Shown: piece after piece, positions 1-38,117 of the stretch
Numbering within the stretch: the first letter of the stretch is position 1
Layout of the letters: each line of letters starts with the position of its first letter
Assembly (NCBI GenBank): GCA_011364975.1
Contig: RDOE01000029.1
Coordinates: 1 to 38,117 of the forward strand
DNA: 38,117 nucleotides
Direction: 5' to 3'
DNA from: Promethearchaeota archaeon
GTDB taxonomy: Archaea > Asgardarchaeota > Lokiarchaeia > Sigyniarchaeales > SOKP01
The notes under the pieces: generated by a model
Database searches by the model: none
What the model was told of the DNA's origin: nothing
What the model saw: only the letters and a program-made list of their open reading frames with translations
Position numbers and translations under genes: made by a program

Positions 1-212
1 ATTATAAATCCCTTAATATTTAACAATAACTCATGGCATGACATATATCATATTTAAAAAACTTTATTATAATAAAGAATAAGCCTTTCATTATGCTCTA
101 AAATAGTTTTTTCCGTCTTTTATCGCAAATATGTCATAATATTTTTCTACTTTTTAAAATTAATAGAAAATGGTGATAAAAAATTACTAATGTATATATC
201 TCAGATACATCC

Positions 213-1514
213 GTGTCGATAAGTGCTGCGGTTAATGAAATCTTTTCTTATTTAGAGCAGAATGGGACAAAAATACTAAAAAGTTCGAAAGAAGTTTACA
301 TAAAAGTGAATGGTATAGATTTTAAGAAGCATAGTTTTACATCTCCCAAAGTCTTAGAAGCTACAATAAAATATCTTAAAAACAAGGGTGCTAAAGTTTT
401 TGTTATGGAAAATTCCACTCAGGCTAATATGACGAGAATTGTTTTCGCTATTAACGGTTATAAGGATATATGTGAAAGAACTGGTGCGGAAATCATCTAT
501 TTAGATGAAGAAGATGAAAAAGAGTTTGAATTTAAAGGTAAACCCTCAGCGGAGATTAACCCTAAAGGATATAATTTATCAACCTTTAGATTACCTTCTA
601 CGATTGTAAGGATAATAAAGGATAGAGATTCAATCTGCTATATTAACTTACCTAAATTAAAAACTCATTCTATGGCAAGAGTGACTCTGGGAATTAAAAA
701 TCAATGGGGTTTTCCTCAACATGCAGATCGTGGAAAAGATCATAACTATAATTTACATTCAAAATTAGTTGATGTTTATGGGATCATCAAACCTGATATC
801 ACGATTATAGATGGAACCGAAGGAACTATTCACGGACATTATCCTCCAACAGTCTGGGAAGATAAATTGGTAATACCATTCAATATATTAATAGGAGGGA
901 TTGACACATTAGCGGTAGATGTAGTTGGGGCTAAAATATTTGGTTTAGCTCTGAGCGAAGTACCACATTTAAAACTAGCATATGAAAGGGGATTAGGAGA
1001 GGGACGCCTAGAAAAAATAAAAGTAATTGGAAAGGATTTAAAGATGTATACGAAGAAGTATGATTGGAATCTCCTTCAAGAATTTCCTAAAGACGTCAAG
1101 ATTGTTAAAGGAAAAGAATTGTTATGTCTAGAAGGTTGCCAAAACAACCCATTATCCATATTACAAGTATTTTCTAACGATCATAAAGAAAAGTTTAAAG
1201 GAGGCTGGTTTATAATAATGGGAAAAGGACACGACGAAAATATTGTAGAAACATTAAAAGCTGAAGGCTATAATAAAGGTTTAGTAGTAGGATATTGTGC
1301 AATTGACGAAGTTGGAGACAAAATTCGTGAAGCATTTGGTAAGAGAAAAGTGTTCTTCTCAGGAGACTGTAATAATTTAGCGGATACAGTCAAAGCAATA
1401 CTTAAATTAGCCGGTATGACTGTATTCGATCTTGTTCCTATTAGCTCTGAAGAATTAATGCCTCTCATAGAAGAAGCAAAAAAAAATGGAAGTACTGCTC
1501 TTACTCCATTATAG
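213..1514 (+). CDS. DUF362 family Fe-S protein
   Basis: Motifs IKVN, NLPKLKTH, VTLGIKNQWG, IIDGTEG and DTLAVD are typical of DUF362; C-terminal Cys motifs CLEGC, GYCA, GDC. The frame is open upstream to 180, so the true start may be ATT at 183. Confidence 0.8.
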   Translation: MSISAAVNEIFSYLEQNGTKILKSSKEVYIKVNGIDFKKHSFTSPKVLEATIKYLKNKGAKVFVMENSTQANMTRIVFAINGYKDICERTGAEIIYLDEEDEKEFEFKGKPSAEINPKGYNLSTFRLPSTIVRIIKDRDSICYINLPKLKTHSMARVTLGIKNQWGFPQHADRGKDHNYNLHSKLVDVYGIIKPDITIIDGTEGTIHGHYPPTVWEDKLVIPFNILIGGIDTLAVDVVGAKIFGLALSEVPHLKLAYERGLGEGRLEKIKVIGKDLKMYTKKYDWNLLQEFPKDVKIVKGKELLCLEGCQNNPLSILQVFSNDHKEKFKGGWFIIMGKGHDENIVETLKAEGYNKGLVVGYCAIDEVGDKIREAFGKRKVFFSGDCNNLADTVKAILKLAGMTVFDLVPISSEELMPLIEEAKKNGSTALTPL

Positions 1515-1759
1515 ACTAACAACAATAAACAATACAATAATCATTTTTATTTTTATAGATCAGACCCTTGAACCAATTCCCTCATAATAGAAATAAAAAA
1601 TCGTCTCATTAATTGAAAAAATATGGCTCTTATTTGTTTTTCACTAAAATTCACACATTTTATTCAAAAATTATATTTAATCTAATTCTATTTTGATAAG
1701 TAAATTATTAAATACAAATTTCGATATTATATTTAAAAAAAAATGAATATTTACAACGG

Positions 1760-3247
1760 GTGAAAAAATTGGAGGAAAATGAAAAAACTTTAACACCCGA
1801 AGAGATTGAAAAACAAAAGAAAATCGTAGATCAATTATATAAACAAGAAAAAGAAGAGTTAGAAAAATACTTAAAAAGTACAGAGGAAGAACGCAAAAAA
1901 GCGTTTGAAGCAAGCCAAGAATTAATTTCCGATTTAATATCCCAGAAAAGTTTTTTTCGTGAAAAGCAGAGAGAACGTGATTTAGAACGAATAGAATTAA
2001 AACCAGAGATTGGAAAAGCAGGTACTGCAATTGAAAAGACTATTGAAACTCAAGCCTTTTATAGAGATAAACAGAGAGAGGAAGATTTTACGAGAATGGA
2101 TTTGAAGCCTGATATTAAGGGGGTAGCTGAGGTGATCAGTAAAACCATTGATGAAAAGGCGTTTCTCATTGAAAAGAAAAAGGAAAGCGCTATACAGAGA
2201 ATGAAACTAAAACCAGATATCGAAAAAAGTCGTGAAGCTATAAATCAATCAATTGGAGAAAAAGCTTTTATGATTGAAAAGAAGAGAGAATCTGATTCTC
2301 AAAGACATGAATTACATCCCGACATTGAGAAAGTAGCAGAAACTATTAGTAAATCTGTAGGAGAAAAAGCGTTTATGAGGGAAAAACAGAGAGAAGAAGA
2401 TTATAAAAGAATGGAATTAAGTCCTGATTTTCGAAAAACAGGTGAATCAATTAATAAAACTGTTGCCCAAAAAGCGTTTCTAATAGATCAAAAAAGAGAG
2501 ATGGACTCCAAAAGAAAAAGCTTACACCCGGAAAGAGAAGAAATTAGTGGGACTATTGAAAAAAATATTAGTGAAAAAGCATTTCTAATAGATTTACAAA
2601 GAGAAAAGACTCAAGAGATAAAGACATTACAACCAAATATAAAAGAAGCAAGTGAAGCTATTTCAAAATCAATTAGTGAGAAAGCTTTTTATCGAGAAAA
2701 ATACAGAGAAGAAGATGCTAAAAGAATGGAATTAAAGCCTGATTTTTATAAAGCAAGCGAAGCAATCAATAAAACCATAGCAGAAAAAGCATTTATTAGA
2801 GATTTACACCGAGAAACCGACCAAAAAATGAAAGAAATAAAGCCTGATTTTGAAAAAACCACTGAAGCTATAACTAAAGTGATTGATGAGAAAGCCTTTA
2901 TGATTGAAAAAAAGAGAGAATCTGAATCTCAGAGACATGATCTACATCCTGATATCGAGAAAGCAAGTCAAACTATTAATAAATCGCTAGGAGAAAAAGC
3001 TTTTATAAGAGAAAAGCAACGAGAACAAGATTTTCAAAGGATGGAGTTAAAACCTAACCTTGAAAAGGTTGCTGGGAGAATAGAGAAAACTATAGAAGAA
3101 AAAGCATTTTTCCGGGATAAACAACGAGAAAAAGATCAAGAAAGAATGGTTCTTAAACCTGATATTGAAGGAATCGGCTCAAAAATTGAATCTGAAATTG
3201 AAAAAATTGAAAGTAAAAAGCGAAAAGAAGAAAAAAATTCCAATTAG
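1760..3247 (+). CDS. Highly charged protein built of 35-aa tandem repeats, function unknown (nebulin-like pattern)
   Basis: 495-aa ORF with 11 complete and 2 partial units, consensus approximately LKPDIEKASEAINKSISEKAFxREKQRExDxxRME. Start may be TTG at 1769, after GGTGA at 1759-1763. Confidence 0.9.
   Translation: MKKLEENEKTLTPEEIEKQKKIVDQLYKQEKEELEKYLKSTEEERKKAFEASQELISDLISQKSFFREKQRERDLERIELKPEIGKAGTAIEKTIETQAFYRDKQREEDFTRMDLKPDIKGVAEVISKTIDEKAFLIEKKKESAIQRMKLKPDIEKSREAINQSIGEKAFMIEKKRESDSQRHELHPDIEKVAETISKSVGEKAFMREKQREEDYKRMELSPDFRKTGESINKTVAQKAFLIDQKREMDSKRKSLHPEREEISGTIEKNISEKAFLIDLQREKTQEIKTLQPNIKEASEAISKSISEKAFYREKYREEDAKRMELKPDFYKASEAINKTIAEKAFIRDLHRETDQKMKEIKPDFEKTTEAITKVIDEKAFMIEKKRESESQRHDLHPDIEKASQTINKSLGEKAFIREKQREQDFQRMELKPNLEKVAGRIEKTIEEKAFFRDKQREKDQERMVLKPDIEGIGSKIESEIEKIESKKRKEEKNSN
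1997..3151 (+). repeat. Coding tandem repeat, 11 x 105 nt, degenerate
   Basis: The L-x-P unit starts at 1997 and recurs every 105 nt to 3152 with no indels. Segments starting at 2264 and 2894 (offset 630 nt) are closely similar at DNA level. Confidence 0.95.
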
Positions 3248-3271
3248 ATTTTTTTCAGTTTAACCAATAAA

Positions 3272-3775
3272 TCATTTATTTGCATTAAATCTTAATAAAG
3301 AGTCAAAATTCCTGTTTTCTAATTTTTTTTTGTATTGTAAAATGGAGGGATCTACAATCCCATTGAAATTGGTTATTGCATGTTCAAATTTTTGATAGAA
3401 ATCCTCCATAACATCATGTAAAATTACGCGTTCTGCTGCGAGGTTAGTTTTTTTGGAAATCGCAATCACTGATAATCTTCCCTTTCGTTCATATAGGATT
3501 CTTGTTTCTTTGAAATTAATCTCTTGTATTTCATCTTCCTTTGATTCCAATTTCAATTCATTTATAAATAAGTTTAAAGCGTTCAAAAATCCGCATATTA
3601 GATCCTCATTCGAGAAAAGTGTTATATTTGTGGTATACTTATTACAAAGAAGTAAAGAACCAGTAAGATTATCAAGAAAATAAATTGCATGAAAGCGTTG
3701 CTCGTTGGAATTTAAATTTTCGATATTGAACCCGTATAATTTCTTCGGATTGGGATTATACCAATTGTATGTCAT
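3272..3775 (-). CDS. Longin-like domain protein (Asgard type)
   Basis: Pattern AIYFLDNLTGSLLL, DLICGFLNALNLFINEL, IQEINFKETRILYERKGRLSVIAIS and a C-terminal helix fits the longin beta-beta-alpha-beta-beta-beta-alpha layout. Confidence 0.6.
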   Translation of the reverse strand: MTYNWYNPNPKKLYGFNIENLNSNEQRFHAIYFLDNLTGSLLLCNKYTTNITLFSNEDLICGFLNALNLFINELKLESKEDEIQEINFKETRILYERKGRLSVIAISKKTNLAAERVILHDVMEDFYQKFEHAITNFNGIVDPSILQYKKKLENRNFDSLLRFNANK

Positions 3776-4031
3776 TATATTAATGATCTTCTTTGATATT
3801 CTTTATCTATAGAAACATGAAACTATGCTATGTTTAAAATGTAAATAATATCTTAGTGTTATATCAAATCAATCTCTTAAGATTTATGATTAGAATCATA
3901 ATCTTAGGCACTTATAACTTAAAAATAAGACAGATCACTATAAAATTATTAATATAAAAAAAAAAATAAACATTAAAAACAAATACGATTTATTATTAGA
4001 CATATACTCTTTTTATGAATTTCACTTTCTG

Positions 4032-4505
4032 ATGGTTATGGTTGTAAATAACAACGATGTTAGGCAAAAAAATAAAATTTCTGTTGGTTTAATTATAACT
4101 GAAGATGACTTAAATTCAACATTTTTCCCCGAGGAAGTTAAAAAGGAAATCAGAAATTCTTCCTTCTATTTATTAATTTTCATTTCAAGGGAAGATTCAA
4201 TAAAAATCAGCTGTTTTCCAACTAATACCAGCAATATTAAGAAGATTCTAATTAAACTAATAGAATTTTCTCCCGAATTAGTAAAAGGCATATCTACTGT
4301 ATTGAATGAACTCAATTTAAGTAAGGAAATTTTGCATACAACAGGTATCTGTTATGAATTAGAGAATTGTTTCTATGAAACTTATTTAATAGGGGATGTC
4401 CTTAATAATGGACGAGTATCATTAGAAAGTGTAAAGCAAAAGTTTATGGCAATTCCTCAAGTAGTCAATGTAAATATAGAAGAGATTTCAATCAACGCTA
4501 AATAA
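4032..4505 (+). CDS. Hypothetical protein, possible C-terminal ACT-like domain
   Basis: 157-aa ORF with normal composition; HTTGIC...CFYE motif. Confidence 0.65.
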   Translation: MVMVVNNNDVRQKNKISVGLIITEDDLNSTFFPEEVKKEIRNSSFYLLIFISREDSIKISCFPTNTSNIKKILIKLIEFSPELVKGISTVLNELNLSKEILHTTGICYELENCFYETYLIGDVLNNGRVSLESVKQKFMAIPQVVNVNIEEISINAK

Positions 4506-4628
4506 TCATATTGACGAATGAAGGAAAAAAGGATCGCCGTACACCACAAACTCTTTCACTCTAGGTTAAAATTCAAAATGTTTTTTTATTGTTTAACGAA
4601 GTAACGCTTATTTCTATTTTTTTAACTA

Positions 4629-5027
4629 TTATTGAGTTTTAATGGCGCTTAATGTACGCCAGGTTTTCCAGAAAATTAACCATAAGATTATAAAAATAAA
4701 AATAGTCGTGAAAAAAGTATATCCCCCAATAAAACCATCAATCATGAGTGAAAAGGGTATCCCTGCGATACAAAAACCTATCAGATAACCATATCCCCAA
4801 TATCTATTTTTTATAGCGATTATTACTCCAGGAATCATAGTTGTCAATATAATTGATAAAAAGGCTAAAATTTCATATTCGGGAGATGCATTGAAAATTA
4901 AGATCATATTCACCCAAGATATCACAAAACCTATCGCAGCAAAAAGGAAGGTAAAAATATCAATTTTAAACTCTGGTTCAGGTCGACCAACAGTTTGTTC
5001 ATTCTTTTTCTTAGTCATGCTTTTCAA
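4629..5027 (-). CDS. Small integral membrane protein (about 4 TM)
   Basis: Four hydrophobic segments; ATG alternative a few codons after the TTG start. Confidence 0.75.
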   Translation of the reverse strand: MKSMTKKKNEQTVGRPEPEFKIDIFTFLFAAIGFVISWVNMILIFNASPEYEILAFLSIILTTMIPGVIIAIKNRYWGYGYLIGFCIAGIPFSLMIDGFIGGYTFFTTIFIFIILWLIFWKTWRTLSAIKTQ

Positions 5028-5301
5028 ACCTATTCTCTCTTGATTGAAAATACTCAGACTTATACATCACTTAAGTATTAATTATAAATATTCATCCGAT
5101 TTAAACCTTCTAATGGGGGAATATTCGCGAAGAATCATCTAGTCAAAGCAATATTTTTCCCTTGCTTTATATATAAATGAAATAAATATAAGATAAAAGT
5201 TTAAAAACCCTTAATTAATATAAATTCCTAGAAGATAAAAACTTTTAAATAAAACATTTTGTTACTTAAGATAAATAAAATAGGGATGTTTAAATATCTA
5301 T

Positions 5302-5416
5302 GACTCCTGCCCCACCCTGGATTTTTGTCTTTTGGTAGTGTGGTCAACACACTCATTTCGCCCTCCTCCCCCTATTTTATTTTATGACCTTCTTATTAGG
5401 TCTCGGGGCAGGAGTC
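5302..5416. ncRNA. Putative structured RNA or inverted-repeat element, family unknown
   Basis: Perfect 12-bp inverted repeat GACTCCTGCCCC (5302-5313) / GGGGCAGGAGTC (5405-5416) enclosing hairpins AGTGTG-GTCAA-CACACT (5337-5353) and GACCT-TCTTATT-AGGTC (5386-5402). GC-rich within an AT-rich intergenic region. Confidence 0.5.
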
Positions 5417-5501
5417 TCCTTTACCATATTATACGAGCAATAAAGTTCTGACGAAGATTTATTCTTTTATTTCGACGAAAAGACACAAATATACTGATTT
5501 C

Positions 5502-5525
5502 AAAAAAATAAAAAAAAAAAGAAAG
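5502..5525 (-). terminator. Oligo-T archaeal terminator candidate for the 7TM gene
   Basis: Long A-tract on + (T-tract on -) immediately after the stop of 5526..6281. Confidence 0.45.
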
Positions 5526-6281
5526 TTATTCTAATTTTAAAATTTTTTTCATCCATTTTGGCATGATAAATCCTATATAATAAAATGTGCTTGCCAACAC
5601 CATAACTATCCTAAAAATTATCAAATTGACCGGGTTAAGTGGTAAAAATCCATCTCCTATAGCACCGATCGCGAAAAGATTGAAAGACAAAATTAAAAAA
5701 CGCCCTTTCCATTTGATCGTTTTATCTTCATTTTTCATCGATTGAATAGAAAAGTCATTCCCCGTTATAGTGCTAATTAATAACAAAATAGCAAGATAAA
5801 CTAATGCAAAAGCTTTATATTCAATATCAATCGCATTCTCTTTAATCCCGATTAACTCATCAATTGGAGCTCCTGGTACGGAGAAAAGAAAGATAAAAAT
5901 GTAGATATAAAAAATTAAAGATAATATCGCAAAACCAATCAATAATGGCTTTTTTAATTTTGGATGCAATGCGGGAATATAAATCTGAAACCAAGCAAAA
6001 AGTGCTAAAGGTGCTCCTAAGGTTCCTAATAATACATAAACCGGATATATAATAGCCTCGTTTGTTATTAGCCAATAAACATAACCCAAACCACTAGGAT
6101 ACCACGGTGACATCGTGAACATTATTGCAAAAAAGAAATAGAAAAGAGTTTTATATTTTAGCTGGATTGCTTTAATTAATACCAAAATGCCATAAAACCA
6201 TGCGACCGCCACACTTATAGTACCAAGAATTCCCGAAAGTTGGCCTAGAGGGTCTAAATCAACAAATAATAGTTGTATCAT
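5526..6281 (-). CDS. Seven-transmembrane protein, function unknown
   Basis: Seven hydrophobic helices, short basic C-tail (PKWMKKILKLE), no soluble output domain. Confidence 0.8.
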   Translation of the reverse strand: MIQLLFVDLDPLGQLSGILGTISVAVAWFYGILVLIKAIQLKYKTLFYFFFAIMFTMSPWYPSGLGYVYWLITNEAIIYPVYVLLGTLGAPLALFAWFQIYIPALHPKLKKPLLIGFAILSLIFYIYIFIFLFSVPGAPIDELIGIKENAIDIEYKAFALVYLAILLLISTITGNDFSIQSMKNEDKTIKWKGRFLILSFNLFAIGAIGDGFLPLNPVNLIIFRIVMVLASTFYYIGFIMPKWMKKILKLE

Positions 6282-6588
6282 ACTAATAGTTACTTAGATT
6301 TGATTTAAAAAGATCTTTATTTGGGTCGAGGTTTCATCCTTAATTTGAAATATTTTATTTTATTTCGAAAATTTAATTTTGGTTAATTTGAATGATCCTT
6401 TGATATGTTTAAAAACAAAAAATTCATTATTGATGATAAATTCCTATTAAAATTATTCTAAGTTTTTAATAAAACAGAGAAAAATAATAATTAAAATACG
6501 ATTAGAAATAGTAATAAATTTTTATTTGAGTAAATTTTATTTATTCAAACGAATTTTTAATCAAAACAACATTTAAGGTTAAATACTT

Positions 6589-8289
6589 ATGACAGAAGAA
6601 ATAATTAGACGCACGACAAGCATATGTCCAGAATGTCTTCAACCTATTCCAGCAGAAATCTACGTCGATTCCGAAACAAACTGGGTTATGATGCGAAAAG
6701 ATTGCGAGGAACACGGTCATTTCAAAGATAAACTTTCCATTGATCCAGAGGAATACATCTGGTCTGAAACTTTTACAGATGAAATTGGCTCTACGGTGAA
6801 TAATTCTACTAAACCCGAATGTCTCGCATCAGGAATCAAGCAGACCGAAAATGGATGTCCATATGACTGTGGACTCTGCGAGAATCATAAATCTGCTCCT
6901 AATATTGCTCTACTTGATATTACAAATAGATGTAATTTAACCTGTCCTATTTGCTTTGCTAATGCAAGCGCAAAAGGATATGTAGTGGAGCCTACATTCG
7001 ATGAAATTACCCGGATATTAGAGCATTTCCGATCTATGAAACCAGTCCCTCCCGTATTATGTCAATTATCTGGAGGAGAACCAACAATCCGAGATGACCT
7101 TCCAGATATCATTCGAAAGGCTAAGGAATTAGGTTTTATCGATATCATGGTCACCACAAACGGAGTACGATTTGGTAAATCACCAGAATTCATGAAAAAA
7201 TGTATGGATGCCGGAATGGACGCAATTTATTTACAATTTGATGCTACCGATGATGCAGAAGCATGGAAAAAGATTCGAGGTGTTAACTTATGGCCTTTAA
7301 AGAAAAAAGTTATCGAAAATGCACGAAAGATAGGATTCTTTGGCATTATGTTAGTCCCGGTCATTGCCAGAGGTGTAAATGACCACCAAATTGGTAATAT
7401 AATGAATTATGCGAAAGATAACTGGGATGTAGTTTCAGGTATCATTTTTCAACCAGTCTCCTTATGTGGACGTATTAGTTTTGAAGAACTAATGGATTTA
7501 AGATATACCACATCTGACTTGAAAGTCGCTATTAATAAGGTGACTAACAATGCAATTAGAAGGTTTTATCCTATTGCAACCACAGCAAAAATGACTCGAC
7601 TACTTGCCTGGTTCGATGATGTGGACGAATTTTCCATGACTAGTCATAAAGATTGTGGATTTGCTACTGTGTGTGTGATTAATGATAAAGGCGAATGGGA
7701 GTCTATTGATTCATATTTCGACGCTGAAGGGTTAATCCGTTGGTCCAACAAAATTTACGATATGGTTCAAAAGCAAGAGGTTCCAAAACCAACTAGTTTA
7801 TTAAAGGGAATTAATTTGGAAGATTTAGGTGCCCTAGCTTCGACAGTTGGTAAATTTGTGGATGACATTACCAATTTAGGTTATCGAAATTTGATGCGGG
7901 CTTACTATTTAGCAGGTGCTGCCAAATATGTTAAACATCCTGAAAAGTTTTTAAATAGTAAGACTTATCAAGGCTTTTTACGACTTGTTGCGTCGCCCAA
8001 TTTTGCCTCATCAGCAAATTTCTTTCACAATAAAAACCTTCTAGTCTCAGCAATGCATTTCCAAGACGCTTATAATTTTGATCTGGATAGGGTTTGCCGT
8101 TGCCTTGTTCACTACGGTGTAATCGATCCAGAGGATAATACTAAGGTCTTAGAAGTCCCATTCTGCGCTATGAACACTCTACATCGCGAGCGTTTAGAGC
8201 TGGCGAACGCCATTAAAGGGGAGAAGGCGAAAAATGCAGAAGTTATCCAAGCTGAGATTGAAGAGATATTAGAAACTGTGAAAGAATAA
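6589..8289 (+). CDS. tes: Tetraether lipid synthase (GDGT macrocyclase), radical SAM
   Basis: N-terminal CPEC...CEEH, CPYDCGLCENH, radical SAM CNLTCPIC, SGGEPT, and C-terminal MHFQDAYNFDLDRVCRC...PFCAMN: the MJ0619/Tes architecture. Confidence 0.85.
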   Translation: MTEEIIRRTTSICPECLQPIPAEIYVDSETNWVMMRKDCEEHGHFKDKLSIDPEEYIWSETFTDEIGSTVNNSTKPECLASGIKQTENGCPYDCGLCENHKSAPNIALLDITNRCNLTCPICFANASAKGYVVEPTFDEITRILEHFRSMKPVPPVLCQLSGGEPTIRDDLPDIIRKAKELGFIDIMVTTNGVRFGKSPEFMKKCMDAGMDAIYLQFDATDDAEAWKKIRGVNLWPLKKKVIENARKIGFFGIMLVPVIARGVNDHQIGNIMNYAKDNWDVVSGIIFQPVSLCGRISFEELMDLRYTTSDLKVAINKVTNNAIRRFYPIATTAKMTRLLAWFDDVDEFSMTSHKDCGFATVCVINDKGEWESIDSYFDAEGLIRWSNKIYDMVQKQEVPKPTSLLKGINLEDLGALASTVGKFVDDITNLGYRNLMRAYYLAGAAKYVKHPEKFLNSKTYQGFLRLVASPNFASSANFFHNKNLLVSAMHFQDAYNFDLDRVCRCLVHYGVIDPEDNTKVLEVPFCAMNTLHRERLELANAIKGEKAKNAEVIQAEIEEILETVKE

Positions 8290-8561
8290 ACATCTATTTT
8301 TAATTTTCAATTTTTTTACTTACCATATATTATAAACTTTTTAATATTAAGTTCAATAGAGATAATGTATTCAGTAGGTCCCTTTTCATATTTAATAATA
8401 GAGAATGAAATGATGATTAATTTATATAAACTGGATACAATAAAAAAAGGTTAAATGTTTTAAAGCTTCTACAATTATAGAGTAAAGGAAATTACAAAAT
8501 GCTTGATATTTACATCTTTGAGAATACTTTCCTCTAATAAAAATAAAGTTGATTTAGATTA

Positions 8562-8993
8562 ATGAAAAGTGTTTCAACGAATTTAAAACGAGTTATTATC
8601 ACGAAAATTGAGCCTGGCGAAGATCTTATTGAATCACTTTCTCATTTAATTGAAGAGTATAAAATAGGATCAGGCCTAATTAACTGTATCGGAGCTCTTA
8701 GAGAATTTACATTAGGATTTTTTAATTTAGAAAAGAAAACTTACGATTTTAAAACATTTAAAGAAAATGTGGAATTAATTTCTTGCATTGGGAATATTTC
8801 GTATAAAGATGATAAACCAATAATACACCTCCATGTTAATGTAGGTAGGAGTGATTATTCTGTTATTGGAGGTCATCTTTCCCAACCATGTATTATATCA
8901 GTCACGGCAGAAGTATATCTTTTCGAAACCGATATGAAAGTAGAACGCCTAAATGATGTAAGATTCAACCTTTCACTTCTTAATATAATGTAA
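8562..8993 (+). CDS. PPC domain / DUF296 protein
   Basis: PGEDL, CIGAL, ELISCIGNIS, IHLH, IGGHL, TAEV motifs. Confidence 0.9.
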   Translation: MKSVSTNLKRVIITKIEPGEDLIESLSHLIEEYKIGSGLINCIGALREFTLGFFNLEKKTYDFKTFKENVELISCIGNISYKDDKPIIHLHVNVGRSDYSVIGGHLSQPCIISVTAEVYLFETDMKVERLNDVRFNLSLLNIM

Positions 8994-9012
8994 AGTAATG
9001 TACATATAAATT

Positions 9013-9600
9013 ATGGCAGATAATTCAGAAATAATTGGAGAATATCGCGGGAAGGTTAAAAATAGGGTTTTAACCGCTCTTTTGCAGTCCTATATGGATA
9101 ACCTTGATTATGATGGAATGAAGTCTATTTTAAGAGAAGCCGAATTATTAGATTTAAAGGACATAAAGAATGTTAATCCTGAGGGAGAGATTGATTTTTT
9201 TTCGTTTAAAAAAATCATTACTGCTCAAAATTGTCTTTTATATGATTCTTCCCAATTATTGTTTGAAATAGGGCGCAAATTTTCTTTTTATTTATTTCCC
9301 TATGGTAAGGATTTTAGCGAAATTGTATCAGATTTAAATTATTTAATTCAGACTAATTGGAATGTAAAAGTTTTAGAAGATACAGCGGACTCAGTTGTAA
9401 TAAGAGTTGACAAATGTATATTCTGCTCGGAAATTGGAGTTTCTTGCGATCTATTTAAAGGATTTTTAATTCATTCTTTAGAAAAAAATTTATCATCGGA
9501 TTATACTGTAATTCCTATCTCAGAGAAAGAAAATATTAATGATCCTCGACATAATTCTTTTATTTTGAAACTAAAAATTGAAAAAACATTTAAAACCTAA
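9013..9600 (+). CDS. V4R-domain protein
   Basis: LFEIGRKF, IRVDKCIFC...SCDLFKGFL; the usual distal Cys residues of V4R are not evident. Confidence 0.6.
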   Translation: MADNSEIIGEYRGKVKNRVLTALLQSYMDNLDYDGMKSILREAELLDLKDIKNVNPEGEIDFFSFKKIITAQNCLLYDSSQLLFEIGRKFSFYLFPYGKDFSEIVSDLNYLIQTNWNVKVLEDTADSVVIRVDKCIFCSEIGVSCDLFKGFLIHSLEKNLSSDYTVIPISEKENINDPRHNSFILKLKIEKTFKT

Positions 9601-9688
9601 AACAACGAAAGATTAAATATAACAAAAATCAAAATATAGTTTATTGATTTTAACTAATCCAAATGATTCTTTAATTTAAAAAGTAACA

Positions 9689-10249
9689 TTGCCTGCTGAA
9701 GATTTATTAACTGAGAAGGAATATGTATTTAAAATAACGATATTAGGCGAAAGTGCCGTAGGTAAAACCTCATTAATTAATCAATTTGTAGAAGGATCAT
9801 TTCAAGAAGATTATAAACCGACTTTGGGGGCAAACATAGTTCGGAAAGATGTAAATATTGAAAAGGTTAACGCTAAGGTACGTTTAATAATGTGGGATCT
9901 TGCTGGCCAAGAAAAGTATAATGTTATTCGTAGCATGTATTTTCAAGGATGTGTTGGAAGTTTGTTCGTCTATGATATAACACGACATCAAACATTTGAT
10001 AATATCGAATCCAAATGGCTTAGAGATTTTAAAAATTATGTGAAAAAGGAAGGAGAATACGTATTAATTGGGAATAAGATAGATCTAGATGATGAACGGG
10101 TGGTTAAAGCAGAAGAGGGTAAAAAGTTGGCAGAAAAAATAAAGGCTAGTGCTTTTATTGAAACGAGTGCTAAACTAGGAGAAAATGTCGAACATGCATT
10201 TAAAAATTTAGTTTACAAAATTTTAAGAAATTACGGAGAAAACATCTAA
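9689..10249 (+). CDS. Rab-like small GTPase
   Basis: G1 GESAVGKT, G2 PTLG, G3 WDLAGQ, G4 NKID, G5 SAK; no C-terminal Cys. Confidence 0.95.
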   Translation: MPAEDLLTEKEYVFKITILGESAVGKTSLINQFVEGSFQEDYKPTLGANIVRKDVNIEKVNAKVRLIMWDLAGQEKYNVIRSMYFQGCVGSLFVYDITRHQTFDNIESKWLRDFKNYVKKEGEYVLIGNKIDLDDERVVKAEEGKKLAEKIKASAFIETSAKLGENVEHAFKNLVYKILRNYGENI

Positions 10250-10337
10250 CCAATCTTGTATTCCTTCAAGTGTTATTATACACTTCTTTTAAGTTAAGAT
10301 TCATTCATAGTAACTAACATATCTTTTTGGGATAATA

Positions 10338-11489
10338 ATGAAAGAATTATCTAAAACGATAACTTTAGCACCTAAATCAAAAATTAGAGAACTTTTTGAT
10401 CTTGCTGCAGGACGCTCTGATGTAATAAGCCTTGGTATAGGGCAACCTGATTTTTTGACCCCTCAACCCGCAATTGATGGTACTATCGCAGCTCTTAACA
10501 AAAAAATCACATATTATGCCCCAACAAGAGGGGTGCCAGCTCTTTTACAATCAATTGAGAAAAAATTAAAAGTTGATAATAATATCACTACAAATTGGAA
10601 AGATAATATAATTGTTACAAATGGTGGATCTCAAGCTTTAAATTTAACTTTTGCAACTCTTTTTAATCCTGGTGATGAAATGATATTATCCTCGCCTAAC
10701 TTTATTTCATATTTTTATTTAGGGTTATTTTATAAAGTCAAAGTAATTGAAGCTCAAAGAAGACCAGATTTTGGTCCAGATATTGAAAAAATGGAACGCT
10801 TAATTACCAAAAAAACAAAAGCAATATTAATCAATTCCCCTAATAATCCTACAGGTTATGCTTTAACGCGTAAGGAATTAGATCAAATTATTAATCTCGC
10901 TTCATCCTATGATCTTTATTTAATCACTGATGAAGTATATGAAAATTATCTATATGATGGGACAATACATACAAGTCCTGCGTCTTTAGATGAAATGTTT
11001 AACCGCACAATAACAATAAATGCCATGTCTAAATTATTCTCTGCTACCGGATTCAGATTAGGTTATGTAGTTGCTAACAAAGATATAATAAACCTCATGG
11101 AAAATTACCATCAATATACCGCAGCTGGGACAAACCATGCTGCTCAATATGGATTTATTGAAGCACTTAACATGGATAAAAGTTTCTTCTCCCCCATCCT
11201 GCAAAGCTTTTACCAACGTCGTAATTTAGTATATAAACGATTAAATGAATTAGACCTTAAAGTATCGAAGCCAAAAGGAGCATTTTACATTATGCCTTCT
11301 CTTAAAAATTATAATATAAATGGCATTGAATTCTCTGAAAAACTAATGAAAGAACAAGCAGTTGCCCTAGTCCCCGGGAATGCATTTGGTTCCTATTCAG
11401 ATACAATGATAAGAATATCATATGCCACTACCATTGAAAAATTAGAAGAAGCTATGAATAGAATTGAAAAATTTGTTAAAACTTTATAA
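10338..11489 (+). CDS. PLP-dependent aminotransferase class I/II (aspartate aminotransferase-like)
   Basis: LGIGQPDF, NSPNNPTG, DEVYE, SKLFSATGFRLGY, IRISYA. Confidence 0.92.
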   Translation: MKELSKTITLAPKSKIRELFDLAAGRSDVISLGIGQPDFLTPQPAIDGTIAALNKKITYYAPTRGVPALLQSIEKKLKVDNNITTNWKDNIIVTNGGSQALNLTFATLFNPGDEMILSSPNFISYFYLGLFYKVKVIEAQRRPDFGPDIEKMERLITKKTKAILINSPNNPTGYALTRKELDQIINLASSYDLYLITDEVYENYLYDGTIHTSPASLDEMFNRTITINAMSKLFSATGFRLGYVVANKDIINLMENYHQYTAAGTNHAAQYGFIEALNMDKSFFSPILQSFYQRRNLVYKRLNELDLKVSKPKGAFYIMPSLKNYNINGIEFSEKLMKEQAVALVPGNAFGSYSDTMIRISYATTIEKLEEAMNRIEKFVKTL

Positions 11490-11497
11490 TAATCTCT

Positions 11498-12625
11498 TTA
11501 TAATAAATAGGTTTTTAAAAGGGTTCCAGTTAAAAGTTCAATTGATTTAAAGATATCTTCTAATACTATATGCTCATTTTCTTTATGAACAACCTCAGGA
11601 TCACCCGGGCCATAAATTAAAAATGGGATTGGATTTTTGGGTTGTATTAAAACACCGATATCTGTTGCATAAGACAAGCCTATAAACTCAGTGTTTGCTA
11701 GTTTCTTGAGATTTTGAAGAAAAGGGTGATTAATATCGGTCTGAATTGCAGGTAAAGTAAGCGTCACCTTTGTTTTTAAATTATAAGGAGCGAGATCTAG
11801 ATTCCTTAAATTATTGATGAGTAATTTAAGGTCTTGTTCCGGTACTAATCGATAATCTATTGACATTAATGTTTTTTCTGGGACAATATTATGAGCAATT
11901 CCCCCTTGAATAGTGCCAATGTTTAAGGTAGATCTTCCCAATACAGGATTTTCTTTATCCTCTATACATTTGTAAAGTTTTGGGATTAAATTTAATGCCC
12001 CCTCTATTGAATTCAATCCAGAATGCGGTGTAGAAGCATGAGCTGCTTTACCTTCAATTTCTAGATCTAACCATAATAAACCTTTTTCAGCAATTCCAAT
12101 TTTCATATTAGTTGGTTCTCCAACGATTAAAAGTATTGCATCTTTCATTACTCCTTTTCTCGTACAAGTGTAAGCTCCTGTCATCCCTGCCTCTTCATCT
12201 GCGCTTCCTAAAAACACAAGAGTATATTTCTTTAAAAATTTGGGGTATTCTAAAAGCTTCATTATAGTGCCTATCAACATTACTATCCCTGCTTTCATAT
12301 CACAAGCTCCTCTTCCAAATAATTTTCCATCCATAATTTCCGCAGAAAAAGGAGGAAATCTCCACAGATTTAGATCTCCTGCAGGAACAACATCAAAATG
12401 CCCAGAAAATATAATTTTTTGGGGACCTATTCCTATTTTACTAACCAAATTATGAAGTTCGGTATCTTTCTTATGATAGGGAATAACTTCATTAAAAAAT
12501 CCTTTTGATTCCATAAACACTTCCGAGATTAAGTAATCGATAATCTCTTTAGTTTTCCCCGGGGGATTCACTGTAGGAAACTGGACTAATTTCCTAAGGA
12601 TCTTGATCAAATCATGTTGATTCAT
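11498..12625 (-). CDS. M20 family metallohydrolase (DapE/ArgE-like)
   Basis: GHFDVVP, GRGACDMKAG, DEEAG, GEPT, GKAAHAS, VHKENE. Confidence 0.9.
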   Translation of the reverse strand: MNQHDLIKILRKLVQFPTVNPPGKTKEIIDYLISEVFMESKGFFNEVIPYHKKDTELHNLVSKIGIGPQKIIFSGHFDVVPAGDLNLWRFPPFSAEIMDGKLFGRGACDMKAGIVMLIGTIMKLLEYPKFLKKYTLVFLGSADEEAGMTGAYTCTRKGVMKDAILLIVGEPTNMKIGIAEKGLLWLDLEIEGKAAHASTPHSGLNSIEGALNLIPKLYKCIEDKENPVLGRSTLNIGTIQGGIAHNIVPEKTLMSIDYRLVPEQDLKLLINNLRNLDLAPYNLKTKVTLTLPAIQTDINHPFLQNLKKLANTEFIGLSYATDIGVLIQPKNPIPFLIYGPGDPEVVHKENEHIVLEDIFKSIELLTGTLLKTYLL

Positions 12626-12775
12626 GGTTTTTAATAAAAATAAATTCTATATCGGATTTATTTTAATAAACTTAAACAAATATAATTTTTGGAATTCAAG
12701 GAATCACTTTAACATTATGTTACAATATACCACACTGAACCGTAATATAACTCATCAAAAAAGGTAAATTATGAT

Positions 12776-13030
12776 ATGACCTATTTCTGCTTTATGAATC
12801 GAAAATCACTAGGAATCCTCTTTATTATTATTGGTATATATTTATTAGTTGTAAATCCTATGCTTTCGATTTTTTTTAACCAGGTGGTTCCAATAGGTTT
12901 TGATGTTGTTCTTGAACCGTTAAATTATTGGATTGAATGGTTAATGATCTACGGCTGGATTACTATTGTAATTGCGATATCATGGCTATTTCTTATATTA
13001 AAAGGTAAATTCTATATTAAACAACATTAA
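12776..13030 (+). CDS. Small 2-TM membrane protein
   Basis: 84-aa ORF with two hydrophobic segments filling an intergenic gap. Confidence 0.55.
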   Translation: MTYFCFMNRKSLGILFIIIGIYLLVVNPMLSIFFNQVVPIGFDVVLEPLNYWIEWLMIYGWITIVIAISWLFLILKGKFYIKQH

Positions 13031-13052
13031 ACTAATTTAAAAAGATCGGAAT

Positions 13053-14255
13053 TTAAATATAATCCACTTCAAAAGGTGTTTTTGGAAGAACTTCAGCACC
13101 TTTTTTGGTTACTAAGGTTGGAGATTCTAATCTTAAACCTCCTAAGCCTGGACGATTAAATACTATGGCAGCAATTTCGACCATATTCTCCTCAAATATC
13201 ATTGACCCCCAATCCTTTCCGGGCACCACAACAGGCCAACTCTCATTCCCAATGCACCCTATCCCATGGCCTATACCGAAGAATAAATCATTGGCATAAC
13301 CTTGTTTATCTGCGACTTTCCTAACTTCTTGATAACAGTTATCAAAACTGGTTCCAGGAGTCATATTATCAATTAGTGCGTAGCATAATTGTTCAAATAC
13401 TTCATTAAATTTCTTTAATTCTGATGAACACTTTCCAAGTATATAATTATGGCTCAGATCTCCTAAATAACATCCATATTCACTATGTAAATCAACAAGA
13501 AGCGATTCTCCTTCCTGTACAATCTTATTTGTTGCGGGTGTACAACCATTGAAAGTCCAACTTGCTCGATATCCTGATCCTATTTCTTGATTGCCTGTAA
13601 ATGTCCACTCATAATTACTTCCTGCTTTTCTCATAGCAAGGGTTCCAATTCCTGCAATTTCATTTTCAGTGAATTGTTTTCCTGAGGATCTCTGGCTTAA
13701 TTCTTCTCTAACAGCATCTTGTCCAATATCTGTAATTTCGCTCGCTTTTCTTAACATTGCAATTTCTTCAGGTTCTTTAATAAATTGGATTTGTTCTGTT
13801 TTCGGATTGAAATCAACCAAGTCACATCCTGGAAACACACTTTTTAAAAATTCCGCTTCTGTATATGAAAGCATTTGACCCGTCACACATATATCAATCC
13901 CTAATTCAACTCCAATTCTTGGAGCTTTGCTTTTGGGGTCAAAGACTCCCGCCCTTTTAGCAGCGCTCTGAATTTTTTTCTCCCAGTAAAATCCTTTCAT
14001 AGGACCCCAACCACTAACTTTATCTAGATGAGACTCAGCTTTAACTCTTTCTACATCCAAAAGTACTGTAAATAATTCTGGATCTCCAAAACCCTCTCTG
14101 GGGAGAAATAAGTAACTTTTCCATGGTACGAAGCAGCCAGAGAGATATGTTATGGATTTAACTCTTGTTAACATGCAAAAGTCTAAATTAAGTTCTTCCA
14201 TTGCAGCTTGATATTTCTTAATATGGCCATTCCAATCTATCTTTATATCACTCAA
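13053..14255 (-). CDS. M24 family (Xaa-Pro peptidase/creatinase-like) protein
   Basis: ITYLSG N-domain, IKEPEEI, VDL...GDLS, GHGIG, GLRLE; active site partly divergent. Confidence 0.85.
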   Translation of the reverse strand: MSDIKIDWNGHIKKYQAAMEELNLDFCMLTRVKSITYLSGCFVPWKSYLFLPREGFGDPELFTVLLDVERVKAESHLDKVSGWGPMKGFYWEKKIQSAAKRAGVFDPKSKAPRIGVELGIDICVTGQMLSYTEAEFLKSVFPGCDLVDFNPKTEQIQFIKEPEEIAMLRKASEITDIGQDAVREELSQRSSGKQFTENEIAGIGTLAMRKAGSNYEWTFTGNQEIGSGYRASWTFNGCTPATNKIVQEGESLLVDLHSEYGCYLGDLSHNYILGKCSSELKKFNEVFEQLCYALIDNMTPGTSFDNCYQEVRKVADKQGYANDLFFGIGHGIGCIGNESWPVVVPGKDWGSMIFEENMVEIAAIVFNRPGLGGLRLESPTLVTKKGAEVLPKTPFEVDYI

Positions 14256-14425
14256 TGTTTTTTATCTTCTCTTAAATTAGTAATAAATCTAATTTCCAAC
14301 ATGGTTTTAATAATTTTAGAAGTTTAATGAAGTTATACCTTAAATTTACATCCTCATAAAATTAATTAATAACTCAGGAATGTAGAGAAAAATTACTGAA
14401 AATTGATATTTAAAACAAATAAGTG

Positions 14426-16708
<2,283 letters not shown>

Positions 16709-16830
16709 AATATAATTATAAATTTTTTAATTGAATTAAATTAACAATATTTTTATCAATTTATTAAAGTAATGGATGGTTTAATTTCTTTTGCATTATT
16801 TTTTATAATGAACAAAGGGCTAAGAATTTT

Positions 16831-17646
16831 CTAATTCTCCAAATTTAGATTGTCATGCAAGAAGCTAATAAAATGGTCGGAAATCTCGGTAATTTTAAGT
16901 AGTTTATCAGTATTTTTTTTAATAAACAGTTTTCTTAATTTAAGAATTCTTTTTTTATGAGTTTGATAAAGTTGATTCTTAAAAATATTTCCAACAACCA
17001 TTCTAGTTATTTTATCTAATTCTTTATTATATTCTTCAATTTCATTATTCTTGGATTTTTTTTTCTTAAAGTCCACATGTTTTACATTAAAGTATTGTTC
17101 AATTTGAGAGATTAGAGTATTAACTTCTAATTCTAAATTTTCAATCTTAAACAAATTTAATCTCCGGAAGGGTTTATCCCAATAATAGGTATTAAACTTG
17201 TCAAATTTACTATAAATTGTAGAAATTACCGAATTAGGTATTGGTAAACCTCTTTTTTCGTTCCATTGCATACAAATTTCCAACGGAGTTGAGATATGAA
17301 TAATTATAAAATCTTTCTTTAATTTTTCTGCAATCTTTTTTAAATCATGCCTCATACTGGTATAATAATTCATATCATCACTGATTACAATAAAGTTTTC
17401 TTGTAATGCAGACTTAACCTCAATTAAATTTCTATTCCGAATGAATTTCTCATTTTGATAATCGAAATCATCTGGAAACAATCTCTTACGTATTATGTCA
17501 GGATCGATTATTTTAACTTTTAGAGTTCTCTGTTGTTCCATTTTCTTTTTGAAGAGATAGGCAAATGTAGATTTACCTGATGCAGGTAATCCTGCCAAAA
17601 TTAAAAGATAATTGTTATTTTGCAACTCAACTATCAGATCCATCAA
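16831..17646 (-). CDS. pstK: O-phosphoseryl-tRNA(Sec) kinase (PSTK/KTI12 family)
   Basis: LILAGLPASGKST P-loop, DIIR, ISDDMNYYTSMRHDL, WDKP, and a C-terminal helical domain ELDKITRMVV. Confidence 0.8.
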   Translation of the reverse strand: MMDLIVELQNNNYLLILAGLPASGKSTFAYLFKKKMEQQRTLKVKIIDPDIIRKRLFPDDFDYQNEKFIRNRNLIEVKSALQENFIVISDDMNYYTSMRHDLKKIAEKLKKDFIIIHISTPLEICMQWNEKRGLPIPNSVISTIYSKFDKFNTYYWDKPFRRLNLFKIENLELEVNTLISQIEQYFNVKHVDFKKKKSKNNEIEEYNKELDKITRMVVGNIFKNQLYQTHKKRILKLRKLFIKKNTDKLLKITEISDHFISFLHDNLNLEN

Positions 17647-17908
17647 AATTTATAATTAATTCATGTTTTTGTGCTCGATTCAATTTTTTAATTTCTATTT
17701 CCCTTTGCATAGCTCTTTTCCGTTCTGTGAAAGTTTCAAAATATTTTAGTTCAATTTTTTTTTTCCCTCTACAAAATTTTGCACCAATTCCCTTTTTATG
17801 CTCATCTAATCTTCTCTGAAGATTACTTGTATAACCAGTATAGAACCTTTTTTTATTATTTTTAGCTATCGTTTCTAAAATGTATACATAATAAACAGAC
17901 AAAGACAC
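17627..17908 (-). CDS. GIY-YIG nuclease family protein
   Basis: YYVYIL...FYTGYT..LQRRLDEH..G.GAKF.RG, AMQREIEIKKL. Confidence 0.9.
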   Translation of the reverse strand: MSLSVYYVYILETIAKNNKKRFYTGYTSNLQRRLDEHKKGIGAKFCRGKKKIELKYFETFTERKRAMQREIEIKKLNRAQKHELIINFDGSDS

Positions 17909-18123
17909 ATCACTATTTATAATTTGATCCTTGTAGTATATATTTTTTTACCTAGGAAATAAGTATTTTTAATATTTCCCCCCATTTTAAGATATCAAAA
18001 GATGTTCATACTTTTGTTCCTTACAACTTTATTTTAAAATTAAATTTATTAATAAAAACTATTATAATTTTTAAAGTAATAATAGGTTTAATTTGGTGAG
18101 ATGTCTTTCCTCTTGGAGTTTGC

Positions 18124-18741
18124 TTGATTAAGTGGGATGTTGTGTTAGGGGGAACAATATATATGAAATATCCACCAGATTTAATTATACCTGATAATAT
18201 TGTGCAACAAATCCAAATTTCACATAATTTCGTTGAATCCTATATCACCATTGAAGAGACAAATTGGAATTCTATTTCTTACTATAATGAAGATAAGGAA
18301 GTAATCATTGTTTTAATTTTAGATAAATATGATGATGGTTCTGATTTTGTGGTAATCCTAGATGAATTTAAAAAAGAACTTGAATTAGATTTATCTGAAG
18401 AGAACCTTAAAGAACATTTAGAGAGAATTTATAACTTATCGTTAAATGTTTTAGGAACTCGAGATGAGGTTATCTCTAAATTAAGTAATGAACTAGCCCA
18501 ATTGAAAACCTCAGAATATGATTTAACTAAAAGATTTGATAAAATAGCAAAATCAGATCATCTTAAAGTGAAAAGTAAAATCCAATTCTTATTAGCTATT
18601 AACGAAGAGGTAAAATATGATCAATTGCGCAAATCAATCGATACGAGTAAGAGATGGCTTGATTCTGTTCTTGAAACCCTCATTAAAAATAACATTATTG
18701 GATATAATAATAAAAAAGATTCATATTATTTGATGTTTTGA
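18124..18741 (+). CDS. Hypothetical protein: longin/uDENN-like N-domain, coiled coil, C-terminal winged helix
   Basis: KWDVVLGGTIYMKYP N-terminus, heptad segment, and C-terminal YDQLRKSIDTSKRWLDSVLETLIKNNIIGY...YYL. The frame is open upstream to 18100 (DVFPLGVCL). Confidence 0.7.
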   Translation: MIKWDVVLGGTIYMKYPPDLIIPDNIVQQIQISHNFVESYITIEETNWNSISYYNEDKEVIIVLILDKYDDGSDFVVILDEFKKELELDLSEENLKEHLERIYNLSLNVLGTRDEVISKLSNELAQLKTSEYDLTKRFDKIAKSDHLKVKSKIQFLLAINEEVKYDQLRKSIDTSKRWLDSVLETLIKNNIIGYNNKKDSYYLMF

Positions 18742-18841
18742 TATTTGTAACACTTCTTTTATAAACAAATATATTCTTAAAAATACTTTCACTTTAATTA
18801 TTAATTTATTTCAACTCAAAAAATTATAATCCTAATTCACT

Positions 18842-19972
18842 ATGAATCTTTCAAAAGAAGAACAAAAAGAAGTTATAAAGGTAATGGAATCCCAGATGTT
18901 AACGTTATTACACGGAGAAAGTGTTAAAACGTTTGAAAAGGAATTTGCTAACTACATTGGAGCTAGATATGCCATTGCTGTTAATTCAGGAACAGCAGCT
19001 CTTCATATTGCAATTGCAGCATTAGATATTGGACCTGGAGATGAAGTTATAGTACCCCCCTTTACTTTTATTGCAAGTGCGAGTTCAATTTTACATAATA
19101 ATGCGATTCCAATTTTTGCAGATATTGATGATAAAACCTATACTTTAGACCCAAATTCCGTTAAAAAGAGTATAACAAATAAGACTAGAGCAATTCTTCC
19201 TGTTCATCTCGCGGGAATTTCTTCAAATCTTGATCCACTTCGAGAAATTGCTTCAGAACATGATATATATATAATTGAGGATGCTGCTCAATCAATTGGA
19301 ACGAAATATATGGGAAAAATGGTAGGTTCTATTGGAGATATTGGTTGCTTTAGTTTTTATCCATCTAAAAATATTACAACCGGAGAGGGTGGAATGATTG
19401 TGACCAATGATGATCACTTAGCTGAACAATGTCGTTTACTTCGCCACCACGGGGAACCAGAATGGTACGTTTACAATAGGCTAGGATATAACTATCGTAT
19501 GACTGAAATACAAGGCGCAATAGGAAGAATACAACTAAAACGAATTAACGAATTTATAAAACTACGAAATGATAATGCAAAATATCTAACTAATGCTTTA
19601 ACAAACATTAATGGAATAGATCCTCCATTTGTTCCAGATTATTGTGATCCTGCCTTCAATTATTGGATAGGCCGTATTCACCCCGAAATTATTGGCATGG
19701 ACAAAAATGAATTTATTGAAAAATTTCCTCGCAGTAAAATTCTCTATCCAAAACCCTTATACCAAACTAAGTTGTTTTTGGAAAAAATTGCTTATCCTAA
19801 AGGTTGTCCTTGGTCATGTCCTTTTTATGGAAAAGAAATTGATTATCGAACTCTTCAATTACCCGTCGTTGAAAAAGTAACTAAAGAAATCTTTGCTCTA
19901 GACATCCATCCGAAAATCACTAAACAACAGTTAGATGAAAACATTAAAATAATGAAAAACCTAGCAAAATAA
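18842..19972 (+). CDS. DegT/DnrJ/EryC1/StrS sugar aminotransferase
   Basis: NSGTAAL, PPFTFIAS, EDAAQ, FSFYPSKNITTGEGG, GYNYRMTEIQ. Confidence 0.93.
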   Translation: MNLSKEEQKEVIKVMESQMLTLLHGESVKTFEKEFANYIGARYAIAVNSGTAALHIAIAALDIGPGDEVIVPPFTFIASASSILHNNAIPIFADIDDKTYTLDPNSVKKSITNKTRAILPVHLAGISSNLDPLREIASEHDIYIIEDAAQSIGTKYMGKMVGSIGDIGCFSFYPSKNITTGEGGMIVTNDDHLAEQCRLLRHHGEPEWYVYNRLGYNYRMTEIQGAIGRIQLKRINEFIKLRNDNAKYLTNALTNINGIDPPFVPDYCDPAFNYWIGRIHPEIIGMDKNEFIEKFPRSKILYPKPLYQTKLFLEKIAYPKGCPWSCPFYGKEIDYRTLQLPVVEKVTKEIFALDIHPKITKQQLDENIKIMKNLAK

Positions 19973-19996
19973 TATAAACAAAGTTATTATTATTGT

Positions 19997-20269
19997 ATGA
20001 AAAAGATAATCATTAAAGTAACTGGACTTGTTCAAGGAGTTTTTTTTCGATATACTACTCGTAAAGTCGCTCGTAAATTGGGTTTAAAGGGGTATGTTAA
20101 AAATATGCCTGATGGAACTGTTTATATTGAAGCAGAAGGCGAGGAAAATGATTTAAAACAACTTTTAAAATTTGCGAATACAGGGCCACCCCACGCAAAA
20201 GTTGAAAATGTGGAATATGAAATAAGAGATGCAGATAATAAATATAAAGGATTTGAATATGCTTATTAA
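19997..20269 (+). CDS. acyP: Acylphosphatase
   Basis: VTGLVQGVFFR, GYVKNMPDGTV, GPPHAKV. Confidence 0.95.
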   Translation: MKKIIIKVTGLVQGVFFRYTTRKVARKLGLKGYVKNMPDGTVYIEAEGEENDLKQLLKFANTGPPHAKVENVEYEIRDADNKYKGFEYAY

Positions 20270-20383
20270 TTTTAAATGGGTAAGAATTGTAATAACACCA
20301 TCTATCTAAACCTCTTCAGCCAAAATAGTGATATTACCTAGATATTATTAGAGAAAATAAATAATATATCGATATTATTATGT

Positions 20384-20731
20384 ATGGAATATTCATTGAA
20401 GAAAGCTAGATATCTTGAGATCTTTAAAGCTATTAACCATAATAAGATTAAATACCAAGGTCCCCTGATTCTACAGATGTATGGTCTTCTCAATGATTTG
20501 AATCTACGGAGAGAAAATCGCTACATCCTTTGCAACTTTATAGATCAAAATAGCACATTATTTGACCTTAAAGAGGATATTTATGAAACTAACAATGATG
20601 TTTCACTGAATCAACTATTCCTTTTCGCTTATCATAAGGCAAAAGTAAATAATCTATTAGGAAGTCTATACAATGAATATATAAATAGTGTGAATGCGAT
20701 TTCTAATAAAATTGATATTACCATCAATTAA
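20384..20731 (+). CDS. Hypothetical protein
   Basis: 115-aa ATG-initiated ORF co-oriented with its neighbours; no recognised motif. Confidence 0.65.
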   Translation: MEYSLKKARYLEIFKAINHNKIKYQGPLILQMYGLLNDLNLRRENRYILCNFIDQNSTLFDLKEDIYETNNDVSLNQLFLFAYHKAKVNNLLGSLYNEYINSVNAISNKIDITIN

Positions 20732-20864
20732 TTCAGAAAACTCAATATAATCTGTTATTTTTTCATCTTCTTATCTGATTTATAATAATAGTTAGATGCA
20801 AATGATTAATAAGGATAAGTTTTATTATGAATTCAATAAAAAAACCAAAAATAGTTGACCTACT

Positions 20865-21395
20865 ATGGATGTAGAACCAAGTTATATTATTAAAATTTGC
20901 TTATTAGGAGAGGCAAATGTAGGTAAAACCTCGTTAGTTTATCGTTTTATAGAAAATAAATTTCGAGAAAACTATAAAAGTACATTAGGAGTTAATTTGT
21001 TGAAAAAGGATCTTACATTTCAAGAATATGGTGATGTGTCTGCTCAAATCTGGGATTTAGGAGGGCAAGAAAGCTTTAGAAATTTAAGAAAACTATATCT
21101 TGAAGGTGCTAATGGGGCTCTATTAGTATATGATTGTACCCAGACAAAAACGTTTGAAAAACTACAAGATTGGATTCAAGATTTTAGAAATGCAAGAGGA
21201 AATGAACCAGTATTATTAATAGGCAATAAAGTTGATTTAGATAATAATATCAAAGTTTCAGAAAGTGAAGCAAAAGAGTTTGCTAAAAATTATAGCTTAA
21301 AGTTCATAGAAACTTCCGCAAAAACAGGCTCTAATGTAGAAGAGGCATTCATTGGAATTATAAAGTCAATTCTAAAAAAAACTTTGGAAGAGTAA
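20865..21395 (+). CDS. Rab-like small GTPase
   Basis: GEANVGKT, STLG, WDLGGQ, NKVD, SAK; no C-terminal Cys. Confidence 0.95.
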   Translation: MDVEPSYIIKICLLGEANVGKTSLVYRFIENKFRENYKSTLGVNLLKKDLTFQEYGDVSAQIWDLGGQESFRNLRKLYLEGANGALLVYDCTQTKTFEKLQDWIQDFRNARGNEPVLLIGNKVDLDNNIKVSESEAKEFAKNYSLKFIETSAKTGSNVEEAFIGIIKSILKKTLEE

Positions 21396-21475
21396 GTATT
21401 TTTGATCTAAAACTTTCACTATACCAACAAATAATCTCCCCTATTTTTAGAGGTATATTTTTAGAGGAAAAAAAG

Positions 21476-21501
21476 TTATTTATAAATGCATTTATAAATA
21501 A
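21476..21501. promoter_or_regulatory. Perfect palindrome with two TATA boxes upstream of tbp
   Basis: TTATTTATAAATGCATTTATAAATAA is its own reverse complement; TTTATAAA occurs at 21479-21486 and 21491-21498. Confidence 0.55.
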
Positions 21502-21577
21502 AAATTCATTTAAATAAGAATACTTCATCTAATTGAATATAATTTTTCTTAATTAATTCAAATCATGTTTATTAAAG

Positions 21578-22249
21578 TTGAGTAAGATGGCAGAAGAAGA
21601 AGATGATTTTGAGGAAGAATTTGAAGAGGAAGAAGAGGAATCGGATGCTGAATACGAAGAAGGCTTAGATTACAAGATCGAAAATGTAGTGGCGACAGTT
21701 ACAGTTGAAATTACTGAAAAAATAGACTTAAATCAAATTGCTCGGAAACATGCTGAGGTTGAATATAATCCTGAAAGATTTCCTGGCTTAGTTATGCGAA
21801 TTGAAAAGCCAAGAGCTACTATTCTAATTTTTTCTACAGGAAAAATGGTGGTAACTGGTTTACGTAAAGCAATTGAAGCAGAACGTGTTGTTGATAAAGT
21901 TGTTAAAAATATACGAAAAGCAGGGATTAAGTTATCCAACCCTGAAATTACAATCCAGAATATAGTTGCAAGTGGAGATCTTCATACAAATATCGATTTG
22001 AATATGGCCGCAATTGTAATGGAATATGCTATGTACGAACCTGAAGTATTTCCAGGTTTAATTTACAGAATGCAAGATCCCAAAACTGTTTTTCTTATTT
22101 TTTCTACAGGACGTATAGTCTGTACGGGAGCAAAACAGAAAGAAATAGTTAGAGATGCTGTAAAGAAACTAAATCAGCAAGTTCGTGAATTAGGTGTCGC
22201 TAAAAAGGATTTAGGCGACAGCGACTATTCAGATATTACTTTTATTTAA
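21578..22249 (+). CDS. tbp: TATA-box binding protein
   Basis: Two TBP repeats (IENVVAT...EYNPERFPGL...LIFSTGKMVVTG; IQNIVAS...YEPEVFPGLIYR...LIFSTGRIVCTGAK) and an acidic N-terminal extension. ATG alternative at 21587. Confidence 0.97.
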   Translation: MSKMAEEEDDFEEEFEEEEEESDAEYEEGLDYKIENVVATVTVEITEKIDLNQIARKHAEVEYNPERFPGLVMRIEKPRATILIFSTGKMVVTGLRKAIEAERVVDKVVKNIRKAGIKLSNPEITIQNIVASGDLHTNIDLNMAAIVMEYAMYEPEVFPGLIYRMQDPKTVFLIFSTGRIVCTGAKQKEIVRDAVKKLNQQVRELGVAKKDLGDSDYSDITFI

Positions 22250-22272
22250 TTTATTTTCATTATTTTTTTTTT
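22250..22272 (+). terminator. Oligo-T terminator candidate after tbp
   Basis: T-rich tract including a T9 run right after the stop codon. Confidence 0.45.
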
Positions 22273-22432
22273 ATTTCTCGTAAAAAATACACACTTTAAC
22301 ATTTATTAAAAATAATTAGGGATTTTTTTCTAATCATTGAGTTAAATAATAGAGTATATTTATTTAATCTCTAATTGCCACTAAATTTCTGATAATTTTT
22401 TCTTAAAACATTTGAAAGTTTAACTTTCCAAA

Positions 22433-22912
22433 TTATTCATTTTGAAATACAATCATGAACTCGCAATAGTTATTTCCTGTTTGTAGACTACAACTTATTT
22501 CCTGAGCAAAGCAGTGGACATTAGATATTTTTTCTACAATTCCTGCTAATAAACCTGCTTCGAAAGAACAAAAACTACCCTCAGTTCTTATTCCTCGGTT
22601 AATTAAGTCTTTTATTGAAGAATGGTCTCTTAATTTTAATTGAACTATTTCATTTGTACTTTCAGAAATTTCCACCTTACCAATATTAAATTCGGTAATA
22701 ATTTTTTGTAATTCATTAGGGATTTCAGTAACATCGTTGATTTGTTTAACTTTCAAGATGGTACCAAGCTCGTGCCCTAAATAATAAAAAATCGCTTCTA
22801 ATTGGTGTCCTAGTGCTAATAATGCTCCAACTTTCATATCCCCGATTTCTTTTCCTGCTTTCAAATGTTTTTTCATTTGAGTTAATATATTTGAAAGTAA
22901 TTGTCTATCCAT
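22433..22912 (-). CDS. V4R-domain protein (Bet3/TRAPP-like fold)
   Basis: YYLGHELG, FNIGKVEI, FCSFEAGLLAGIVE, EISCSLQTGNNYCEF. Confidence 0.85.
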   Translation of the reverse strand: MDRQLLSNILTQMKKHLKAGKEIGDMKVGALLALGHQLEAIFYYLGHELGTILKVKQINDVTEIPNELQKIITEFNIGKVEISESTNEIVQLKLRDHSSIKDLINRGIRTEGSFCSFEAGLLAGIVEKISNVHCFAQEISCSLQTGNNYCEFMIVFQNE

Positions 22913-22987
22913 TTTTTTTCCTTTTATATTTAATTTTGTTTTATTAATTTTTTAATAACGAAATAAATCTACATATTGTTTTAGTTA

Positions 22988-23281
22988 CTAAAGTTTTACT
23001 GATGTTATGAATCCGTAAAGGATCGCATCAATAATATCTTCTTCTTGAATATTTAACGTTAATCTTCTGTCCGCAATAACAATTGTGGGTAAAGAGGTAA
23101 TTTTATATTTGGTTGTAAGCAAATAATTTTTCTCAACATCTATTTTTTCAATCAACAACTTTTTACCAAACATCGATATATTAATTCGTTTCAGCATTTC
23201 TTCCACAGGCCTACAAGGTGCGCAATGTGTCGATGAGAAAAACAAAACTTTTGGATAATCATCCCCAAAATTTACAGCCAT
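22988..23281 (-). CDS. Thioredoxin-fold protein
   Basis: LFFSSTHCAPC CxxC motif, KIDVE, YKITSLPTIVI cis-Pro motif. Confidence 0.85.
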   Translation of the reverse strand: MAVNFGDDYPKVLFFSSTHCAPCRPVEEMLKRINISMFGKKLLIEKIDVEKNYLLTTKYKITSLPTIVIADRRLTLNIQEEDIIDAILYGFITSVKL

Positions 23282-23323
23282 AAGGTACCCTTAAGTTTTC
23301 CGGTAAATAATTTTGTTTTTTGT

Positions 23324-23869
23324 TTAAAAATCTTTATATTTTTGATATAGATTTATGATTATTGCACGAAAAGCCTCATATACTCCCGTTCCCGTTTTAG
23401 CGCTTGTTTTATAATATCCTAAGAATTTTCTTTCATTCACGATTTTTTCTTCTTTGATATTATCTAATGTTTTCTCATCAATAAGATCAATTTTGTTTCC
23501 AAAGAGAATTATTGGAATATCCCCACAATATTTCTTTATATCATCATGCCACTCAGATATGTGATCAAAACTATCTTCTTCTCCTTGACCATGGCTGAAT
23601 ACGATAATTGCTGCCTTACTTCCCTTATAGAAGGTTGGTCTCATAAATGAAAATTCTCTTTGGCCGGCTATATCCCAGAAGAAAAGCTTTACGGCACTAT
23701 CCTCTATTTTTTCATCATATTGAGAAAATTGAGCCCCGAGGGTTTTAATATATTCTTTTCGGAAACTACCTTTAGTGTATTTCTTTATCAGAGATGTTTT
23801 TCCGACGCCTCCGTCTCCAATAACTGTTATCTTAAAAACGAAATCTTTTCTTTCATCATCTCTCGTCAT
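23324..23869 (-). CDS. Rab-like small GTPase
   Basis: GDGGVGKT, KTLG, WDIAGQ, NKID, SAK; no C-terminal Cys. Confidence 0.95.
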   Translation of the reverse strand: MTRDDERKDFVFKITVIGDGGVGKTSLIKKYTKGSFRKEYIKTLGAQFSQYDEKIEDSAVKLFFWDIAGQREFSFMRPTFYKGSKAAIIVFSHGQGEEDSFDHISEWHDDIKKYCGDIPIILFGNKIDLIDEKTLDNIKEEKIVNERKFLGYYKTSAKTGTGVYEAFRAIIINLYQKYKDF

Positions 23870-24053
23870 TTAATCACATCATAGATTTATTTCTCTATTT
23901 CATTTTTTATTCTAATCTATAATGAAATATAGATTATAATTATAATTTTTTATTTATATTGATTGTTATAATGTATTTAAACACTATAAATCTTTATAAA
24001 TAGAGATCAATCATCTCTAAATAGATTTAATCAAAAGAAAAAGGTGAAAAATA

Positions 24054-24530
24054 ATAGATATTTTAAAAACGACATCTAATGTAGTTAAAAAACTAATTAA
24101 GAGGAAAATTACACTAGCAATAGCAGAATCCTGCACTGGTGGATATGTCTCAAATATGATAACAAATGTGTCTGGAGCCTCAAATATCTTCGACCGTGGG
24201 ATTGTTTGCTATAGTAATCTTTCTAAAGTTGAGTTACTTAACGTAGATCCAATTTCTATAGAAAAATATGGTGCTGTTTCAGAATCAATTGCGCAACAAT
24301 TAGCATTCAATATTAGAATACTCTCAAATACTAATATAGGAATAAGTACTACTGGGATCGCAGGTCCTACCGGAGGAACCCCAGAAAAGCCTGTAGGTTT
24401 AGTCTATATTGGTTTTTCAAGTGAAAATGAAACTTTGGTAACAAAACATCAATTATCTGCGGAAAGAATAATTTTTAAAGAAAAAGTATTTGAAATAATT
24501 ATTTCATATTTAGAAAAATTAGTAAAATAA
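24054..24530 (+). CDS. cinA: CinA C-terminal domain / NMN amidohydrolase (PncC)
   Basis: TGIAGPTGG, KPVGLVYIG, YGAVSE. The family motif LAIAESCTGG is encoded in frame upstream of the ATG at 24156, so the start is placed at ATA 24054 (inferred). Confidence 0.88.
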   Translation: MDILKTTSNVVKKLIKRKITLAIAESCTGGYVSNMITNVSGASNIFDRGIVCYSNLSKVELLNVDPISIEKYGAVSESIAQQLAFNIRILSNTNIGISTTGIAGPTGGTPEKPVGLVYIGFSSENETLVTKHQLSAERIIFKEKVFEIIISYLEKLVK

Positions 24531-24557
24531 AAATCTAACTTTAGCCTCAAAATCTCC

Positions 24558-25748
24558 TTAAGCTTGATCTAAAAGAAAACCTTTTTCCATAATTTTCTTT
24601 TTAGAACCATTATCATATTCGACACTTATATTAACCTCGGGAGCAGTCACAAAATCCCAGTGTATTTGTGAAACTGATGACCCTCCCATCATTTTATTCG
24701 ACCCAAATGCTAAATGAACACTTCCATTGATTTTTTCATCAGTGAGTATATATCCAATTGCTTTTGTAATTTCGGGATTACAACCAATACCAAGTTCACC
24801 AACGTTATAAGTTCTTAATTCTTTTAAGTTATTCTTCTTATCGATTTCTTCACTTTGTTTAAAAGTTTTTACTAAATCTTCAAGATTCTCATCGGCGGAA
24901 ACCTTATCAATCAATAATTTTCCTTCCTTAAAAGGTAAAGTTATATTTTTTATGATTTTATTACTCAACCTGTCTCGTGTCAATGGACAGTAAAGAGTTC
25001 CTTCTCCAGCTTTCTCATAAGGTGGTGTGTATAGCTCACCTGCAGGTAAGTTTCCTCCTAATAAACCATTAGAGATTCTTTCTTCTGTAATTATTCCATT
25101 ATCTAATATTACAGGACGATCTTTTATTGAAATCCAAAAATCAGTTCCATAATCATCAGAAATATATACTTTGCTCGCTTTTAAAAAATTTTTACTTAAA
25201 TTATTTGTTATCTCTTCCATTTTTTTTTGAGGTACACTCATCCCACCAATTATAAATTGTTCTAACAAACTATAGGGAATATTATAGTAATCCGCTGCTT
25301 TTTGTGAAGGCCAACCTGCATAACACCACTTTTTACCCGGAGCAAATTGTTTATTTGCTCCATAGATTACATCCTTAATGGGGCTTTCTCTTTTAACTTT
25401 CGCTTTTAGTTTTTCACGTGTTGCTTTATTTAATACACCAGGATCTTCATATGGTTCAATAACAATATATGCATCCATTGTCTCTATTAATTTAAGGTAA
25501 TGCATAGGTGTTCGCTCAAAAATACTACTTTTTATTGACTCATCTTGGAATAATCTTTCATAATAAGTATCGCTATAACATATGATTTCTGGAATCCCAC
25601 CTTTCATAAAAATTTTTAACGCAATTTCTTCCAAAAGCTCATTACTATATAAACCACCCTTTATTAAGACAGTTTCCCCTTCTTTTTGTATATTTATAAA
25701 ATTAGCTATACTTTCAGCACAGTATTTGATTTTTTCTGGAGTAATCAT
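24558..25748 (-). CDS. M29 family aminopeptidase (AmpS/PepS-like)
   Basis: GNLPAGELYTPP, GELGIGCN, DEKINGSVHLAFG, SQIHWDFV. Confidence 0.9.
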   Translation of the reverse strand: MITPEKIKYCAESIANFINIQKEGETVLIKGGLYSNELLEEIALKIFMKGGIPEIICYSDTYYERLFQDESIKSSIFERTPMHYLKLIETMDAYIVIEPYEDPGVLNKATREKLKAKVKRESPIKDVIYGANKQFAPGKKWCYAGWPSQKAADYYNIPYSLLEQFIIGGMSVPQKKMEEITNNLSKNFLKASKVYISDDYGTDFWISIKDRPVILDNGIITEERISNGLLGGNLPAGELYTPPYEKAGEGTLYCPLTRDRLSNKIIKNITLPFKEGKLLIDKVSADENLEDLVKTFKQSEEIDKKNNLKELRTYNVGELGIGCNPEITKAIGYILTDEKINGSVHLAFGSNKMMGGSSVSQIHWDFVTAPEVNISVEYDNGSKKKIMEKGFLLDQA

Positions 25749-25939
25749 GTTTTAAATTAAATTTAACATATTAATTATAGTTTTTTGACTGAAAGCAGGA
25801 TGAAATTCCTATTGCTAATATTTTTGTTCTATACATTGAACTTAGTCAAAGAATTTATTAGACTGTCTAGTTATTATTACCATATTATAAAAAACCAGAT
25901 TTATTAGCTTAATTTTATTATTTTTAAAAGAGATTTTCG

Positions 25940-26404
25940 ATGGTAATTAGAGAAGCAGGTGTTCTGTTCAGAGGTTTTACAGTTGTAAAAAAGAGTTATC
26001 ATAAAACTACTCTTGGAAAAATAGATTCTGATCTAAGGAGTGGTTTAATGACTGCATTAATAAATTTTGCTGAAACTGCATTCTCAATAAACAAGGTCGA
26101 ATATTTCGAGGGTAAGAAATTTATTATAGCATTTAATAATAATCAAATTACTTCGGAAGATGCTTCGGAGTCTGAGCTTTTAATTTCTTATGCAATTTTA
26201 GACAAAGAAAAAAAAGTGGATAAACATATCCGTAAAATTATTTATCCTTCGTTAAATCGAGTTTCTGAATTATTTATTGCCCAAAATAATGGAAAAAATT
26301 TATCCGAGGTATCTCAATTCAAATATTTTAAAACAGTTCTTGATACAATATTTGGTTCTGATACAAAAAATATTGATCAAAAACTACAAGGTCTATTTTA
26401 TTAA
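25940..26404 (+). CDS. Longin/roadblock-like domain protein (Asgard type)
   Basis: IREAGVLFRGFTVV, DSDLRSGLMTALINFAETAF, VEYFEGKKFIIAF, LISYAILD. Confidence 0.55.
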   Translation: MVIREAGVLFRGFTVVKKSYHKTTLGKIDSDLRSGLMTALINFAETAFSINKVEYFEGKKFIIAFNNNQITSEDASESELLISYAILDKEKKVDKHIRKIIYPSLNRVSELFIAQNNGKNLSEVSQFKYFKTVLDTIFGSDTKNIDQKLQGLFY

Positions 26405-26409
26405 AGTTA

Positions 26410-27363
26410 CTATTCCTGCTTCTTAATAGTTTTAAGGAACCATAATAATATTGGAAGTGCAATTGTTGCATCAGATATAATGGTAGAGTATTTTGCCTTC
26501 TCATTAACTTTTCCCCAAGAAATTGCTTCTTGTAGAGTGGCTCCGCTTAGACCACCCGGTTCTGGACGATCCATAGTTATTTGAATCGCATACATAGCCG
26601 AATTAGGACAAAATTGGAGAGATTGCATTATAAAATTTTTTGGTACTCCTCCTCCAATAATACAAACCCCCGCATGTTTGCTATCCCAAGCCAAGTCCAC
26701 CATTTTTAACATATCTTTAAAATGATTAAGATTAAGCTTCTGAAAATGAAAACCTAACTGTAAAGCAAGTCCAGAATCAGTAAAAGCAGGACAAAATATG
26801 GGAATATTTTTTTCAGAACAGATTTTTAATATAGAATTAGAGTTATTTGGAAGTTCTTGTCCAAGATAAGATAAGAAAGAACTTACTGACATATCATTTT
26901 GAGGTATTTTGAGGGTAGAAATAAAGTCCTCAATCCCTTCATATACCTTATTTGGTAAATATACATCATAAATTCTGTTTAATTCTTGATTATGGAGAGA
27001 AGAATCATTGATCTTAGTTCCATCAATTTCTCCTTGAAGATGATGGAATCCCAGCGTTTCTGCTAAATCATGTGTTAAATTTGCTCCTGTCGTAACTAAA
27101 ATATCAATAAAATCTTCTTTAATGAAATCATATATCACACCTTGCATACCGGCAGGTACTAAAGCACCCGCTAAACCAAAAAATTTAGTGCATTCCTCAT
27201 CTAGAATCATTTGCTTATAAATATCACACGCAATTGCCAAACGTTTAGCATTAAATCCAGAGTTAGAAAAGTATTGAATAATATCTGTTATATGATCCTT
27301 AGAATTAATCTTAAATTGATTTACTTTTTTTAAATTTTTCTTAAAGTCCTCATCATTTCTCAT
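26410..27363 (-). CDS. dys: Deoxyhypusine synthase
   Basis: SGFNA, GALVPAGM, VTTGANLTHD, FCPAFTDSG, GGGVPKNF, GGLSGATLQEAISWGK (catalytic Lys), SDATIALP. Confidence 0.93.
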   Translation of the reverse strand: MRNDEDFKKNLKKVNQFKINSKDHITDIIQYFSNSGFNAKRLAIACDIYKQMILDEECTKFFGLAGALVPAGMQGVIYDFIKEDFIDILVTTGANLTHDLAETLGFHHLQGEIDGTKINDSSLHNQELNRIYDVYLPNKVYEGIEDFISTLKIPQNDMSVSSFLSYLGQELPNNSNSILKICSEKNIPIFCPAFTDSGLALQLGFHFQKLNLNHFKDMLKMVDLAWDSKHAGVCIIGGGVPKNFIMQSLQFCPNSAMYAIQITMDRPEPGGLSGATLQEAISWGKVNEKAKYSTIISDATIALPILLWFLKTIKKQE

Positions 27364-27369
27364 TATTAA

Positions 27370-28272
27370 TCACACTTTTGAAGATATAAAAGAAATCAAT
27401 TCTATTATAAGTTTAGCTGCCAAAGTGGAAGTCATATTATTTGGTAAATCTAAATTTGGTGATACTTCAACTAAATCAAAAGCTTTGATTGTAAATGATT
27501 CTGCTAATTTTTTTAGGATATACCAAAATTCACGGTAACTGAATCCCCCTGGAATTGCATATCCCGTTGCTGGTGCTACCGAAGGATCTAATACATCTAT
27601 ATCGATGGAAATATATAAATTATATATTCTTGATTTATTAAAAAAGTTAATTACATAATTAGTATATTCTTCTAAACCGTATTCTTGTATTAAATATGCA
27701 TTTAGGTGTGTAATATTTTTATCCTTTGCACTTTCAAGTTCTGGAATATCAATATCCCGTGTTCCTACAATCATCAAATTTGTGTTATTAATATTTTCTA
27801 AATCAAATGTTCTACGAGATATCGTAGCGTGAGAATAGACCCCTTTATCCCAGGAATCATAAAAGTCTAAATGTGAATCAAAGATCAATACTCCAAAACC
27901 TTCCTTATCCTTAGTTTGCTCACTAATTGCCTTTAGAACAGGATAAGTACAGAAATGATCACCACCAATCATTATAGGAATTATGTCACTCTTTTGTTGA
28001 TATAAATCTTTAACAAAATTATCAATATTTTTAAGATTCTGTTCAATAGCTTTAGGTTTTATCAAAATATCTCCAAGATCAACAACATTTAATAGAGGTA
28101 TCTCAACACCTAATTCTGTAGTAAGAGCTAAATTTTGTGTAACATCACGAATTTTATTTGGCGCAATAGCCGAATTTGCTATTTGAATCGAGGTTAAATA
28201 ATCCCAGGGAATCCCAAAAATCACAAAAACAGTCTCTTGACCAATAACCTCTCCAAAATCGAAAAAAGTCAT
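27370..28272 (-). CDS. speB: Agmatinase (ureohydrolase family)
   Basis: GIPWD, GGDH, FDSHLD, SHAT, SIDIDVLDPSVAPATG, DLVEVSP. Confidence 0.85.
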   Translation of the reverse strand: MTFFDFGEVIGQETVFVIFGIPWDYLTSIQIANSAIAPNKIRDVTQNLALTTELGVEIPLLNVVDLGDILIKPKAIEQNLKNIDNFVKDLYQQKSDIIPIMIGGDHFCTYPVLKAISEQTKDKEGFGVLIFDSHLDFYDSWDKGVYSHATISRRTFDLENINNTNLMIVGTRDIDIPELESAKDKNITHLNAYLIQEYGLEEYTNYVINFFNKSRIYNLYISIDIDVLDPSVAPATGYAIPGGFSYREFWYILKKLAESFTIKAFDLVEVSPNLDLPNNMTSTLAAKLIIELISFISSKV

Positions 28273-28293
28273 AAAGATATCCTCAACTCATTA

Positions 28294-30000
28294 TTACATT
28301 TGATCTAATGTTTCTATTCCTAAAATATTTAATCCAATCTTAATCACAATCTGAACACATCGAATGAGAAATAATCTAGCTTTTTCAAGTTCCTTATCAT
28401 TAGAAATGACTTGGCATGAAGAATAGAAAGTATTAAAGGCTTGGCACAAAGTTAAAAGATATTGTGGTATTAGATGAATATTATACGTTTTTTCAGTCAT
28501 TTCAACTACTTCGGGAAAATAAACTAATTGATTTATTAAGATTAATTCCTTTTCATGGTTCAATAAATCCCAAATTACATCTCTATCTATTTCAATTGCA
28601 GATTTAGATATAATAGAACTAATTCGGGCATAGCAATATTGTATATAAGGTCCTGTTTCCCCCTCAAAAGATATGCTCTCATCTGGTTTAAACACAAAGC
28701 CTTTCATGGGACTATACTTCAATATAAAGAATTTTAACGCCCCTAGACCGATAATCCCAGCCCTTTTTTGTTTTTCAGCTTCATCCAAATCAGGATATCT
28801 CTTATTTACTTCTTCAAAAGCAAGATTTTCAATTTCTTGGATTACATCATCTGCATCAACTATAGTTCCTTCTCTACTCTTCATCTTCCCACTCGGTAAA
28901 CTAATCATTCCATACGCAAGGTGGTAATTATCCTCTTTAAATCCTAATAATTCTAAAATTGCAAAAAGCCATTTAAAATGCTGAATTTGTTCATCGCCAA
29001 CTACATAAATTGATTTATCATAATCAAAATCTTCCTTTTTCTTGTAAGCTAAATAGATATCTTGAGTAATATATATCGAGGTACCATCACTACGAATTAA
29101 GATCTTATCTTCAAGGTTAAATTTCTCTTTTAATTCGACAATAATCGCTCCATCTTCAGTTTTTTCAAAAATACCTTTTTCTAAGCCCTTAAGTATCTTT
29201 TCTTTACCTTTTAAATATAAATCTGATTCATAATATTCTTTATCAAAACTGATATCTAACTTATTATAAGTTACTTTAAATCCATTATATGCCCATTTAT
29301 TCATCTTATTCCATAAAGTCTTAGTATCTTTGTCACCTGCTTCCCACAATCTTAGTAGCTCATATGCCTCCTTCTCCAAATTATGATGAGTTTCTTTCAT
29401 TTTGTTATATAGCACATAAAAATCACCTACAAAATGATCGCTTTTTTTATCCGGTTTTTTATTGTTACCCCATTTTTTATAGGCAAGCATGCTCTTACAG
29501 ATATGGATACCCCTATCATTATTCAAATTAACCTGAAAAACTTGATGCTTCTTATATTCTAATAAGCTACTTAGTGATTTACCAAGTAACATATTTCTTA
29601 CATGCCCAAAATGGAGTGGTTTATTAGTATTGGGAGAAGGGTATTCAATTACTATTCGGAGTTTCTTTCCCGGTTTACTTATATCCTTTACTCGGCCATA
29701 ATCATATTCTAAATCATATATAGTTTCAAGAATAGAACTGGTTTTAACTTTTATATTTAGATATGCCTCTTTAACTTTAAGATTCTCAATAAAGGTTGAG
29801 GTCTTAATTTTTTCTTTTAAATCCTCGGCAATAACGTTTGGAGCTTTTCTTCTAATTTTTGATAATTTATAGCATGGAAATGAATAAGTAAACATAAACT
29901 CTGGAGGAGGAATTTCAATTGCAGCTTCTATTTCTTCTATTGAAAGTTCTAAAATACTTTCTTTCAGAATTTCTGCTAATGCTCGTTTATCTATTATCAT
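28294..30000 (-). CDS. argS: Arginine--tRNA ligase
   Basis: EYPSPNTNKPLHFGHVRN, RSDGTSIYITQD, GKMKSREG, FEGETGPYIQY, and C-terminal Met. Confidence 0.97.
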   Translation of the reverse strand: MIIDKRALAEILKESILELSIEEIEAAIEIPPPEFMFTYSFPCYKLSKIRRKAPNVIAEDLKEKIKTSTFIENLKVKEAYLNIKVKTSSILETIYDLEYDYGRVKDISKPGKKLRIVIEYPSPNTNKPLHFGHVRNMLLGKSLSSLLEYKKHQVFQVNLNNDRGIHICKSMLAYKKWGNNKKPDKKSDHFVGDFYVLYNKMKETHHNLEKEAYELLRLWEAGDKDTKTLWNKMNKWAYNGFKVTYNKLDISFDKEYYESDLYLKGKEKILKGLEKGIFEKTEDGAIIVELKEKFNLEDKILIRSDGTSIYITQDIYLAYKKKEDFDYDKSIYVVGDEQIQHFKWLFAILELLGFKEDNYHLAYGMISLPSGKMKSREGTIVDADDVIQEIENLAFEEVNKRYPDLDEAEKQKRAGIIGLGALKFFILKYSPMKGFVFKPDESISFEGETGPYIQYCYARISSIISKSAIEIDRDVIWDLLNHEKELILINQLVYFPEVVEMTEKTYNIHLIPQYLLTLCQAFNTFYSSCQVISNDKELEKARLFLIRCVQIVIKIGLNILGIETLDQM

Positions 30001-30128
30001 GGTATTCAGATTAGGAAATAATACAGAATATTTAATATAATACTTAATTGAAACCTTTATCTGTTTTATTAAATATAAGTAAAATAGCTCATAAAATTTT
30101 TGCTAATGAAATCAGTATTATTTTAATT

Positions 30129-31337
30129 ATGTCATTTAAACAAGAAGGAAAGAAGAACTTTCCAACGTGGCCGATTTATGATAATAATGAGATTAATGCG
30201 TTAAATAATGTCATTAAATCAGGCAAATGGTGGTGTGGTTCTCCCGGAACACATCAAGGTGAGAATGTTTGGATTTTTCAAGAGCAATTTGCAAAATTTC
30301 AAGAATCCGATTATTGTATTGCGGTTTTTAATGGAACTGTTGCTATAGAAGCGGCACTTATAGCCTTAGGGATAGGATTCGGAGATGAAGTTATTGTATC
30401 AAATTATACTTTTGTAGCTTCTGCTTCGGCAGTGATTGCAACGAATGCAATTCCAATTTTTTGTGATATTAATGCAGATACTTTTGTTATGGATGTTGAC
30501 CTTATAGAAAAACTAATAACAAAAAGAACTAAAGCAATTATACCGGTTCACCTTGCGGGAAATCCAGTAGAAATGGACAAATTAAGAGAAATTTCAGATA
30601 AATATAATCTTAAAGTCATCGAAGATTGTGCTCATGCGCATGGATCCATTTATAAAGGAAAAAAATTAGGCAACTGGGGTGATTCAGGAACTTTTAGTTT
30701 CCAAGCTTCAAAAGTTTTGACTAGTGGTGAGGGTGGGGCAATAATTTGTAATAATGAGTTATTAGCAGATACAATTTATTCATATATAGACTGTGGAAGA
30801 AAAAAAAATGGTTATGGATATAGTCATTTTTCCTACGGTACTAATTATCGAATGACAGAGTATCAAGCGGCAATTCTTCTGGAACAGATAAAAAAATTTC
30901 CAGCTCAACATAAACTCAGAAATGAAAACGCACAATATCTCATGAAAGAACTAAATGCTATCGAAGGGATTAAAACCATGAAAATCACTTCGGGAGCTAC
31001 AAAATTGGGGTGGTATGTTTTTCCTTTCATATTTGATCCTCAAAAGTTTGGTGGGCTAACAAAAGAGGAGTTCAATACACAGTTAAATCAAAATGGAATT
31101 CCTACAGATAACTGCTACCCACCATTGCATAGTTTAGATTGTTTTAAAGAAGTAAAATTAAGAAAGGGAATAAGTTATTCCCATGCAAATTGGGGAGGTA
31201 ATAAAAGTAATGATAAATATTTCCCTGTTGTTTCTGATATTTATTCTAGGAGTATAGAATTCCCGCAAGAAATACTTTTATCTTCCAGAGATCAACTTGA
31301 TTTAATAATTAAATTTGTAAAATCCCTTAAATCTTAG
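30129..31337 (+). CDS. DegT-family aminotransferase, RifK/BtrR/StsC-like
   Basis: FPTWPIYD...SGKWW N-terminus, NGTVAIE, EDCAHAHG, FSFQASKVLTSGEGG, GTNYRMTEYQAA. ATG 30129 preferred over the upstream TTG at 30048. Confidence 0.88.
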   Translation: MSFKQEGKKNFPTWPIYDNNEINALNNVIKSGKWWCGSPGTHQGENVWIFQEQFAKFQESDYCIAVFNGTVAIEAALIALGIGFGDEVIVSNYTFVASASAVIATNAIPIFCDINADTFVMDVDLIEKLITKRTKAIIPVHLAGNPVEMDKLREISDKYNLKVIEDCAHAHGSIYKGKKLGNWGDSGTFSFQASKVLTSGEGGAIICNNELLADTIYSYIDCGRKKNGYGYSHFSYGTNYRMTEYQAAILLEQIKKFPAQHKLRNENAQYLMKELNAIEGIKTMKITSGATKLGWYVFPFIFDPQKFGGLTKEEFNTQLNQNGIPTDNCYPPLHSLDCFKEVKLRKGISYSHANWGGNKSNDKYFPVVSDIYSRSIEFPQEILLSSRDQLDLIIKFVKSLKS

Positions 31338-31339
31338 AA

Positions 31340-32392
31340 TTAGATTAAATGCTCTACTTCCTCAACTTTTTTTGTAGTCGCGCTTTTATACATAGCATCA
31401 ACAATATTCAGGACCCTTCGACCAAAAGTACCATCTGTTAATGGTTTCTTTTTTTTGGTAATACATGAAATAAAATGGGCAATTTCCTGAGGATAGCCAA
31501 AACTCCATGCTTCCGAAGGAACAGGAAAGGTCCAACCTTGAGTACTCCCTGCTTTTTCTACCGCGTATTCATATCCTTTTTCACTATAAACACTAACTAA
31601 GTTTGAAAACGTGGGAGCAACTTTTATTTGGCCTTCCGTACCAAATAGTTCAAACCTCATATCATACCCACCGGGAGCAGTCCATGATTCCTCTATGATT
31701 ATTTGAGCATCATTTTCAAAATATAAAATACCTACCGCATTATCTTCCACTTCACACTGTCCAAAATCACCCCGATTTGGTTTTATTGTTTTTTTCTGAC
31801 AAAAAACTTCTTTTACATTGCAATCGAGGTACCATAATAAACAAGCTATATCATGAATTCCGAGATCTAATAAAGCACCACCTCCTGATTCATTTGCTTT
31901 ATAAAACCAAGCAGAGTGAGGGCCTGAATGTTGCTCCTTTCCCCTCCCCATATATATTTGCCCTATTGCTCCCTCTTCAATTACTTGTTTAACTTTAGTA
32001 AATGATGGTGCATACATGTTATTCTCGCAGTAAAATATTTGCCTATTTGAAGATTTTTCAGTTTCTAGCATTTCGTTAGCTTCAGAAATGTTCCTTGCTA
32101 ATGGCTTTTCAACAAATGCATGTTTTCCAGAATTCAAAATATCATTGGTAATCCTTTGATGTAAAAAATTAGGAACACATACCGATATTATTTCACAATC
32201 AGTTTTCAGTAAATCTTCATAATTATTATATAGTTTTCCTAATAAATTATACTTCTTCATCAAAACTCTCGCTTCATCTTCATTGATTGAGCAAATCCCG
32301 ATGATTTCTACATTAGGTAATAATGAATATGCATAGCAATGATGCTCTGCTATAAAACCTGAACCAATAATTCCTACTTTAATCTTGTTCAT
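31340..32392 (-). CDS. Gfo/Idh/MocA family oxidoreductase
   Basis: GIIGSGFIA, VPNFLH, VEKPLA, SGGGALLDLGIHDI, VEDNA. Confidence 0.93.
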   Translation of the reverse strand: MNKIKVGIIGSGFIAEHHCYAYSLLPNVEIIGICSINEDEARVLMKKYNLLGKLYNNYEDLLKTDCEIISVCVPNFLHQRITNDILNSGKHAFVEKPLARNISEANEMLETEKSSNRQIFYCENNMYAPSFTKVKQVIEEGAIGQIYMGRGKEQHSGPHSAWFYKANESGGGALLDLGIHDIACLLWYLDCNVKEVFCQKKTIKPNRGDFGQCEVEDNAVGILYFENDAQIIIEESWTAPGGYDMRFELFGTEGQIKVAPTFSNLVSVYSEKGYEYAVEKAGSTQGWTFPVPSEAWSFGYPQEIAHFISCITKKKKPLTDGTFGRRVLNIVDAMYKSATTKKVEEVEHLI

Positions 32393-32461
32393 GATAAAAC
32401 ATCAGTATATATTAATAGTATTATATTTGACTATGTGTAAATAAAACATTTAAACTTGGTT

Positions 32462-33571
32462 TTATTTCCAGAATTGTTGGGGTTTTAGATAACGTTTTAT
32501 TTTTGAAAAGGGACAAACAGCAATACAATTTCCACAATCACTAGAATTTTCTATCCAAAATTTAAAACATTTTTCAGCATGTATATAATACTTCTTTACA
32601 CCAGGATTATTGGATATTGACTTTGGATTATAATTTGGCTCAGTATCTCTTGGAATCGCACTAGTTTCGCAAGCTTCCGCACAATTATTACATGATTTAC
32701 AAACATTATCAATCTTTCTAATAAAACTGATATTTGGTTTATCCACTATAAGTGGCAGGTCTGTGAACACTTTACATATTCTGACACGAGGTCCATATTC
32801 AGGTGTGATTAATAAACCATGTCTTCCCAAAGCTCCAAGTCCAGCATCGATAGCTAAAGGAATACTTAAAGCTGTATCATTTCCACATTGTATAGCACGA
32901 TAACCTAAATTTCTTATAAATTCACCCAAACAAGCAATTACGAAGGCCATTTTTGAATAAGCGATCGCTGCAGCTGCAGCCGCTGGTTGAGCTGGGGCTG
33001 TGGAAATGGCTTCTTCATCCATCTCAATTGCCATGACAATCACCTTATTAATACCTGTAGGTAAATTAATCGGAGTTTCTAATATAGAATCCATCGATTT
33101 ACCTTCCCTAATATTTCTTTTAGAATCTGCTTCACTGGTCAATTGTGGTCTAACAAATCCTGATTTATATATCCACTTTTCATTAACATCTGCTACTCCA
33201 ACTAGCGAAGCACCGTAAAATTTTGCTGCTTTTTTAATCCAACTAGTAAATTCTGAATGATCTTTGATTTTATATTTATTTTTCATCCAATTAATCCCAT
33301 ATCCAATATCAACTAATTCTTTTCTTTCCCACATAAATGCATAAGGAAATTTTTCATATATAGTCCAACCTGCTGCAACTAAAGCAAAATCTAACCGAGA
33401 ATACCCTTCTTTATGAGAATTGATATGATTTTGTATATTTGTTTCAAACATCTTGCCATATATATCTAAACTTTTGTCCCAAGTTCTCCTGTAAATCATA
33501 TTATTTTTTTGTTCGAACCGTTGATATATTGTTTCGTCTATTTCATAAGCTGATTTTATTTCATTCCCCAT
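32462..33571 (-). CDS. Reductive dehalogenase-like cobalamin/Fe-S protein
   Basis: KKAAKFYGASLVGV, AIDAGLGALGRHGLLITPEYGPRVR, VFTDLPL, CKSCNNCAEAC and CFKFW...CGNCIAVCP; no twin-arginine signal. Confidence 0.8.
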   Translation of the reverse strand: MGNEIKSAYEIDETIYQRFEQKNNMIYRRTWDKSLDIYGKMFETNIQNHINSHKEGYSRLDFALVAAGWTIYEKFPYAFMWERKELVDIGYGINWMKNKYKIKDHSEFTSWIKKAAKFYGASLVGVADVNEKWIYKSGFVRPQLTSEADSKRNIREGKSMDSILETPINLPTGINKVIVMAIEMDEEAISTAPAQPAAAAAAIAYSKMAFVIACLGEFIRNLGYRAIQCGNDTALSIPLAIDAGLGALGRHGLLITPEYGPRVRICKVFTDLPLIVDKPNISFIRKIDNVCKSCNNCAEACETSAIPRDTEPNYNPKSISNNPGVKKYYIHAEKCFKFWIENSSDCGNCIAVCPFSKIKRYLKPQQFWK

Positions 33572-33706
33572 TTAAACCTACAACTCTTATTTTAAAAATT
33601 AAAATTCAAGTCTTAAATATTAGTTAAAAGCAACAAATAAAAGTTTTAAACAATTCAAAAATAATTATAAGAAATTTGTTCTATTAAATGCAAAAGTGAC
33701 GATCTT

Positions 33707-34084
33707 ATGAATGATAAACGTTTTATTATAGAGATAGGTTTTGGAGTAGATCAACATGGCCATAATAATGATTGTACTAATGCCTCTATTAAAGCAATAA
33801 AAAATGCGATATCTAATAATTGTCTTACAGGATTAAGTGAGATTTGTGGAATAGATGGTCCAGAAGAACTATTAAAAATGAAAGTACATATTAAATTAGG
33901 AGTTCCTTTTCCTAACAATATCAGCAAGGCTAAAGTCTTGAAAGCGGTACCATTTGGTGTAAAATCACTTGAAGTTGTAAAAGGAGGGTTATTGGCCGAG
34001 GGTATTATGATTAAAGAATTAGGAGATACGTCCAGTAATATCATTATTTGTAATGCTGCAATAACAGTATCAATTAAACTTTAA
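33707..34084 (+). CDS. Lin0512 family protein
   Basis: IEIGFGVDQHG..D.T.A..KAIKNAI..N, LGVP, VPFG, VVKGGL, CNAAITV. Confidence 0.85.
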   Translation: MNDKRFIIEIGFGVDQHGHNNDCTNASIKAIKNAISNNCLTGLSEICGIDGPEELLKMKVHIKLGVPFPNNISKAKVLKAVPFGVKSLEVVKGGLLAEGIMIKELGDTSSNIIICNAAITVSIKL

Positions 34085-34101
34085 CAAGGGGTTAAATAGA
34101 T

Positions 34102-34674
34102 ATGAGAAAGACGTGCGAATGGGCAAGTTTTGATCCTAAAATGCAAGCCTATCATGATAATGAATGGGGAGTACCTGAACATGATGATCAAAAGCTCTTC
34201 GAATTACTAATTTTAGAAGGTATGCAGGCAGGCTTAAGCTGGAGTACAATCCTCAAAAAAAGAGAAAATTTTCAAAAAGCATTTGATTACTTTGATTATC
34301 ATAAAATTTCAAATTATTCGGAGAAAAAGGTGGAGATTTTACTCCAAAATGAGGGAATCATCCGTAATAAACTCAAGATACAAGCTGTAATTATAAATGC
34401 TAAAGCCTTCTTAAAGATTGTCAAAGAATTTGGAAATTTCGATAAATATATATGGAGTTTTGTAGATAATAAACCGATAATTAATCAAAGAAAATCCTTA
34501 AGTGATATTCCTCCAAATACCGCTCTTTCTGATATAATTAGCAGTGATCTGAGAAAAAGAGGATTTAAATTTGTGGGATCTACTATTATATATGCTTTTA
34601 TGCAAGCAATAGGAATGGTTGATGATCACCTAGTATATTGTTTTTGTCATTCTAATAAGAGAAATAATGACTAA
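34102..34674 (+). CDS. tag: DNA-3-methyladenine glycosylase I
   Basis: CEW, YHDNEWGVP, LEGMQAGLSW, IIRNKLKI, GFKFVG, GMVDDHLVYC. Confidence 0.95.
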   Translation: MRKTCEWASFDPKMQAYHDNEWGVPEHDDQKLFELLILEGMQAGLSWSTILKKRENFQKAFDYFDYHKISNYSEKKVEILLQNEGIIRNKLKIQAVIINAKAFLKIVKEFGNFDKYIWSFVDNKPIINQRKSLSDIPPNTALSDIISSDLRKRGFKFVGSTIIYAFMQAIGMVDDHLVYCFCHSNKRNND

Positions 34675-36017
34675 GTATAGTTTAAGTTATCAAGCCCTAA
34701 AACATCTTCTGCGTACTCTTTAAGTGCTTGCCATTGAGATTCAGAAGTTCCAAAATATTTGAAAACTGCAATTCCTAAGCCAAAATCGAAATTCTTTATC
34801 TGCTTTATCATTTCTTCGGTATTACACTCTACAGAATTAGTTACTGCTAATATTGGACTTTTAAATTCGTGAATCCTTTTTTTCATATTTCTAATAAAAT
34901 ACCAGTAGAAAAAATCACCAACTTTTCCCCAAATCCATCCATCATCTCTAGTTCCCATAAGATATGGATATTCCATCGGAGAAGCAACATCCAGAATCGA
35001 AGACAATTTGGACCAATCTTGCCCTAAGCGTTTTCTAGTAAACATATTCTTAGGACCTGGAAGACAAAACCATCCAGAAACACAATCTTCATTAGTTTTC
35101 TTGATAGTAGCATGTAATTTTTGAGCATATTCGGCAATAGTGTTTGATTTAAAGTCATACCATTCCTTACTTGTTAACAACTTAGTTTTATTACCATATT
35201 GCTCGTGAAAGATCTTGGTACAACGCTTACATGCGCATAAATCAACATAACCTCCATCATATCGTATATAATCAGCAAATAGGCCCATAATCTTATAACT
35301 ATTCACAACCTCTTTAGCCAAATCTAATAAATAATCTACATGTTTACTATTAGGGCACATAAAACTTGTTAACGGAATAAATCCTTCTCCTCGTGCCCCT
35401 CGAGATTTACCAACATTTTTATCAATTTTATTTGTTAGAAACGGGATTTTCTCCTTATATTGTTCAAAAGTGATATTATTGGGTAGATTAATTCTCATTT
35501 CACCCTCTTCATGCGTTGAGATATCCCCTCGTTTATATCTTTGCCCTCCCTTTTTTCCGTCTTTGCCGTGAATACTTACTCTTTCAGGATGCTTGAAACC
35601 TTGATATGCATCATTCATACTGGTAAACGATGCCATGATTTTGATATTATAATCCTTTCCAGCATCGCAAAATTCTCCAAGTATATCCCTTCCAGTTGGG
35701 TTCCATCCGTGCTTAGTATTCCATAAACAAGCCCCATCAGTATCCTTAATTACAAGTCCAAATACATTGAAATGAGATTCATTTAACTTCTTCATTATTT
35801 CATTAGGGTTTAAATCTTTTTCTGCAAATTCATAATCTAACTTTCTAAATCCTTTCGGACCTCTTACTGGCATAAGCCCCATCGCGAATATTTTCTTGCT
35901 TCCCAAACTCTTGGAAACCCACTCATTTTTACCTTTTTGGGTGCTCATGTACTTTGACCAATCTATCACCCCTTTCATAAAACTCCACACTTCAAATTTA
36001 CTTTGATTAAACAGCAA
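34671..36017 (-). CDS. Putative glycoside-hydrolase-like TIM-barrel protein
   Basis: KDTDGACLWNT, RDILGEFCDAG, MCPNS, GLFADYIRY, CACKRC, ASPMEYP. Start may be ATG at 35978. Confidence 0.55.
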   Translation of the reverse strand: MLFNQSKFEVWSFMKGVIDWSKYMSTQKGKNEWVSKSLGSKKIFAMGLMPVRGPKGFRKLDYEFAEKDLNPNEIMKKLNESHFNVFGLVIKDTDGACLWNTKHGWNPTGRDILGEFCDAGKDYNIKIMASFTSMNDAYQGFKHPERVSIHGKDGKKGGQRYKRGDISTHEEGEMRINLPNNITFEQYKEKIPFLTNKIDKNVGKSRGARGEGFIPLTSFMCPNSKHVDYLLDLAKEVVNSYKIMGLFADYIRYDGGYVDLCACKRCTKIFHEQYGNKTKLLTSKEWYDFKSNTIAEYAQKLHATIKKTNEDCVSGWFCLPGPKNMFTRKRLGQDWSKLSSILDVASPMEYPYLMGTRDDGWIWGKVGDFFYWYFIRNMKKRIHEFKSPILAVTNSVECNTEEMIKQIKNFDFGLGIAVFKYFGTSESQWQALKEYAEDVLGLDNLNYT

Positions 36018-36252
36018 TTTACTAAAATTAATGCTGAATATTATTTTTTGTATCGATAATTTTTTAAAACAAGAGTATTAATAAATTTTTAAGACTATTT
36101 AAAATATAATTTAATTGATTAATTGAAGATTTATATATCAAATTAGAATTATTAATTATTGAAATCGAATTAAATTATTTAAGTAATAGAATACTTAATA
36201 ACTAAGTCAAAAATCAAAATCAAAATAGTAATTGGAGGCTACTATAATACTT

Positions 36253-36786
36253 ATGTATGATGCTACTTTTAAAATTGTGATATTCGGAGACGCTGGTTGT
36301 GGAAAAACAACACTTACTCAAAGGTTTTTAACAAACTTATTCGTTTCTGATTCTAAGATGACAATTGGCGTTGATTTTGAAGTAAAAAGTTTATCTGTGG
36401 ATAATAACAAAGTAAAACTCCAAATTTGGGATTTTGGTGGAGAGGAGCGTTTTCGTTTTTTACTCCCTACTTATGTAAGAGGTGCTAAAGGGGGACTCTT
36501 TATGTATGATATTACAAACTATTCCTCCATCGCTCATATAGATGATTGGTTGACTGTAATTAGAAAGGAAATTAAAGCAGAAGATGCTTTTCCCATTATT
36601 GTCGTAGGAGGTAAAGCAGATTTAGCAGAATATCGAGAAGTTTCTGCTGAAGATGGTATTAAGATTGCTAAATCTCGCGGTGTTGATGGATTTATTGAAT
36701 GTTCGAGTAAAACTGGAGAGAACGTAGAAAAAAGTTTCCAAGCCTTAACTCAACTAATGATCAATAGTGCTAAAACATTCAAATAA
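36253..36786 (+). CDS. Rab-like small GTPase with atypical G3/G4
   Basis: GDAGCGKT, MTIGVDF, KLQIWDFGGEERFR, GGKAD, CSSK. ATG 36253 preferred over TTG 36232. Confidence 0.93.
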   Translation: MYDATFKIVIFGDAGCGKTTLTQRFLTNLFVSDSKMTIGVDFEVKSLSVDNNKVKLQIWDFGGEERFRFLLPTYVRGAKGGLFMYDITNYSSIAHIDDWLTVIRKEIKAEDAFPIIVVGGKADLAEYREVSAEDGIKIAKSRGVDGFIECSSKTGENVEKSFQALTQLMINSAKTFK

Positions 36787-36828
36787 ATAATAGAGAAATG
36801 TAATTATAACTGATTTAAATAAACCAAG

Positions 36829-37692
36829 TTAATTAACTGCCTTTTGTTTTGAAGACTCCAAATCTTCGCTTTTCAAACTAGGCTTTTCCAGTAATCGGGA
36901 ATTAATGCGCCTATTCAAAACCATTATTTGAAATTCCATATCTTTTTTATAAACGTTAGAAAAGTTTAATAGCTCTTCAATCATTTCAAGCTCTGTCTTT
37001 TCGATTCCAATTTGATGTCCGCCAAAAAGAGAAAGCTCAGCGTATTTCTTTATGAATTTTTCAATCAAATCACTAGATAATACATCTGTACGATCCTTTA
37101 TTGTAATATTTAAGAGCTCCAATAAGTCACTATATTTTTCCCGCTTTCCAAATTGACATAATTTACACTTTGATGCCCGATTTTTTAGTATTAAGAGTAT
37201 TATAATTCCTATAAAATACTTGAAACTCATAACTACCTCATCATAATTCCCATTTTTTAGATGATTCTTGACAATAACATCTGCAATAGAGTATAAACTC
37301 GCAAAATAGATCGCTCTATTAAAATACGCAGGATCTGTGCAAAACAATCGAGTGAACCAGAAAGGCTGAATATCTTTGGGAGGCTCCTCAAAAAAAATAT
37401 AATATACCAATCTACCATCTCTTTCTTTATATAATGTCGCTTCTTTCTTCAACATATTTAAATACGTAGAAATAGTAGAGCGTGCGATCTCTTTATAATA
37501 TTTTTTATATTCGAGTTCTACATCTCTTGTTGTGACCTTTTTCTTTCCTTCCAAATAATACTTCAAGAGAATACCCAGAATCCTATTTTCATGAAGTCTA
37601 CCGGTTTTTATCTGTTGTTCTTCTGACTCATCTTCCCTTATGTTATAAATGTCTAACAATTCTGGTGCGATTTCTTGGATCACTTTTTCCAA
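36829..37692 (-). CDS. Putative winged-helix transcription regulator
   Basis: VTTRDVE...IARSTISTYLNMLKKE..LYKERDGRLVYY wHTH pattern, followed by an uncharacterised helical domain containing CKLC. Confidence 0.7.
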   Translation of the reverse strand: MEKVIQEIAPELLDIYNIREDESEEQQIKTGRLHENRILGILLKYYLEGKKKVTTRDVELEYKKYYKEIARSTISTYLNMLKKEATLYKERDGRLVYYIFFEEPPKDIQPFWFTRLFCTDPAYFNRAIYFASLYSIADVIVKNHLKNGNYDEVVMSFKYFIGIIILLILKNRASKCKLCQFGKREKYSDLLELLNITIKDRTDVLSSDLIEKFIKKYAELSLFGGHQIGIEKTELEMIEELLNFSNVYKKDMEFQIMVLNRRINSRLLEKPSLKSEDLESSKQKAVN

Positions 37693-38117
37693 AATATAAA
37701 TGTTTAATTCTGTAATGATTTAAGATCCTCCCATTTAGAATTTTTAATATAATTAAAATATTAAAAATAATCTCAATTTTTAATAATTTATATTCTAACC
37801 TACTAGAATCATTTATATATTCAAGCAGAGTCGCATTACTATAATAAAATTCTATTAAATATGAGAAGTTAATTTCTATAGATAACGAATGATGCACAAA
37901 AGACAAAAATGTTCATCTAAGGCTTAGAATCTTTGAATGTTTATAACTTTTCTTAAGCTGGGTCCCTCTCTTTGAATATAAATTGCGGAAGTTTCCGATT
38001 AATTCCCAAAGTAACTATATATATGAACTTAATAATATAGTATGCATTCTAAAAGATTATATTATCCTTAGCACTAGTAAGTAATTTGAGATTAATTAAA
38101 ATCTAACTATATTTTTT

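What the first reader, a model, noticed from the sequence alone, without database searches (positions are those of the whole stretch)
1760..3247. Nebulin-like 35-aa repeat protein: candidate Asgard actin-filament binder or ruler
Seen: 11 complete and 2 partial repeats of exactly 35 aa with no indels. Each unit has one invariant Pro, an amphipathic segment and a conserved x-(E/Q)-K-A-F core (SEKAF in several units); there is no TM segment or catalytic domain. Established: nebulin/nebulette/LASP modules are about 35 aa, have a Pro about 13 residues before an SDxxYK motif and bind one actin subunit each; Asgard archaea encode filament-forming actins. Inference: the spacing here (P, then SExxF 14 residues later) and strict unit length suggest an extended protein registering along a polymer, possibly an actin stabiliser or length ruler, by homology or convergence.
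Basis: partly seen in the sequence, partly recalled or inferred. Interest (0 to 1): 0.88.

Follow-up and report, generated by a model that had tools for sequence, protein, structure and literature searches.

The report
Orphan 35-residue helical repeat protein of Lokiarchaeia
A real, conserved Asgard-archaeal gene encodes a string of twelve 35-residue single helices joined by proline hinges; it has no detectable relationship to nebulin or any known family, and what it binds, actin or anything else, is still unknown.

Summary
Window 1760..3247 (+) is a 495-aa ORF with 12 prolines exactly 35 residues apart and an x-E-K-A-F core. Self-identity at lag 35 is 0.478 against 0.085 for shuffles (z 28.6).

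The gene is real. With a profile it is found in 109 of 134 genomes of its own Lokiarchaeia family, in 3 of 18 genomes of two sister families, and in 0 of 247 other Asgard genomes. The 35-residue pitch is kept (492 of 588 spacings), and length changes only by whole units.

Two AlphaFold2 runs give one ~31-residue helix per unit, broken at K-P-D, with no tertiary fold (pTM 0.18 and 0.19).

Homology to nebulin is not supported. Pfam Nebulin does not match even at E<=10, PDB sequence and profile searches find nothing, the motif differs, and there is no 7-unit super-repeat.

Nothing links the gene to actin. Its neighbours are unrelated, and the family is narrow while Lokiactin is found across the phylum.

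Best reading: a lineage-specific, extended, multivalent helical scaffold with an unknown partner. I put actin binding at about 8%.

The parts
1695..1742 (+). Conserved upstream block ending in a TATA-like A/T box (1726-1742), 18-65 nt before the GTG. Putative archaeal promoter plus a possible regulator site. Its position implies a leaderless or very short-leader mRNA.
   Evidence: the block is nearly identical in 13 of 17 ortholog upstreams printed, including two whose proteins are only about 45% identical (L042, L051). It is partly kept in 2 (L016, L039) and absent in L055. The 25 nt next to the start codon vary. Its function is inferred and no transcript data exist.
1760..3247 (+). Whole gene: 495-aa repeat protein, 58.7 kDa, pI 8.1, with a GTG start.
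   Evidence: The GTG start and the following motif are conserved in 19 of 20 ortholog loci.
1760..1942 (+). N-terminal head (residues 1-61). It is part of one long helix predicted for residues 13-80, and is the region best kept in distant homologues.
   Evidence: pLDDT is 79-89 over residues 11-60. The head is recognisable in the f2 and f4 homologues and in P0001, P0004 and P0035.
1943..3202 (+). Twelve 35-residue units (residues 62-481). Each has an E-K-A-F core, a charged stretch with an i/i+3 salt-bridge pattern, a K-P-D hinge and an I/A-I/I ridge.
   Evidence: (207 units: K2 99%, F4 98%, P21 97%, I30 100%).
3203..3247 (+). Short lysine-rich C-terminal tail (residues 482-495) and the stop codon.
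   Evidence: I480, I483, E484, K486 and K487 are invariant in 19 sequences.

Best explanation
**What it is (shown).** This is a genuine, vertically inherited, cytoplasmic protein. It founds an unannotated family confined essentially to one family of Lokiarchaeia.

**Predicted shape.** It is not globular. A conserved head helix of about 68 residues is followed by twelve rigid helices of about 31 residues, joined by K-P-D hinges. Each helix has two halves:
- The first half carries a narrow conserved hydrophobic ridge (I23, A29-I30, I34, A3-F4, I6 in unit numbering).
- The second half is a ladder of alternating charges at i/i+3 (E7-R10-D13-R16), which would keep the helix stiff on its own.

**How it most likely works (inferred).** The protein is an extended multivalent scaffold. 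It presents the same small binding ridge twelve times at a fixed pitch of roughly 5-6 nm and lies along a repetitive partner: a protein polymer or lattice, or less likely a membrane surface. The head would provide anchoring or pairing.

It works like nebulin only in this general sense and is not a nebulin homologue. The partner is unknown.
For: **Gene reality and conservation**
- Found in 33 of 36 genomes of the genus with the single protein.
- Found in 109 of 134 genomes of the family with a profile.
- The open frame, GTG start and an upstream promoter-like block are conserved.

**Strict pitch**
- 492 of 588 successive unit spacings are exactly 35. Most of the rest are 34/36 pairs.
- Lengths fall in steps of one unit: 493-495, 455-459, 418-423 and 388-401 aa.

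**Position-specific conservation.** Same-index units of orthologs are 55.8% identical, against 46.9% for different-index units.

**Shape**
- Two AlphaFold2 runs, with 19 and 39 sequences, give one helix per unit broken at K-P-D.
- pTM is 0.18 and 0.19, with no helix-hairpin or solenoid packing called with confidence.
- Foldseek finds no PDB match at E<=10.
- VIA-align gives only generic long-helix matches, with Z<=7.6.

**Conserved ridge and charges**
- Column statistics come from 207 units and the helical wheel.
- Opposite charges at i+3 number 65, against 5 like charges (z 6.5 against shuffles).
Against: - No partner is identified by any search.
- Gene neighbours (DUF362 and two unannotated small ORFs) give no clue. 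They are not kept beside the distant homologues.
- A distant homologue (G042) has 37-residue units and no proline. The f4 homologues replace most units by a different helical repeat. The exact 35-residue pitch is therefore not essential to the wider family.
- The low pTM may reflect shallow alignments rather than true lack of fold.
- Self-association, which would bury the ridge, was not tested.
- No expression data were found.
Confidence: 0.35

Rival explanations
1. Convergent nebulin analogue. Each 35-residue unit would lie along one subunit of an actin-type filament, either Lokiactin or the order's 371-aa actin paralogue. The 12-unit protein would stabilise or measure about 60-70 nm of filament.
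For: - The unit length matches nebulin's modal 35 residues. A Pro sits near the helix start, and an acidic-x-x-aromatic core lies 18 residues after the Pro. In nebulin the conserved Tyr22 lies 17 residues after the position (5) often occupied by Pro (passages of bioRxiv 10.1101/2021.10.06.463400).
- One long helix is predicted per unit with no tertiary fold.
- Geometry (my inference): 31 helical residues plus a 4-residue hinge span about 47-60 Å, which brackets the about 55 Å actin subunit repeat (a recalled value).
- Relatives of this genome encode Lokiactin and an actin paralogue.
- The protein is mildly basic (pI 8.1) and the actins are acidic (pI 5.2 and 4.9).
Against: - There is no profile similarity to Nebulin at E<=10, and no PDB sequence or profile hit.
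- The aromatic residue is Phe, not the conserved Tyr, and no Lys follows it.
- There is no 7-unit super-repeat.
- The family is found in one archaeal family only, while Lokiactin-like genes were found in 116 of 121 Asgard genomes.
- With these queries it was not found in the closed genomes G050 and G055 of the sister family, which do have both actins.
- No actin, profilin or gelsolin gene lies beside it.
- A distant homologue has 37-residue units without Pro.
- A 2026 paper names only profilins and gelsolins as Asgard actin regulators (passage of PMC13716822).
Confidence: 0.08
2. Self-associating structural protein. The helices would pair, in parallel or antiparallel, into a segmented coiled-coil dimer or higher assembly, like bacterial coiled-coil-rich proteins. 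The hydrophobic ridge would be the self-interface.
For: - 35 residues equal five heptads, so the ridge keeps one heptad phase in every unit. Hydrophobicity has power at period 3.5.
- The head is a confident 68-residue helix. Its only structural look-alikes are coiled-coil segments, with Z about 7 and rmsd 0.7-4 Å. These matches are generic.
- The ridge is narrow and one residue wide.
Against: - A proline falls every 35 residues.
- Half of each unit has polar or charged residues (R10, D13) at the would-be core positions.
- Period-5.0 and period-3.9 terms are stronger than period 3.5.
- No oligomer prediction could be run.
Confidence: 0.2
3. Passive stiff spacer or tether. The conserved head would carry the specific function. 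The repeats would serve only as a single-alpha-helix-like rod that sets a distance.
For: - The head is the part best kept in distant homologues, whose repeat regions differ in period or kind.
- i/i+3 salt-bridge pairs are strongly enriched (z 6.5).
- The content of E, K and R is high.
- A myosin-7a SAH helix is among the generic structural matches.
Against: - Within the family, non-charged positions are almost invariant (F4 98%, I30 100%, A3 83%, P21 97% of 207 units). A mere spacer would not need this.
- The i/i+4 pairs typical of ER/K helices are not enriched (z -1.6).
Confidence: 0.15
4. Surface-active amphipathic-helix protein, like apolipoproteins, perilipins or LEA proteins. It would coat membranes or lipid, or protect against stress.
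For: - Proline-punctuated tandem helices with no tertiary fold resemble exchangeable apolipoproteins (recalled).
- The first half of each helix is amphipathic, with a mean hydrophobic moment of 0.36-0.39.
Against: - No Pfam match to apolipoprotein, perilipin or LEA families at E<=10.
- The period is 35, not 11 or 22.
- The hydrophobic face is only one residue wide and mean hydrophobicity is about 0. On my recalled Eisenberg criterion this is below the surface-seeking zone.
Confidence: 0.12
5. Not a functional gene: a chance ORF or an assembly artefact of a repeat.
For: None beyond the absence of RNA data.
Against: - The intact frame is conserved in over 100 genomes at 40-65% identity, with unit-wise indels only.
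- DNA-level unit identity is only 60%.
- The promoter-like block is conserved.
- The antisense ORF at 1677-2030 has no counterpart in 43 loci.
Confidence: 0.01

Closest known systems
Nebulin simple repeat (Pfam PF00880; nebulin, nebulette, LASP, N-RAP)
   Same: - Tandem modules of about 35 residues.
- A proline near the start of the helix.
- An acidic-x-x-aromatic core 17-18 residues later.
- One long helix predicted per module, in a non-globular chain (nebulin facts from passages of bioRxiv 10.1101/2021.10.06.463400).
   Different: - No profile or sequence similarity.
- Phe replaces the conserved Tyr, and the S-D-x-x-Y-K motif is not met.
- No 7-module super-repeat.
- 12 modules, against well over a hundred in nebulin.
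- pI is 8.1.
- No SH3 or LIM domain.
- Archaeal and family-restricted.
- Binding to actin is untested.
Exchangeable apolipoproteins (ApoA-I, A-IV, E type; recalled from general knowledge)
   Same: Tandem helices punctuated by prolines, with no stable tertiary fold alone and high charge.
   Different: - The period is 35, not 11 or 22.
- No Pfam match at E<=10.
- The hydrophobic ridge is narrow and the hydrophobic moment modest.
ER/K single alpha-helix (SAH) domains, e.g. the myosin-7a SAH (chain 5wst_B)
   Same: Rich in E, K and R. Isolated helices are predicted, and opposite-charge pairs are enriched.
   Different: - Pairs are at i+3, not i+4.
- Hydrophobic positions are invariant, and Pro hinges recur every 35 residues.
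GvpC of gas vesicles (33-residue helical repeats lying across GvpA ribs; recalled)
   Same: The concept: a short array of fixed-length helical repeats that reinforces a periodic protein lattice.
   Different: No sequence match. No GvpA gene was found in the own genome, though the control search rang nowhere, so this is uninformative.
Tropomyosin and axonemal ruler coiled coils (generic matches)
   Same: Long segmented helices that lie along filaments.
   Different: Those are continuous two-stranded coiled coils without prolines. The matches here (Z<=7.6, some with rmsd over 90 Å) are at the level expected for any long helix.

Membership tests
Nebulin repeat (PF00880) | Significant match to the family profile | tested here: not met
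   Not listed for the whole protein at E<=10, nor for any of 11 two-unit pieces. A six-frame search of the own genome gives 2 sub-threshold hits on other contigs and none at this locus.
Nebulin repeat (PF00880) | S-D-x-x-Y-K motif with a conserved Tyr | tested here: not met
   The core is x-E-K-A-F. In 207 units F is 98% and Y 1%, and S at the first place is 12%. The next residue is L, R or M, not K.
Nebulin repeat (PF00880) | Tandem modules of 31-38 (mostly 35) residues, with Pro near the helix start | tested here: met
   Exactly 35 residues with Pro in 97% of units. The helix starts after the Pro in both models.
Nebulin repeat (PF00880) | Seven-module super-repeats (nebulin proper) | tested here: not met
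   The unit-by-unit identity matrix shows no lag-7 signal, only a weak lag-3 excess. With 12 units the test is weak.
Nebulin repeat (PF00880) | One module binds one actin subunit along the filament | not testable with these tools
   The single complex-prediction job was returned NOT FOLDED. No biochemical data exist.
PPR / TPR-type alpha-solenoid (34-35-residue units) | Two antiparallel helices per unit stacking into a superhelix, and a profile match | tested here: not met
   One helix per unit and pTM 0.18-0.19. No PPR or TPR family is listed at E<=10.
Exchangeable apolipoprotein / LEA / perilipin amphipathic repeats | 11- or 22-residue periodicity, a broad hydrophobic face and a profile match | tested here: not met
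   The period is 35. The 11.67-residue harmonic is weaker than the 5.0, 3.9 and 3.5 terms. No such Pfam family is listed at E<=10.
ER/K single alpha-helix | Dense i/i+4 opposite-charge pairs and no conserved hydrophobic positions | tested here: inconclusive
   i+3 pairs are enriched (z 6.5) and i+4 pairs are not (z -1.6). Conserved F, I and A positions are present.
Two-stranded coiled coil (tropomyosin-like) | Continuous heptad a/d hydrophobic core and no helix breakers | tested here: inconclusive
   35 = 5 x 7 and there is a period-3.5 signal. However, Pro falls every 35 residues and half of each unit has polar core positions. No oligomer prediction was run.

The most novel reading that the evidence does not exclude
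One Lokiarchaeia family may have invented, independently of animals, a nebulin-like side-binder of actin-type filaments. Each 35-residue helix plus hinge would span one ~5.5-nm subunit of Lokiactin or of the order-specific 371-aa actin paralogue. The 9-12-unit protein would then stabilise or measure filament stretches of about 50-70 nm. It would be the first filament 'ruler' known in archaea and a third class of Asgard actin regulator, beside profilins and gelsolins.
Probability: 0.08. Interest if true: 0.85.

Novelty: new variant of a known kind. Interest (0 to 1): 0.42.

Why it matters
[quoted passage not shown] This is a conserved, extended protein that displays one small binding ridge twelve times at a fixed pitch. 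Such a protein could organise a cellular polymer or lattice. Finding its partner would show either a new archaeal cytoskeletal accessory or a new use of single-helix repeats.

As it stands it is a well-defined orphan family with a clear, cheap experimental path: express it, measure its shape and test its binding. It is not a demonstrated actin regulator.

The strongly conserved upstream block also offers a handle on how it is regulated.

Tried and rejected
**Searches that found nothing useful**
- The search for homologous proteins returned nothing at E<=0.001, both with the whole protein and with residues 1-100. Orthologs plainly exist, so the blanks say nothing about novelty. I have no tested explanation for them.
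- phmmer against 1.84 billion representatives gave 44 hits at E<=0.001, mostly fragments. One of them (P0043) is an unrelated repeat protein.
- The ESM Atlas gave one unnamed cluster at score 0.79, which is below use.
- The listing of cluster members did not hold the three ortholog sequences as I delimited them.
- PHROGs gave one stray hit at E 0.005 and PADLOC gave none.

**Structure searches**
- Foldseek against the PDB gave 0 matches at E<=10.
- VIA-align against 48,161 chains gave a best Z of 7.6 with only long-helix and coiled-coil chains. That is the level the tool calls common for helical models. The absence of nebulin or any other family from that list is not evidence.

**Co-folding with actin**
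- The job held Lokiactin x2, ADP x2 and four units, all from relative G019.
- The tool returned NOT FOLDED, under its rule on eukaryote-like chains.
- There is therefore no verdict of any kind on binding.

**Expression**
- The look-up of sequencing runs listed 20 DNA rows from 8 studies that hold the stretch, but no RNA holder.

**Phyletic link to actin**
- I first thought the 371-aa actin paralogue might share the repeat protein's distribution.
- The paralogue is also present in all 5 sister-family (f2) genomes searched for it, none of which showed the repeat protein, and in 2 genomes of genus g29, a genus with the repeat protein in 0 of 7.
- It was not found in the f4 genomes that have weak repeat-protein homologues.
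- I dropped the idea.

**Other leads dropped**
- Gas-vesicle idea: no GvpA was found, but the control rang nowhere, so this is uninformative.
- Neighbours as a clue: synteny is kept in 33-37 of 43 loci for the four nearest genes and in 29 of 43 for the radical-SAM gene. It is lost next to the f2 and f4 homologues, so it reflects kinship only.
- No supplementary files of papers were consulted.
Full report
**1. The observation**

The ORF is exactly as stated: window 1760..3247 on the + strand, GTG start, 495 aa.

Prolines lie at residues 82, 117 ... 467, giving eleven spacings that are all exactly 35. The A-F dipeptide recurs in the same register from residue 99 to 449, with K-S-F at 63-65. Phased from the E-K-A-F core it gives 12 full units (residues 62-481).

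Self-identity at lag 35 is 0.478, against 0.085 +/- 0.014 in 2000 shuffles (z 28.6).

Units are 34-80% identical to each other, typically 45-50%. At DNA level they are 60% identical, and 48% at third codon positions. Tandem Repeats Finder reports no 105-nt array. The array is therefore ancient and held by selection on the protein. It is not a recent expansion or an assembly artefact.

The literal S-E-K-A-F occurs in only 2 of the 12 units. In 207 units from the window protein and 18 orthologs, the best-kept positions are K2 (99%), F4 (98%), P21 (97%), I30 (100%), A3 (83%), R/K10 (99%), E11 (86%), K20 (80%) and D22 (77%).

**2. Is it a gene, and whose?**

A six-frame search finds one copy in the window's own genome. 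Orthologs of 54-65% identity over the aligned stretch occur in 33 of 36 other genomes of the genus.

With a profile of 19 orthologs the tallies are:
- own family f1: 109 of 134 genomes;
- f2: 1 of 14;
- f4: 2 of 4;
- the remaining 247 genomes of the phylum sample: 0.

In the named collection 43 loci were confirmed. By title:
- 33 are Promethearchaeota or Promethearchaeia;
- 7 carry other Asgard labels (1 Odin-, 2 Hermod-, 1 Thor-, 3 Hodarchaeota);
- 2 are 'uncultured archaeon';
- 1 is 'Nanopelagicaceae bacterium', which has the same Asgard neighbours and is probably mislabelled.

The window also encodes two Ras-family GTPases, CDC48, KTI12 and TBP. The Asgard (Lokiarchaeia) assignment therefore stands.

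The GTG start and the residues after it are conserved in 19 of 20 loci.

An upstream block (window 1695-1742) ends in a TATA-like A/T run 18-34 nt before the GTG. It is almost unchanged in 13 of 17 ortholog upstreams examined, including two whose proteins are only about 45% identical. The last 25 nt before the start codon vary. This looks like a conserved promoter, perhaps with a regulator site, driving a leaderless or short-leader monocistronic mRNA. That reading is inferred, because no RNA data could be found.

**3. How the repeat behaves in evolution**

The 19-sequence alignment has no indels except whole 35-residue units.

A unit HMM run over 63 loci gave 588 successive spacings. Of these, 492 are exactly 35, and most of the others are compensating 34/36 pairs.

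Complete proteins fall into length classes one unit apart:
- 493-495 aa (12 units);
- 455-459 aa;
- 418-423 aa;
- 388-401 aa.

Same-index units of orthologs are more alike (55.8%) than different-index units (46.9%). However, the best match is the same index in only 62 of 180 cases. There is no 7-unit super-repeat, only a faint lag-3 excess.

Outside the family the picture loosens:
- The f2 homologue (G042) keeps the head and the A-I-x-K-x-[IV]-G-x-x-A-F core, but has 37-residue units without proline.
- The f4 homologues keep the head and two E-K-A-F units, then switch to another helical repeat of about 36-37 residues.

The head, not the exact pitch, is the most widely conserved part.

**4. Structure**

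Two AlphaFold2 runs used 19 and 39 sequences. They gave mean pLDDT of 62.9 and 65.3 and pTM of 0.18 and 0.19. Both agree on three points:
- a long helix over residues 13-80, with pLDDT about 80-89;
- one helix of about 31 residues per unit, broken for 2-6 residues at each K-P-D;
- no confident tertiary arrangement.

Foldseek finds nothing in the PDB at E<=10. VIA-align gives only generic long-helix matches with Z<=7.6.

On a helical wheel the first half of each helix carries a one-residue-wide hydrophobic ridge of I23, I30, I34, A3 and I6. F4 and L19 lie on other faces. The mean hydrophobic moment is 0.36-0.39 at a mean hydrophobicity of about 0.

The second half is charged. Opposite charges at i+3 outnumber like charges 65 to 5 (z 6.5), while i+4 pairs are not enriched. 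This fits a self-stabilised stiff helix.

No such model was obtained, but shallow alignments limit what that means.

**5. Comparison with nebulin and other families**

The sequence-level searches found nothing significant:
- Pfam at E<=10 lists no Nebulin, PPR, TPR, LEA or apolipoprotein family, for the whole protein or for 11 overlapping two-unit pieces.
- The Nebulin profile, run over the six-frame translation of the whole genome, gives two sub-threshold hits on other contigs and none at this locus.
- phmmer and a two-unit profile against all PDB sequences return nothing at E<=10.
- NCBIfam, PHROGs and PADLOC give nothing meaningful.

From passages of the thin-filament cryo-ET preprint (bioRxiv 10.1101/2021.10.06.463400), nebulin has these features:
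- simple repeats of 31-38 residues, mostly 35;
- a proline often at position 5, where helix H1 starts;
- S-D-x-x-Y-K at positions 18-23, with a fully conserved Tyr22;
- a kink between two helices, followed by a loop;
- 7-repeat super-repeats;
- contacts with three adjacent actin subunits.

Here the aromatic residue lies 18 residues after the proline, against 17 in nebulin, and is preceded by acidic-x-x. But the aromatic is Phe, the Ser is rare, the following Lys is absent, no kink or loop is predicted, and no profile signal exists.

The resemblance is best described as possible convergence of architecture, not homology.

**6. Any link to actin?**

*The actins.* The own assembly holds three actin-family genes. 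The best is a 371-aa type interrupted by one in-frame TAG. Relatives have an intact copy of that type. They also have canonical Lokiactin, which is 90.6% identical to that of a closed 6.0-Mb genome of the sister family. Lokiactin is only 43-47% identical to the 371-aa type. Canonical Lokiactin was not found in the own assembly, which has 200 contigs.

*Distribution.*
- Lokiactin-like genes were found in 116 of 121 Asgard genomes.
- The paralogue occurs in f1 and f2 but was not found in the f3 and f4 genomes searched.
- Neither distribution tracks the repeat protein.

*Gene context.*
- The flanking genes are a DUF362 protein, two small ORFs without any Pfam hit, a small membrane protein and a radical-SAM enzyme.
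- This synteny is kept in 29-37 of 43 related loci.
- It is not kept beside the f2 and f4 homologues.

*Literature.* Four papers hold both 'Asgard' and 'nebulin', and none is on this subject by title or abstract start. A 2026 Nature paper names profilins and gelsolins as the main Asgard actin regulators (passage). A 2026 preprint on Asgard repeat proteins does not mention nebulin (0 occurrences).

It gives no verdict.

**7. Verdict**

Shown:
- The gene is real, conserved and lineage-specific.
- It encodes an orphan, all-helical, non-globular protein with a strictly kept 35-residue unit.
- It is not a detectable relative of nebulin or of any curated family.

Inferred, with confidence 0.35: it acts as an extended multivalent scaffold. 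It would display a small conserved ridge at about 5-6 nm intervals along a repetitive partner, with the conserved head as anchor or pairing element.

Rivals:
- self-assembling segmented coiled coil: 0.20;
- passive stiff spacer: 0.15;
- surface-active amphipathic protein: 0.12;
- actin side-binder or ruler by convergence: 0.08;
- artefact: 0.01.

Interest is moderate. The architecture is striking and the organism matters, but at present nothing ties the protein to the cytoskeleton.

Noticed in passing
window 1695-1742: A 48-nt upstream block ending in a TATA-like run is conserved almost base for base in 13 of 17 ortholog upstreams. That is better than the coding sequence, whose protein identity falls to about 45%. 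It may be a promoter plus a regulator site.
   Followed up: partly
own genome G000:C142:30078-31187 (-), locus L066/L091: The best actin-family gene of the window's genome carries one in-frame TAG where relatives have Phe or Tyr. This is either an assembly error or a pseudogene. Canonical Lokiactin was not found in this 200-contig assembly.
   Followed up: partly
L069:1375-2487 (-) and relatives; L116:356-1498 (+): Families f1 and f2 of this order carry a second actin of about 371 aa, only 43-47% identical to canonical Lokiactin. It is 61-100% conserved within f1 and 48-58% identical in f2. It was not found in the f3 and f4 genomes searched.
   Followed up: partly
L031 (contig DATKTW010000179.1): A contig labelled 'Candidatus Nanopelagicaceae bacterium' holds a 57%-identical ortholog together with the same Asgard neighbour genes. 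It is probably a mislabelled or misbinned MAG.
   Followed up: no
window 3272-3775 (-), 4032-4505 (+), 4629-5027 (-): Three small ORFs of 167, 157 and 132 aa have no Pfam hit even at E<=10, yet are conserved next to the repeat gene in 33-36 of 43 loci. By eye the 167-aa one has a longin- or roadblock-like pattern of strands and helices, but this was not tested.
   Followed up: no
window 9689-10249 (+) and 20865-21395 (+): Two Ras-family small GTPases (Pfam Ras, E 2e-51 and 8e-51), typical Asgard signature proteins. The first follows a conserved 195-aa ORF without a family.
   Followed up: no
L121 (G042:C17), L122 and L123 (G041, G039): Distant homologues keep the N-terminal head but change the array. 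One has 37-residue units without proline. The others have two E-K-A-F units followed by a different helical repeat of about 36-37 residues. P0001 and P0004 add a C-terminal K-W-L-[DE]-Q-L-K motif.
   Followed up: partly
window 1677-2030 (-): A 117-aa antisense ORF overlaps the start of the repeat gene. It has no counterpart in 43 related loci and is taken as spurious.
   Followed up: yes
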